64,000 nucleotides of DNA, from NCBI RefSeq assembly GCF_041248615.1, contig NZ_CP158426.1. One strand, given 5' to 3'. A program made the position numbers and the translations under genes. Below, one piece after another: positions 1 through 64,000 of this stretch (positions within the stretch are counted from its first letter, which is position 1; the number at the start of each line of letters is the position of its first letter). Source of the stretch: Escherichia coli (GTDB lineage: Bacteria > Pseudomonadota > Gammaproteobacteria > Enterobacterales > Enterobacteriaceae). The notes below the pieces were generated by a model. That model did no database searches. It was not told the origin of the DNA and saw only the letters and a list, made by a program, of their open reading frames with translations.

Positions 1-46
1 CAGGCCGGACTATGATGCCGGATGCCGACAATTAACGGCTCGCTCA
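1..46 (-). CDS. yehM: 5' end (partial) of downstream operon gene, likely yehM; a minus-strand ATG at 44-46 with upstream GAGGA reads MSEPLIVGIRHHSPA... and runs off the window
   Basis: In-frame start 11 nt after the yehL stop, with a Shine-Dalgarno-like GAGGA; K-12 order is yehL-yehM. Only 15 codons are visible. Confidence 0.4.
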
Positions 47-57
47 TGCATCTTTCC

Positions 58-1146
58 TCACGGCAGGCGGTGGCGAGCTTGATAATAAGCCTGCCAGTGA
101 GCTTCTTTATGTGTGGCGACGCGCTGTTCGAAGTAACGGCGCAGACGCGCGCGATCTTCTTCGTTATCTTTAACGATGGTTCCGGCAATACAGTCCACCA
201 GGTCGGCAGGCTCCCCCGCGCGATTCGCTAAAAACCAGGCGCGGACGCCCACTGCGTGGGCCACGTTCACGGCTTCAGCGGTGGACATAATTGCCGTCAG
301 GGTATCCATTGACGTTTTCTTTTCGCCGTTGGCACGCAGATCGCGGAAGGTGCGGACCAGTAACTCCAGTACCGCGTCAGGCACTTTATGCGGAATACCG
401 CTATGGGCCAGCAAACGCGCCGAAGCACTGGCGACCAGTTCCAGCTCCTGGGCGAAATCCATAATCGGAAAGACGGTTTCAAAATCGAAGCGACGCTTTA
501 GCGCGGCACTCATCTCATTGACGCCGCGATCGCGGGTATTGGCAGTGGCAATAATATTAAAGCCTTCCCGCGCATAGAGCTGACTGGCTTCACCGGTGAG
601 TTCCGGCACCGTCATCACCCTGTCAGAAAGCATACCTAACAGACAGTCTTGTACTTCCAGCGGTGTACGTGTTATCTCTTCAAAACGGACGATTTTGCCG
701 TCGCGCATTCCCTGGTAAAGCGGGGCAGGGACCAGTGCTTCCGTTGACGGACCATGGTTGATAAGCAGGGCGTAGTTCCAGCCGTACTTGATTTGATCTT
801 CAGTAGTAGATGCGCCGCCCTGGATGGTTAACCCGGCATCGCCGCTAATAGCGGTTGCCAGTAATTCAGACAGGAGAGATTTTGCGGTGCCAGGTTCCCC
901 CACCAACATCAAACCGCGCCCGGTGGCAAGAGTGACTAACATACGTTCGACAGCGGAGGGACTAATCACCACTTTACGGCTAATATTTTGCGCTCTATCG
1001 CCAAGGATAAAAGCACGGGCCGCAGGCAAACTTAACTGCCAACCGGGCGGGCAAGGTGCGTTATCATTTTGTTTTAATTTTGCCAGTTCATCGGCGTATA
1101 ACACAGCAGCAGGCGGACGCTGCAGATGATTATTCTGCGGTGACAT
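58..1146 (-). CDS. yehL: MoxR-type AAA+ ATPase YehL (362 aa from internal Met 'MSPQNNHLQ'; the provided ORF extends to 1212)
   Basis: Walker A 'LVGEPGTAKS' in the ORF translation; K-12 synteny (yehI-yehK-yehL). The start was chosen to match the 362-aa K-12 length. Confidence 0.8.
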   Translation of the reverse strand: MSPQNNHLQRPPAAVLYADELAKLKQNDNAPCPPGWQLSLPAARAFILGDRAQNISRKVVISPSAVERMLVTLATGRGLMLVGEPGTAKSLLSELLATAISGDAGLTIQGGASTTEDQIKYGWNYALLINHGPSTEALVPAPLYQGMRDGKIVRFEEITRTPLEVQDCLLGMLSDRVMTVPELTGEASQLYAREGFNIIATANTRDRGVNEMSAALKRRFDFETVFPIMDFAQELELVASASARLLAHSGIPHKVPDAVLELLVRTFRDLRANGEKKTSMDTLTAIMSTAEAVNVAHAVGVRAWFLANRAGEPADLVDCIAGTIVKDNEEDRARLRRYFEQRVATHKEAHWQAYYQARHRLP

Positions 1147-1259
1147 ATATTCATCCCTGAAATGTATTAATGAAATAAACGATATTTTACGCGCAATAAA
1201 TGTTTGGCGCATTAGTTGTTTGAGCGAAAAATATCTGGAAAGCAGATCACAGTAAATAA

Positions 1260-1292
1260 AAAAACCTGCTGGTGAGGCAGGTTCTTTTATTT
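1260..1292. terminator. Bidirectional rho-independent terminator-like hairpin (CCTGCtggtgagGCAGG, flanked by A-run and T-run)
   Basis: The sequence aaaaaCCTGCtggtgagGCAGGttcttttattt is seen directly in the window. Confidence 0.5.
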
Positions 1293-1576
1293 ACTACAGT
1301 GACGCTAACTTGCTGATTGTGCAACATTTCGTACCAACGAATAAATTATAACCATATCCACACTCCATTGCAATTCAGTGAATGAGATTTATAATCCTGC
1401 CCGTTGGGAGGTTGTGCCGGATCGGACCAATTTTAAGTCCTGGCTGCTGGACGGGTGGTGCCGCAGGCGGTGCCCTGATCCGGAGAGCAACGTTTCGTAC
1501 CAACATACGTAAACCAGTATCGACAGGCAGTGTAAGGGTAAGGTGCTGGTGTTGCGCTCCTTAATAAGGAGAGCGG

Positions 1577-1666
1577 ATGGACACGCTGACACAAAAGTTA
1601 ACCGTGCTCATTGCTGTACTGGAGCTATTAGTGGCTCTGTTACGGTTGATTGATTTGTTGAAGTAA
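1577..1666 (+). CDS. Candidate 29-aa hydrophobic small protein (MDTLTQKLTVLIAVLELLVALLRLIDLLK), too short for the provided ORF track
   Basis: A consensus Shine-Dalgarno TAAGGAG lies 7 nt upstream of the ATG. A hairpin terminator GGGGGAAtaccgtTTCCCCC plus T-rich tail follows at 1691-1716. The product is a single predicted transmembrane helix. Confidence 0.35.
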   Translation: MDTLTQKLTVLIAVLELLVALLRLIDLLK

Positions 1667-1719
1667 CGGGCAAATTGAAACGCATCTAAGGGGGAATACC
1701 GTTTCCCCCTTTAATAAAG

Positions 1720-2025
1720 CTATTTTTCTATTTGTTGGTTGAATATATTTTGTAGTTCGCGATTAAAAATTGCTATTACAGTTTCAGGTGATTCACCTCG
1801 TAATTTTCGCTCATCAATAAACTCATCTCTTATATAAATCAACGCATCATTTATTAGCGGGTCAGCATCATTAAATGTTGGACGTAGCCGGAATCGTTCC
1901 AGTCGATAGACGGAACCTGTAAATAATTCAGAGCGTTTATGGATCTCAAGCCTGAAGGAAAACGGCTCTTCAGGTACAGGGGCCTCATAATCGTAAATAG
2001 TGATCAGCTCTTTTTGCACGATCAT
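1720..2025 (-). CDS. yehK: Small conserved protein YehK-like (101 aa)
   Basis: Position between yehI and yehL as in K-12; ORF from the provided track. Confidence 0.6.
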   Translation of the reverse strand: MIVQKELITIYDYEAPVPEEPFSFRLEIHKRSELFTGSVYRLERFRLRPTFNDADPLINDALIYIRDEFIDERKLRGESPETVIAIFNRELQNIFNQQIEK

Positions 2026-2085
2026 CGCTTTTCCCGGTGGCAGGTCGTGTTAATAACGAGCAGTCGCATCACTGCCCGCTGTGTT

Positions 2086-5000
2086 TTAATGGAAAATGAC
2101 GTCGGGTGCGCTTAACGCCTCACTCAAATCAAACACATCAAGTTCGGCAAAAGTGACGGATTTATTCTCACGGTATACATGAAGAGAACGGAAGCTCATT
2201 AGCGCTTTGCTATCAACATTGTAGTGGTTAAAACCGGATGAAAACTTAAGGACCAGCCGGTACTCGCCCAAGTCATAGACAAATGCGTTCTCATAGCCTG
2301 ACTCCCAGCCTTTGTATCGCAATCCCATAAGTTGCCCAACGGTAGCAGATTTACCTTCCCAGCGATTCAAACTATTACTGGCTGACTCGTCAGGCGTGAG
2401 CAGCACCGTGCGGCGCGACAATTGGCGAAAAGGCGACATAATTTCGTAATCGGCAAAAAGCTGTGCAAATTCACTGCGCATTTCTGCTGTCATTTCTAAC
2501 GGGTGGGCAATGCCAATCAGAGCATCGGCAGGCAGGTCAATTGGCTCATCTTGCTCATTGCAGAACTCCCCCTCAGCGGCCACACGAAAGGCGTTGAGTA
2601 AACAACGCGGTTCATTTGCCGGATAAACACCCCATATCAATCGCTGAGTAACCAGGCGGGTAAAGGGATGATTAATAAACAGAGAATGAAAATCTGCCAG
2701 CGACCAGCGTCGGGTGGTGCGCAGGGCAGTTTCAAGACGCGGGAGCAGGTTTTTGCTCACCTGAGTAGCATCTTTTTTTAGCCCTTTTAGTCGGGCCAGT
2801 GCCTCGGGTGCTTTCAGTTGATCGTCATCGGCGCGCAACCGGGGAACGCTTTTCTGGCGAACGTTTTGCTGATCAAAGATAACCGGGTTGAGGTTTTCAT
2901 CGAAGCGAACGGTAAATTGCCGTGGACCAAAATCAAAAATCAACGCCTGCGGATCATCAAGACCCAGTGTTGGGACTAATCTGTCCGCTAACTGTTCCTG
3001 GCTTAGCCCGCGATTTTCTGCGACCACCTGAAGAAATTCCGCCGCGTTATCACGTAAGGGGCGGGATTTCGCCCGTTGCGATATATGATGCAGCTGCATC
3101 AGCGCCATATCATTATTCATCAGGGTAAGGATGTTCAGGCCACTGACAGCACGGGCAGATTTGCCTTCTTGTGGCCAGGCGAGGATCTGTGTCGTTAGAT
3201 CCCGTGTCGTGCTTTCGTCACCAAAGAGACTTAACGCCAGAAATGCCCAGTTGTCTTTTGCGGGGGCACCAGCTTGTTGCCACGCAGTGAAGAGATCCCA
3301 GGCAAAAGCTGCCAGCGTTTGTGGCTGGCAGAACGTTTTCAGTTGTTCCAGCCCGCTATAAAAACGTCCGCCTTGGGTAAAGCGCAGCATTTCGCCGATA
3401 ATTTCCAGAGCGTCATCGGTAACAGGCTGATTATTTGTGATAAGGCGCGGCCTGGACCGCATTTGCGGCTGCCAGAAATCAGGGGCTTTTGGAATGCGTG
3501 TCGGGTAAATCTCTATTGGACTCTGTTTAAGTAATTGCTCCAGGGCAGGCCATACATCTGTACGCTGCCAGCGGTTTGCCACGGTTTGCAGTAACTCGCC
3601 ATGTCCCTGTTCGTAAAGTAAACGCAGGGCAAGTAATGCAGCTTCGCTATTATCGCTGGATTTGGTGAAGACAAGAGGGATAAGTGCAGTAGCTGTATGT
3701 TCCGGCCAATGTAAAATCCACTGGCGAGCCAGATCACGCTGCGCCGCGAAACGTCGCCAGACGCGGGCAACGGGCAGGGCCAGTTCTGTTGCGCCAAAAT
3801 TTAAAATTAACGGAAATGTTTCTTTTGGACGATGTGAAAAAGCCAACAGCAGACCTGGTAGAGCATCCAATCCGAAGATACTGAGAAAATAGTCCTCACC
3901 CGCAGACAGATGCTTTTTCTCATTGATACGTAGCCAGAAAGTCAAAGCCATCTCACGCGGCAACTGCGCCAATAAATACAGGTTCCAGATACTCTTTTCC
4001 CGACGATAGCGTGAGTAGCTGTCATTTTCCCATATGTTAATGAACACTTCTACGTGACCGTTGCGAAGCGCCTGTTCTGCTAATTGAGCTTCCGGGGAGC
4101 TCCAGCCATTCATGATCTCTTCAACCCGCCCTGGGTAGTAATGCCACTGAACAATGAGTGAATTGCGTGCAGCATCCAGTTTTCCGGGGAGTATATAATT
4201 CAAAAACAGCCATACATCATCTCCAAAACCCAGCTCCTGTAATACAACTCGTCCACTTTTTTGTTCCATGCGTTCCGCAAGAGATTCCGTGCTGAAATAA
4301 CGGGCAGACTCAGTGGCGGCAAGCCTCTCTTGTTCGCCTGGTTGCCAGTAAACTTGCGGGGTTAATTCGAGCGGTGCCAAATCAAGACGTGGAGCTGTCA
4401 TTTTTTTCTTACTACGCCACGGTGGTGAAACGAGGATTTCAGGCAGATTGCTGTTATCGGTGCCATCAATAACCGGTTTGGGCGGTGCCGATAAATAACT
4501 ATTCAGCACTGCCCGGGCTTGAGTACTTAACCACGGCATCACTTCTGCTGCCAGTTGTGGCTGCGATGCCATCAGCGTTTGTAACAGCGTACGCCAGTAT
4601 TCATCACGTGCTTTTTGCTGTGCAGGCAGCTTTTTGTCTTCGATGATTGGATAACCAGGGCGCGTAGGTGGTTCTTTTAGCGCCAGCAGTTCTGCCAGTG
4701 CGGCAAGCGTCGCATGGGGGAAATTTTTACTGTATTTAGCTACACGTTGCAGGCTGGGTTTGTTTTTATCAGCAACTAACAGCAGGGTGCGGATGACCTG
4801 CGGATGGTTAATTTGTACCAGCAGACTGCCGCAATCTTCTTTATGGGCATACATTGCCAGGCGTGGAACGGCTGCCAGTCCTTGTTCGCGCAAAAGGGCA
4901 GCGCAGGCCGCGTAGCCGAAGTGGTTTTCATGCGACATGTAGCTGGCTTCCCGATCGCTAAATATATCCTGGCTCCAGTAGCGTTCGAGTTTTCTCACCG

Positions 5001-5718
5001 CTCTGGGGTCAATAGCAACAACTTTTAACCACTCCTTAGAATGAAAATGAGTCCACGGGCATTCAAGGCTTACCAACTCATTGGCGATTTCTGGTTTTTC
5101 CGGGAGGATCAGAGCAATAAAAGGGCGGCGAACTTTGGTTATTCCTGGCAGTGCGGCAATGAGTTTGTCGGCGCAACGCTGCCAGCTGCTTTCCTCTGCC
5201 AGAGAGAGATGCTTACGCAGTCGGAGATCGAATTCGTTATAGGTTTCTGATCGATAACCATAGCCATAATCCTCGTTCTGATACTGCAATGTCACTAGCA
5301 GAGGATCACTTTCATAACATCGTGTAATAAACTGGCGTGCAATCACCACCTCAGTCGCATATTCCAGTCCCTCTTGTTGGACGATTTCGTCGAGCAACTG
5401 TTGGCTATCATTTTGCGCGATACAGGCTAGCGCCGCCATTGTCCGGGCCGGAACTGAGGGTTTGTGTTCGCCAATCAAGTTGATGGCCTGCGTAATGGCC
5501 GACTGCCACTCCAGTGAAAAATTATCATAACGCCAGACAATGTTTTTTTTCTTCTCAGCTTTTTGTAGCAATTCATCACCCAGTGTCTGGATGAGGCTTT
5601 CAGTGATAACAGGCACCGGTTCGCCCGGCCAACTGCGATGGCTGAGCGGCGTTTTGCCTTTTTTATATTTCAGTTCCACTTGGGCGTTATCCGCCAGCCA
5701 CGGTAATTCCTTGTCCAT
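2086..5718 (-). CDS. yehI: YehI, 1210-aa DUF4132-family protein, paralogous to MolR
   Basis: The length matches K-12 YehI (1210 aa). The C-terminal half is visibly similar to the neighbouring 1249-aa ORF (shared 'RRWS...F...HPL...RL.WGVY', 'FAWDLFTAWQ.AGAP.K..WAF.AL', 'LRFRPT'). Confidence 0.85.
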   Translation of the reverse strand: MDKELPWLADNAQVELKYKKGKTPLSHRSWPGEPVPVITESLIQTLGDELLQKAEKKKNIVWRYDNFSLEWQSAITQAINLIGEHKPSVPARTMAALACIAQNDSQQLLDEIVQQEGLEYATEVVIARQFITRCYESDPLLVTLQYQNEDYGYGYRSETYNEFDLRLRKHLSLAEESSWQRCADKLIAALPGITKVRRPFIALILPEKPEIANELVSLECPWTHFHSKEWLKVVAIDPRAVRKLERYWSQDIFSDREASYMSHENHFGYAACAALLREQGLAAVPRLAMYAHKEDCGSLLVQINHPQVIRTLLLVADKNKPSLQRVAKYSKNFPHATLAALAELLALKEPPTRPGYPIIEDKKLPAQQKARDEYWRTLLQTLMASQPQLAAEVMPWLSTQARAVLNSYLSAPPKPVIDGTDNSNLPEILVSPPWRSKKKMTAPRLDLAPLELTPQVYWQPGEQERLAATESARYFSTESLAERMEQKSGRVVLQELGFGDDVWLFLNYILPGKLDAARNSLIVQWHYYPGRVEEIMNGWSSPEAQLAEQALRNGHVEVFINIWENDSYSRYRREKSIWNLYLLAQLPREMALTFWLRINEKKHLSAGEDYFLSIFGLDALPGLLLAFSHRPKETFPLILNFGATELALPVARVWRRFAAQRDLARQWILHWPEHTATALIPLVFTKSSDNSEAALLALRLLYEQGHGELLQTVANRWQRTDVWPALEQLLKQSPIEIYPTRIPKAPDFWQPQMRSRPRLITNNQPVTDDALEIIGEMLRFTQGGRFYSGLEQLKTFCQPQTLAAFAWDLFTAWQQAGAPAKDNWAFLALSLFGDESTTRDLTTQILAWPQEGKSARAVSGLNILTLMNNDMALMQLHHISQRAKSRPLRDNAAEFLQVVAENRGLSQEQLADRLVPTLGLDDPQALIFDFGPRQFTVRFDENLNPVIFDQQNVRQKSVPRLRADDDQLKAPEALARLKGLKKDATQVSKNLLPRLETALRTTRRWSLADFHSLFINHPFTRLVTQRLIWGVYPANEPRCLLNAFRVAAEGEFCNEQDEPIDLPADALIGIAHPLEMTAEMRSEFAQLFADYEIMSPFRQLSRRTVLLTPDESASNSLNRWEGKSATVGQLMGLRYKGWESGYENAFVYDLGEYRLVLKFSSGFNHYNVDSKALMSFRSLHVYRENKSVTFAELDVFDLSEALSAPDVIFH

Positions 5719-5727
5719 GCTCTTTCC

Positions 5728-8700
5728 TTATTCAAACAGGGCTTCAATATCGTTAATGAGTTCGCTGGCGGTGATGTCGTCGAGCACGGAGAACTGCGCT
5801 TCCTGAGTTGAATTACTCCCCCAGCCATAGCTTTCCGCTTTGCCTTCCCATAGCCACAGCTTGCTTAAGACCTGCTCAGCGCTAAGATCGGCTGGTGACA
5901 TACCCACCGCAAAACCTTCGTCGATTTCCATGATTAACGACCAGCGACCGAGAGGTTTGATCATCCATCCGATCCAGCCTCCATCCTGTGGTTCGCCCTT
6001 TATCCAGCCTTTATTTGCCAGCCCCATGACCCGGCCGCTCGGGCATTTTCTGCCTGCCCAGCGGGTCAGTTCGCTGGCGTTGCGCTCGGCTTCTGTCAGG
6101 GCGTAACTGTTACGTTCAAGCTGACGGAACGGTGGTAGCAGTTCGTAGTCGGCAAAAAGCTGACCAAAGGCGACAGCATCCGTCGGTGATATTTCCAGAA
6201 CGTGAGGAATGCCGATAGAGATATCGCCTTCCTGCAAGGTGAAAAGATCATCGTCAGCGGTGCTGTAGCTGTTATCTTCCGCCACCCTAAAGCACGCCTG
6301 TAGCTGGTTTTCGGCGCTATAAACGCCCCAAATCAGACGGCGGGTTAAGTGACGAACCAGCGGATGCTCAACCAGGAAGAGCTGAAAGTTTTCCGGCGAC
6401 CAGCGGCGGCGCAGGCACATGGCGGATTCCAGCCTTGCTACCTGCTGGGCGGCGACGGTACGCGCATCTTTTTTCAGCAATTTGTAGCGGTTAACAGCAT
6501 CGTTTGCCTGTGATTCATCATCGCTTTTATTGGGTTTAGGTAAGTCTTTCAGGCGGCTGCCGGAAACATCGCGCACAAACGGTTTTAAGGTTTCATCAAA
6601 GCTGACGGTGAACTGCCGTGGGCCAAAATCCAGCAGCAGCGAACCGTTATCATCCAGACCGAGATCCGGTGCTAACCGGTCTTCAAGCTCCGGCACCGTG
6701 AGTTCGCGGCTCTCGGCAATGTCGGCAATTTTCTCTTTCGCCCGCTCCTGTAAGGCTTTGAATTTCAGTTTCTGGGCGATGCCGTTAAGCTGCATCAGGG
6801 CGATATCGCTGCCGATAGCGGCGAGAATATCCAACCCAACGGTGGCACGTTTATGCTGAGATTCGCCAGGCCAGGCGCGGATTAATGGCGTCAGTTTGCG
6901 GGCGGTGTCATCGTTACCGAGAACGCCTAACGCAGTGAACGCCCAACTTTCTTTCGACGGCGCGCCAGCGGTCTGCCAGGCGGTAAACAGATCCCAGGCA
7001 AATTCAGCCAGTGAGTCGGCGGTACAGGCATCTTTCACCTGCAATAATCCCGGATACAGCGCCTCCTCCTGATGGAAGCGGAGCATTTCACCGAGGTGGA
7101 GGAGGGCGCTATCTGGCAGTGATTGGGCATTTGCTTTTAATACCGGGCGGGTCCAGATCGATGGCTGATAAAAGGCCGGAAGAGTGGGGATTTTTGTCGG
7201 GTGATTATCTAAGGGATCGAGCGCAAGCATAGCGTTCACCGCATCTGTTACTTCCGGCTGGTTATAACGCCGGGCGATTTCTTGCAGTAATGGCTGATGA
7301 TCGTTTTCGATAAGCATACGCAAGGCAGCGCGGGCGTTATCCTGGGCTTCACCGGCTTTGCCGAGCGCCGCAGGCAGTAGGCCGGTAATGGCGTGTTCCG
7401 GGTATTTCAGCAGCCAGGTGCGGGCGTCTTGTCGTAGGGTTTTGAGTTTGTTGAAGGCGCGGGCGATCAGTGGCGCTAATTCGATAGCCGCAAAATATTG
7501 TGCTACAGGCAGAGCTTCTTGTGGATAGCGTGAAAAGGAGTGAATAAAACCCTGTAACCCAGCGAGTTGCAGGTGCGTCATGACAAACTCGACACCGACG
7601 TGTGGCTCTTTACTGAGGACATTCCACGCCTGCGCTGTTTTTTCGATAGGCAGGGCGGCTAACATGTAAAGCTGCCATTCCCGTTGATAGGAGTGCCAGA
7701 AGGTTTTAAATTCGCTGATTAGCGCAGAATAATCTCCCCTCTGCCAGAGTTCTACAACAGCATCAGACGCTTTCATATACTGGCCATTATTCCAGCGATT
7801 GAAACCCAGACGTGTCAGGTAGTTCTGAATATCCTCTTTTTGGCCGATGTCTATTTGATGTGCGTGCCAGCGATGCCTTGCATGAATCTCTTTTTCTGCC
7901 GTCTCGGTCAATGTGCAGCATGACTCCAGCGGTAATGGCGTTAAATCCAATACCGGCATTACAGATTTTTTCTTTTTCGAAAGCCAGGGCGGTGAGACTA
8001 ATACGGCAGGCAGCATATCGGCGCTGGCATGGTTTGAGGGCTGTGTCAGTTGTTGCTGGCATGATTTCAGCACTGCAACTGCGGGTGTTGAGAGCCAGGG
8101 AGTGACCTGTTCTGCTAGTGCCGGTTGCGAGATAAGCATCGTCATCAGCATAATGCGCCAACTATTCTCTTCTTTTTGCGCAAGAAGTTCCGCCAGTGCA
8201 GCCAGTGCTGCGTGTGGGAACGCAGCGCAAGCCTTAGTCATTCGTTCATGGCAGCGTTTAGTTTTGCCAGACACACGTATAAGTAGCATTAATGCTTGTG
8301 GGTGATTGATCTCTTCGAGAATACTTCCACAAAGATCAGCATAAGCATAGGGGGCGAAGCGAGCGATTCCGGCAATCCCTTGCTCCTGCAAAACGGTGAC
8401 ATTCCAGATGCAACCATGGTAATAGTCATTAAAAAGGTCGTACGCGCAATAAGATTCCAGCGCTTTGAGTAAGAAAGATTCTTGAACAACAAGTTTCAGC
8501 CATTCAACAGTTTGGACATTTTTCTGCTTCAGTAACCGTCGTGCGACTTCTTCTGCAATCTCCGGGCGTTCCGGTAGCATTAGCGCTACCATCGGTTGTT
8601 GAACGGGAGGAATATCAGGTAAAGCTGTAATGAATTTATCTACACAGCGTTGCCACAAAGTTTCTTCTGCAAGAGCCAAATGCTTACGCAGTCGAACGTC

Positions 8701-9477
8701 AAAGGGGGTAACACAATGTGCATGGTTTAATAATGGCTGAAAAGTAATGTGTATGCTTGTTCTGTGATAAGTGCAATCGAACGAGATATATTGCATGGCA
8801 ATAAACATATCCACGGCAAATTCTAGTCCGTAGACATAGACAATTTCATCCATGAGTTCAGGGCATTCGCCCCAGAATTTACGTGAAACCAGAACAACCT
8901 GTACAGCCAACGCAGCAGGAGAAAGTGGACCATTAGCGAGAGCTTCATTGATATTCTGCTGCCAGTTAGCAGAACATGCACTGAAATCGTATGTTGTTAT
9001 TTTTCCTGATAGATTATGAATATCCTGACCTAAATTCATAAGGAGGCTGTCTTGTGGTTCGCTTACAGCATCCCCAGGAAAACGTCGGGAAGGTAAGGCC
9101 TCCTGAGACTTTTTCTCCGATAGATGGATAGGGGAATCATCTGTCAGCCACGGGCATGGTGTCTCAGCAGGTTCAACAACCATACTTTGGTCAAATACGA
9201 CTGTGGTTTCTGCCACGCCAGTTGTATCTACTTCGATCGTTTCTATTTTGATTGCGGGTTGGGATGGCGAAGATAATTCTTCCACATACCCCTTCTTCAC
9301 CTTCTCCGCAATCAGCTTCAGTTCCGCTTTTTCCGCCGCCGCAGCATCTGCAAAGCTTTTTACCTGACTTTGCCCGTTAGTGCCGACTTTACCCCAGTTA
9401 ATATGCAGCTCGTTTCCCTGCTGCTCCACCGCCCAGAATTTATGTGATTTTTCGTCCTGATAGATAAAGTGTTTCAT
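5728..9477 (-). CDS. molR: MolR/YehH, 1249 aa, N-terminal WGR domain plus DUF4132; intact here
   Basis: N-terminus 'MKHFIYQDEKSHKFWAVEQQGNELHINWGKVGTNGQ' is a WGR domain. Paralogy with yehI; position next to metG. Confidence 0.85.
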   Translation of the reverse strand: MKHFIYQDEKSHKFWAVEQQGNELHINWGKVGTNGQSQVKSFADAAAAEKAELKLIAEKVKKGYVEELSSPSQPAIKIETIEVDTTGVAETTVVFDQSMVVEPAETPCPWLTDDSPIHLSEKKSQEALPSRRFPGDAVSEPQDSLLMNLGQDIHNLSGKITTYDFSACSANWQQNINEALANGPLSPAALAVQVVLVSRKFWGECPELMDEIVYVYGLEFAVDMFIAMQYISFDCTYHRTSIHITFQPLLNHAHCVTPFDVRLRKHLALAEETLWQRCVDKFITALPDIPPVQQPMVALMLPERPEIAEEVARRLLKQKNVQTVEWLKLVVQESFLLKALESYCAYDLFNDYYHGCIWNVTVLQEQGIAGIARFAPYAYADLCGSILEEINHPQALMLLIRVSGKTKRCHERMTKACAAFPHAALAALAELLAQKEENSWRIMLMTMLISQPALAEQVTPWLSTPAVAVLKSCQQQLTQPSNHASADMLPAVLVSPPWLSKKKKSVMPVLDLTPLPLESCCTLTETAEKEIHARHRWHAHQIDIGQKEDIQNYLTRLGFNRWNNGQYMKASDAVVELWQRGDYSALISEFKTFWHSYQREWQLYMLAALPIEKTAQAWNVLSKEPHVGVEFVMTHLQLAGLQGFIHSFSRYPQEALPVAQYFAAIELAPLIARAFNKLKTLRQDARTWLLKYPEHAITGLLPAALGKAGEAQDNARAALRMLIENDHQPLLQEIARRYNQPEVTDAVNAMLALDPLDNHPTKIPTLPAFYQPSIWTRPVLKANAQSLPDSALLHLGEMLRFHQEEALYPGLLQVKDACTADSLAEFAWDLFTAWQTAGAPSKESWAFTALGVLGNDDTARKLTPLIRAWPGESQHKRATVGLDILAAIGSDIALMQLNGIAQKLKFKALQERAKEKIADIAESRELTVPELEDRLAPDLGLDDNGSLLLDFGPRQFTVSFDETLKPFVRDVSGSRLKDLPKPNKSDDESQANDAVNRYKLLKKDARTVAAQQVARLESAMCLRRRWSPENFQLFLVEHPLVRHLTRRLIWGVYSAENQLQACFRVAEDNSYSTADDDLFTLQEGDISIGIPHVLEISPTDAVAFGQLFADYELLPPFRQLERNSYALTEAERNASELTRWAGRKCPSGRVMGLANKGWIKGEPQDGGWIGWMIKPLGRWSLIMEIDEGFAVGMSPADLSAEQVLSKLWLWEGKAESYGWGSNSTQEAQFSVLDDITASELINDIEALFE

Positions 9478-9577
9478 TCTGCATCCCTGTAATTTTATCC
9501 AGTTGAATGCTGATGCTACCAGTATTTATGCGGGTTAGAGAGAGACAAAATCGCAAGAAAACAAATTTAGGAATTTA

Positions 9578-9608
9578 TAAAGAAAAGGCGCTGTCGATGC
9601 AGCGCCTT
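9578..9608 (-). terminator. Rho-independent terminator downstream of metG (AAGGCGCTGcatcgaCAGCGCCTT plus T-run on the minus strand)
   Basis: Hairpin and T-run seen directly. Confidence 0.6.
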
Positions 9609-9617
9609 GAAGGGGGA

Positions 9618-11651
9618 TTATTTCACCTGATGACCCGGTTTAGCACCGGCATCCGGGCTTAGCAGGAAAATATCTTTCCCGCCAGGACCGGCAGCCATCA
9701 CCATGCCTTCAGAGATACCGAAGCGCATTTTACGTGGTGCCAGGTTAGCCACCATAATGGTGTGACGACCAATCAGTGCCTGCGGATCCGGGTAGGCAGA
9801 ACGAATGCCGGAGAAGACATTGCGTTTTTCACCGCCGAGATCCAGCGTCAGGCGCAGCAGTTTGTCAGAACCTTCAACAAACTCTGCGTTTTCGATCAAC
9901 GCCACGCGCAGGTCAACTTTGGCGAAGTCGTCAAAGGTGATGGTTTCCTGAATCGGATCATCTGCCAGTGGGCCAGTTACTGGCGCGGCAGTGGCTTTCA
10001 CTTCTTCTTTAGAGGCTTCCACCAGTGCTTCAACCTGCTTCATGTCGATGCGGTTATACAGCGCTTTGAACGGATTCACTTTATGGCCCAACAGCGGTTG
10101 TTGGATACCATCCCAGGTCAGTTCCGTATTAAGGAATGCTTCTGCACGCTCGGTCAGTTTCGGCAGTACCGGCTTCAGGTAAGTCATCAGCACGCGGAAC
10201 AGGTTTATGCCCATCGAGCAAATTGCCTGCAGGTCGGCATCGCGGCCTTCCTGTTTTGCGACTACCCACGGAGCCTGTTCATCGACATAACGGTTAGCAA
10301 GATCAGCCAGCGCCATGATTTCGCGGATCGCTTTACCAAATTCGCGGCTTTCCCACGCTTCACCAATCACTTCAGCGGCATCAGTGAAGGTTTTGTACAG
10401 TTGCGGGTCAGCCAGTTCGCTTGCCAGCACACCGTCAAAACGCTTGTTGATAAAGCCCGCGTTACGGGAGGCCAGGTTAACCACTTTATTCACGATATCG
10501 GCATTCACACGCTGAACGAAATCTTCCAGGTTGAGATCGATATCATCAATGCGCGAAGAGAGTTTCGCAGTGTAGTAGTAACGCAGGCTGTCGGCGTCAA
10601 AATGATTCAGCCAGGTGCTGGCCTTAATAAAGGTACCGCGAGACTTAGACATCTTCGCGCCGTTCACCGTCACATAGCCATGAACAAACAGGTTAGTCGG
10701 CTTGCGGAAGTTGCTGCCTTCCAGCATTGCTGGCCAGAACAGGCTGTGGAAGTAAACAATATCTTTGCCGATGAAGTGATACAGCTCGGCGGTGGAATCT
10801 TTCTTCCAGTATTCATCGAAGCTGGTGGTGTCGCCGCGTTTGTCGCACAGATTCTTGAAGGAACCCATGTAGCCAATCGGCGCATCCAGCCAGACGTAGA
10901 AATATTTGCCCGGTGCGTTCGGAATTTCAAAACCGAAGTATGGCGCATCGCGGGAGATATCCCACTGTTGCAGGCCAGATTCAAACCACTCCTGCATTTT
11001 GTTTGCCACTTGCTCCTGCAACGCGCCGCTGCGGGTCCATGCCTGCAACATTTCGCTGAAAGAGGGCAGATCAAAGAAGAAGTGTTCAGAATCACGCATT
11101 ACCGGCGTAGCACCAGAAACCACCGATTTAGGCTCGATCAGCTCAGTCGGGCTGTAGGTCGCGCCACAAACTTCACAGTTATCGCCGTATTGATCCGGGG
11201 ATTTACATTTCGGGCAGGTGCCTTTTACAAAACGGTCCGGCAGGAACATGCCTTTTTCCGGATCGTACAGCTGAGAGATAGTGCGGTTTTTAATAAAACC
11301 GTTCTCTTTCAGGCGAGAATAAATAAGTTCTGAGAACTGGCGGTTCTCTTCGCTGTGCGTCGAGTGATAGTTGTCATAGCTGATGTTAAAGCCTGCGAAA
11401 TCAGTCTGATGCTCCTGACTCATTTCGCCAATCATCTGCTCCGGGGTGATACCAAGCTGCTGAGCTTTCAGCATGATCGGTGTGCCGTGGGCATCGTCGG
11501 CGCAAATGAAGTTGACCTCGTGGCCGCGCATTCGCTGGTAACGGACCCAGACATCAGCCTGGATGTGCTCCAGCATATGGCCGAGGTGGATTGAGCCGTT
11601 AGCGTACGGCAGTGCGCACGTCACCAGAATTTTCTTCGCGACTTGAGTCAT
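9618..11651 (-). CDS. metG: Methionyl-tRNA synthetase (677 aa from '[25 protein letters not shown]')
   Basis: HIGH motif '[11 protein letters not shown]' and KMSKS 'KMSKS' are present in the translation; length and N-terminus match K-12 MetG. Confidence 0.95.
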
Positions 11652-11782
11652 AGTAGGCATTACTTCTTAATAGTGAAAAGGGGTTAGATAGTACCAAATG
11701 GGAAAATGTTAAGTAAGTACTTCTCTATATTCTTCAGGTAAACTATCAGCTGATGGTTTATCTATACAAAAAAGGAGTCGGG

Positions 11783-12892
11783 ATGAACGAACAATCCCAG
11801 GCCAAATCACCAGAAGCCTTGCGCGCAATGGTCGCCGGGACACTGGCCAATTTTCAGCACCCAACCCTGAAGCATAACCTCACCACGCTGAAAGCGTTGC
11901 ACCATGTCGCCTGGATGGACGACACGTTGCATGTGGAACTGGTTATGCCATTCGTCTGGCATAGCGCGTTCGAAGAGTTAAAAGAGCAATGTAGCGCCGA
12001 ACTGCTGCGCATCACCGGGGCGAAAGCTATCGACTGGAAACTGTCGCACAATATCGCCACCTTAAAACGCGTGAAGAATCAGCCGGGAATTAACGGCGTG
12101 AAGAACATCATTGCGGTCAGCTCCGGTAAAGGCGGCGTGGGTAAATCTTCCACGGCGGTAAACCTGGCGTTGGCACTCGCGGCGGAAGGGGCGAAAGTCG
12201 GCATTCTGGACGCCGATATCTACGGCCCATCAATCCCCACCATGCTGGGCGCAGAAAATCAGCGTCCAACTTCGCCGGACGGTACCCATATGGCACCGAT
12301 TATGTCTCATGGACTGGCAACCAATTCAATTGGTTATCTGGTCACTGACGACAATGCGATGGTGTGGCGTGGTCCGATGGCGAGCAAGGCGTTAATGCAG
12401 ATGTTGCAGGAAACCTTGTGGCCGGATCTCGACTATCTGGTGCTTGATATGCCGCCAGGCACCGGTGACATTCAATTGACACTGGCACAAAACATTCCAG
12501 TAACTGGCGCGGTAGTGGTCACCACCCCGCAGGACATTGCGTTGATCGATGCGAAAAAAGGCATTGTGATGTTCGAGAAAGTCGAGGTTCCGGTGCTCGG
12601 TATTGTCGAGAACATGAGTGTGCATATTTGCAGTAACTGTGGTCACCATGAACCGATTTTCGGTACCGGTGGTGCTGAGAAACTGGCTGAAAAATACCAC
12701 ACACAGCTGCTGGGGCAGATGCCGTTACACATCTCCTTACGTGAGGATCTCGATAAAGGCACGCCAACGGTTATCAGCCGTCCGGAGAGCGAATTTACCG
12801 CTATCTACCGCCAGCTGGCTGACCGCGTTGCAGCTCAGCTCTACTGGCAGGGTGAAGTCATTCCAGGCGAGATTTCCTTCCGCGCGGTCTAA
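11783..12892 (+). CDS. mrp: Fe-S cluster carrier ATPase Mrp/ApbC (369 aa from 'MNEQSQAKSPEAL')
   Basis: Shine-Dalgarno AAGGAG 6 nt upstream; P-loop 'GKGGVGKSS'; divergent to metG as in K-12. Confidence 0.9.
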   Translation: MNEQSQAKSPEALRAMVAGTLANFQHPTLKHNLTTLKALHHVAWMDDTLHVELVMPFVWHSAFEELKEQCSAELLRITGAKAIDWKLSHNIATLKRVKNQPGINGVKNIIAVSSGKGGVGKSSTAVNLALALAAEGAKVGILDADIYGPSIPTMLGAENQRPTSPDGTHMAPIMSHGLATNSIGYLVTDDNAMVWRGPMASKALMQMLQETLWPDLDYLVLDMPPGTGDIQLTLAQNIPVTGAVVVTTPQDIALIDAKKGIVMFEKVEVPVLGIVENMSVHICSNCGHHEPIFGTGGAEKLAEKYHTQLLGQMPLHISLREDLDKGTPTVISRPESEFTAIYRQLADRVAAQLYWQGEVIPGEISFRAV

Positions 12893-12922
12893 CGCCTATT
12901 AACCATTCTGGTTATTCTTCAT

Positions 12923-12963
12923 ACACCGCAGAGATGTTACATTGATGCGGTGTATTTGTTTTT
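12923..12963 (+). terminator. Rho-independent terminator after mrp (ACACCGCAgagatgttacattgaTGCGGTGT plus T-run)
   Basis: Hairpin and T-tract seen directly. Confidence 0.65.
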
Positions 12964-13154
12964 GCCGCATTAATGAACACTTATTTAATACTGCGAATAT
13001 TCTGCGGACCTTCGTCCGAAACTCTACAAAGTCGATTGATCGTACAGGCAATGCTTCATTATCATCCTTCGTGGCTGTGTAGTGGATGTACAGCTATAGT
13101 TTGTTATGCACTCATTCTATCCAGGCATAACCTTTACTACAGGGATAACGTTCA

Positions 13155-13436
13155 ATGAATAAGTATTGGCTGTCAGGAATTATTTTTCTTGCCTATGGAT
13201 TGGCTTCTCCCGCATTCTCTTCAGAGACTGCCACATTAGCGATTAATGGCAGGATCAGTCCCCCAACATGCAGTATGGCTATGGTTAATGGTCAACCTCA
13301 ACAGCATTGTGGTCAGTTAACGTATGATGTTGATACCCGTCATCAGGTTTCTTCGCCAGTCAAAGGTGTAACGACAGAAGTGGTTGTTGCAGGTAGCGAT
13401 AGCAAACGTCGAATCGTGTTAAATCGCTACGATTAA
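13155..13436 (+). CDS. yehE: YehE, small secreted protein (93 aa, signal peptide)
   Basis: N-terminal signal-peptide-like 'MNKYWLSGIIFLAYGLASPAFS'; position before the yeh fimbrial operon. Confidence 0.65.
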   Translation: MNKYWLSGIIFLAYGLASPAFSSETATLAINGRISPPTCSMAMVNGQPQQHCGQLTYDVDTRHQVSSPVKGVTTEVVVAGSDSKRRIVLNRYD

Positions 13437-13468
13437 TTTGCCACCCTGGTTTTTTAATCGAATTTAGA

Positions 13469-13508
13469 AAGCTGAAATCATCCGTGTGAATGATTTCAGC
13501 TTTTTTAT
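13469..13508 (+). terminator. Terminator after yehE (GCTGAAATCAtccgtgtgaaTGATTTCAGC plus TTTTTT)
   Basis: Perfect 10-bp stem followed by a T6 run. Confidence 0.7.
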
Positions 13509-13730
13509 TGATATCAATAATACCATTTACAAAAATCTGCATTAATTAATAGATGTGATAAATATTTAATATGCTTAAGTATTTGTTGTATTTATATTGC
13601 AATAGTTAATTTGTTTTAAATCAATAAAACAATATGTTTACATTGCTGCAACTTTTTTGATGTGAGAAATTTGTTTCCAAGAGATACAGACTCTTAACAA
13701 CCAAAAATAAATTTTATTAAGGAACATATT

Positions 13731-14273
13731 ATGAAACGTTCAATTATTGCTGCCGCTGTCTTTTCTTCTTTTTTTATGAGCGCTGGGGTATTTGCCGCAG
13801 ACGTTGATACCGGAACATTAACCATTAAAGGGAATATTGCAGAATCTCCGTGTAAATTCGAAGCGGGTGGCGATTCAGTAAGTATTAATATGCCAACTGT
13901 ACCAACCACTGTCTTTGAAGGTAAAGCTAAATACTCGACCTATGATGATGCAGTCGGTGTAACCAGCAGCATGTTAAAAATTAGCTGTCCGAAAGAAGTT
14001 GCTGGTGTAAAACTCTCGTTGATTACCAACGATAAAATAACCGGAAACGATAAGGCGATAGCCAGTAGCAACGATACCGTGGGGTACTATCTCTATTTAG
14101 GTGATAACAGCGATGTCCTGGATGTTTCTGCACCTTTTAACATTGAGAGTTATAAGACAGCGGAAGGTCAATATGCTATTCCGTTTAAAGCAAAATACCT
14201 GAAGCTGACAGATAATTCAGTGCAATCAGGTGATGTGTTATCTTCTCTGGTTATGCGTGTGGCGCAGGATTAA
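13731..14273 (+). CDS. yehD: Fimbrial major subunit (chaperone-usher), YehD
   Basis: Signal peptide and fimbrial subunit size (180 aa); followed by chaperone and usher genes. Confidence 0.8.
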   Translation: MKRSIIAAAVFSSFFMSAGVFAADVDTGTLTIKGNIAESPCKFEAGGDSVSINMPTVPTTVFEGKAKYSTYDDAVGVTSSMLKISCPKEVAGVKLSLITNDKITGNDKAIASSNDTVGYYLYLGDNSDVLDVSAPFNIESYKTAEGQYAIPFKAKYLKLTDNSVQSGDVLSSLVMRVAQD

Positions 14274-14353
14274 TAAATAAAATTTCAAGTTTCTCCAGGT
14301 AATAAACATGGCCGCTATCCCCATGGCGGCCTTTTAATTTAAGAGGCATTAAG

Positions 14354-15028
14354 ATGAAAGGATTATTTGCTTTACTCATTTCTTCTATGGTCCTTCCTGC
14401 ACATGCCGGTATTGTTATCTACGGGACGCGCATTATTTACCCGGCAGAAAATAAAGAAGTGATGGTGCAGTTGATGAATCAGGGAAACCGTTCTTCGCTG
14501 CTGCAGGCGTGGATTGATGATGGCGATACGTCGTTACCACCAGAAAAAATTCAGGTTCCTTTCATGTTAACGCCACCAGTGGCAAAAATAGGGGCAAATT
14601 CCGGGCAGCAAGTAAAAATCAAAATTATGCCGAATAAACTGCCCACTAATAAAGAGAGCATTTTTTATCTGAATGTTCTGGATATTCCACCAAATAGTCC
14701 AGAGCAAGAGGGCAAGAATGCACTGAAATTTGCAATGCAAAACAGAATCAAATTGTTTTACCGGCCTGCGGGTATTGCACCGGTAAATAAAGCGACATTT
14801 AAAAAGTTACTGGTAAATCGCAGTGGCAATGGATTGGTGATAAAAAATGACTCAGCAAATTGGGTGACGATTTCGGATGTCAAAGCTAATAATGTCAAAG
14901 TCAATTATGAAACTATTATGATTGCCCCCTTAGAAAGTCAGAGTATTAATGTCAAAAGTAATAATGCGAATAACTGGCATCTGACCATTATCGATGACCA
15001 TGGCAACTATATTAGTGACAAAATTTAA
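14354..15028 (+). CDS. yehC: Periplasmic fimbrial chaperone (PapD-like), YehC
   Basis: 224 aa with signal peptide; its position immediately before the usher. Confidence 0.85.
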   Translation: MKGLFALLISSMVLPAHAGIVIYGTRIIYPAENKEVMVQLMNQGNRSSLLQAWIDDGDTSLPPEKIQVPFMLTPPVAKIGANSGQQVKIKIMPNKLPTNKESIFYLNVLDIPPNSPEQEGKNALKFAMQNRIKLFYRPAGIAPVNKATFKKLLVNRSGNGLVIKNDSANWVTISDVKANNVKVNYETIMIAPLESQSINVKSNNANNWHLTIIDDHGNYISDKI

Positions 15029-15043
15029 TTGCAGGAGCTGCCT

Positions 15044-17524
15044 ATGTTGAGAATGACCCCACTTGCATCAGCAATCGTAGCGTTATTGCTCGGCATTGAA
15101 GCTTATGCAGCTGAAGAAACCTTTGATACCCATTTTATGATAGGTGGAATGAAAGACCAGCAGGTTGCAAATATTCGTCTTGATGATAATCAACCCTTGC
15201 CGGGGCAGTATGACATCGATATTTATGTCAATAAGCAATGGCGCGGGAAATATGAGATTATTGTTAAAGAAAACCCGCAAGAAACATGTTTATCAAGGGA
15301 AATTATCAAGCGGTTAGGCATTAATACCGATAACTTTTCCAGCGGTAAGCAATGTTTAACATTTAAGCAACTTATTCAGGGCGGGAGCTATACCTGGGAT
15401 ATCGGAGTTTTTCGTCTCGATTTCAGTGTCCCGCAAGCCTGGGTGGAAGAACTGGAAAGTGGCTATGTACCACCTGAAAACTGGGAGCGGGGTATTAATG
15501 CGTTTTATACCTCTTATTATATGAGTCAGTATTACAGCGATTATAAAGCGTCCGGTAATAGCAAGAGTACATATGTACGTTTTAACAGCGGGTTAAACTT
15601 ACTGGGGTGGCAACTGCATTCTGATGCCAGTTTCAGTAAAACAAATAACAATCCAGGGGTGTGGAAAAGCAATACCCTGTATCTGGAACGTGGATTTGCC
15701 CAACTTCTCGGCACGCTTCGCGTGGGTGATATGTACACATCAAGCGATATTTTTGATTCTGTTCGCTTCAGCGGTGTGCGGTTGTTTCGTGATATGCAGA
15801 TGTTGCCTAACTCGAAACAGAATTTTACTCCACGGGTGCAGGGGATTGCTCAGAGTAACGCGCTGGTAACTATTGAACAGAACGGCTTTGTGGTTTATCA
15901 GAAAGAGGTTCCTCCTGGCCCGTTTGCGATTACAGATTTGCAGTTGGCCGGTGGTGGAGCAGATCTTGATGTCAGCGTGAAAGAGGCGGACGGTTCGGTA
16001 ACCACCTATCTGGTGCCTTATGCAGCGGTGCCGAATATGCTGCAACCTGGCGTGTCGAAATATGATTTTGCGGCGGGTCGTAGCCATATTGAAGGGGCGA
16101 GCAAACAAAGTGATTTTGTCCAGGCGGGTTATCAGTATGGTTTTAATAACTTATTGACGCTGTATGGCGGATCGATGGTCGCGAATAATTATTACGCGTT
16201 CACTTTGGGGACTAGCTGGAATACACGCATTGGTGCCATTTCCGTCGATGCCACGAAGTCGCATAGTAAACAAGACAACGGCGATGTGTTTGACGGGCAA
16301 AGTTATCAAATTGCCTACAACAAATTTGTGAGCCAAACGTCGACGCGTTTTGGTCTGGCGGCCTGGCGTTATTCGTCGCGTGATTACCGGACATTTAACG
16401 ATCACGTTTGGGCAAACAATAAAGATAATTATCGCCGTGATGAAAACGATATCTATGACATTGCCGATTATTACCAGAACGATTTTGGCCGTAAAAATAG
16501 CTTTTCTGCCAATATGAGCCAGTCATTGCCAGAAGGCTGGGGTTCTGTGTCCTTAAGTACGTTATGGCGAGATTACTGGGGGCGTAGCGGCAGCAGTAAG
16601 GATTATCAGTTGAGTTATTCCAACAACCTGCGACGGATAAGCTATACCCTCGCGGCAAGCCAGGCTTATGACGAGAATCATCATGAAGAGAAACGTTTTA
16701 ATATTTTTATATCGATTCCCTTTGATTGGGGTGATGACGTTACGACGCCTCGTCGGCAAATATATATGTCTAACTCAACGACGTTTGATGATCAGGGTTT
16801 TGCCTCAAATAATACGGGATTATCGGGAACCGTTGGAAACCGGGATCAATTTAACTATGGGGTCAACCTGAGTCATCAGCATCAGGGAAATGAAACAACA
16901 GCTGGAGCGAATTTAACCTGGAACGCGCCGGTGGCAACGGTGAATGGCAGTTATAGTCAGTCGAGTACTTATCGACAGGCTGGAGCCAGTGTTTCAGGGG
17001 GCATTGTCGCCTGGTCGGGTGGCGTTAATCTGGCGAACCGTCTTTCCGAAACGTTTGCAGTGATGAATGCGCCAGGAATTAAAGATGCTTATGTCAATGG
17101 GCAAAAATATCGCACAACAAACCGTAATGGAGTGGTGGTATACGACGGAATGACACCTTATCGGGAAAATCACCTGATGCTGGATGTGTCGCAAAGCGAT
17201 AGCGAAGCAGAATTGCGCGGTAACCGGAAAATTGCCGCACCTTATCGCGGCGCGGTTGTACTGGTTAATTTTGATACCGATCAGCGCAAGCCCTGGTTTA
17301 TAAAAGCGTTAAGAACGGATGGGCAACCATTAACGTTTGGTTATGAAGTCAATGATATCCATGGTCATAATATTGGCGTTGTCGGCCAGGGAAGCCAGTT
17401 ATTTATTCGCACCAATGAAGTTCCGCCATCGGTTAATGTAGCAATTGATAAGCAACAAGGACTTTCATGCACAATCACCTTCGGTAAAGAGATTGATGAA
17501 AGTAGAAATTATATTTGCCAGTAA
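15044..17524 (+). CDS. yehB: Outer-membrane fimbrial usher, YehB (826 aa from 'MLRMTPLASA')
   Basis: Large beta-barrel usher-like protein; AGGAG 8 nt upstream of the chosen ATG (the provided ORF starts 5 codons earlier). Confidence 0.85.
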   Translation: MLRMTPLASAIVALLLGIEAYAAEETFDTHFMIGGMKDQQVANIRLDDNQPLPGQYDIDIYVNKQWRGKYEIIVKENPQETCLSREIIKRLGINTDNFSSGKQCLTFKQLIQGGSYTWDIGVFRLDFSVPQAWVEELESGYVPPENWERGINAFYTSYYMSQYYSDYKASGNSKSTYVRFNSGLNLLGWQLHSDASFSKTNNNPGVWKSNTLYLERGFAQLLGTLRVGDMYTSSDIFDSVRFSGVRLFRDMQMLPNSKQNFTPRVQGIAQSNALVTIEQNGFVVYQKEVPPGPFAITDLQLAGGGADLDVSVKEADGSVTTYLVPYAAVPNMLQPGVSKYDFAAGRSHIEGASKQSDFVQAGYQYGFNNLLTLYGGSMVANNYYAFTLGTSWNTRIGAISVDATKSHSKQDNGDVFDGQSYQIAYNKFVSQTSTRFGLAAWRYSSRDYRTFNDHVWANNKDNYRRDENDIYDIADYYQNDFGRKNSFSANMSQSLPEGWGSVSLSTLWRDYWGRSGSSKDYQLSYSNNLRRISYTLAASQAYDENHHEEKRFNIFISIPFDWGDDVTTPRRQIYMSNSTTFDDQGFASNNTGLSGTVGNRDQFNYGVNLSHQHQGNETTAGANLTWNAPVATVNGSYSQSSTYRQAGASVSGGIVAWSGGVNLANRLSETFAVMNAPGIKDAYVNGQKYRTTNRNGVVVYDGMTPYRENHLMLDVSQSDSEAELRGNRKIAAPYRGAVVLVNFDTDQRKPWFIKALRTDGQPLTFGYEVNDIHGHNIGVVGQGSQLFIRTNEVPPSVNVAIDKQQGLSCTITFGKEIDESRNYICQ

Positions 17525-17539
17525 TAGTCAGGTGGTTCT

Positions 17540-18574
17540 ATGAAAATTCGCATAATGCTATTTATATTAATGATGATGGTTATGCCAGTGAGCTATGCAG
17601 CATGTTATAGTGAGTTATCTGTTCAGCACAATTTGGTTGTTCAGGGGGATTTTGCACTTATTCAAACACAAATAGCGACATATGAGCATAATTTTAATGA
17701 TTCGTCATGCGTGAGTACAAATACTATCACCCCTATGAGCCCGTCGGATATTATTGTTGGACTTTATAACGATACCATTAAATTAAATTTACATTTTGAA
17801 TGGACCAATAAAAACAACATCACGTTGTCAAATAATCAGACCAGTTTCACCAGTGGTTATTCGGTAACGGTGACACCTGCGGCCAGTAATGCAAAAGTGA
17901 ATGTTTCTGCGGGGGGCGGCGGTTCAGTAATGATTAATGGTGTTGCAACATTATCCAGTGCTTCATCATCGACACGCGGGAGTGCTGCAGTACAATTTTT
18001 ACTGTGTTTATTCGGTGGCAAGTCATGGGATGCATGTGTAAATAGCTACAGAAATGCATTGGCACAAAATGCAGGTGTCTATTCCTTTAATCTGACATTG
18101 TCATACAACCCGATAACCACAACCTGCAAACCGGACGATTTATTAATTACTTTAGAGAGTATTCCCGTTTCACAATTACCAGCCAAAGGTAACAAAGCAA
18201 CAATAAATAGTAACAAAGGGGATATTGTTCTGCGTTGTAAAAACTTATTAGGTCAACAAAATCAAACATCACGGAAAATGCAGGTGTATTTATCAAGTTC
18301 TGACTTGTGGGGCAGTAGTAACACGATCCTGAAAGGTGCGGAAGATAATGGCGTAGGATTTATTCTTGAAAGTAATGGTTCGCCAGTCACACTTTTAAAT
18401 ATCACTAACAGCAGTAAAGGATATACAAATTTAAAGGAAGTTGCTGCGAAGTCAAAACTTACAGATACAACGGTTTCAATTCCGATAACTGCCAGTTACT
18501 ACGTCTACGATACAAACAAAGTTAAATCTGGCGCACTGGAGGCAACCGCATTAATCAACGTGAAATACGACTAA
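17540..18574 (+). CDS. yehA: Fimbrial adhesin-like subunit YehA (344 aa)
   Basis: Signal peptide; last gene of the operon; Ser/Thr/Asn-rich protein. Confidence 0.75.
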   Translation: MKIRIMLFILMMMVMPVSYAACYSELSVQHNLVVQGDFALIQTQIATYEHNFNDSSCVSTNTITPMSPSDIIVGLYNDTIKLNLHFEWTNKNNITLSNNQTSFTSGYSVTVTPAASNAKVNVSAGGGGSVMINGVATLSSASSSTRGSAAVQFLLCLFGGKSWDACVNSYRNALAQNAGVYSFNLTLSYNPITTTCKPDDLLITLESIPVSQLPAKGNKATINSNKGDIVLRCKNLLGQQNQTSRKMQVYLSSSDLWGSSNTILKGAEDNGVGFILESNGSPVTLLNITNSSKGYTNLKEVAAKSKLTDTTVSIPITASYYVYDTNKVKSGALEATALINVKYD

Positions 18575-18629
18575 TAACAAGCAAGACGAGCAAGTGGCTA
18601 ATAATAAAAATAATAAGGTGTCTGCATTT

Positions 18630-18657
18630 CCCCCTCTCTTCGAGGGGGCTTTTTTTC
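18630..18657 (+). terminator. Terminator after yehA (CCCCCTCtcttcGAGGGGG plus T7), overlapping the rcnB stop on the other strand
   Basis: Seen directly in the window. Confidence 0.75.
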
Positions 18658-18994
18658 AGCGATGATAAAAAATCTCACCGTCGTAGGCTTTAATGATTTT
18701 ACCGTCGGTGTCGTTGATCAACACGTACGCGCCACCCATATAGGTCCAGTGTGTCCCGGCATCAGGCGCGGGCAGGTTACGTAACTGCCACTGCTTAATG
18801 TTGTACTCATCGGTGCGGTACATCTCTGGGACGGTATCGCCTGGTTTGAAATGCTTAAAGTCAGCAATGAAACTGCTTAACTCATACTTAGAAATTCCCG
18901 AGGTATTGGTCGAACCCGCGGTGGCTGGTGCGGCCCAGGCGGCACTGGTAACCAGCAAAAGCACACCCAGCAACATCTTATTTTTAATGGTCAT
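18656..18994 (-). CDS. rcnB: Periplasmic Ni/Co homeostasis protein RcnB/YohN (112 aa from internal Met 'MTIKNKMLLGVLLL')
   Basis: Signal peptide; position downstream of rcnA; the start was chosen to match the K-12 length. Confidence 0.75.
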   Translation of the reverse strand: MTIKNKMLLGVLLLVTSAAWAAPATAGSTNTSGISKYELSSFIADFKHFKPGDTVPEMYRTDEYNIKQWQLRNLPAPDAGTHWTYMGGAYVLINDTDGKIIKAYDGEIFYHR

Positions 18995-19212
18995 AAACTC
19001 TCCACTTTGGGGATCTGTAATATCAGTCGCATATCTTTCCTGCCATACAATATAACTGACAAGCGATATTTTGTTAGTGATCCCATGATTTCGTAAAAAG
19101 TGTAAATGAAAGGATGCCCTAAAAGCATCCTTAGCGAGCAGAGAGTCAGCGGAAATAGCTGATTTAAGAATCATCCTGGGCTGAAGATAACATGCAAGCC
19201 TAAAGGATTGAG

Positions 19213-20037
19213 TTATCGCATTATGCCCATGAAGCCATGTACGCCCATATACACACCAACTAAGCCAATCAACAGACTGGAAAAATAGGGGGCGCGTTTA
19301 GCGAGAGTGTTAAATCCGCTCCAGCGTTTTGCGACCTGCTGAACGCTGATTGCTGCGCCAACGCCTACGGTGACCAGCGTTAACGCCAGGCCAATGCTGA
19401 AACTGACGACCAGTGTTGCGCCCAGTGTCAGGGCTTTCAACTGAATGCAAATCAACAGCACGGTAATTGCTGCCGGGCAGGGGATAAGGCCACCGGTTAA
19501 GCCAAATAACAAAATTTGCCAGTTGGTGACCTCTCTACCATCAAAGCGTCGTTTAATGTCATTGGCATGGGCTCGTGCATGGGCATCCTGATACTCGCCA
19601 TGTTCGTGATGGTGATGATGTCCATGGTCGTGGTGATCTTCGTGATCGTGGTGATGATGCTCATGATCATGCTCGTGCATATTCTCCAGCCAGTTTCGTT
19701 CGCCGCGCCAGGTACGCCAGAACATCCAGAACGCGGTGCCAATAATGATCACTGCGGAAATCAACTGGAGCCACGGTTCTGCTGATTGAGCAGTAAAGCG
19801 CTTGCTGATCACCATCCCGCCAAAGGCAATCAACCAGACCACTGCGGTATGCGAAATGGTTGCTGCCAGTCCGAGCATCACCGCCTGTTTAATGGTGCCT
19901 TTGATGGCGATGATAAACGCCGCCATCATCGTTTTTGAGTGCCCTGGTTCCAGGCCATGAAGCGCACCAAGTAAGATGGCGCTGGGGATGAAGAACCAGG
20001 CGTTTCCTTGCTGAAGAAGAGTTGTAAATTCGGTCAT
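19213..20037 (-). CDS. rcnA: Nickel/cobalt efflux pump RcnA (274 aa) with His-rich cytoplasmic loop
   Basis: His-rich loop 'HEHDHEHHHHDHEDHHDHGHHHHHEHGEYQDAHARAHA'; flanking transmembrane segments. Confidence 0.9.
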   Translation of the reverse strand: MTEFTTLLQQGNAWFFIPSAILLGALHGLEPGHSKTMMAAFIIAIKGTIKQAVMLGLAATISHTAVVWLIAFGGMVISKRFTAQSAEPWLQLISAVIIIGTAFWMFWRTWRGERNWLENMHEHDHEHHHHDHEDHHDHGHHHHHEHGEYQDAHARAHANDIKRRFDGREVTNWQILLFGLTGGLIPCPAAITVLLICIQLKALTLGATLVVSFSIGLALTLVTVGVGAAISVQQVAKRWSGFNTLAKRAPYFSSLLIGLVGVYMGVHGFMGIMR

Positions 20038-20073
20038 GATAATAATTCTTAGTATTAATTCGGCAATCTGATT

Positions 20074-20108
20074 CTACTCCCCCCCAGTACCTGATACTAC
20101 CCCCCAGT
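20074..20108. promoter_or_regulatory. Two RcnR operator sites of TACT-G6-N-AGTA type (TACTCCCCCCCAGTA and TACTACCCCCCAGTA) in the rcnA-rcnR intergenic region
   Basis: Motifs seen at 20074-20088 and 20094-20108. They match the published RcnR recognition motif as I recall it. Confidence 0.7.
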
Positions 20109-20157
20109 AGATTAATAGTGCTATGATTTTTCATATTCTTATTAACCAGGTGTTGCC

Positions 20158-20430
20158 ATGTCTCATACCATCCGTGATAAACAGAAACTGAAAGCGCGTG
20201 CCAGTAAGATTCAGGGCCAGGTCGTGGCGCTCAAGAAAATGCTCGACGAGCCGCACGAATGCGCTGCAGTTTTACAACAGATTGCTGCTATCCGTGGCGC
20301 GGTAAACGGTCTGATGCGGGAAGTGATTAAAGGTCATCTGACGGAACACATCGTTCACCAGGGGGATGAGCTAAAACGTGAAGAAGATCTGGATGTCGTT
20401 CTGAAGGTGCTGGATTCTTATATCAAATAA
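20158..20430 (+). CDS. rcnR: Ni/Co-responsive repressor RcnR (90 aa, CsoR/RcnR family)
   Basis: Size, position and divergent orientation relative to rcnA. Confidence 0.9.
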
Positions 20431-20520
20431 TTTATTAACGCTATTGTAAAACTGCCGTTTTTCCTCGTTTACAACGCGTGCGCTGGACATTACCATCCTC
20501 CTCTGCGATTTATCATCGCA

Positions 20521-20599
20521 ACCAAACGACTCGGGGTGCCCTTCTGCGTGAAGGCTGAGAAATACCCGTATCACCTGATCTGGATAATGCCAGCGTAGG
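20521..20599 (+). repeat. attL: 79-bp direct repeat identical to 33186..33264, a copy of the thiM TPP-riboswitch aptamer sequence (without the 3' strand of P1) joined to the thiM promoter side
   Basis: Exact 79/79 identity: ACCAAACGACTCGGGGTGCCCTTCTGCGTGAAGGCTGAGAAATACCCGTATCACCTGATCTGGATAATGCCAGCGTAGG. The sequence is the conserved thi-box/TPP aptamer. Confidence 0.85.
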
Positions 20600-20684
20600 T
20601 TGCCAACATTCTGATTAGTATTCATGTGGTTACATTTCTTTTTGTCCGTGTGTAATGCACCTAATGTACAAAAAGAGCGTAAAC

Positions 20685-21986
20685 ATGAGGTACAAAACTC
20701 TTCCATACACGTTTCAAAGAAACGGTAATTACTATCTACAGATTCGGCTTTCGAATGGTCGGATGTATAAAAAATCACTTCTCACTGACAGCTATCGTGA
20801 AGTCTCTGCTTTGATGATTGGTGTTGCTCCGTACATTCCTTTTGTTAAATCATTAGCCATCACAATCCCGATGTTTGATGCCTTTGTTTCAAACCTGATT
20901 ATGTCAAAACTTAGGGCTGTAAAAGTTCCGCTGCTATCACATCAGTCGGTAATTACCCCTGCTACATTCGAGGAACCAGCGACACAAGCCGAACCGCAAA
21001 ACATGCTAACTCTTTCTGATGCGTGGGCTATGTATAAAGCGGAAAAGGGTAAAACATGGACAAAGTCGATCTCAAGGGCGAATGAGCGTTACATGGAAGT
21101 CTTGATGGTTGTCTTGGGAGAGACAACTGACGTAGTTGCGATTTCTAAGCAGGACATCAAGCAGGTGATGGAAGTTGTTGAGAATTTGCCTAAGCGTGTT
21201 GTCCAACCGTATCGCTCAATGAACATCCAGCAACTGATTGAATGTGATGATGTATCACCGAATGAGTTAGTAGGAGTGGAAGCCATTCATAAGCATCTCA
21301 AAATCTACAAATCGCTTTTCAAGACTTTTCTAACAGAAAACAAAGATATTTTGATTAAATCCCCAACTGATGGGGTAGTAGCAGCACCATCTAAAGCAAG
21401 GTTTGGAGCATACAGTTCGGCGGAGATGAAGAAGTTTGTAGAGTGGGCACTTAAGCAGCCAGATGGCTGGCAGAAGTGGATAACATTGTTGTTGGCATAC
21501 ACAGGAGCCAGAAGGGGAGAAATTGCCAAACTGGAAAAATCACAAATAAAATATGATGAGGATAGCCATCGGTATTATTTCCTGATTGCAGAAGGAGGGC
21601 AGGGGAAAACCGAAAATGCTACCCGACAAGTAGTGATACACCCTAAGTTGATCGAATGGGGTTTCATGGAATACGTTGATCGCCAGTGGAAAGAACGGAT
21701 TTTTTCAGAAGTGGCTGGTACAAACATGACGAAGATCGGTAAAGAATTTGCTGATGTGCGTGACCAGCTTGACATTCCGTACTTAGACGATTTTGGACAG
21801 CGGAGGCTTTTGCATAGCATTCGTCATTCTGTTTGCTCTACTGCGATGGCTGGATGGGTAAAGAACATCTTGCATCTGCAACAAACAGTAGGCCATGAGA
21901 AAAGTGGAGGGATCACTAAACGCTACTTACATACGTTCCCACTATCATCAATTTGTTATGTTATTGATGGGATTAGTTGGGTCTGA
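20685..21986 (+). CDS. int: Tyrosine integrase of the island (433 aa from 'MRYKTLPYTF'; the provided ORF starts at 20655)
   Basis: C-terminal catalytic signature 'LHSIRHSV' (H-x-x-R) and '...KRYLHT' (Tyr); directly adjacent to the attL repeat. Confidence 0.8.
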   Translation: MRYKTLPYTFQRNGNYYLQIRLSNGRMYKKSLLTDSYREVSALMIGVAPYIPFVKSLAITIPMFDAFVSNLIMSKLRAVKVPLLSHQSVITPATFEEPATQAEPQNMLTLSDAWAMYKAEKGKTWTKSISRANERYMEVLMVVLGETTDVVAISKQDIKQVMEVVENLPKRVVQPYRSMNIQQLIECDDVSPNELVGVEAIHKHLKIYKSLFKTFLTENKDILIKSPTDGVVAAPSKARFGAYSSAEMKKFVEWALKQPDGWQKWITLLLAYTGARRGEIAKLEKSQIKYDEDSHRYYFLIAEGGQGKTENATRQVVIHPKLIEWGFMEYVDRQWKERIFSEVAGTNMTKIGKEFADVRDQLDIPYLDDFGQRRLLHSIRHSVCSTAMAGWVKNILHLQQTVGHEKSGGITKRYLHTFPLSSICYVIDGISWV

Positions 21987-22129
21987 AACTGCTAAGAATG
22001 ATAGGAAAAGCTACTTAATGATCCTTAGTTTTGGATGAAATTGAAGATTACAAAGATCTTGAGCGAATAAGAGCGTTTTTTAATCAAAAAAGCCATAAAA
22101 ACTTTTCTTGACTGTATATTAACACAGTG

Positions 22130-22146
22130 CTTCTACTATGTAGAAG
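22130..22146. promoter_or_regulatory. Perfect palindrome CTTCTACtatGTAGAAG overlapping a TTGACT (-35-like) element upstream of the nuclease/helicase operon; candidate operator
   Basis: Seen directly. The hexamer TTGACT is at 22110-22115. Confidence 0.3.
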
Positions 22147-22203
22147 AAATCGACATGAAAAATTTGATATGGTAAATTTTATCCATGATAACAAAAAGGT
22201 ATT

Positions 22204-23106
22204 GTGGATATGTTACTACCAATACGAGTTCATAAACGATTTCTAACTTTATTTAAGACTTTGCAAATTGACGATTGCCCACCGCAATCAACTTTAAATA
22301 TTCATGTACTTAATATCGAAAGCAATGAATTTATATACTGTAAATTAGTTGAAGAATTACGTGACATAATAATTACTTATGTACATTCGAATAGAAGGCT
22401 TGAGGAGTTTAAGGAAAGTTATCCTTCGTATAGCCCTAAACCTTTTTTCGAAGCAATACAAAAATTTCGCAATTATACGTCAAACGAAGGTGAGTTAGGT
22501 GAACTGCTTTTATACGCTTTTCTTGAAACAGGACTAAATGCTCCGAAATTACTTTCCAAAATGCAATTGAAAACAGATTCTAATGATTACATTAAGGGTT
22601 CTGATGGTGTACATCTGTTAGAATTAGATGATGGTTATCAATTAATATTTGGAGAATCAAAGCTCTATGCCGATCTTTTAGAAGGTGCTCGAGAAGCGTT
22701 TGATTCTATTTTAGATTTTAAAAGTAATGGAATGGCATTTGAAAGAGGGCTGATAGATACACACGTTATAAATGAAATGGTTTCAGAAGAAGGTTATGAG
22801 AAAATAAAATCAATTCTTCTTCCTTCTTCTGGCGATGATGGGCCAGATCTTGATTTATCCTTTGGTATATTTCTTGGTTTTGAATTGAAAATAGATAGCT
22901 CACAGTTATCATTGAAAAACAAAGAGTTTAGAGATTGGGTTAATGAGTCCGTGAAACAACATGCTACTCGCGTGGTCAGTACGATACGAAGGAAAATTAT
23001 TAATCATAAATTATATGGTCACGAATTCCACATATATATAGTTCCTTTTACCGATATTGATGTTACACGAAAAAAATTAATTCATGAAATGCTAACAATT
23101 AAGTGA
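22204..23106 (+). CDS. PD-(D/E)xK nuclease-like protein, candidate HamA (DUF1837-like) of a Hachiman-type defence system
   Basis: Motif 'HLLELDDGYQLIFGESKLY' (D...E-x-K). Its stop overlaps the start of the downstream helicase gene (ATGA-type coupling). AT-rich island cargo. Confidence 0.5.
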   Translation: MDMLLPIRVHKRFLTLFKTLQIDDCPPQSTLNIHVLNIESNEFIYCKLVEELRDIIITYVHSNRRLEEFKESYPSYSPKPFFEAIQKFRNYTSNEGELGELLLYAFLETGLNAPKLLSKMQLKTDSNDYIKGSDGVHLLELDDGYQLIFGESKLYADLLEGAREAFDSILDFKSNGMAFERGLIDTHVINEMVSEEGYEKIKSILLPSSGDDGPDLDLSFGIFLGFELKIDSSQLSLKNKEFRDWVNESVKQHATRVVSTIRRKIINHKLYGHEFHIYIVPFTDIDVTRKKLIHEMLTIK

Positions 23107-25691
23107 ACACTATGAATGAATTAAATTCAAGTAAAAACATTCATTTGGCAGCTCGTCTTGCAGATGATGCTTTTGAAAGTGCTTATTTTAAAGAAATCAA
23201 TAAGTTTATAAGTGGTTTATACAATTACAGTTTATTTAACTGCGATTCAGATGTTAGTCTCTCCGAGAGTGATAACAATAAAATAGCACACGCTTTGCGT
23301 TTTGCAGATATATTTTCACATTCTTCAAAAGAAAATCATAGATCATGTGCATTTGAAATTATAAGTAGAATAGCCTTATTAAAAAAACATGATCCTTATT
23401 TTAAATTTATAGGTACTGCTGTTATTAATCGGCTTGGGGTTTATGCAGCAGAAAAACTCATATCAAAAGGGGTAAAATTACCCTTAGATAGAGAAGTTGA
23501 TTCTATTATTAAAAAATCAGTTCAGAAAACAGATGAAGATGGAGTATATTTCACTGATAAACAACATGAGTTATACAAACTTTTAAAAAGTAGCAAAACA
23601 ATTAGTTTTGCTGGTCCCACTTCGATGGGAAAGTCATTTGTTATTAATGCATACATTAAGGAAATAACTCTTAAAAAAGAGCTTAAAAATATAGCTTTAA
23701 TTGTTCCTACACGGGCTTTAATAAGCCAAAATGCACTTAAGTTAAAAATTGATATTGCATTGTATAAGAATGAAAGCCCTTATAAAGTTGTTACGACATC
23801 CTACATTATTAATGGTGATGAAAGTAAAAATAAAGGCTATATTTTTATTCTCACCCCAGAAAGGCTGGTTAGTCTCATAAGCACTATTCCTGGACTAATG
23901 ATTGATTATGTTTTTGTAGATGAAGCTCAAAAGTTAACAACAAAAAATGATTCGAGGAGTCTTGTTACTTATTCAGCTATAGAGCAAACAATTAGTAAAA
24001 ATCCTGAGGCAAGATTATTCTTCTCTTCACCTAATTTATCTAATCCTGAAATATTTAATATTTTGTTTGATAGAAAAGACGCTTCGGTATATAGAAATAC
24101 AGAAGGTGCAACTACTCAGAATATGTATTTTATTGATCTTTTAAATAGCAGCTTTAGCTATGTTAATACCGAGAAAAGGACGCTTGAAAAAATAGATGAG
24201 ATCTCTAATACTTACACGAATACAAATGATGTTATCTATAAATTAAATAATGGTAAAAGTAAAATAATTTATTGTGGGGGGATAGAAAGCACGCTTGAGA
24301 GAACACGTAGCTTTATCAATTATCTCAAAATTAATAAGAAAAAAAGAAAGCATTTAAATTTAGAAATATCTTCTGAGATAAGAAACTTTGTTCATGATAA
24401 CTATGAACTTGCAGAAGCCATCAACTATGGTGTTGCTTTCCACTTTGGAAACTTGCCTCAATCGATTCGAGATTTAATTGAGCATCATTTCAAAATAGGA
24501 AATATTGACTATCTATTCTGTACATCAACCCTACTTGAGGGAGTCAATTTACCTGCAAGATCCGTATTTATTCTTACGCATAAAAAAGGCCCCAGTCCAT
24601 TAGAGTCGGTTGATTTTTGGAATCTGGCTGGGAGAGCTGGGCGATTATCTATGGAATTGTCAGGGGATATTTTTTGTATTAGGGATGATAATAAGCTTTG
24701 GAATAAAAAAGCTGTTGATAATATCCTTCTGTCTGACAAAAATAACATTTCATTAAAGCCAAGCTTCTATATTGAAGACGAAAAAAGATTGAACGATTTA
24801 CACCATATAATTACGACTGGTAAAACAGGGAATATTAAAAATGCTGAGTTCCTTAGAACTTTAGGAGATATGATAAGAATAGACACTCTGAGGGATTCTA
24901 AAGAACTTCCTCTTATTAGTTATTTCCAAAGCAGTGGAAAATCAGAAATTTTGTTAAGTGCAGAAAAAAGCACTGAAAATATTACCATGCCAATGAATAT
25001 CCTTTTGGCAAATAGTCATATTGCGATTGATTCGCAGTATCATGCTTTTAAAAAAATAAAAAGCCTTACAGTTAAGGAACTGAAATTATCATGGCAGCCT
25101 ACATACGAAGAAATTAAAGAAAAATTGAATTTGATATTCGATATTTACCAAGTTGAAAAGTTTGCAACAGGTAGAGAACGTCTTTATTTAAATTCAATTC
25201 CATATTATGCAGTATTACTGTTTCAATGGATTCGTGGAAATAGTCTACAGGAAATTATCTCGGGGGCAATTGCTTATAGAAAGAACAAAAGTATATATAT
25301 TAAAAATACACCTGTTCTTTTTGACAGCGAAAACCCAGCTCATTTAACTGCATTAGTTAATGAAACTATAAAAGACATTGAGTTGCGTGTAGGTTACCAG
25401 TTACAAAATTATTTTTCACATTACTGTCAGCTTCTGAATTATGTGTTACAAGGAAATCCAGGGGCAAACTGGTCTCAGTTCATTGAGTTTGGCTCTAATG
25501 AGCCAATAGTATGGCACCTACAAATGATGGGCTTTTCAAGGGATAGTGCAGTTTTTCTCAAGAAGAATTTTTCAAAACATCTTAAACTTGATAATGAAAT
25601 GAATAAACTCATCATAATGGATAAGGAACTGATCAAGCGTTCTTTCAAAAAAGATGGACTACATTACTTAGAAATCCAATCGTTATTATAA
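23103..25691 (+). CDS. SF2 helicase (862 aa), candidate HamB of a Hachiman-type defence system
   Basis: Walker A 'AGPTSMGKSF', motif II 'VFVDEAQKL', motif III-like 'FSSPN', 'TSTLLEGVNLPA' and motif VI 'LAGRAGR'. Translationally coupled to the upstream nuclease-like gene. Confidence 0.55.
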   Translation: MNTMNELNSSKNIHLAARLADDAFESAYFKEINKFISGLYNYSLFNCDSDVSLSESDNNKIAHALRFADIFSHSSKENHRSCAFEIISRIALLKKHDPYFKFIGTAVINRLGVYAAEKLISKGVKLPLDREVDSIIKKSVQKTDEDGVYFTDKQHELYKLLKSSKTISFAGPTSMGKSFVINAYIKEITLKKELKNIALIVPTRALISQNALKLKIDIALYKNESPYKVVTTSYIINGDESKNKGYIFILTPERLVSLISTIPGLMIDYVFVDEAQKLTTKNDSRSLVTYSAIEQTISKNPEARLFFSSPNLSNPEIFNILFDRKDASVYRNTEGATTQNMYFIDLLNSSFSYVNTEKRTLEKIDEISNTYTNTNDVIYKLNNGKSKIIYCGGIESTLERTRSFINYLKINKKKRKHLNLEISSEIRNFVHDNYELAEAINYGVAFHFGNLPQSIRDLIEHHFKIGNIDYLFCTSTLLEGVNLPARSVFILTHKKGPSPLESVDFWNLAGRAGRLSMELSGDIFCIRDDNKLWNKKAVDNILLSDKNNISLKPSFYIEDEKRLNDLHHIITTGKTGNIKNAEFLRTLGDMIRIDTLRDSKELPLISYFQSSGKSEILLSAEKSTENITMPMNILLANSHIAIDSQYHAFKKIKSLTVKELKLSWQPTYEEIKEKLNLIFDIYQVEKFATGRERLYLNSIPYYAVLLFQWIRGNSLQEIISGAIAYRKNKSIYIKNTPVLFDSENPAHLTALVNETIKDIELRVGYQLQNYFSHYCQLLNYVLQGNPGANWSQFIEFGSNEPIVWHLQMMGFSRDSAVFLKKNFSKHLKLDNEMNKLIIMDKELIKRSFKKDGLHYLEIQSLL

Positions 25692-25771
25692 AACTGCCGA
25701 ATCAGAGTCTTTTATTGATTCTGATTCGCACTTATATAGTTAAATCAAAAGGAGCATTAAAATTTTTCAGT

Positions 25772-25795
25772 AGCGATTTAGTATGCTAAATCGCT
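25772..25795. other. 10-bp perfect inverted repeat AGCGATTTAGtatgCTAAATCGCT between the helicase gene and the resolvase gene (hairpin; possible terminator or site)
   Basis: Seen directly. Confidence 0.35.
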
Positions 25796-25999
25796 GCATA
25801 ACGAATCTGCTTCTAAATCTTGATTAAGTGTTTCGAACTGCCTTGATTGTTTATTGCTACACTTTATAATTAATCGCAACACACAAAACAATACAATGTA
25901 GGCAGTTGCACAGAATTAATTACAGGCACATTATGGATATCGAGAGGATTCGAACAGTTTTAAACTGCAAGCCCTTTGACTTTATCCCCTCCTACTATA

Positions 26000-26575
26000 T
26001 CAGCGTTTGATGCCGCTAATACTGGCAAGCATTTCTTTCTTCACACGAAAAACTGTAGCCCTGCCGCAATCACATAACTTTGCTATCTCGTCTGGTGTAT
26101 TCTTCCCGGCCTGTAACATATCGATAATCTTGTTATGTAGCTCTTTGTTCTTTTGCTTGCCCTTGTACTTCTTAGCCTCTTTAGCAAGAGCAATCCCCTC
26201 ATTGCGACGAGATGCGATCATACCCCGCTCAAATTCTGCAGCGGCTCCCATCATGGTTAGGATAAGGCGTGATTGTGGGGAATTATCAAAACTCATAGAG
26301 TTTGCAAGGAATTGAACAGTGATTCCACGAGCCACGAGGTTATCAATCATTTCCAGCAAATCGCGGGTATTACGTGCAAGGCGATCAATCGAGTGAGTAA
26401 CGAGCGTGTCACCTTCGCGGAGGTGTGAAAGCAGGTTCAACAATTCAGGTCTTTCGCTGGTGGACTTACCTGATTCTTTCTCTGCCACAATTTTGTCACA
26501 AACAGGTTCCAGCACTGCCAACTGACGCTCAAGATTTTGATCCTTTGTTGAGACTCTCGCGTAACCAAAAATCAT
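26000..26575 (-). CDS. Serine recombinase (resolvase/invertase family, 191 aa)
   Basis: N-terminus 'MIFGYARVSTKDQNLERQ' carries the catalytic Ser motif of resolvase/Hin-family enzymes; C-terminal helix-turn-helix region. Confidence 0.9.
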   Translation of the reverse strand: MIFGYARVSTKDQNLERQLAVLEPVCDKIVAEKESGKSTSERPELLNLLSHLREGDTLVTHSIDRLARNTRDLLEMIDNLVARGITVQFLANSMSFDNSPQSRLILTMMGAAAEFERGMIASRRNEGIALAKEAKKYKGKQKNKELHNKIIDMLQAGKNTPDEIAKLCDCGRATVFRVKKEMLASISGIKR

Positions 26576-26599
26576 TTTCCTGCCCTCACTTACGTGAAA

Positions 26600-26663
26600 A
26601 GTATCATTTGAATTTACTTAATGATACAGTATCATTTAAATGCATTCAACATCTAAATGATAC
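26600..26663. promoter_or_regulatory. res-like recombination site array upstream of the resolvase gene: GTATCAtttgaatttacttaaTGATAC and AGTATCATTTAAATG...CATCTAAATGATACT inverted repeats
   Basis: Repeated TGATAC/GTATCA half-sites seen directly; typical location 5' of the resolvase gene. Confidence 0.45.
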
Positions 26664-27125
26664 TAAACGAGACGAGAAAAGCGAGTATCGTTAGGGAGTA
26701 CCCAAAAGAGATTTTTGATCGTGCGTTTTTTAGTCAATGTAGGGTTAGTGAAAAGTTCAGTACCGAGATCTGAGTTCACGGCATTTTGTCGACGGGGTTG
26801 AACCTGATTAGGCGAACGAGATTTTAAATCAGGCGGAATAAAACAAGTTGTACTTTTATCTGAGTAAAAGATCCCTTTAACTTTTTAGTCAGAAATCGTG
26901 ATACTAGGGGTTTGGTTATTTTGTGTCCTTAAGGCCAGTACTTTTAGCGAGGACGAAAAAACGGCCTACATGAGAACGCTTACAGTAACTTAAGTATATT
27001 ATCCAAAAAGTCACTTAACTTAAATCAATTTGGATGCAAAATCGCCACACTTTGCAAGTGAACACATACCGGGCAACAAGCAAATAAAAAAGGCCACTTT
27101 CGCGACCTTGTACCAGTACAAACAC

Positions 27126-27485
27126 TCATTCAGAACGATCAAGTACCATATATGCTGGCTGACACATGCTGCCCCGCTCCTGTAGCCAGTAGTAATCAAG
27201 ATCGGCAACACGCACGTCCAATCCAGAATCTACACGGTTGATCTGTAACCGTAGCCCTACAGTATCCTTGTACGATAAACCAGATTTAACATTGTATTTG
27301 TACTTAACACCGTTTTCCTGTTCAAACTGTTTAAGGAAAGGCGTCATTTGTTTCTGAATTTCTTTCAAACAAATAACCTCATTATCAATAGCAAAGGGGG
27401 GTTCTGTTTTTCCATCAGGTACAGCAGCCTGTAAATGAAAGGAAGTACTCAACAATAACAGCATTGCAACAGAAGTCTTTTTCAT
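27126..27485 (-). CDS. Small secreted protein (119 aa, signal peptide 'MKKTSVAMLLLLSTSFHLQA'), unknown function
   Basis: Signal peptide followed by a two-Cys mature domain; 43 nt downstream of the membrane protein gene on the same strand. Confidence 0.6.
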   Translation of the reverse strand: MKKTSVAMLLLLSTSFHLQAAVPDGKTEPPFAIDNEVICLKEIQKQMTPFLKQFEQENGVKYKYNVKSGLSYKDTVGLRLQINRVDSGLDVRVADLDYYWLQERGSMCQPAYMVLDRSE

Positions 27486-27528
27486 TTTAATTCCTTATTA
27501 AAGAACAGTACATTATATTTCAATGGAC

Positions 27529-28569
27529 TTAATAACAATATTTTATATTTCCTTCGGGTTTTCTCATGCATTTAATTCCTTCAGGAATATAATCAGTTAC
27601 GGGAGCAGGTCTGGCATCAGGTCTTGAAAGACGATTGGATATAGAAGACAACAGACTGAAAACACACTCATTAAATGATTTTTGATATTTATTTTTTTCA
27701 TAAAAGTACTGCATGGTGATTTTATCTCTTTCGTATTGCAATTCTTTGCCAAGCTGAATCCTATCCATATCAATTCCATTTCTCATAGCATTAAATCTTT
27801 CGTTCAATAAATTAAATTGAGATTTATTCCATTCATTTAAAGGAAATAAAGAATTGTTAAGCCTTTGCCTACAATTAGATTGCTCGATAGCTGACATGTA
27901 TTCTTTCATACTAACGCCAATATCTAAGTATGTGAGTTGTCCAGCAGTTCTATCAACTGAGTTATTAGGGTAAGATTTAATTTCAGTAAGTATTGACTCT
28001 GTTAATACTGCATTTTCTTCTAAATCTTTGCTAATAGTTATTTGAGCTTGTTCTCTTTTATCCTTATCAAATATTGAAATGTATTTCTTTACTATATCCT
28101 GATTAGCTTTCTCGGCTGCTACTAACGCATCTTGAACCTTCTTTTCCGCCGCTTTAACTCGTTGTTCTTCTACAAATTTCGCGTAGTCATCAGTATTTGT
28201 AATGTGATTTTCACGAGCGATAGAAAACTCTTTACTATCTTTAAAACCAAGTTTTTGTGCTCTGGCTCCATCGCTTGAAGATCGGGCAGAACTTGCCACG
28301 AAAGCGAGCACAATGATCAGTACAGGAACCGTATAATTATTAACGAGTTTATAGGGTAAGAACTTCGCTTTAAGCGTACCATAACCCAAAACAGCCCAGC
28401 CTATCGCGGCAGTACTTGCCAGTAGCTGGCACAATCCAGCGACGGAAAGCATGATTACCGACCAGAAGCCTGTACCGACTGCGAAAAGATCACCAAATTT
28501 CTCCATTGACGCAAGGAATAAAAACACTCCCCAAATGCCATAAAATCCTATTTTCAAATATTTACTCAC
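27529..28569 (-). CDS. Membrane protein (346 aa): three N-terminal transmembrane helices plus a long charged/coiled-coil domain, unknown function
   Basis: Hydrophobic stretches at residues ~7-28, 37-62 and 74-95, followed by a Lys/Glu/Gln-rich region; AT-rich codon usage. Confidence 0.6.
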   Translation of the reverse strand: MSKYLKIGFYGIWGVFLFLASMEKFGDLFAVGTGFWSVIMLSVAGLCQLLASTAAIGWAVLGYGTLKAKFLPYKLVNNYTVPVLIIVLAFVASSARSSSDGARAQKLGFKDSKEFSIARENHITNTDDYAKFVEEQRVKAAEKKVQDALVAAEKANQDIVKKYISIFDKDKREQAQITISKDLEENAVLTESILTEIKSYPNNSVDRTAGQLTYLDIGVSMKEYMSAIEQSNCRQRLNNSLFPLNEWNKSQFNLLNERFNAMRNGIDMDRIQLGKELQYERDKITMQYFYEKNKYQKSFNECVFSLLSSISNRLSRPDARPAPVTDYIPEGIKCMRKPEGNIKYCY

Positions 28570-29552
28570 CGCAATTATCCTTTAATAATTTTCCAAATCG
28601 ATGGTTCGTTCTATTTGTATTATCGACAATAATTCGTTTGCCTTTAGGTAGATCCCTTAAAAAGGAATCCCCCCAAAATTTATAGATTAGCAGTTGTACC
28701 ACTCTCACTGTTTTGTCACTCCCATTATCTTCTCTCAGGTCAAAAGTACGGACTTAAAGCCGTCCGTGTTCAGGTGCTCAAGAGTAGCACGCATATCAAT
28801 AAATGATCGATAAAAACGATCAATTAATGGCTTATTGATCGCTATAACCTATCAATGACTATTAATTCAATACAAATCAATAGGTAAAATCGATCAAGAG
28901 GATTCGTCATCCATGAAAGGGGTTATGTATCTGATTTCAATACAGGGAGTATTAGCGATACCATCACGCAAACGCTCTTAAAGCGTAGCTACGGCGTTTT
29001 GTAGGGTTTTTGGTCATTCATGTGTGTCAGTAATGAACATCGCATTCAGGGGCTTCCTGTGCGTTTTGTCCGAAACACCATCATGAAGGGGGACAGATCG
29101 GATCGGGGTCGCTTCGCTCTGGTCAGTACTGGATAGTTCTTTTCCAGTAACTGAAACCGCAGATACCCCACTAAGTACACAAAGGAATTATTTGTAGAAT
29201 AAGTAATGAAATAACAGTCAGTTATGTACTTACTGACAGAACTAAAAACGCGATTAGGTTCGCTCTGTCAGTGACCGAAGGGAACGCAACAGTAGAATCT
29301 AATCCAGCGAACAGTACACGCAAGCGGGTGCTGTTTAATTGTTTTATCTATGTAAACAATGGGATAGCTATCAAGTACTCACTGCGTGAGCACTCTCACT
29401 AACTACCCGAAACAGTTCGCTTGCTTCGCCGCTCCTACTTTCAGGTAGTTAATTCGCTTTCGCTCGTTGTGATGTCCGAAATTTATTACCTATAGTATTA
29501 TAAGGTATTATTTTCCGGACATTTATGTATTTTTATGATGGTGTTCTGGACA
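28570..29552. other. ~1-kb non-coding region with a GATC/ATCAAT-rich AT-rich cluster (28795-28900) and at least six TTCGCT iteron-like repeats in both orientations (29107-29471); candidate origin or regulatory region
   Basis: No ORF of 60 aa or more. Repeats 'ggtCGCTTCGCTCtggtcag', 'ggTTCGCTCtgtcagtg', 'cagTTCGCTtgcTTCGCcgc', 'aaTTCGCTTTCGCTCg' and 'cAGCGAAcagtac'. Four GATC sites lie within 100 bp. Confidence 0.4.
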
Positions 29553-31028
29553 TCATTTTTTGCTTTTTTGTACTTCCTTTTCGTATTTGTTCCACATAGC
29601 CTTTTGCTCTTCGGGACTGAGTGCTGTATTACCACTGGCAAGAAACACCTTGAACGCTTCTAACTCAAGCCCTGGGTTGCGGCTTTTCCAGCGGCGAAAA
29701 CGCTTAGCGTGATTATCATCAAGAGTGAAACGCTTTTGCTTATTCTTTGAACCTTGCGGCCTGCCTCTCGACCTCTGCTCATCATCAATACCGATATCTA
29801 TATACTCAATATTATCTGTAAGAGATCTGGCTTGCCATTCATCAAAAACATAAACAGTCTGTGTTTCAGTACTGTCAAAATCCCTTGAAATTCCTCGTAG
29901 TACGAACTGGTGTAAACTTTCGTACTCCCTCGCAACATGTATCGCCTCGCCGTCAATCTCAAAGAACAATTCGCACTGTTTAGCCTCTGTTTCAGAGGGA
30001 CGCATACAAGCGAGCCAGACGCACGTGAGCAAGTGTTGGTACTGGTTAAACCCTCTGGCATCCGGGCTTATCTCTGTGCCGTTTTTGAGGCTCTGAGAAT
30101 CGCTTTTGTTCTTCGTCCAGTAGAAATCCTGTCCCTCAAGTTTTTTATCAATAAATGAGTATATTTTTTGTACTTTATCAGGGTTATTAGTCTTCCATGT
30201 CTTCGATAGTTTTTGATTTTTTGAGAAGTAATAAACCTTTAATCTGTCTTTGAGAGCTGTTTTTCGTGTCAGTAATCCTCCAAGTTCAGTACTTTCAAAG
30301 AGTTCTTTATTGCCTTTATAGATCAATGAATTTTCGAAATTAGCTCCGAGAAAGGTGATTGATACGTCTTTGTACTTACTGAGATCTTTCCATGCGGTAA
30401 TATTAAGCTGTTCCTTTTTCGCATCGGTAAAGTACTCATTATTCATGATGAACATATCATTTTCGTTAATTGCTGGTAGCTGGTTCAAAATATTCTTCAG
30501 TACTTCCCCTTGTATTTCTGGTTTTCTTTCTGCCGCAATATACATATTTTTATCATCTAATGTCAGTACATTGTGTATTAATGAATTAAGAATTGTATTT
30601 TTTATATTAGTATCACCCTCATTAATATTCTGAAAAGAGTGAAAATTAGTAACGTCGTCAATATAAATATTACAGTCAGATAACAATTCAGGAGGAATTT
30701 TGAAAAACGTTTTATCTGTTATGAGTAATGTTTTATTACTTCCAGATGAAAGAAAGTTAATAACTGAATTAATAACACTTTCATCTTTTGGTACTGTATC
30801 TGTAATTATATACTCGCAATTATTGATTTGCTTTGCTGTCTGCTTAATAAGTTCTTGAGTGTTCTGTACTAAAATATATTTTTCAGTACTGTTATTGATT
30901 ATATTGCATATAGCAGTAGTTTTACCTGAACCACAAGGGGCGGAGACATACTTAAATTTATTATAAATAGGTGTGGGATTAATCATTTGTACACGCTCCA
31001 TATTGATTAATGTAGAAAGGTCAGCCAT
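29553..31028 (-). CDS. P-loop NTPase (491 aa) with C-terminal AT-hook-like motif; candidate Rep/helicase-like replication or mobilisation protein
   Basis: Walker A 'SAPCGSGKTTAI' near the N-terminus; Walker B-like 'IYIDDV'; C-terminal 'SRGRPQGSKNKQKR' (AT-hook GRP core). Confidence 0.6.
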   Translation of the reverse strand: MADLSTLINMERVQMINPTPIYNKFKYVSAPCGSGKTTAICNIINNSTEKYILVQNTQELIKQTAKQINNCEYIITDTVPKDESVINSVINFLSSGSNKTLLITDKTFFKIPPELLSDCNIYIDDVTNFHSFQNINEGDTNIKNTILNSLIHNVLTLDDKNMYIAAERKPEIQGEVLKNILNQLPAINENDMFIMNNEYFTDAKKEQLNITAWKDLSKYKDVSITFLGANFENSLIYKGNKELFESTELGGLLTRKTALKDRLKVYYFSKNQKLSKTWKTNNPDKVQKIYSFIDKKLEGQDFYWTKNKSDSQSLKNGTEISPDARGFNQYQHLLTCVWLACMRPSETEAKQCELFFEIDGEAIHVAREYESLHQFVLRGISRDFDSTETQTVYVFDEWQARSLTDNIEYIDIGIDDEQRSRGRPQGSKNKQKRFTLDDNHAKRFRRWKSRNPGLELEAFKVFLASGNTALSPEEQKAMWNKYEKEVQKSKK

Positions 31029-31370
31029 TCCAGTGTCTGGCCTTTCGTTGTTTTAGTTATTAGTCTTTTTGAGTTGCGACAACTGCAAGAGAATGTTTAT
31101 AAACAAGTGAAATAAGCAGTTTTACCGCCTCAAAAGCTACAGTCAGTTTCGTAATTATTTTCGAAAGCATCGTAAATTTCACTTCGCTATCTTCTATGCA
31201 AAAATTAGCAGCCTGAGGTATTTAATGATTGAGATGTGGCCTGTTGATAAGAGGGTTTGTATTGCTTGTTCTGCTCTTTGTTAATTTGTGACTTATTCCT
31301 TTCACAATGATCGGCTATGTTTGATAACTCTGTTAGGAAATCACCTATGGCTACCATATTGGATTTGCCC

Positions 31371-32276
31371 CTATATTTCCAGACACCTGTTATCACTTAA
31401 CCCATTACTGGCCTGCTGCCGCAGATATTCCCGTGGCGAGCGATAACCCAGTGCACTATGCGGATGCCATTCGTTATAATGCTCGAACGCCTCTGCAAGG
31501 TTCTTTGCTGCCGTTAACCCGTCTGGTTTAGGCATGATACTGATGTAGTCACGCTTTATCGTTTTCACGAAGCTCTCTGCTATGCCGTTACTCTCCGGAC
31601 TCCGCACCGCCGTGTTCTTCGGTTCAAGCCCCAATATCCGGGCAAACTGCCGTGTTTCATTAGCCCGGTAGCATGAACCATTATCCGTCAGCCACTCTAC
31701 TGGAGACGCCGGAAGCTCGTTGCCGAAGCGGCGTTCCACCGCTCCCAGCATGACGTCCTGTACTGTTTCACTGTCGAAGCCGCCCGTAGTGACTGCCCAG
31801 TGCAGTGCCTCACGGTCACAGCAGTCCAGCGCGAACGTGACTCGCAGTTTTTCTCCGTTATCACAGCGGAACTCGAACCCGTCAGAGCACCATCGTTGAT
31901 TGCTTTCTTTCACGGCCACTTTGCCAGTATGTGCCCGTTTCGATGGCGGTACAGCGGTTTTTCGCTCAAGCAACAGCGCATTCTGGCGCATGATCCGGTA
32001 AACACGTTTGGCATTGATCGCAGGCGTACCATCAAGTTCGGCCTGTCTGCGAAGCAGCGCCCATACCCGACGATAACCATACGTGGGCAGCTCTCCGATA
32101 ACATGGTGTATACGGAGAAGCACATCCGTATCATCTGAGTGACGGCTGCGGCGACCATCTTTCCAGTCATCGGTTCGTCTGAGAATTACGTGCAACTGCG
32201 CACGCGACACCCGGAGACAACGGCTGACTAAGCTTACTCCCCATCCCCGGGCAATAAGGGCGCGTGCGCTATCCAC
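31371..32276 (-). CDS. insD: IS2 transposase OrfB (InsD, 301 aa)
   Basis: Translation '[30 protein letters not shown]...' and DDE transposase region. Confidence 0.9.
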
Positions 32277-32599
32277 TTTTTTGCACGCCCGTATTCAACG
32301 GCTTCTTTAAGGAGTTCATTTTCCATCGTTTTTTTGCCGAGCAGGCGCTGGAGTTCTTTAATCTGCTTCATGGCAGCAGCAAGTTCAGAGGCAGGAACGA
32401 CCTGCTCTCCTGCGGCCACAGCAGTAAGACTTCCCTCCTGGTATTGCTTGCGCCAGAGAAATAACTGGCTGGCTGCCACACCGTGTTGCCGGGCAACAAG
32501 GGAGACCTTCATTCCCGGTTCAAAACTCTGCTGAACAATAGCGATCTTTTCCTGTGTAGTACGCCGTCTGCGTTTCTCCGGTCCTAAGACATCAATCAT
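32234..32599 (-). CDS. insC: IS2 OrfA (InsC, 121 aa from '[18 protein letters not shown]')
   Basis: Helix-turn-helix protein overlapping insD in the -1 frame, as in IS3-family elements. Confidence 0.9.
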
Positions 32600-33073
32600 C
32601 TGCTCTCCAATGACTAGTCTAAAAACTAGTATTAAGACTATCACTTATTTAAGTGATATTGGTTGTCTGGAGATTCATGGGGCCAGTCTACATATAATCA
32701 TGTTCATCTTCTAATTCTTTAAATTTTAATAGAGAAATCTCTTCATAATATTCTTTCATTTTCATATAAATCACCTTTTATTTTTTTGTTGTTAACACAG
32801 GTTTTTTTCTGCACTACACATTATAGCACATAGAATTAATTCGTTTCATTTTCTGTCAATGAAATAGAGTAAAGATAAATGCTTTTATAAAGCACTTATC
32901 ACATCCGTTGCCTTGCTATATATAAAAAGTTCTCCAAACTATACTGGTGTATATTTTCCCCATCAGATACAGTTGTTTTTAAACATTACAATGTTGGATT
33001 CTTGGTTCCAAATAAATCGAGCAACTATTAGTGTTTCAAAATGAAGTTGGGAGCTATTCCTTAATTCGTATGA

Positions 33074-33102
33074 GGTACAAAATGGGGTACTCGGTGGGGT
33101 AC
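33074..33102 (+). promoter_or_regulatory. Three direct repeats of GGTAC at 12-bp spacing (aGGTACaaaatgGGGTACtcggtgGGGTACag), ~85-110 bp from the att core; candidate integrase/Xis arm-type sites. A 13-mer ATGAGGTACAAAA (33069-33081) recurs at the int start codon (20685-20697)
   Basis: Seen directly. Confidence 0.35.
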
Positions 33103-33185
33103 AGCGTGTATAAGTGACGTCACCACGGGTAAACTTGCATCGGCGAGCAACTTAACCTAAGCTGACAAAAATTAAGAGAAATGTA

Positions 33186-33317
33186 ACCAAACGACTCGGG
33201 GTGCCCTTCTGCGTGAAGGCTGAGAAATACCCGTATCACCTGATCTGGATAATGCCAGCGTAGGGAAGTCACGGACCACCAGGTCATTGCTTCTTCACGT
33301 TATGGCAGGAGCAAACT
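33186..33317 (+). ncRNA. thiM TPP riboswitch (aptamer plus expression platform) preceding thiM; its first 79 nt (33186-33264) form the attR direct repeat
   Basis: Conserved thi-box sequence CUGAGA...ACCUGAUCUGGAUAAUGCCAGCG; its 3' continuation 'GAAGTCACGGACCACCAGGTCATTGCTTCTTCACGTTATGGCAGGAGCAAACTATG' carries the anti-Shine-Dalgarno/Shine-Dalgarno platform. Confidence 0.85.
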
Positions 33318-34106
33318 ATGCAAGTCGACCTGCTGAGTTCCGCGCAATCTGCGCACGCGTTACACCTTTTTCACCAACATTCCCCTCTTGTGCACTGCAT
33401 GACCAACGATGTGGTGCAAACCTTTACTGCCAATACCTTGCTGGCGCTCGGTGCATCGCCAGCGATGGTTATCGAAACCGAAGAGGCCAGTCAGTTTGCG
33501 GCTATCGCCAGTGCGTTGCTGATTAACGTTGGCACGCTGACGCAGCCACGCGCACAGGCGATGCGTGCCGCCGTTGAACAGGCAAAACGCTCTCAAACAC
33601 CCTGGATGCTTGATCCAGTAGCGGTGGGTGCACTCGATTATCGCCGCCGTTTTTGTCTGGAACTTCTGTCTCATAAGCCAACCGCCATACGTGGTAATGC
33701 TTCGGAAATCATGGCATTAGCTGGCGTTGCTAATGGTGGACGGGGAGTGGATACCACTGACGCCGCAGCTAACGCGATACCCGCTGCACAAACACTGGCA
33801 CGGGAAACTGGCGCAATCGTCGTGGTCACTGGCGAGATGGATTATGTTACCGATGGACATCGTATCATTGGTATTCACGGTGGCGATCCGTTAATGACCA
33901 AAGTGGTAGGAACTGGCTGTGCATTATCGGCGGTTGTCGCTGCCTGTTGTGCGTTACCAGGCGATACGCTGGAAAATGTCGCATCTGCCTGTCACTGGAT
34001 GAAACAAGCCGGAGAACGCGCAGTCGCCAGTAGCGAGGGGCCAGGCAGTTTTGTTCCACATTTCCTTGATGCGCTCTGGCAATTGACGCCGGAGGTGCAG
34101 GCATGA
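33318..34106 (+). CDS. thiM: Hydroxyethylthiazole kinase ThiM (262 aa)
   Basis: Length, position after the TPP riboswitch, 4-nt overlap with thiD. Confidence 0.95.
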
Positions 34107-34903
34107 AACGAATTAACGCTCTGACGATTGCCGGTACTGATCCGAGTGGTGGTGCGGGGATTCAGGCCGATCTTAAAACCTTCTCGGCACTTGGCGCTTA
34201 TGGTTGCTCAGTGATTACTGCACTGGTGGCGCAAAATACCCGTGGCGTACAGTCGGTGTATCGCATTGAGCCTGATTTTGTCGCCGCCCAGCTCGATTCG
34301 GTGTTCAGCGATGTGCGAATCGATACCACTAAAATCGGTATGTTGGCGGAAACCGATATTGTTGAAGCGGTGGCAGAACGGTTGCAACGTTATCAGATCC
34401 AAAACGTGGTACTCGACACCGTTATGCTGGCAAAAAGCGGCGACCCGCTGCTTTCACCTTCGGCGGTTGCTACGCTGCGCAGTCGATTATTGCCACAGGT
34501 TTCATTAATAACGCCAAACTTGCCCGAAGCTGCTGCCTTGCTCGACGCGCCACACGCGCGCACCGAACAGGAAATGCTGGAACAAGGGCGATCGCTGTTG
34601 GCGATGGGCTGTGGCGCAGTGCTAATGAAAGGTGGTCATCTGGATGATGAGCAAAGCCCGGACTGGCTGTTTACTCGCGAGGGAGAACAACGGTTTACCG
34701 CACCGCGCATTATGACCAAAAACACCCACGGCACTGGTTGTACGCTCTCTGCGGCGTTGGCTGCACTACGCCCGCGCCATACAAACTGGGCTGACACCGT
34801 ACAGGAGGCAAAAAGCTGGCTTTCATCGGCGTTAGCCCAGGCCGACACGCTGGAAGTTGGTCACGGTATTGGTCCGGTTCACCACTTCCACGCCTGGTGG
34901 TGA
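34103..34903 (+). CDS. thiD: Hydroxymethylpyrimidine/phosphomethylpyrimidine kinase ThiD (266 aa)
   Basis: Length, translational coupling with thiM, PfkB-like fold motif 'GTGCTLSAA'. Confidence 0.95.
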
Positions 34904-34958
34904 GCACCGTACTATAGCTGCTTTGGTTATTGTCAGCCTTTGGCACTGACATTCAGGG

Positions 34959-35786
34959 ATGAAACCAATGCAGCTAAGAATCACCAGTCGAAAAAAACTC
35001 ACCGCTTTATTATGCGCTCTTGGGCTAATTTCCATCGTTGCGATTCATCCGCGTCAGACGGTGAATTTTTTCTATTCGACAGCAATTCAGATTAAAGACT
35101 ACATCCACTTCTACGGTTATCGCCCGGTTAAATCTTTCGCTATTCGCATTCCTGCCAGTTACACCATTCACGGAATAGATGTTTCGCGCTGGCAGGAGCG
35201 AATCGACTGGCAGCGGGTGGCAAAAATGCGCGATAACGGTATTCGCTTGCAATTTGCCTTTATCAAGGCGACGGAAGGCGAAAAGCTGGTGGACCCCTAT
35301 TTTTCGCGTAACTGGCAACTAAGCCGCGAAAATGGCCTGCTGCGCGGGGCGTATCATTATTTTTCCCCGTCGGTATCCGCTTCAGTTCAGGCGAGATTAT
35401 TTCTGCAAACGGTGGATTTCTCACAAGGCGATTTCCCTGCCGTGCTGGACGTAGAAGAACGGGGAAAATTATCGGCAAAAGAATTACGCAAGCGGGTAAG
35501 TCAGTGGCTAAAAATGGTCGAAAAAAGTACGGGGAAAAAGCCGATTATTTACTCAGGAGCCGTTTTTTATCACACGAATCTGGCGGGCTATTTCAATGAA
35601 TATCCGTGGTGGGTGGCTCATTACTATCAACGTCGTCCGGACAATGACGGCATGGCCTGGCGCTTCTGGCAGCATTCCGACCGTGGACAGGTAGATGGCA
35701 TTAATGGTCCGGTGGATTTTAATGTGTTTAATGGCACGGTGGAGGAGTTGCAGGTATTCGTTGATGGGATTAAAGAAACGCCTTAA
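34959..35786 (+). CDS. yegX: GH25-family lysozyme-like glycoside hydrolase YegX (275 aa)
   Basis: Synteny (thiD-yegX-yegW); signal/transmembrane N-terminus. Confidence 0.7.
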   Translation: MKPMQLRITSRKKLTALLCALGLISIVAIHPRQTVNFFYSTAIQIKDYIHFYGYRPVKSFAIRIPASYTIHGIDVSRWQERIDWQRVAKMRDNGIRLQFAFIKATEGEKLVDPYFSRNWQLSRENGLLRGAYHYFSPSVSASVQARLFLQTVDFSQGDFPAVLDVEERGKLSAKELRKRVSQWLKMVEKSTGKKPIIYSGAVFYHTNLAGYFNEYPWWVAHYYQRRPDNDGMAWRFWQHSDRGQVDGINGPVDFNVFNGTVEELQVFVDGIKETP

Positions 35787-35837
35787 ATAAGAAGCAGTGA
35801 TATACTCCCACCAGACTCCCTGGCAGGAAAAAGACAA

Positions 35838-36584
35838 ATGGAACAAGCGCATACCCAGCTGATTGCCCAACTGAACGAACGTATTTTAGCGGCGGATAAC
35901 ACGCCGCTTTATATTAAGTTTGCCGAAACGGTAAAAAATGCCGTGCGCAGCGGGGTGCTGGAGCATGGCAATATTTTGCCCGGTGAGCGTGATTTAAGTC
36001 AGTTAACCGGCGTTTCGCGCATTACGGTGCGCAAGGCGATGCAGGCGCTGGAAGAAGAGGGCGTGGTGACGCGTTCGCGTGGTTACGGTACGCAGATCAA
36101 CAACATCTTCGAATACTCGTTGAAAGAAGCGCGAGGTTTTTCTCAGCAGGTGGTATTGCGCGGGAAAAAGCCCGATACACTATGGGTTAACAAGCGTGTC
36201 GTGAAATGTCCCGAAGAAGTCGCGCAGCAGCTAGCGGTCGAAGCAGGAAGTAATGTCTTTTTGCTTAAGCGTATTCGCTATGTCGATGAAGAAGCGGTAT
36301 CAATTGAGGAATCGTGGGTTCCGGCGCATTTAATTCATGATGTTGATGCCATCGGAATTTCTCTTTATGACTACTTCCGCAGCCAGCACATTTACCCACA
36401 ACGTACGCGTTCCCGCGTTAGCGCCCGGATGCCGGATGCCGAGTTTCAGTCACATATTCAGTTAGATAGCAAAATACCGGTGCTGGTGATCAAGCAAGTG
36501 GCGCTTGACCAACAGCAACGGCCTATTGAGTACAGCATTAGCCACTGTCGCAGCGATCTATACGTTTTTGTGTGCGAGGAGTAG
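35838..36584 (+). CDS. yegW: GntR-family transcriptional regulator YegW (248 aa)
   Basis: N-terminal winged helix-turn-helix 'LPGERDLSQLTGVSRITVRKAMQALEEEGVV' plus UTRA-like C-terminus. Confidence 0.8.
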   Translation: MEQAHTQLIAQLNERILAADNTPLYIKFAETVKNAVRSGVLEHGNILPGERDLSQLTGVSRITVRKAMQALEEEGVVTRSRGYGTQINNIFEYSLKEARGFSQQVVLRGKKPDTLWVNKRVVKCPEEVAQQLAVEAGSNVFLLKRIRYVDEEAVSIEESWVPAHLIHDVDAIGISLYDYFRSQHIYPQRTRSRVSARMPDAEFQSHIQLDSKIPVLVIKQVALDQQQRPIEYSISHCRSDLYVFVCEE

Positions 36585-37523
36585 TTCCTCGCGCGTTGGC
36601 GCACAATCACCGCCCCGATGCCCGACAACCCATGACGCCACTGCATTGCCCAGTAATACAGCATCCGCCAGTGGCAGACCAGAGGCCAGCCCGGCAAGTA
36701 CGCCGCCGGCATGACTGTCGCCCGCCCCAATGGTGTCTACAACTTGAGTTGGAAATGCCGGAATGCAGCCAGAAGCGTCGTTGCTGAAATACCATGCGCC
36801 CTCTTTATCGAGACGAATGATCAACGGCGCGGCAAATTTCTCCTGCCATTGCTTGCCAAGTGTTGTTATCTCTGCGGATAAAGCAAAACGTTCGGCGGCA
36901 ATCTCAGCCTCCTGACGATTGAGTGACACTAAAGGTCGACAGGCCATGATCCGCGCCAGTAATGCATCCGGGATATCGCCAATACGTGGGCCAAAATCGA
37001 TAAACGGCGTCACGTCTTGCAGCTTTTCCAGCCATTCCACTAATAATTCGCCGCAGGGCGAGGCCAGTTGATAACCGGAAAAATAGAGCAGGCTGCCAGG
37101 CGCAACGGTTAATCGCGCCAGCCACTGGCGATTCCACTGATTTTCCACACCGCTGAATGACATAAAAGTGCGTTCGCCATCCGGCTCAACCAGCGCCAGA
37201 CACCAGCCGTTATCGCCTTCGGCGTTATCGATCAGGCTGATTAACCCCTCTTTCGCCATCCGGTTGCGAATAATCTCCGCCCACACGCCCTGACCGAGCG
37301 GCAAGGCATTACCCGCTTCGATGCCGAGGCGCTTTAACGCCACGGCAATATTCAGTGCGCAGCCGCCAACGTTAACGCTCTGCTGTTTCAGTTCGATATC
37401 GCACCCACGCCAGGGGAGGGCATAAGCGTCGGCGATCACATCAATGACCGCCGCGCCGACGACCATCACCGGCTGACGCGTGGCTAATTCAGGCAGCAGC
37501 GTGTGTAATCGAGCGCCGCTCAT
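36558..37523 (-). CDS. yegV: PfkB-family sugar/nucleoside kinase YegV (321 aa)
   Basis: Ribokinase-like 'DTIGAGDSHAGG' motif; synteny. Confidence 0.8.
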   Translation of the reverse strand: MSGARLHTLLPELATRQPVMVVGAAVIDVIADAYALPWRGCDIELKQQSVNVGGCALNIAVALKRLGIEAGNALPLGQGVWAEIIRNRMAKEGLISLIDNAEGDNGWCLALVEPDGERTFMSFSGVENQWNRQWLARLTVAPGSLLYFSGYQLASPCGELLVEWLEKLQDVTPFIDFGPRIGDIPDALLARIMACRPLVSLNRQEAEIAAERFALSAEITTLGKQWQEKFAAPLIIRLDKEGAWYFSNDASGCIPAFPTQVVDTIGAGDSHAGGVLAGLASGLPLADAVLLGNAVASWVVGHRGGDCAPTREELLLAHKNV

Positions 37524-38524
37524 ATCGCCTCCCGTTGTTGGCGATACTTCGCCAGCGCCGTGGCATAGCGGTTGAAATCAAGCTGATTTACCGCATCCAG
37601 TTCCGTCTTTAACGCAGGATCGATTGCGTTAACGCCATGCAACGCGCCACAAATTGCCGTCGCCATAGCACCGATGGTGTCTGTGTCGCCGCCAAGGTTA
37701 GCGCACAGGACGGCGCAACGGTTCGGGTCGGTTTGTGCCAGTTCAACCAGCGCAATGGCGCACGGAACGGACTCAATAGTGCTGGTACCTGCGCCAACGA
37801 CCTGGTAAAGCTGTTCGCTGGCGGATTCGGTGCCGTCGGCATTGCGCACAATTTTCAGCGCAATCTCCAGACGTGCTGCCAGTGAGGCGCTGAAGGTAGT
37901 GATGCGTTTTTGTTGAGCATGTCGCGCAATTGAAGGCAGTGAATCAACAATTGCTGACCAGCTTTCTCCGTCAATGGCACGAGAAATCGCCCATGCGATG
38001 ACTACCGCCCCCGCAACCGCCAGATCGGATTTATGTGTCGGGCTGGAGGCCAGCGCCACATCATCAATAAAGGAATCAACATCACGCGCCGGAAGCAAAC
38101 AACCTAATGGCGAGACGCGCATCGCTGCGCCGTTGGTCACGCCGTTATTTTCCAGTTCAGCAACGGGTTTACCGTCGCGAATGGCGTTAAGCGCAATCTT
38201 CGAGGTCGGACCTAGTACGTTTTTGTTAAAGGCGTCGAAACGCAGCGCCCAGTCGAGAATATTACGCCCAATCAGATCTGGATCGATCTTGCCTTCACGT
38301 TCCAGTAACGCATCCGCCAGACACAGCGCCATCGAGGTATCGTCGGTGAATTCGGCGCGGTTAAAATAACAGGCTGCGTTATTCTCCTTTGGTCCAGGCA
38401 GAAAACGATCAATCCAGCCAAAGTGTGCTTTAACGCGGCTGCGTGGCCAAAGCTCGGAGGGCATCCCCATCGCATCCCCTAACGCCTGCCCATAAAGAGC
38501 ACCGAGAATACGTTCTGTTTTCAT
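37520..38524 (-). CDS. yegU: ADP-ribosylglycohydrolase-family protein YegU (334 aa)
   Basis: Synteny; 4-nt overlaps with yegV and yegT. Confidence 0.75.
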   Translation of the reverse strand: MKTERILGALYGQALGDAMGMPSELWPRSRVKAHFGWIDRFLPGPKENNAACYFNRAEFTDDTSMALCLADALLEREGKIDPDLIGRNILDWALRFDAFNKNVLGPTSKIALNAIRDGKPVAELENNGVTNGAAMRVSPLGCLLPARDVDSFIDDVALASSPTHKSDLAVAGAVVIAWAISRAIDGESWSAIVDSLPSIARHAQQKRITTFSASLAARLEIALKIVRNADGTESASEQLYQVVGAGTSTIESVPCAIALVELAQTDPNRCAVLCANLGGDTDTIGAMATAICGALHGVNAIDPALKTELDAVNQLDFNRYATALAKYRQQREAI

Positions 38525-39798
38525 TTAACTTCCCCTTGTGTCAACGCAATATCGCGATCATCGACCTTGATAGCCGTAATTTCGTTGTCGGATTCGCGGA
38601 AAAAAATCATGAACAGCACGGCGATAATGGCAATCATCACCGCGCCAAAAGTCCACATCCCGGACCAGTTGAAAGTCAGTCCGTTTACCGGTTCCTGATA
38701 AGCGAACATCTTTTCCATCATCACACCGCCAAGACGATAGCCGAGCAAACTGCCGAAGCCCTGGCAGCAGAGCGTGATCAGCCCCTGCGCAGCGGTACGC
38801 ATATGCACGGGGGCTTTTTTATCGACATAGATGTAAGCGGTAACGTAGTAAAAATCGTAACTTACTCCATGCAGCAAAATGCCGAGGAACAGTAACGCGT
38901 AGGTGAAATATTCATCCGCACTACCGTAAATAAAGAAGCCATAGCGGATCGCAGCGGTGACCAGACCAAGTAATAATACCTTTTTGATACCAAAGCGTTT
39001 GGTGAAAAACGGCAATGCCAGCATAAAGAAGATTTCAGAGAACTGGCCGAGCGTCATCCAGCCAGTGGCGTTTTTCATACCGACTTCGGTCAGATAACCG
39101 TTGGCAAAGATGTAATAGAACGCCAGTGGCATCGCAAACAGGAATGAACAGAAGAAAAAGACGAGGAAGTTTTTATCGCGCAGCAGGATCAGCGCATCCA
39201 GGCCGAGCATGACTTTAATGTCCATTTTGCCGGTGCTTTTTGGCGGCGTGTCGGGCAGGAAAAACGCAAACACACCGAGCAGAGCAGAACTTCCGGCGGT
39301 AATCAGCAGCGGGATGTTAGTCGGAGAGATATCGGCATAACCCAGCATTTGCGGCAAAAATCCACATGCCAGACCAGAGGCAATCCAGCCGATAGTGCCC
39401 ATCACACGAATGCGTGGGAAATCACGCTCCACATCCGGCACGTTGGCAAAAGCGATACTGTTAGTCAGCGCAATGGTCGGCATATAGGTTAGCGAGTAGG
39501 CCAGCAGTAACGGGAAGAACCCGGCAAAAGTGGTCTGTTGCGCAGCGAAATACATCAGCGCCGCACCAGCGAACATCAATACCGCCAGCACTTTCTGCGC
39601 CGAGAAAAAGCGGTCAGTGATGGAGCCAACCAGAATTGGCGACAGGATCGCCGCAATGGCGGTACAGGCATACGACCAGCCAATTTCTCCGGCACTAAAA
39701 CCGCTTTTACTTAACCACAACCACAATGGCACAAACCACGCGCCCCAGATAAACCATTCAACAAACATCATGAACGACAGCTTTGCTGTTGTTTTCAT
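38521..39798 (-). CDS. yegT: MFS nucleoside transporter YegT (425 aa)
   Basis: 12 predicted transmembrane segments; synteny. Confidence 0.8.
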   Translation of the reverse strand: MKTTAKLSFMMFVEWFIWGAWFVPLWLWLSKSGFSAGEIGWSYACTAIAAILSPILVGSITDRFFSAQKVLAVLMFAGAALMYFAAQQTTFAGFFPLLLAYSLTYMPTIALTNSIAFANVPDVERDFPRIRVMGTIGWIASGLACGFLPQMLGYADISPTNIPLLITAGSSALLGVFAFFLPDTPPKSTGKMDIKVMLGLDALILLRDKNFLVFFFCSFLFAMPLAFYYIFANGYLTEVGMKNATGWMTLGQFSEIFFMLALPFFTKRFGIKKVLLLGLVTAAIRYGFFIYGSADEYFTYALLFLGILLHGVSYDFYYVTAYIYVDKKAPVHMRTAAQGLITLCCQGFGSLLGYRLGGVMMEKMFAYQEPVNGLTFNWSGMWTFGAVMIAIIAVLFMIFFRESDNEITAIKVDDRDIALTQGEVK

Positions 39799-40054
39799 CT
39801 TTTAATTCCTTCATGACAGGTAATGTAAGGTACGCGATGACAACACCATTTAATAATACCTTTTAAATACCTTTGCGGTGAAAACTTGACCGCGGTAACA
39901 TTTTTTCTGATGAATCGAGCCAACAGAAAACGCTGAAAAAACATCCAAAAGATGGAAAAACTCGCCTGTAACGACCAGGATTATGATTGCCCGCAAAAGG
40001 CGGGCCAGGACAATCCATAGCCGATATCCAATCGGAATTTACGGGAGCATAGTA

Positions 40055-41107
40055 ATGACAGATATTGCGCAGTTGCTTGGCAAAGACGCCGACAACCTTT
40101 TACAGCACCGTTGTATGACTATTCCTTCTGACCAGCTTTATCTCCCCGGACATGACTACGTAGACCGCGTGATGATTGACAATAATCGCCCGCCAGCGGT
40201 GTTACGTAATATGCAGACGTTGTACAACACTGGGCGTCTGGCTGGCACAGGATATCTTTCTATTCTGCCCGTTGACCAGGGCGTTGAGCACTCTGCCGGA
40301 GCTTCATTTGCCGCTAACCCGCTCTACTTTGACCCGAAAAACATTGTTGAACTGGCGATCGAAGCGGGCTGTAACTGTGTGGCGTCAACTTACGGCGTGC
40401 TGGCGTCGGTATCGCGGCGTTACGCGCATCGCATTCCATTCCTCGTCAAACTTAATCACAACGAGACGCTAAGTTACCCGAATACCTACGATCAAACGCT
40501 GTATGCCAGCGTGGAGCAGGCGTTCAACATGGGCGCGGTGGCGGTTGGTGCGACTATCTATTTTGGCTCGGAAGAGTCACGTCGCCAGATTGAAGAAATT
40601 TCTGCGGCTTTTGAACGTGCGCACGAGCTGGGCATGGTGACTGTGCTGTGGGCCTATTTGCGTAACTCCGCCTTTAAGAAAGATGGCGTTGATTACCATG
40701 TTTCCGCCGACCTGACTGGTCAGGCGAACCATCTTGCGGCAACCATAGGTGCAGATATCGTCAAACAAAAAATGGCGGAAAATAACGGCGGCTATAAAGC
40801 AATTAATTACGGTTATACCGACGATCGCGTGTACAGCAAGTTAACCAGCGAAAACCCGATTGATCTGGTGCGTTATCAGTTAGCTAACTGCTATATGGGC
40901 CGGGCTGGGTTGATAAACTCCGGCGGTGCTGCAGGCGGTGAAACTGACCTCAGCGATGCAGTGCGTACTGCGGTTATCAACAAACGCGCTGGCGGAATGG
41001 GGCTGATTCTTGGACGTAAGGCGTTCAAGAAATCGATGGCTGACGGCGTGAAACTGATTAACGCCGTGCAGGACGTTTATCTCGATAGCAAAATTACTAT
41101 CGCCTGA
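40055..41107 (+). CDS. fbaB: Class I fructose-bisphosphate aldolase FbaB (350 aa from '[13 protein letters not shown]')
   Basis: GGGAG Shine-Dalgarno upstream of the internal ATG; length matches K-12. Confidence 0.9.
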
Positions 41108-41192
41108 TACGCCTTATACGAACAGCACTACCCCGTATGACGGAAAAGGCGTTTACGTCGCATCCGGCATAAAAACACGCGCACTTTGCTAC

Positions 41193-41221
41193 GGCTTCCC
41201 TATCGGGAGGCCGTTTTTTTG
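41193..41221 (+). terminator. Terminator after fbaB (GGCTTCCCtatcGGGAGGCC plus T7), preceded by a REP-like palindrome
   Basis: Seen directly. Confidence 0.65.
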
Positions 41222-41280
41222 CCTGTCATTCTGATTAATTTTCGAATTGTCGTTTTTGTGATCGTTATCTCGAGATTTAA

Positions 41281-43480
<2,200 letters not shown>

Positions 43481-43489
43481 GGACGGTAT

Positions 43490-43942
43490 ATGACTAACCT
43501 GTTTGTTCGTAGCGGAATTTCTTTTGTCGATCGTAGCGAAGTTTTAACCCATATCGGTACTGAGATGCTCGCGAAAGGTGTGGTTCATGATACCTGGCCA
43601 CAGGCATTAATTGCCAGAGAAGCAGAATTCCCTACCGGGATAATGCTTGAGCAGCACGCCATTGCAATACCGCATTGTGAGGCGATTCATGCTAAGTCGT
43701 CAGCCATTTATCTGTTAAGGCCAGCAAATAAAGTTCATTTTCAGCAAGCGGATGATGATAATGACGTGGCGGTATCGTTGGTTATTGCGTTGATTGTGGA
43801 AAATCCGCAGCAGCAATTGAAACTTTTACGCTGTTTATTTGGCAAGTTACAACAGCCCGATATCGTCGAGACACTAATCACTCTTCATGAAACCCAGTTA
43901 AAGGAATACTTCACAAAGTATGTTTTAGATTCAGACGAATAA
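43490..43942 (+). CDS. gatA: Galactitol PTS EIIA (150 aa)
   Basis: Operon position and length. Confidence 0.9.
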   Translation: MTNLFVRSGISFVDRSEVLTHIGTEMLAKGVVHDTWPQALIAREAEFPTGIMLEQHAIAIPHCEAIHAKSSAIYLLRPANKVHFQQADDDNDVAVSLVIALIVENPQQQLKLLRCLFGKLQQPDIVETLITLHETQLKEYFTKYVLDSDE

Positions 43943-43972
43943 ATCCCTCTGTAACAATAAAAAGGACTATTT

Positions 43973-44257
43973 ATGAAACGCAAGATTATTGTCGCTTGCG
44001 GAGGCGCGGTTGCGACCTCTACGATGGCGGCGGAAGAAATTAAAGAGTTGTGTCAGAGTCATAATATTCCTGTTGAATTAATCCAGTGTCGGGTTAATGA
44101 AATAGAGACCTATATGGATGGTGTGCATTTGATATGTACTACCGCCAAAGTTGACCGTAGTTTTGGCGATATTCCGTTAGTTCACGGCATGCCTTTTGTT
44201 TCTGGTGTCGGTATCGAAGCATTACAAAATAAAATTCTGACTATCTTACAGGGGTGA
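43973..44257 (+). CDS. gatB: Galactitol PTS EIIB (94 aa)
   Basis: '[12 protein letters not shown]' cysteine phosphorylation motif; operon position. Confidence 0.9.
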
Positions 44258-44260
44258 CCT

Positions 44261-45616
44261 ATGTTTTCAGAAGTCATGCGTTATATTCTCGACCTCGGCC
44301 CTACGGTGATGCTGCCGATTGTCATCATTATTTTTTCTAAAATATTAGGCATGAAGGCAGGCGATTGCTTTAAAGCGGGTCTGCATATCGGGATTGGCTT
44401 TGTTGGCATTGGCCTTGTGATTGGCTTAATGCTGGATTCCATTGGTCCGGCGGCGAAAGCGATGGCGGAAAATTTCGACCTGAATCTGCATGTGGTCGAT
44501 GTCGGCTGGCCGGGCTCTTCACCAATGACCTGGGCGTCGCAAATTGCGCTGGTGGCGATTCCGATTGCGATTCTGGTTAACGTGGCGATGCTACTGACCC
44601 GTATGACGCGGGTGGTAAATGTTGATATCTGGAATATCTGGCATATGACCTTCACCGGCGCATTGCTGCATCTGGCAACCGGTTCATGGATGATAGGGAT
44701 GGCGGGTGTGGTAATTCACGCGGCGTTTGTTTATAAGCTCGGCGACTGGTTTGCCCGCGATACCCGAAATTTCTTTGAGCTGGAAGGCATTGCTATTCCG
44801 CACGGTACGTCGGCGTATCTGGGGCCAATTGCGGTGCTGGTGGATGCTATCATCGAGAAAATCCCAGGCGTTAACCGTATTAAATTTAGCGCCGACGATA
44901 TTCAGCGCAAATTTGGTCCGTTTGGCGAGCCTGTCACCGTGGGTTTTGTGATGGGGCTGATTATCGGCATCCTCGCGGGTTACGATGTCAAAGGTGTATT
45001 GCAGCTGGCGGTAAAAACGGCGGCAGTTATGCTGTTGATGCCACGGGTGATTAAACCCATCATGGATGGTTTAACGCCTATCGCTAAGCAGGCCCGTAGT
45101 CGTTTACAGGCGAAGTTCGGCGGTCAGGAGTTCCTGATTGGCCTTGATCCGGCGTTGCTGCTGGGGCATACGGCGGTGGTATCGGCAAGCCTGATTTTTA
45201 TCCCGCTCACCATTTTAATTGCTGTTTGTGTTCCGGGTAATCAGGTACTGCCGTTTGGCGACCTTGCCACCATCGGTTTCTTTGTGGCGATGGCGGTCGC
45301 CGTGCATCGTGGAAATCTGTTCCGCACCTTAATCTCGGGTGTCATCATTATGAGCATCACCCTGTGGATCGCGACGCAAACTATTGGTTTGCACACCCAA
45401 CTGGCGGCTAACGCTGGGGCGTTAAAAGCCGGAGGCATGGTGGCATCAATGGATCAGGGCGGTTCTCCCATTACCTGGTTACTGATTCAGGTTTTCTCCC
45501 CGCAAAATATTCCCGGTTTCATTATTATCGGTGCCATTTATCTTACCGGTATTTTCATGACCTGGCGTAGAGCGCGCGGCTTTATTAAACAAGAGAAAGC
45601 CGTTCTCGCAGAATAA
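44261..45616 (+). CDS. gatC: Galactitol PTS EIIC permease (451 aa)
   Basis: Polytopic membrane protein; operon position. Confidence 0.95.
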   Translation: MFSEVMRYILDLGPTVMLPIVIIIFSKILGMKAGDCFKAGLHIGIGFVGIGLVIGLMLDSIGPAAKAMAENFDLNLHVVDVGWPGSSPMTWASQIALVAIPIAILVNVAMLLTRMTRVVNVDIWNIWHMTFTGALLHLATGSWMIGMAGVVIHAAFVYKLGDWFARDTRNFFELEGIAIPHGTSAYLGPIAVLVDAIIEKIPGVNRIKFSADDIQRKFGPFGEPVTVGFVMGLIIGILAGYDVKGVLQLAVKTAAVMLLMPRVIKPIMDGLTPIAKQARSRLQAKFGGQEFLIGLDPALLLGHTAVVSASLIFIPLTILIAVCVPGNQVLPFGDLATIGFFVAMAVAVHRGNLFRTLISGVIIMSITLWIATQTIGLHTQLAANAGALKAGGMVASMDQGGSPITWLLIQVFSPQNIPGFIIIGAIYLTGIFMTWRRARGFIKQEKAVLAE

Positions 45617-45663
45617 TTTTTACCTGAGGGGGAGTTTATCCCCCTTAATAATCAGGAGTTTTT

Positions 45664-46704
45664 ATGAAATCAGTGGTGAATGATACTGATGGTATCGTGC
45701 GCGTTGCCCAACGAGTCATTCCTGAAATTAAACATCAGGATGAGGTGCGGGTAAAAATTGCCAGCTCGGGATTATGTGGTTCCGATTTACCCAGAATATT
45801 TAAAAATGGTGCACATTATTATCCAATAACGTTAGGTCATGAATTTAGCGGCTATATTGATGCGGTGGGATCCGGTGTTGATGATTTACATCCTGGCGAT
45901 GCGGTTGCCTGTGTGCCGTTATTACCCTGTTTTACTTGTCCAGAGTGTTTGAAAGGGTTTTATTCCCAGTGCGCAAAATATGATTTTATTGGCTCGCGGC
46001 GTGATGGTGGATTTGCTGAGTATATTGTCGTTAACCGAAAAAATGTCTTTGCTCTACCCACGGATATGCCTATTGAGGATGGGGCTTTTATTGAACCGAT
46101 TACCGTTGGCCTGCATGCTTTCCATTTAGCGCAAGGTTGTGAGAATAAAAACGTTATTATTATTGGTGCCGGAACCATTGGCCTGCTGGCAATTCAGTGC
46201 GCTGTCGCGCTGGGAGCAAAGAGTGTGACGGCTATCGACATTAGCTCAGAAAAACTGGCACTGGCAAAATCTTTCGGTGCGATGCAAACATTTAACAGCC
46301 TTGAAATGAGCGCGCCGCAAATGCAGGGCGTTTTACGCGAGCTGCGCTTTAATCAGCTTATCCTCGAGACGGCTGGCGTCCCGCAAACCGTCGAACTGGC
46401 GGTAGAGATTGCCGGGCCTCATGCCCAGCTGGCGCTGGTGGGTACGTTGCATCAAGATTTGCATTTAACATCGGCAACGTTTGGCAAAATATTACGTAAA
46501 GAGCTGACGGTTATCGGCAGTTGGATGAACTACTCCAGCCCTTGGCCGGGGCAGGAGTGGGAAACGGCGAGCCGGTTGCTGACAGAACGTAAGTTAAGCC
46601 TGGAGCCATTAATCGCTCACCGTGGAAGCTTTGAAAGCTTCGCCCAGGCGGTGCGTGACATCGCTCGTAATGCTATGCCGGGCAAAGTGTTGCTTATTCC
46701 CTGA
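45664..46704 (+). CDS. gatD: Galactitol-1-phosphate 5-dehydrogenase GatD (346 aa, Zn-ADH family)
   Basis: 'GHEFSG' zinc-ADH motif and 'GAGTIGL' NAD-binding motif. Confidence 0.95.
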   Translation: MKSVVNDTDGIVRVAQRVIPEIKHQDEVRVKIASSGLCGSDLPRIFKNGAHYYPITLGHEFSGYIDAVGSGVDDLHPGDAVACVPLLPCFTCPECLKGFYSQCAKYDFIGSRRDGGFAEYIVVNRKNVFALPTDMPIEDGAFIEPITVGLHAFHLAQGCENKNVIIIGAGTIGLLAIQCAVALGAKSVTAIDISSEKLALAKSFGAMQTFNSLEMSAPQMQGVLRELRFNQLILETAGVPQTVELAVEIAGPHAQLALVGTLHQDLHLTSATFGKILRKELTVIGSWMNYSSPWPGQEWETASRLLTERKLSLEPLIAHRGSFESFAQAVRDIARNAMPGKVLLIP

Positions 46705-46803
46705 AACCGCGGGCCAGCGTGATGCTGGCCCGGTATTGTGCAAAACAGATCATTCACCAATGGTCCCCCTTCGTTTACACTAGCCACAATTGAATATGGG
46801 TAA

Positions 46804-47583
46804 ATGACGATGAATTCATTCGAGCGAAGGAATAAGATCATCCAATTAGTGAATGAACAGGGAACCGTGCTTGTTCAGGATCTGGCGGGAGTATTTGCTG
46901 CCTCGGAAGCGACAATCCGTGCCGATTTGCGCTTTCTCGAACAAAAAGGCGTGGTTACGCGCTTTCATGGCGGTGCGGCGAAAATAATGTCCGGTAATAG
47001 TGAAACCGAGACCCAGGAAGTTGGGTTTAAAGAGCGATTTCAGCTCGCCAGCGCGCCAAAAAACAGAATAGCGCAGGCGGCAGTCAAAATGATCCACGAA
47101 GGGATGACCGTTATTCTCGACAGCGGAAGTACGACAATGCTTATCGCCGAAGGATTAATGACCGCCAAAAATATCACGGTGATTACCAACAGTCTCCCGG
47201 CAGCATTTGCCCTTTCCGAAAATAAAGACATTACTCTGGTCGTCTGTGGTGGGACCGTCCGCCATAAAACACGCTCGATGCATGGTTCCATTGCCGAGCG
47301 TTCATTGCAGGATATTAATGCCGATTTAATGTTTGTCGGTGCTGATGGTATTGATGCGGTTAATGGTATTACGACCTTTAATGAAGGTTATTCGATTAGC
47401 GGGGCGATGGTTACAGCCGCAAATAAAGTGATTGCCGTTCTCGATTCATCGAAATTTAATCGTCGCGGTTTTAATCAGGTACTGCCAATCGAAAAAATTG
47501 ACATTATTATTACCGATGATGCCGTGTCAGAGGTGGATAAACTGGCATTGCAGAAGACACGGGTGAAATTAATTACGGTGTAG
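46804..47583 (+). CDS. gatR: DeoR-family repressor GatR, intact (259 aa)
   Basis: N-terminal helix-turn-helix 'RRNKIIQLVNEQGTVLVQDLAGVFAASEATIRADLRFLEQKG'; uninterrupted frame. Confidence 0.85.
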   Translation: MTMNSFERRNKIIQLVNEQGTVLVQDLAGVFAASEATIRADLRFLEQKGVVTRFHGGAAKIMSGNSETETQEVGFKERFQLASAPKNRIAQAAVKMIHEGMTVILDSGSTTMLIAEGLMTAKNITVITNSLPAAFALSENKDITLVVCGGTVRHKTRSMHGSIAERSLQDINADLMFVGADGIDAVNGITTFNEGYSISGAMVTAANKVIAVLDSSKFNRRGFNQVLPIEKIDIIITDDAVSEVDKLALQKTRVKLITV

Positions 47584-47595
47584 TATTGCTCTGTA

Positions 47596-47637
47596 TGCCG
47601 GATAAAGTTTTTACACCGCATCCGGCATTACGGATTC
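47596..47637. repeat. REP (repetitive extragenic palindromic) element: GCCGGATaaagtttttacaccgcATCCGGCA
   Basis: Typical E. coli REP consensus GCCGGATG...CATCCGGC. Confidence 0.6.
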
Positions 47638-47664
47638 TCCCTGGTTCAAGAGAGAATAGTGTGA

Positions 47665-48564
47665 TTAACGCAACAATGGGCAATCTGGTGGTAATCGACA
47701 ACGCAACGCCGCCGGAAGTATTTCAATATGAAAGTTTTGTCCGCTCAACGGTTCGCCATCAAGATTAAAAGTGATTTCGTGTGGGGCTTGTATATCAAAC
47801 CACGACGAAGCGCCTTCGATAATATTCGGGTTATCTTCGTCAGATTTTAATGTTGATACGAGAGCCGGAAGAATTTCATCGCCGGTAAAAATGCGCAGTT
47901 GCAGCAAGCCATCGTTAATTAACGCGTTCGGGCACAATTGCTGACCGCCACCGGCCTGACGCCCGTTACCAATACCAATGACCAGGGCGTCACCTTGCCA
48001 GTGAAAGTTTTCACCGCGGATCTCACAACGGTCCGGTTGCAGAGTATCCATGCGCATTAAGCCATGAATGATGTAAGAGACGCCACCCAGCGCGGCTTTT
48101 AATTTTTCCGGCGTTTCTGTGGTAATACGCGTCCCAAATCCGCCTGTCGCCATATTAATAAAACAGGTTTGTTTGTTGACCTGCGCCATATCTATCGCAA
48201 TGGCGTCACCGGCAATTGCCAGTTTCAGCGCCTTATCCAGTGCCTCAGGAATCCTTACACTGGTGGCAAAATCATTGGCGGTTCCTAATGGCAAAATTCC
48301 TAGCGCGGGTATGTCATCCCCCTCACACTGAATCAACGCCGTAGAAACTTCATTAATGGTGCCATCGCCACCACCGGCAATCACCGTTGCGACGCCCAAC
48401 TTCCGGGCCTCCTCTACATATCGTGCGGCATCGCCTTTCTCCCAGGTGACCCGCACATGGATCGTCATTCCTTCCTCACGCAACAGCATAATTGCTTCGC
48501 GCAAGGGTAGATTGTCAGTGCTTTTGCCATTAAGAATCAGTAAGCTGGCGGGAATTTCTGCCAT
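47665..48564 (-). CDS. yegS: Lipid kinase YegS (299 aa, DAGK_cat family)
   Basis: '[13 protein letters not shown]' motif; synteny. Confidence 0.9.
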
Positions 48565-48978
48565 GATCGTATGTGCCTTTATGATTGGTCTGTAGATAGT
48601 GTAGAGCAGAAAAGAAAAGGTGGAGTCAGAACAGGATGAAAGTCGGAGGATAAAAAGTCAGTTCAAGTATGGGGGATTCAGTGGTTACCACCAGGAGCTT
48701 GCAATGGGGACAGCGAATACTAACGGCAGCCACCGATAAATTTCAAAAAAGAGCATATACCTAATATTCAACTAAACAGTGGCATCTTCAATATACTATT
48801 AAAAATATATTAACCCCCCCATGGGGTTACCCGGAAGGGCATCCGTGTATGTAATTCCTACTTATGTAGGAAATGTTGTACAGAACATTTATTATAATCC
48901 TATTCAATTATAATAATCATGCCATTATTATATTTAAACACCAGAGCGTGTCGTTGGTATTTAATGGGGGAAGGTGAG

Positions 48979-49296
48979 ATGAAAAAGATAGCTGCTATAT
49001 CATTAATTAGTATTTTTCTTATGTCTGGTTGTGCTGTGCATAATGATGAGACAAGTATCGGTAAATTTGGTCTTGCATATAAAAGTAATATTCAGCGTAA
49101 ACTCGATAACCAATACTACACCGAAGCCGAAGCTTCTTTAGCCAGGGGCAGAATATCTGGTGCAGAAAATATAGTAAAAAATGATGCAGCTCATTTCTGT
49201 GTTACTCAGGGCAAAAAAATGCAGATAGTTGACCTGAAGACAGAAGGTGCAGGATTACATGGCGTCGCTCGTCTGACATTCAAATGTGGAGAGTGA
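48979..49296 (+). CDS. yegR: Small lipoprotein YegR (105 aa from 'MKKIAAISLISIFLMSGC')
   Basis: Lipobox 'LMSGC'; GGGGGAAGG Shine-Dalgarno upstream. Confidence 0.75.
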   Translation: MKKIAAISLISIFLMSGCAVHNDETSIGKFGLAYKSNIQRKLDNQYYTEAEASLARGRISGAENIVKNDAAHFCVTQGKKMQIVDLKTEGAGLHGVARLTFKCGE

Positions 49297-49451
49297 GAAT
49301 ATTTTTGGTAAGCGTCAAACATGCGCGTTCTGGTTGTGCTTAGCCGGAACCTGTGCGAGCACGATGCCGTTACGTGAAAGGCATCGTGCTATGAAGAGAG
49401 ATTCTATCGATGTGGTCAATGGAAGACGGTGACCAGGGATAGGGCTTATGC

Positions 49452-49538
49452 ATAAAAAATAAGCCCGTGTAAGGGAGATTACACAGGCTAAGGAGGTGGT
49501 TCCTGGTACAGCTAGCATTTTATGGGTTATGTTTTTCA
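49452..49538 (-). ncRNA. cyaR: CyaR (RyeE) Hfq-dependent sRNA
   Basis: The minus-strand sequence reads GCUGAAAAACAUAACCCAUAAAAUGCUAGCUGUACCAGGAACCACCUCCUUAGCCUGUGUAAUCUCCCUUACACGGGCUUAUUUUUU. This matches CyaR as I recall it, including the terminator hairpin and U-tail. Confidence 0.85.
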
Positions 49539-49624
49539 GCGAAACGGATGATAACCTTAATAAATGCAGCTGTATGTGATCGGTTTCTAAGAATTTTCCA
49601 TCCGGGAAAAATAATCGAAATTAA

Positions 49625-50986
49625 TCACTTACCGTGGGGGTTACGCGTGGTTTCCCCGGAGAAATTACGCATCAGCAGCGCGTAATTTAGCTCAAGATCC
49701 TGCGGCACCGGGATCCACACAGTATAACCATCGCCCGGTGCGACCGGCATTGCTTCGCCTTTGGCGTTTTCCATGTGCTCAAGGGTAAAGTTAATGTTCC
49801 CTTGCGGCGTCATCAGCTCAAGGCTGTCGCCAACGGAGAATTTATTTTTCACCGCTACCGCCGCGAGGTCGCCCTTGCGCTCACTGGTAAACTCACCAAC
49901 AAACTGCTGGCGGTCAGAAACTGAATAACCGTATTCGTAGTTCTGATAATCGTCGTGAGTATGACGACGCAGGAAACCTTCGGTATAGCCACGATGCGCC
50001 AGACCTTCCAGGGTTTCCAGCAGGCTGGTATCGAATGGTTTTCCCGCAGCTGCGTCATCGATAGCTTTACGGTAAACCTGCGCGGTGCGTGCGCAATAGT
50101 AGAAAGATTTGGTACGGCCTTCGATTTTCAGCGAATGCACGCCCATTTTGGTCAGGCGTTCAACATGGGCGATGGCGCGCAGATCTTTCGAGTTCATGAT
50201 GTAAGTGCCGTGCTCATCTTCAAACGCGGTCATATACTCGCCCGGACGCTGGGCTTCTTCGATCATAAACACTTTGTCGGTTGGTGCGCCGATCCCCAGC
50301 GTCGGTTCAACGTTTTGCACCGGAATCGGTTCGTACTTGTGTACGATGTTGCCGACGTCATCTTCTTTCCCTTCCTGGACGTTATACTCCCAGCGGCAGG
50401 CGTTGGTGCAGGTGCCCTGGTTCGGGTCGCGCTTGTTGATATAGCCAGAGAGCAGGCAGCGACCGGAGTAGGCCATGCACAGCGCGCCGTGAACGAAGAT
50501 TTCGATCTCCATATCTGGCACCTGATTGCGGATCTCTTCAATCTCTTCCAGTGACAGTTCGCGAGAGAGGATCACGCGGGTCAGACCCATTTGCTGCCAG
50601 AATTTCACCGTCGCCCAGTTCACGGCGTTAGCCTGTACTGAGAGATGGATCGGCATTTCAGGGAAGTGCTCGCGCACCAGCATAATCAGCCCTGGATCAG
50701 ACATAATCAGCGCATCCGGCCCCATTTCCACCACCGGTTTCAGGTCACGGATAAAGGTTTTCAGCTTGGCGTTGTGCGGTGCAATGTTGACCACGACATA
50801 AAACTTTTTCCCCAGCGCGTGGGCTTCATTGATGCCGAGCTGAAGATTTTCGTGGTTAAATTCGTTGTTGCGCACACGCAGGGAGTAACGCGGCTGGCCC
50901 GCATAAACAGCATCTGCGCCATAAGCGAAAGCGTAACGCATATTTTTCAGCGTTCCCGCCGGGGAAAGGAGTTCCGGTTTAAACAT
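49625..50986 (-). CDS. yegQ: U32-family peptidase YegQ (453 aa)
   Basis: Length; synteny next to cyaR. Confidence 0.9.
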   Translation of the reverse strand: MFKPELLSPAGTLKNMRYAFAYGADAVYAGQPRYSLRVRNNEFNHENLQLGINEAHALGKKFYVVVNIAPHNAKLKTFIRDLKPVVEMGPDALIMSDPGLIMLVREHFPEMPIHLSVQANAVNWATVKFWQQMGLTRVILSRELSLEEIEEIRNQVPDMEIEIFVHGALCMAYSGRCLLSGYINKRDPNQGTCTNACRWEYNVQEGKEDDVGNIVHKYEPIPVQNVEPTLGIGAPTDKVFMIEEAQRPGEYMTAFEDEHGTYIMNSKDLRAIAHVERLTKMGVHSLKIEGRTKSFYYCARTAQVYRKAIDDAAAGKPFDTSLLETLEGLAHRGYTEGFLRRHTHDDYQNYEYGYSVSDRQQFVGEFTSERKGDLAAVAVKNKFSVGDSLELMTPQGNINFTLEHMENAKGEAMPVAPGDGYTVWIPVPQDLELNYALLMRNFSGETTRNPHGK

Positions 50987-51133
50987 AATTCTCTCGTTCT
51001 GATGACAGGTCAGATCCGCTTCACCTGATGAAGCGGCCAGGGGAGTGCCCCCACTTTAAGGGCGGGCATTGTAGCGCTGTAGGGGGGAGCTGGTAAAGCG
51101 CCGGACGCCAACAACCCACGCCCGGCATCGTAA

Positions 51134-51466
51134 TTACGTATTGTCTTTCACCGTCTGGCTTGTGCCATTGGCTTTAACGGAGGCAATTCCGGTTTCACGA
51201 GATTGCGCGGTGGCGTACATCTGGCTGGAGCCGATAATTTGATGATTAGCGGCTTTCAGATTGAAATAGAATTTGCCGTTGCTTGCCGTTTTTTTCTCAT
51301 AGCGTTCTTCTTGCGGGCTGTTGCTACGCACCGACGCGATGCCCTTTTCCGCAGAGGCTTTTGAGGTATACAGCTCGCTGGTAAGGATAGTCTCACCATT
51401 GCCCGCTTTTAGCACAAACCGAAATTGATTATCACTGCTTTTACTGAGTTCAAACCAACCAGCCAT
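51134..51466 (-). CDS. yegP: YegP, DUF1508 tandem-domain protein (110 aa from 'MAGWFELSKS')
   Basis: Two internal repeats (GKFYFNLKAANHQ / QFRFVLKAGNGE); synteny. Confidence 0.8.
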   Translation of the reverse strand: MAGWFELSKSSDNQFRFVLKAGNGETILTSELYTSKASAEKGIASVRSNSPQEERYEKKTASNGKFYFNLKAANHQIIGSSQMYATAQSRETGIASVKANGTSQTVKDNT

Positions 51467-51645
51467 AATGACTCCTTGATTGAAATTGCGTATCGAAAAC
51501 AGCATCTAAAAGGACTGTTTACCGATTAAAGTATGAGCGATTTTCTGGTGCCTGCCAGGGCGGAGAGATAATGTCAGTTTGCTGACCATGCGTGGGATTA
51601 TGTTGCCGGATGCGGCGTGAATGCCTTCTCCGGCAGGTAAAAATG

Positions 51646-52368
51646 TTAAACGATGCGGCAGGCGTCGGCTTCCCAGCGGTAACCGACGCCGTAAACGGCA
51701 CGGATAAAGGACTGTTCGGCGTCGAGAGATTCCAGCTTGCGACGCAGGTTTTTAATGTGGCTGTCGATGGTGCGGTCGGTTACTACGCGGTAGTCGTCAT
51801 AAAGATGATTGAGCAATTGCTCGCGGGAGAACACTTTTCCTGGTTCATGAGAGAGCGTTTTCAGCAGACGAAATTCCGCAGGCGTCAGGTCAAGCATTTT
51901 ACCGCGCCATGAAGCCTGAAAACGACCTTCGTCGATAATCAACGGGCTTTCAGCATCCTGTTGCTGCAACTCACGCTGCGGTTTGCAACGGCGCAAAATG
52001 GTTTTGACGCGCGCTACCACTTCCCGTGGGCTGTACGGCTTGCAGATGTAGTCATCTGCACCAATCTCCAGCCCCAGCAGGCGGTCGATCTCTTCGATTT
52101 TTGCTGTCACCATCACGATCGGAATGTCAGAAAAACGACGAATTTCCCGGCACAGCGTCAGGCCATCGGTGCCAGGAAGCATAAGATCCAGCAGGATCAG
52201 ATCCGGTGGTGTCTGGCGCACATACGGCAGTACCTGATCGCCGTGGCTGATAAGCGTCGGCGCATAGCTCGCAGCACGCAGATAATCAATGAGCAACTGC
52301 CCCAGCTTCGGTTCATCTTCCACGATCAAAATACGCGGTGTGTTTTCGTCGATTGGTAACTCGGTCAT
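51646..52368 (-). CDS. baeR: Response regulator BaeR (240 aa, OmpR family)
   Basis: Receiver domain '[14 protein letters not shown]...[10 protein letters not shown]' and winged-helix C-terminus. Confidence 0.95.
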
Positions 52369-53768
52369 ACTTCTCTCTGTAAATCCCGTTCCAGCGGTAA
52401 CTCTACTGTAATGCTTACCCCGCCAAAAGGCGAATGGGCGGCAATAATGCGGCCATTATGTGCTTCAACAATGTTCAGGCAAATCGCCAGCCCCAGCCCG
52501 GAACCGCCGCTGGCTCGGTTGCGGGAACCTTCGGTGCGATAAAAACGTTCAAACAATTTTTGTAGCTGATCGTCACTGACGCCCGGCGCGCTGTCGGCAA
52601 AGGTCAGTCGCACCGTTTTGTCGTGCTGCTCGGCAGAGATTTTCAGGCTACCGCCGCTGTCAGTGTAGCGCAGGCTGTTTTCCAGTAAGTTATTGAATAA
52701 CTGCATTAAACGGTCGCGATCGCCAAATACGGTAATACTGTCTGGCAGGGAAAATTGCAGTTTCAGGCCACGGCTGGCGAATCTTTCGCGAAATGCGCCG
52801 CCCGCCACTTCCAGCAGTGGGATCAAATCTACCGGTGCTTTTTGATAGGCGAGAGCGCCTTCATCAGACATCGACAACTGATGGAGATCGTCAACCAGTT
52901 TGGTCAGTGTACCGACCTCCGCCTGTAAAGACGCCACCGTCTCCGGCGTGAATTTACGCACGCCATCCTGAATGGCTTCCAGTTCACCGCGCAGCACCGC
53001 TAATGGCGTACGCAGTTCGTGAGAAATATCGGCCATAAAATCGCGCCGCATTTGCTGGTTTTTCTCCAGCGTGCTGGCAAGCTGGTTGAAGTCTTGCGCC
53101 AGTTTGCCCAGTTCATCTTCACTGGTGGGTGTCACGCGGGTAGTGAAATCGCCCGCCGCCAGTTTGTGCGTGCCGTCCACCAGCCGTTTGACCGGGGCCA
53201 ACAGACCACGCGCCAGCAGAAAGGTGGCGAGTGCCGCGAGTAACGTAGCCAGGGCGACAATCAGCCAGCTGGTTTGCCGCTGTTGTTTATCGAAATTGAT
53301 ATCAGTATTGCGGGTCAGTCGCTCAATAGGGGAGGCAATCACCGCACCCACTTCCGCACCGTTGACCAGAATGGGTCGCCGTGTACCGTCAGGTGGAATC
53401 GGCGCTCGCGGACCAACCAGCACTTTGTTGTTTTGATCGACCACCCAGAACTGAGTACGCCAGCCGTGCGGCGGCATACCCGGGCCGGGTTTATCTTCCG
53501 AATTATCGTGTTCAAATGAACGCAGGATCTGAAAGACAAAGCGATCGTTGTTGCGCAGGAAGCGCCAGTTACCATGCTGCGCATACTGCTCGCCAAGCGC
53601 ATCACTTAACAGCTGTAATCGCTGTTCATTGCCGTGTTTGATGTAATCAATAAAGCCACGCTCAAAACTGATACGCACCGCCCAGTGCATACTGATCAGC
53701 AAGACAATGCAGGTGGCGAAAATCGCCAGAAACAGTTTGCCGGTAATACCGGGTCGCCAGAACTTCAT
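52365..53768 (-). CDS. baeS: Sensor histidine kinase BaeS (467 aa)
   Basis: H-box '[11 protein letters not shown]'; HAMP; ATPase G-boxes. Confidence 0.95.
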
Positions 53769-55180
53769 TGCGCGCTCCTTTTTCGCCGCGAAATAGCTAC
53801 ATTTTGATGCGTATCGTTCGGCACTCTGGCAAAGATGAACGCCGGAAGGGCGATGATAAACGCCATGCTAAGCCAGGTGTACATAAAGACGGTTTGTGTG
53901 GTGCCGCTGTCGATGCTGACATGCTGCGAACCAAAAAGCCCCAGCAACAGCCCGGCGATGGTGACGCCGATACTCATCGACAATTGCATAATCATCGACA
54001 GCAGACTGTTGCCGCTGCTCGCCAGATTGTCCGGGAGATCTTTCAGCGTCAGGGTGTTCATGGAGGAGAAACGGGTCGAGTTGACCATCCCTTGTAAAAA
54101 CAGGACGAACGGCAAAACGTAGTACCAGCCCAGCAGAGCGGTAGTCATAAACAATAGGGTGACCAGCGACAGACCCAGCGTGGTCGCCACCAGCACCCGA
54201 CGGTAGCCAAAGCGATTCACTACCTGTACCACAATTCGCTTCATTCCCATGCTGCCGAGTACCATCGGGATCATCATCAGTCCGGCATGAAACGGCGAGA
54301 AACCGAGGCCAATTTGCAGGAAAACCGGTGTCATAAAGGGCAACATGCCACTGCCAATACGTCCGGCAAAGCTCCCCGCCAGGCCCAGCGAAAAGGTACG
54401 AGTGCGGAACAGTTTCAGACTGAACAGGGCGCGGTTGTTATTTCTGGCGTGCAGCAGATAAAGCACCAGTGCCACCACGCCAACTGCGACCAGGCCAGCA
54501 ATCGCCAGCGGCGATAAACCTGTACCTTTACTGCCGTCCAGCGCCAGGGTTAATACCGCCATGCCAATCGCCAGCAATAAAAAGCCGGAGAGATCGAAGC
54601 GCCGCGTCTGCATGGTGTAGTTCGGCATTAACATCAGTGTGGCGATCGCGCCGATAATTCCCACCGGAATGTTGATCAAAAAGATCCAGTGCCACGACGC
54701 GTACTCCACCAGCAGGCCGCCGAGCGCCGGACCGAGCAGCGGCCCGACCTGACCGGGTAACGTGACAAAGGTCATCGCCGCCATATATTGCTCGCGCGGT
54801 ACGATTTTCATCACCGTCAACCTGCCGACCGGCACCATCATCGCACCGCCAACGCCCTGTAACGCGCGTGCCAGCAACAGTTCGTTCAGCGTGCCGGAAA
54901 GCGCGCAAAACAGTGAACCGAGAGTAAACAGCACGATGGCGGTAAAGAAAATATTGCGCACGCCGACTTTGTCCGCCAGCCAGCCGCTGGCGGGCAGCAT
55001 CACCGCCACGGTCAGTACATAAGAGACAATGACCATGTGCATATGCAACGGACTTTCCCCGAGGCTTTGCGCCATTGAGGGAAGCGCGGTGTTGACGATG
55101 GTGGTGTCCAGCGACTGCATAAAGAAGCCGAAAGCCACAATCCACAATTGCCAGCGGGTGCTGTCGGGAAGATCTGTCAT
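53765..55180 (-). CDS. mdtD: MFS transporter MdtD (471 aa)
   Basis: 14-transmembrane MFS; operon position. Confidence 0.9.
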
Positions 55181-58100
55181 TTACTCGGTTACCGTTTGTT
55201 TAGGTTTACGCGAAAAACGCAGCCGCAGACGGTCGAAAAAGAGATACACCACCGGCGTGGTATACAGCGTCAGAAGCTGGCTCATTACCAGACCGCCGAC
55301 AATGGTGATCCCCAGGGGTTGGCGCAGCTCCGAGCCGTCACCGCCCGACAACACCAGCGGCAGCGCGCCAAACAGCGCCGCCAGGGTAGTCATCATAATC
55401 GGGCGAAAACGCAGCAGACAGGCCTGGAAAATAGCTTCCTGCGGCGTCAGGTTACCGTGCCGTTGGGCTTCAAGCGCAAAATCGACCATCATGATGGCGT
55501 TTTTCTTTACGATGCCGATTAATAGCATGATCCCTATCAGGGCGATTAGGCTGAACGGGGCATTGAACAGCTCCAGCGCCAGCAGCGCTCCAACGCCCGC
55601 CGAGGGCAGAGTGGAGAGAATCGTCAGCGGATGTACGTAACTCTCGTAAAGGATACCCAGCACGATATACACCGTGGCGATGGCGGCGATAATCAGGATC
55701 ACCTGCGAGTTCATCGTCTCCTGGAACACCTGCGCCGTGCCGGCAAAACTACCGCGCACCGTCGAAGGCACACCAAGCTGGGTCATTGCGCGATCGATCG
55801 CCGCACTGGCGTCCGAGAGCGATTTCCCGGTCGGCAGGTTGAACGAGATGGTCGAGGCTGCCGATAATCCCTGATGATTCACCGATAGTGGGGCATTCGC
55901 CGGTTGCCATTTAGCGAAATACGACAGCGGGATCGCTTTTCCTTCGTTATTGATAACGAACATTTTTTCCAGCGCGCTGATGTCCTGGGTATAACGCGGA
56001 TCCACTTCCATCACCACTTTGTACTGGTTCATTGGCTGATAAATGGTCGAGATTTGCCGCTGACCGAAGGCGTTATTTAACAGGCTGTTGGCGGCCTGTA
56101 CGTCGATTCCCAGCCGTGCCATGGTGTCGCGATCGTAAACCAGATTCATCTCCGCGCCGTTATCCTGCTGATCGGAGTTCACGTCCGCCAGTTCCGGCAA
56201 CGTCGCCAGTTTTTTGCGGATTTTCGGCTCCCATTCGCGCAGTGCCGCCAGGTCGTCGGATAACAACGTGTACTGGTAGCTGGCGTTCGACTGACGCCCA
56301 CCAACGCGAATATCCTGTACCGCCATCAGGAACAGATTCGCCCCCGGTTCTTTCGCCAGTTTTACGCGCAGACGGTCGATAATTTGCTGCGCCGTTTCGC
56401 TGCGTTCGTCGCGTGGCTTGAGGGTGATAAACATCATCCCACTGTTCACCCGCGAACCGCCGGTAAAGCCGGTGACATTATCCACCGCCGGATCGTCACG
56501 GATAATTTTCATAAAATCCTGCAACTTACCGCGCATCGCCTGAAACGAAATACTCTGATCCGCCTGTATCCCGCCCATCAACACGCCGGTGTCCTGCTCC
56601 GGGAAGAAGGTTTTCGGGATCGAGATATATAGCCAGATATTCAGCGCAATGGTGCCAAGCAGCACCACGCCCACCAGACGGGTATGATTGAGCACCCATT
56701 TCAGCGACTTGCCATAGCCTTGTTGCAGGGCTACCAACATGCGACCAAAACCACGCAGTCGCTTTTGCTCGCGCGGCTTGCTGGCTTTCAGCATCCAGCC
56801 ACACATCATCGGCGTTAGCGTCAGGGAAACCAGCAACGAAATACCAATGGCGACAGAAAGCGTCACGGCAAACTCGCGTAACAGTCGGCCCGGCAATCCG
56901 CCCATCAACAGCAGCGGCAGGAACACCGCCACCAGTGACAGACTCATCGACAGCACCGTAAAACCGACTTCGCGAGTACCTTGCAGTGCGGCTTGCAACG
57001 GTTTCATTCCCGCTTCCAGATGACGTGCAATGTTTTCCAGCACCACGATGGCGTCATCCACCACGAAACCAGTAGCAATGGTGAGCGCCATTAACGAAAG
57101 ATTATTGAGACTGAAACCGCACAGGTACATCGCCGCAAACGTACCAATCAGCGAAACCGGCACCGCAACGGCGGGAATAATAGTGGCGCGACCCGAGCGC
57201 AGGAATAAAAAGACCACCAGAATGACCAGCGCCACCGAGATAATCAGCGTTTGCTCGACTTCCTCCAGCGAGGCGCGAATAGTGGGGGAGCGATCCTGGG
57301 CAATTTGCAGATCAATCGCCGCCGGAATGGTCTCCTGCAACTCCGGTAATTTTGCCCGGATGCTGTCAACCGTCTGGATTATATTGGCTTCCGGCAGCTT
57401 GCGGATCATCAGCAAAATAGCCGGTTTGGCGTTGGTCATCCCGGCGTTACGTACATCTTGTACAGAGTCGGTCACCGTCGCCACATCGCCCAGACGAACC
57501 GCGCCGCCGTTGTTGTAATGAATAATCAACGGCTGATATTCAGCGGCGGTTTTCAGTTCATCGTTAGTCTGGATCTGCCAGCGGTGAGTATCATCTTCCA
57601 GCGCCCCCTGCGGTTTACGCACGTTGGCATTGCTGATGGCGGTGCGCACATCGTCCAGCGACACGCCCTGATTAAACAGCGCCTGCGGATTCAGCCCGAC
57701 GCGTACGGCGGGCAGTGAGCTGCCGCCGACATCGACATCACCAACACCGTCGATTTGCGAAATCGTCGGAGCCAGCTGCGTCGAGGCGAAATCGTACAGT
57801 TCACCCTGCGAATAAGTATCGGATGTCAGCGTGAGGATCATTATTGGCGCATCCGACGGGTTCGCTTTGCGATAGGTCGGACGGCTTGGCATCCCGCTGG
57901 GCAGCAAACTTTGCGCGGCGTTGATCGCCGCTTGCACATCGCGCGCTGCGCCGTTGATATCGCGGTCAAAATCAAACTGCAAAATAATGCGCGTGCTGCC
58001 GAGCGAACTGCTGGAGGTCATTTCACTGACCCCGGCAATGCGCCCAAGTGAGCGCTCCAGCGGCGTGGCAACGGAAGACGCCATTGTTTCTGGTGACGCA

Positions 58101-58258
58101 CCGGGCAGCGAGGCGCTGACCATAATCACCGGAAAATCGACCTGCGGCAGCGGGGCGACCGGCAGCATACGGAAGCCCAGTATGCCGCACAGGGTAATGG
58201 CGACCGACAGTAAAATCGTCGCCACCGGGCGGTAAATGAAGAGGGCAAAAAACTTCAT
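55181..58258 (-). CDS. mdtC: RND efflux pump subunit MdtC (1025 aa)
   Basis: Length; RND family; operon position. Confidence 0.95.
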
Positions 58259-61200
58259 TTACGCCTCCTCTTCATGACGGGCAAAGCGGCTTTTGGTCCA
58301 CAATGCCAGGCGGTCGAATAGCAGATAAATCACTGGCGTGGTAAACAGCGTCAGCACCTGGCTGACAATCAGACCGCCGACCATGCCGATACCTAACGGA
58401 CGACGCAGTTCCGCGCCGACCCCGGTACTCAACATCAGCGGCAGCGCGCCAAGCAGAGCCGCCAGAGTGGTCATCAGGATCGGACGAAAACGCAACAGAC
58501 AAGCCTGGTAGATGGCATCGCGCGGCGACATGCCTTGCTCGCGCTCAGCAGCCAGCGCGAAGTCGATCATCATGATGGCGTTCTTCTTCACGATACCGAT
58601 CAGCAAAATAATGCCGATAATGGCAATCACATCCAGTTCGCTACCGGCAATCATTAACGCCAGCAGTGCGCCGACCCCTGCGGTGGGTAGCGTCGAGAGA
58701 ATGGTGATCGGGTGAATAAAGCTCTCGTACAGAATGCCGAGCACGATATACATCGCCACCACCGCCGCGACAATCAGCCAGACAGTGCTGCCCAACGCCG
58801 ACTGGAAGGCGAGGGTGCTGCCCTGGAACTGCGTGGTGATATCCACCGGCAGATTCAGCGTCTTTTCGGTGTCCATAATCGCCTGCACCGCATCGCCCAG
58901 CGAATAGTTATCCGGCACGTTAAAGGAGATGGTCGTTACCGGGAACTGATCCAGATGGTTGATGGAAAGCGGCGCAAAACGCTGCTCAATTTTGGCAATT
59001 GAGCTTAACGGCACCACTCCACCGTCGCTGCTGGTCAGGCGAATGGTATCCAGCGCCGCGAGGCCTGGGGTATTTTCGGTGTTGTGTTCCAGCACCACGC
59101 GATACTGGTTAGCCTGAGTATAAATAGTGGAAATCAGCCGCTGACCAAACGCGTTGTACAGGGCGTTATCGACATCCGCCATGCTGATCCCCAGACGGCT
59201 GGCGCTGTCGCGATCAACATTGACATACGCCACCAGCCCTTTGTCCTGCCAGTCGCTGGAGACATCAGATAGCTGTGGCAGCTGCTGGAGTTTTTCCATC
59301 AACTGTGGCACCCAGGTACTGAGCGCATCCAGTGACGTGGCCTGCAAGGTAAACTGGTACTGGGTGCGGCTGACCTGAGTATCGATGGTCAGGTCCTGCG
59401 TTGGTTGCAGGAAGAGATCGACGCCCGGCACTTTATCCACCGCCGTTTGCAGACGGGCGATGACTTTTTGCACCCGATCATCACGTTCATCCAACGGTTT
59501 GAGGTTGATCTGCAAACGCGCACTGTTCAGCGACGGGTTAGTGCCATCAACGCCAACAAACGAGGTCAGGCTTTGCACTGCCGGATCCTGCAAAATCACA
59601 TCCGCGACCTGGCGTTGCCGCTGGGCCATATTGGCAAAGGAGCTGGATTGCGGTGCCTGCAAAGTGCCCTGAATAATGCCGTTGTCCTGTACCGGGAAGA
59701 AACCTTTCGGAATGAACACCCACAACAGCACGCTAAGCAGCAGCGTGCTGAGCGCCACGCTTAAGGTCAGCCACGGATGATTCAGCACTTTCGCCAGTCC
59801 ACGACCATAGGCGGTGATTATCCTGTCGAACATTTTCTCCAAGGCTCGGGAGAAGCGGTTCTGTTTACGCAGCGACTCCTGGCTGAGCATCCGCGCGCAC
59901 ATCATCGGTGTCAGGGTCAGCGACACCACTGCTGAGATCAAAATCGCGACGGCCAGAGTAATAGCAAATTCGCGGAACAGTCGCCCGACGATATCGCCCA
60001 TAAACAGCAGTGGGATCAACACCGCAATCAGTGAGAAGGTCAGCGAGATAATGGTAAAGCCGATTTCACCTGCGCCTTTGAGCGCCGCCGCCAGCGGTTT
60101 TTCGCCTTTTTCGATATAGCGCGAAATGTTCTCGATCACCACGATGGCGTCATCGACCACGAATCCGGTGGCGATAGTTAACGCCATCAGCGTCAGGTTA
60201 TTGATCGAAAAATCGAGAAACACCATAACCGCGAAAGTGCCGATTAACGACAGCGGTACAGCAACACCGGGAATGATGGTCGCCGGAATATTGCGCAAAA
60301 ACAGGTAGATAATCATGACTACCAGCGCGATAGCCATCATCAATTCAAACTGGGTATCGTTGACCGATGCGCGGATGTTGGTGGTGCGGTCAGAAAGCAC
60401 TGTCACCTTCACCGATTTCGGCAAACTCTCGGTGAGCTGTGGCAGCATCTGCCGGATGCTGTCGGCGGTGGAGATAATGTTAGCACCGGGCTGGCGCTGA
60501 ACATTCATCACAATGGCCTGTTCTTTGTTCGCCCACGCGCCGAGCCAGCTGTTTTCTGCTCCTTGCTCTACGGTTGCGACATCGCCCAGACGAATCGGCG
60601 CGCCGTTCTGGTAGGCAATAATTAGCTGGCGATACTCTTCGGCGGATTGCATCTGGTCGTTCGCGGAAAGGGTGACCGCGCGGGAAGGGCCGTCGAGGCT
60701 ACCTTTTGCCGAGTTAACGTTAGCGCCGGTAATAGCGGTGCGCACGGTTTCGCTGGTCAGGCCGAGGGCGGCAATCGCCTGAGCGTTAAGTTTGACACGA
60801 ACAGCCGGACGCTGGCCGCTGGAAAGCGTCACCAGGCCGACACCGGAAATCTGCGAGATTTTCTGCGCGACGCGGGTTTCCACCATATCTTCCACTTGCG
60901 TCATTGGCATGGCGGTTGAGGTGACGGCGAGCGTCATGATTGGTGGATCTGCCGGGTTCACTTTGCTGTAAACCGGCGGGTTAGGCAGATCGCTCGGCAA
61001 CAAGTTGGTCGCAGCGTTAATCGCGGCCTGCACTTCCTGCTCGGCGACATCCAGCGGTAATGTTAGCTGGAACTGCAAAGTGATAACTGACGCACCGCCG
61101 GAACTTTGCGACGACATCTGTTTCAGGCCAGACATCTGCCCAAACTGGCGTTCAAGCGGCGCGGTAACGGCAGAGGTCATGACATCCGGGCTCGCACCTG

Positions 61201-61381
61201 GGTAGAGCGTGACTACCTGAATGGTCGGATAGTCCACTTCCGGCAGCGCCGAAACGGGCAGGGCTCGATAACCGATAATCCCGGCGAGTAAGATCGCCAC
61301 CATCAGCAGCGTGGTGGCGACAGGACGCATAATAAACAGGCGCGACGGGCCGCCTGTGCTGCTCGGGGGTAACACCTGCAT
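58259..61381 (-). CDS. mdtB: RND efflux pump subunit MdtB (1040 aa)
   Basis: Length; RND family. Confidence 0.95.
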
Positions 61382-62628
61382 CAGGAGCGTGCTCCTTTTT
61401 TCGCGTATTCGCGGCTGGTGGCTTTCTCTTCCGGAGTGGTGGCGCTCTGGGCTTCCACTACTTCCACTTTCGCCCCTTCGGTCAGGCGATCAATGCCGTC
61501 TGTCACTACGCGGTCGCCCGCAGAAATACCTGCGCGGATCACCACTTTCTGACTGTCCTGAATGCCCGGCGTCACCAGATGTTTGCTGACCTTGTTTTCG
61601 CTATTCAGCACCCAGACAAAATGGCCTTCGTTGCCCATTTGCAGAGCGGCGGTGGGGATCACTACGGCGTTTTGTTCGGTGTCGACTAACATACGCGCGT
61701 TAACAAACTGATTGGGAAACAGCGCATCATCCTGATTATTAAAGCGTGCTTTCACTTTAATCGTACCGGTAGTGGCATCGATTTGGTTATCGAGACTTAA
61801 CAGCGTGCCTTCACTTAATTTCTTCGAGTTGGTGCGATCCCAGGCTTCAACAACCAGCGGTTTTCCGGCTTTTTGCGCCTGTACTACGGTAGCGATATCG
61901 CTTTCCGGCAGGGTAAAGAGCAAATCGATAGGATGCGTCTGGGTGATCACCACAATCCCGGTGGTATCACCACTGGAGATTTGGTTACCAACATCAACCT
62001 GCTTGAGACCAACGCGACCATCGATTGGTGCGGTGATGCGGCTCCAGTCGAGCTGCAGCTGCGCGCTGGCGACGCTTGCTTCATCAGCCTTAATGGTGCC
62101 TTCGGTTTCACTGACCAGCGCCTGTTGGGCATCCAGCTCCTGGCGGGAGACAAGATTGGTTTTTGCCAGTTGTTGATAACGCGCCAGGTCACGGCGGGCG
62201 TTGGCAAGCGTGGCTTTATCTTTTGCCAGTTGGCCCTGGGCTTGTGCTAATGCAACTTTGAACTGGCTTGGGTCAATTTCTGCCAGTAAATCGCCTGCTT
62301 TGACCTGCTGGCCTTCCTGGAAATGTAACGCCATCAGTTGACCGTCCACGCGGCTGCGCACCGTAACGGTATTAGCGGCGGTAATGGTGCCAAGCCCGGT
62401 GAGATAACGTGGCACAGCTTGTTCTACGGCAGTCGCCGCCTGAACCGGGGCTAATGGGCCGGCACGCATACCACGGCGACCACCCGCTGGCGATTGCTGC
62501 GCTTGTTTCGTCGCCCCTGGGGCTGCACTCTGGGAGTCATTGCGGCCTTGCCAGAACCAGAATGCGGCGATGGCGGCGATAACCAACACGATTACGATTA
62601 CCCAACGGGATTTATAACTGCCTTTCAT
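61381..62628 (-). CDS. mdtA: Membrane fusion protein MdtA (415 aa from '[14 protein letters not shown]')
   Basis: Start chosen at the internal Met that gives the K-12 length; HlyD-family coiled coil. Confidence 0.9.
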
Positions 62629-62681
62629 CGTTAAGAGTTTCTCTTCCTGAAACGTTTCACGGAATGATACTAGTGTAGCCA

Positions 62682-62699
62682 GCCAATAAGGGAGAAAAA
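62682..62699 (-). promoter_or_regulatory. BaeR box upstream of mdtA (minus strand reads TTTTTCTCCCTTATTGGC)
   Basis: Matches the BaeR consensus TTTTTCTCCATDATTGGC as I recall it. Confidence 0.55.
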
Positions 62700-62856
62700 T
62701 GGAGGAATTATGAAACACTGTCGGGAATCGTCTGAATGACGGGCACATTTGCGAGCACGCATCCAGTAATAACACATGAAACTATTTTATCTGCAAGTTA
62801 GCGATAGACTGCTTGCATGGCGAAAGGAGGTAAGCCGCCGTTTTCAGCGGGACGCT

Positions 62857-63000
62857 GAAACGGGAAAGCCCCTCCCGAGGAAGGGGCCTTAAATAAGGAA
62901 AGGGTCATGATGAAGCTACTCATCATCGTGGTGCTCTTAGTGATTAGCTACCCAGCATACTAAGACTACCAGGGCGGGGGAAACCCCGCTCTACCCTCAC
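62857..63000 (-). ncRNA. sib: Sib-type antisense sRNA antitoxin, copy 1 (coordinates approximate)
   Basis: Sib RNAs are ~140 nt and encoded fully antisense to ibs. A minus-strand terminator hairpin is at 62868-62888. The 5' end is inferred, not seen. Confidence 0.4.
62907..62963 (+). CDS. ibs: Ibs-family type I toxin, 18 aa (MMKLLIIVVLLVISYPAY)
   Basis: AGG Shine-Dalgarno upstream; MMK...hydrophobic...Y pattern characteristic of Ibs peptides. Confidence 0.75.
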   Translation: MMKLLIIVVLLVISYPAY

Positions 63001-63184
63001 TCCTGAAAGTATGCCTTCACGATAAGATTGTCAATCTGCAGGCTTTGCAGTCTGCGATCCTGCCAGCAAATATTCTTTGCGAGACGTTACGCAATAATCA
63101 CACTGGAAACTATTTTATCCGCAAGTCAGCGATAGACTGCATACAGGGCGAAAGGAGGTAAGCCGACGATTTCAGCGGGACGCT

Positions 63185-63328
63185 GAAACGGGAAAGCCCC
63201 TCCCGAGGAAGGGGCCTTAAATAAGGAAAGGGTCATGATGAAGATACTCATCATCGTGGTGCTCTTAGTGATTAGCTACCCAGCATACTAAGACTACCAG
63301 GGCGGGGGAAACCCCGCTCTACCCTCAC
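63185..63328 (-). ncRNA. sib: Sib-type antisense sRNA, copy 2 (approximate)
   Basis: By homology with unit 1. Confidence 0.4.
63235..63291 (+). CDS. ibs: Ibs-family type I toxin, 18 aa (MMKILIIVVLLVISYPAY)
   Basis: Second repeat unit; same arrangement. Confidence 0.75.
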   Translation: MMKILIIVVLLVISYPAY

Positions 63329-63512
63329 TCCTGAAAGTATGCCTTCACGATAAGATTGTCAATCCGCAGGCTTTGCAGTCTGCGATCCTGCCAGCAAATA
63401 TTCTTTGCGAGTCGTTACGCAATAATCACAGAGGAAACTATTTTGGTCACGCGTTAGCGATAGACTGCATTCAGGGCGAAAGGAGGTAAGCCGACGATTT
63501 CAGCGGGACGCT

Positions 63513-63660
63513 GAAACGGGAAACCCTCTCCCGGAGAAGAGGGCTTTTAATAAGGAAAGGGTTATGATGAAGCACGTCATCATACTGGAGATACTCTTAG
63601 TGATTAGCTTCCAGGCTTACTAAGAACACCAGGGGGAGGGAGAAACCTCTCCCTAACCCT
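63513..63660 (-). ncRNA. sib: Sib-type antisense sRNA, copy 3 (approximate)
   Basis: By homology with unit 1. Confidence 0.35.
63564..63623 (+). CDS. ibs: Ibs-family type I toxin variant, 19 aa (MMKHVIILEILLVISFQAY), IbsA-like, with Glu in the hydrophobic core
   Basis: Third, diverged repeat unit. Confidence 0.65.
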   Translation: MMKHVIILEILLVISFQAY

Positions 63661-63842
63661 CACTCCTGAAATTATGTCACTCCGCCCTTAGTGTCAATCG
63701 ACGGCTCTCCGTTCTTGCGAGGCGAATAGCAAAATTTTCTGCGCCGCCGGGCCTAATTCTGAAAGTTTCTTCGTTTGCTCTTATTTCATTATTGCAATCG
63801 GTATGATACCGGGCCTCAATAATTCTCTAAGAAAGGATTTCT

Positions 63843-64000
63843 TATGAGCGAACAAATCACGTTTGCCACCAGCGATTTTGCCAGTAACCCGGAACCACGT
63901 TGCCCCTGCATTTTGCTGCTGGATGTTTCTGGTTCTATGAACGGTAGACCTATTAATGAACTTAACGCCGGATTGGTTACCTTTCGCGATGAGCTGCTTG
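63843..64000 (+). CDS. yegL: 5' end of yegL (vWA-domain protein), partial; reads [52 protein letters not shown]...
   Basis: vWA MIDAS motif 'DVSGSM'; runs off the window end. Confidence 0.8.

Follow-up and report, generated by a model that had tools for sequence, protein, structure and literature searches.

The closest described counterparts of the locus studied here are the dusA-specific islands, which insert in the 5′ end of dusA, supply the gene with a new 5′ end and present putative −10/−35 elements after insertion too (PMC4482086; Farrugia et al. 2015). The island analysed here lies in a 64,000-nucleotide stretch of the Escherichia coli contig NZ_CP158426.1 (hereafter, the window) and resembles them in several respects. 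In both systems, a tyrosine integrase directs insertion to a conserved host gene at its 5′ end, the island replaces that end, the original one is found at the far boundary, and putative −10/−35 elements stand upstream both before and after integration. The target of the thiM island is different, being a non-coding riboswitch aptamer and not a coding 5′ end, and the replaced part comprises a promoter, a leader and half of an RNA structure, which pairs with the half belonging to the host. The thiM island appears to work like the dusA islands, but its target is not dusA, so it is not a member of that group.

Islands targeting tRNA and tmRNA genes usually restore the 3′ end of the RNA gene and need no promoter. 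In common with these islands and with the lambda-type attP, the thiM island has a conserved structured-RNA target, restored by the element's copy of the displaced part, and direct-repeat arm sites on both arms that are unlike the core. The thiM island, however, replaces the 5′ side of its target and so must bring a promoter. As in the lambda-type class of islands, the integrase lies beside an att junction, the target is repeated at both ends and arm motifs occur on both arms. The outward-facing promoter predicted at the element end opposite the integrase has a parallel in Pcirc of ICEclc, reportedly described by Sentchilo et al. in 2003 and said to be an outward promoter driving the integrase only in the excised circle; the thiM-island promoter would differ in also serving the host operon after integration.

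An E. coli B-specific island beside thiM carries the restriction gene EcoBLMcrX (PMC5487053; Fomenkov et al. 2017); the main text of that paper mentions neither an integrase nor the riboswitch. This island occupies the same chromosomal site, and its thiM-proximal end is about 75% identical to the right arm in the window, but it is a relic, the left part of which has been removed next to IS1. According to PMC5499598, in which no promoter information was found, the thiM riboswitch acts via translation control and Rho-dependent termination. The insertion leaves intact the host expression platform needed for this control. No report of a riboswitch, that of thiM included, as an integrase target or attachment site was found in the literature, the coverage of which was incomplete, so that an earlier description is possible. 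The comparisons below support a conserved island family that appears to target the thiM riboswitch and to carry a cassette of promoter and half-aptamer. Riboswitch aptamers are among the most conserved bacterial non-coding sequences and, like tRNA genes, would make good landing sites for mobile elements. The family would exemplify how an element can enter the 5′ side of an operon harmlessly, by means of a portable promoter and half of an RNA completing the half of the host.

The island and the two riboswitch copies

The island, about 12.7 kb in length, lies between rcnR and thiM and interrupts the thiM TPP riboswitch. Its boundaries, the flanking repeats and the two aptamers were read directly from the window, where the following features were located:

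20468..20496, plus strand: native K-12-type thiM promoter, TTTACA-17-TACCAT (9/12 in the consensus scan)
20520..20599, plus strand: left-hand (attL) copy of the 80-bp identity block, corresponding to the 5′ part of the thiM TPP aptamer
20522..20617, plus strand: truncated TPP aptamer at attL (RF00059, 58 bits, threshold 54.3 bits)
33185..33264, plus strand: attR copy of the 80-bp identity block
33187..33283, plus strand: complete thiM TPP aptamer, reconstituted, at attR (RF00059, 71.2 bits, P1 intact)
33239..33264, plus strand: probable core and crossover region CCTGATCTGGATAATGCCAGCGTAGG, in P4-P5 of the aptamer (family comparison)
33318-34106, plus strand: thiM, intact (open reading frame list and RefSeq annotation)
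34103-34903, plus strand: thiD, intact (open reading frame list and RefSeq annotation)

The two copies of the identity block (20520-20599 and 33185-33264) match perfectly in direct orientation and are spaced 12,665 bp apart. The original prediction had placed the native thiM promoter far upstream of its operon at attL, and this was borne out: the promoter at 20468-20496 now faces the integrase gene of the island. The strain NRZ14408 is 100% identical to the window over the region examined.

A TPP aptamer (Rfam RF00059) was found at each of the two junctions. The aptamer at attL stops just 5′ of the 3′ strand of helix P1, and island DNA takes the place of that strand and of the expression platform; three of the five P1 pairs are non-standard. 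An alternative closing helix, GCAACC/GGUUGC, was considered for this copy and rejected as a coincidence, being absent in relatives. In the RefSeq annotation, the truncated attL aptamer before the integrase is labelled as a TPP riboswitch, with P1 broken and no thiamine gene downstream.

The position of the crossover was derived from the related islands. The core CCTGATCTGGATAATGCCAGCGTAGG is common to attL and attR at every locus, and its 5′ flank differs between them in L004, L008, L016 and L022. At several loci, the two aptamer copies diverge on the 5′ side of CCTGATCTGG and agree fully on its 3′ side; the differences affect the P3 loop (EC96, L006, L009 and L022) or consist of GTAATA versus GTACCA (L008). 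Where the copies differ, the attL aptamer is of the host type, and the attR junctions of EC96, L006, L009 and L022 have a leader and P3 of the island type. This pattern suggests a crossover within the last ~26 bp of the aptamer (33239-33264). The two copies in the window are identical to each other, so the placement here is carried over from the family, by which at least 33185-33238 would be island-borne. The island-borne part at attR would accordingly comprise the leader, the 5′ strand of P1, P2 and P3. All attR aptamers have the canonical fold, and the P3 changes in the island-borne half are compensatory (U-A to C-G, U-A to A-U and C-G to U-A), which indicates selection on a transcribed, working riboswitch. 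Hence, the riboswitch described earlier as "retained" is indeed present as a complete aptamer at attR, but it seems not to have been merely retained, its 5′ half having been supplied by the island.

Some right arms appeared to contain a reverse-strand TPP riboswitch. This candidate was rejected, being an inverted copy of part of the core that occurs in islands of the second integrase clade only and has no Rfam match. The inverted copy, cccgctggcatgatccagaacaggg, lies about 110 bp upstream of the attR core (L012, 18269-18291) and occurs also in L009, L017, L021, L022 and L033.

The integrase and the putative arm-type sites

The integrase gene and the repeats on both arms are located as follows, together with a palindrome in the right arm:

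20662..20673, plus strand: P′1, putative arm-type site, degenerate here, TAATGTACAAAA (alignment of 15 attL arms)
20685..21986, plus strand: island tyrosine integrase, 433 aa (PF00589; PHROG 1 integrase, 2e-25; RefSeq annotation)
20686..20697, plus strand: P′2, TGAGGTACAAAA, putative arm-type site that overlaps the start codon of the integrase (ATG at 20685)
33071..33106, plus strand: three contiguous 12-mers, P1-P3, putative arm-type sites (TG[A/G]GGTAC...)
33114..33123, no strand: perfect palindrome GTGACGTCAC, no function assigned

The integrase start is 85 bp from the attL junction. A protein search returned 455 integrase clusters, with only generic names (tyrosine recombinase/integrase). 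None of the phages in the collection searched encodes this integrase, and a phage origin was rejected on account of this absence. An arm-binding N-terminal domain was sought in residues 1-110, which gave no Pfam or PDB sequence match; the AlphaFold model of the integrase, built from 21 close homologues (81-86% identical), had a mean pLDDT of 43, too low for use.

In the right arm, sites P1-P3 read TGAGGTACAAAA, TGGGGTACTCGG and TGGGGTACAGCG, with GGTAC at 33074-78, 33086-90 and 33098-102 in exact 12-bp phasing. RGGTAC occurs 24 times in 128 kb (both strands), and the chance expectation for three in phase is about 1e-6 to 7e-6 per window; the phased repeats are far beyond chance. In the left arm, the alignment of 15 attL arms revealed T[G/A]AGGTACAAAA at the position of P′1, ~68 bp beyond the junction in relatives. 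A further TG[A/G]GGTACA motif, P′2, lies 24 bp downstream of the P′1 position, over the integrase start codon; P′2 is in coding sequence, and its conservation may in part reflect coding constraint.

In intact islands of the first integrase clade, from many genera, two or three 12-mers with TG[A/G]GGTACA stand at the same position. These repeats have decayed in relics devoid of an integrase, nine relic modules keeping none or one. Islands of the second clade, whose integrases share ~65% identity with the first, carry three G[GC][AC]CACA repeats spaced 12 bp apart in the same layout, and ATGGGACACA at the integrase start codon. The layout is thus kept while the motif changes with the integrase clade, as predicted for arm-type binding sites, and the GGTAC 12-mers are very probably such sites for the integrase.

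The phased GGTAC repeats had been pointed out earlier as part of an attP arm bearing protein-binding sites. The repeats themselves stand as described, and the attP-arm reading is upheld by comparison, through the copies in the other arm, the conservation in intact islands, the decay in relics and the counterpart in the second clade. The palindrome from the same prediction does exist, at 33114-33123 (33113-33122 in the earlier numbering), but fails as a feature: perfect 10-bp palindromes are at chance level in the window (62 seen against 62.5 expected), and GTGACGTCAC is absent from all related arms compared.

The candidate promoter at the island end

Two features are relevant to the question of how thiM is transcribed:

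31360-32690: IS2, 1331 bp (transposase on the minus strand; 5-bp target duplication CATAT)
33135..33163, plus strand: candidate outward-facing sigma-70-type promoter, TTGCAT-17-TAAGCT (predicted start ~33169-33172)

The candidate consists of a −35 element TTGCAT (33135-33140), a 17-bp spacer and a −10 element TAAGCT (33158-33163), one nucleotide from the position of ~33136-33164 proposed earlier for the same hexamers, which are thereby confirmed to be present. It matches 6 of the 12 consensus positions, keeping TTG and TAnnnT, and was left unlisted by the consensus scan, the cut-off of which was 9/12. In a rough scan with a position weight matrix, the scores of which are approximate, it outscored every other plus-strand site in the terminal 200 bp of the island; chance alone would give about 0.7 sites of equal score in that length. 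A count of the core pattern TTGNNN-17-TANNNT over 128 kb gave 14 instances, i.e., ~0.007 per 60-bp interval. Taken by itself, the sequence argues only weakly for a promoter, and it is the comparison of related arms that lends it substance.

Both the CTTG of the −35 element and the TA..CT of the −10 element are kept in 19-20 of the 20 first-clade arms, relics included, at a fixed distance from the aptamer; the 20 arms come from fairly close relatives, and their agreement is partly due to shared ancestry. The nine relic modules with none or one of the GGTACA sites still hold the promoter hexamers. Conservation of the spacer almost equals that of the hexamers. The −35 element is overlapped in most relatives by an inverted repeat, GCTTGC-N4-GCAAGC (equivalent to 33131-33152), which could be a binding site for a regulator; the window has an imperfect version of it (CTTGCATCGGCGAGCAA).

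In Franconibacter, Trabulsiella and Atlantibacter, the best site upstream of attL or thiM is TTGC[A/T]T-17-TAnnCT, in sequence with no detectable homology to the arm. The island promoter therefore looks like the thiM promoter of another enterobacterium. The predicted leader before P1 measures ~23 nt from the island promoter, versus ~25 nt from the native one.

Other sources of thiM transcription were considered. The right-hand 7 kb of the island contains minus-strand genes only, and there is no co-directional gene within 7 kb upstream. IS2 was rejected as a source: it lies 445 bp upstream of the −35 element (33135), carries a minus-strand transposase and does not occur at the EC96, BL21 and O157 loci checked. 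Read-through from the native promoter into thiMD was rejected too, with 12.7 kb and several convergent genes in between. A search of the literature and supplements for transcription start site data on strains with the island module, including BL21 and O157:H7, yielded nothing usable. In BL21(DE3), a second, stronger promoter-like sequence, TTGATA-16-TAATTT, is found ~120 bp further upstream (L003, 19945-19972) and is not conserved in the window.

The island family, its relics and thiMD transcription

Integrase homologues of 55-85% identity were found at 32 loci in ~18 genera of Enterobacterales. Nearly all of these loci have the aptamer core ACCTGATCTGGATAATGCCAGCG 90-110 bp upstream of the integrase, and many have a second copy of it within 10 kb. 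Other E. coli strains have related islands at the site occupied in the window: EC96 contains a complete one with its own integrase and two aptamer copies. The relic island of BL21(DE3) has IS1 at its truncated left end and lacks everything from rcnR through attL and the integrase, and that of O157:H7 is reduced to 2.2 kb, the sequence diverging from K-12 right after the rcnR stop codon. At both loci, the native promoter is absent, and the riboswitch and intact thiMD are kept behind the island module, which is thus the sole remaining upstream sequence. The native promoter segment is present in 5010 of the 5426 complete E. coli genomes and lacking in 416; the island-type module is found in 579 of the 5426, an integrase homologue in only 221, and an O157-type relic module of at least 99% identity in 313.

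De novo synthesis of thiamine depends on thiD, and thiamine is not needed for the growth of E. coli B or O157:H7. With the native promoter gone, thiMD intact and these lineages independent of thiamine, the relic end would have to drive the transcription of the operon. BL21 and O157:H7 thus apparently express thiMD from island-derived DNA, and the sequence of the K-12 thiM regulatory region is inapplicable to them. Judging by the conservation of the module, the island-end promoter would be a built-in trait of the whole island family and not an adaptation particular to this strain. The earlier proposal that the island end supplies transcription to thiMD thereby gains comparative support, from the hexamers in 19-20 of 20 arms, their persistence in relics and the loss of the native promoter in BL21(DE3) and O157:H7.

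Taken as a whole, the explanation that we consider likely is that the segment 33000-33320 represents the attR junction (P arm) of an integrative island of 12.7 kb, whose tyrosine integrase uses the thiM TPP riboswitch as its site of recombination. The end of the island would carry, in left-to-right order, the arm-type sites (33071-33106), the promoter (33135-33163) with a short leader, and its own 5′ aptamer half. Crossover in the last ~26 bp of the aptamer would join this cassette in register to the P1 3′ strand of the host, the expression platform and thiMD, and the operon would stay transcribed and TPP-regulated despite the native promoter being 12.7 kb away at attL. The boundaries, the repeats, both aptamers, the conservation throughout the family and the loss of the native promoter in the B and O157:H7 lineages are observed; what the scheme predicts is that the integrase binds the repeats, that the promoter is active, and exactly where the crossover falls.

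The same promoter may have a different principal client. In the excised circle, the right arm is joined to the left, and transcription from the promoter would cross the 5′ half of the aptamer and then the core before reaching the integrase; the island-end promoter might then mainly drive the integrase in the circle, with thiMD transcription as a by-product. We regard this as a possibility of some weight, although below an even chance. The promoter does face outward, and the integrase is the first gene past the junction. Moreover, no conserved, reasonable sigma-70 site was found from the junction to the integrase start in ten attL arms, so the integrase is probably read from whatever promoter lies upstream, which in the integrated state would be that of the host thiM, by way of the P1-less aptamer. 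However, the hexamers survive in relics that have lost both the integrase and the arm repeats (the O157:H7 type in 313 genomes, L023, L033, L035 and L036), which points to selection for thiMD expression, and the structure-preserved 5′ aptamer half on the island has no evident use for integrase expression. Service to the circle and to thiMD can also coexist. A full promoter swap, in which the host thiM promoter and the P1-less aptamer precede the integrase, the island promoter drives the integrase only in the excised circle, and ~8% of complete E. coli genomes (including B/BL21 and O157:H7) use a promoter of horizontal origin and a chimeric riboswitch for thiMD, seems rather doubtful; if true, it would wire integrase expression, island stability and transfer to the host thiM promoter and possibly to thiamine status.

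Alternatively, the block 33130-33165 might be an accessory site for recombination, bound by IHF, an excisionase or a regulator, with thiMD transcribed from elsewhere. The conserved spacer, the weak hexamers and the inverted repeat GCTTGC-N4-GCAAGC overlapping the −35 element in most relatives would fit such a role, but the block persists in integrase-less relics, the last 200 bp hold no better plus-strand site, the nearby island genes are all on the opposite strand, and the stronger BL21 candidate TTGATA-16-TAATTT is not conserved in the window. The accessory-site explanation is unlikely. Least probable by far is that the features are due to chance and that thiMD is silent or poorly expressed, island-bearing strains depending on external thiamine. 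The hexamers alone are indeed statistically unremarkable, yet chance falls far short of explaining the GGTAC repeats, different genera share the architecture, and both the window and long-established relic lineages have thiM, thiD and the riboswitch intact.

Some members of the family show traces of exchange and accumulation. In E. coli Res13-Sevr-PER07-33 (NZ_CP062811.1), the right arm is 100% identical to that of the window, and the integrase region is only 83.5% identical; this contrast indicates mosaic islands that arose via recombination between family members. Enterobacter nematophilus (NZ_JAPKNE010000002.1, L020 and L009) has tandem islands at the thiM riboswitch, with integrases of the two clades and three aptamer copies.

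Besides IS2, the island cargo in the window includes two hypothetical genes and the following:

22204-25691: Hachiman-type defence pair (HamA, PF08878, 1e-62)
23103-25691: DEAD/Helicase_C helicase, taken to be HamB
26000-26575, minus strand: resolvase-family gene
29553-31028, minus strand: ResIII-type helicase

With Hachiman here and EcoBLMcrX in E. coli B, the thiM site is a hotspot for defence cargo. IS2 splits a 74-codon open reading frame that starts at 32765 (minus strand); the protein rejoined across IS2 gave no Pfam or PHROG match. As ordinary E. coli features unrelated to the island, the Rfam search of the window also detected three tandem Sib antitoxin RNAs (62892-63697), CyaR (49457-49542) and an OrzO-P antitoxin RNA (1258-1331).
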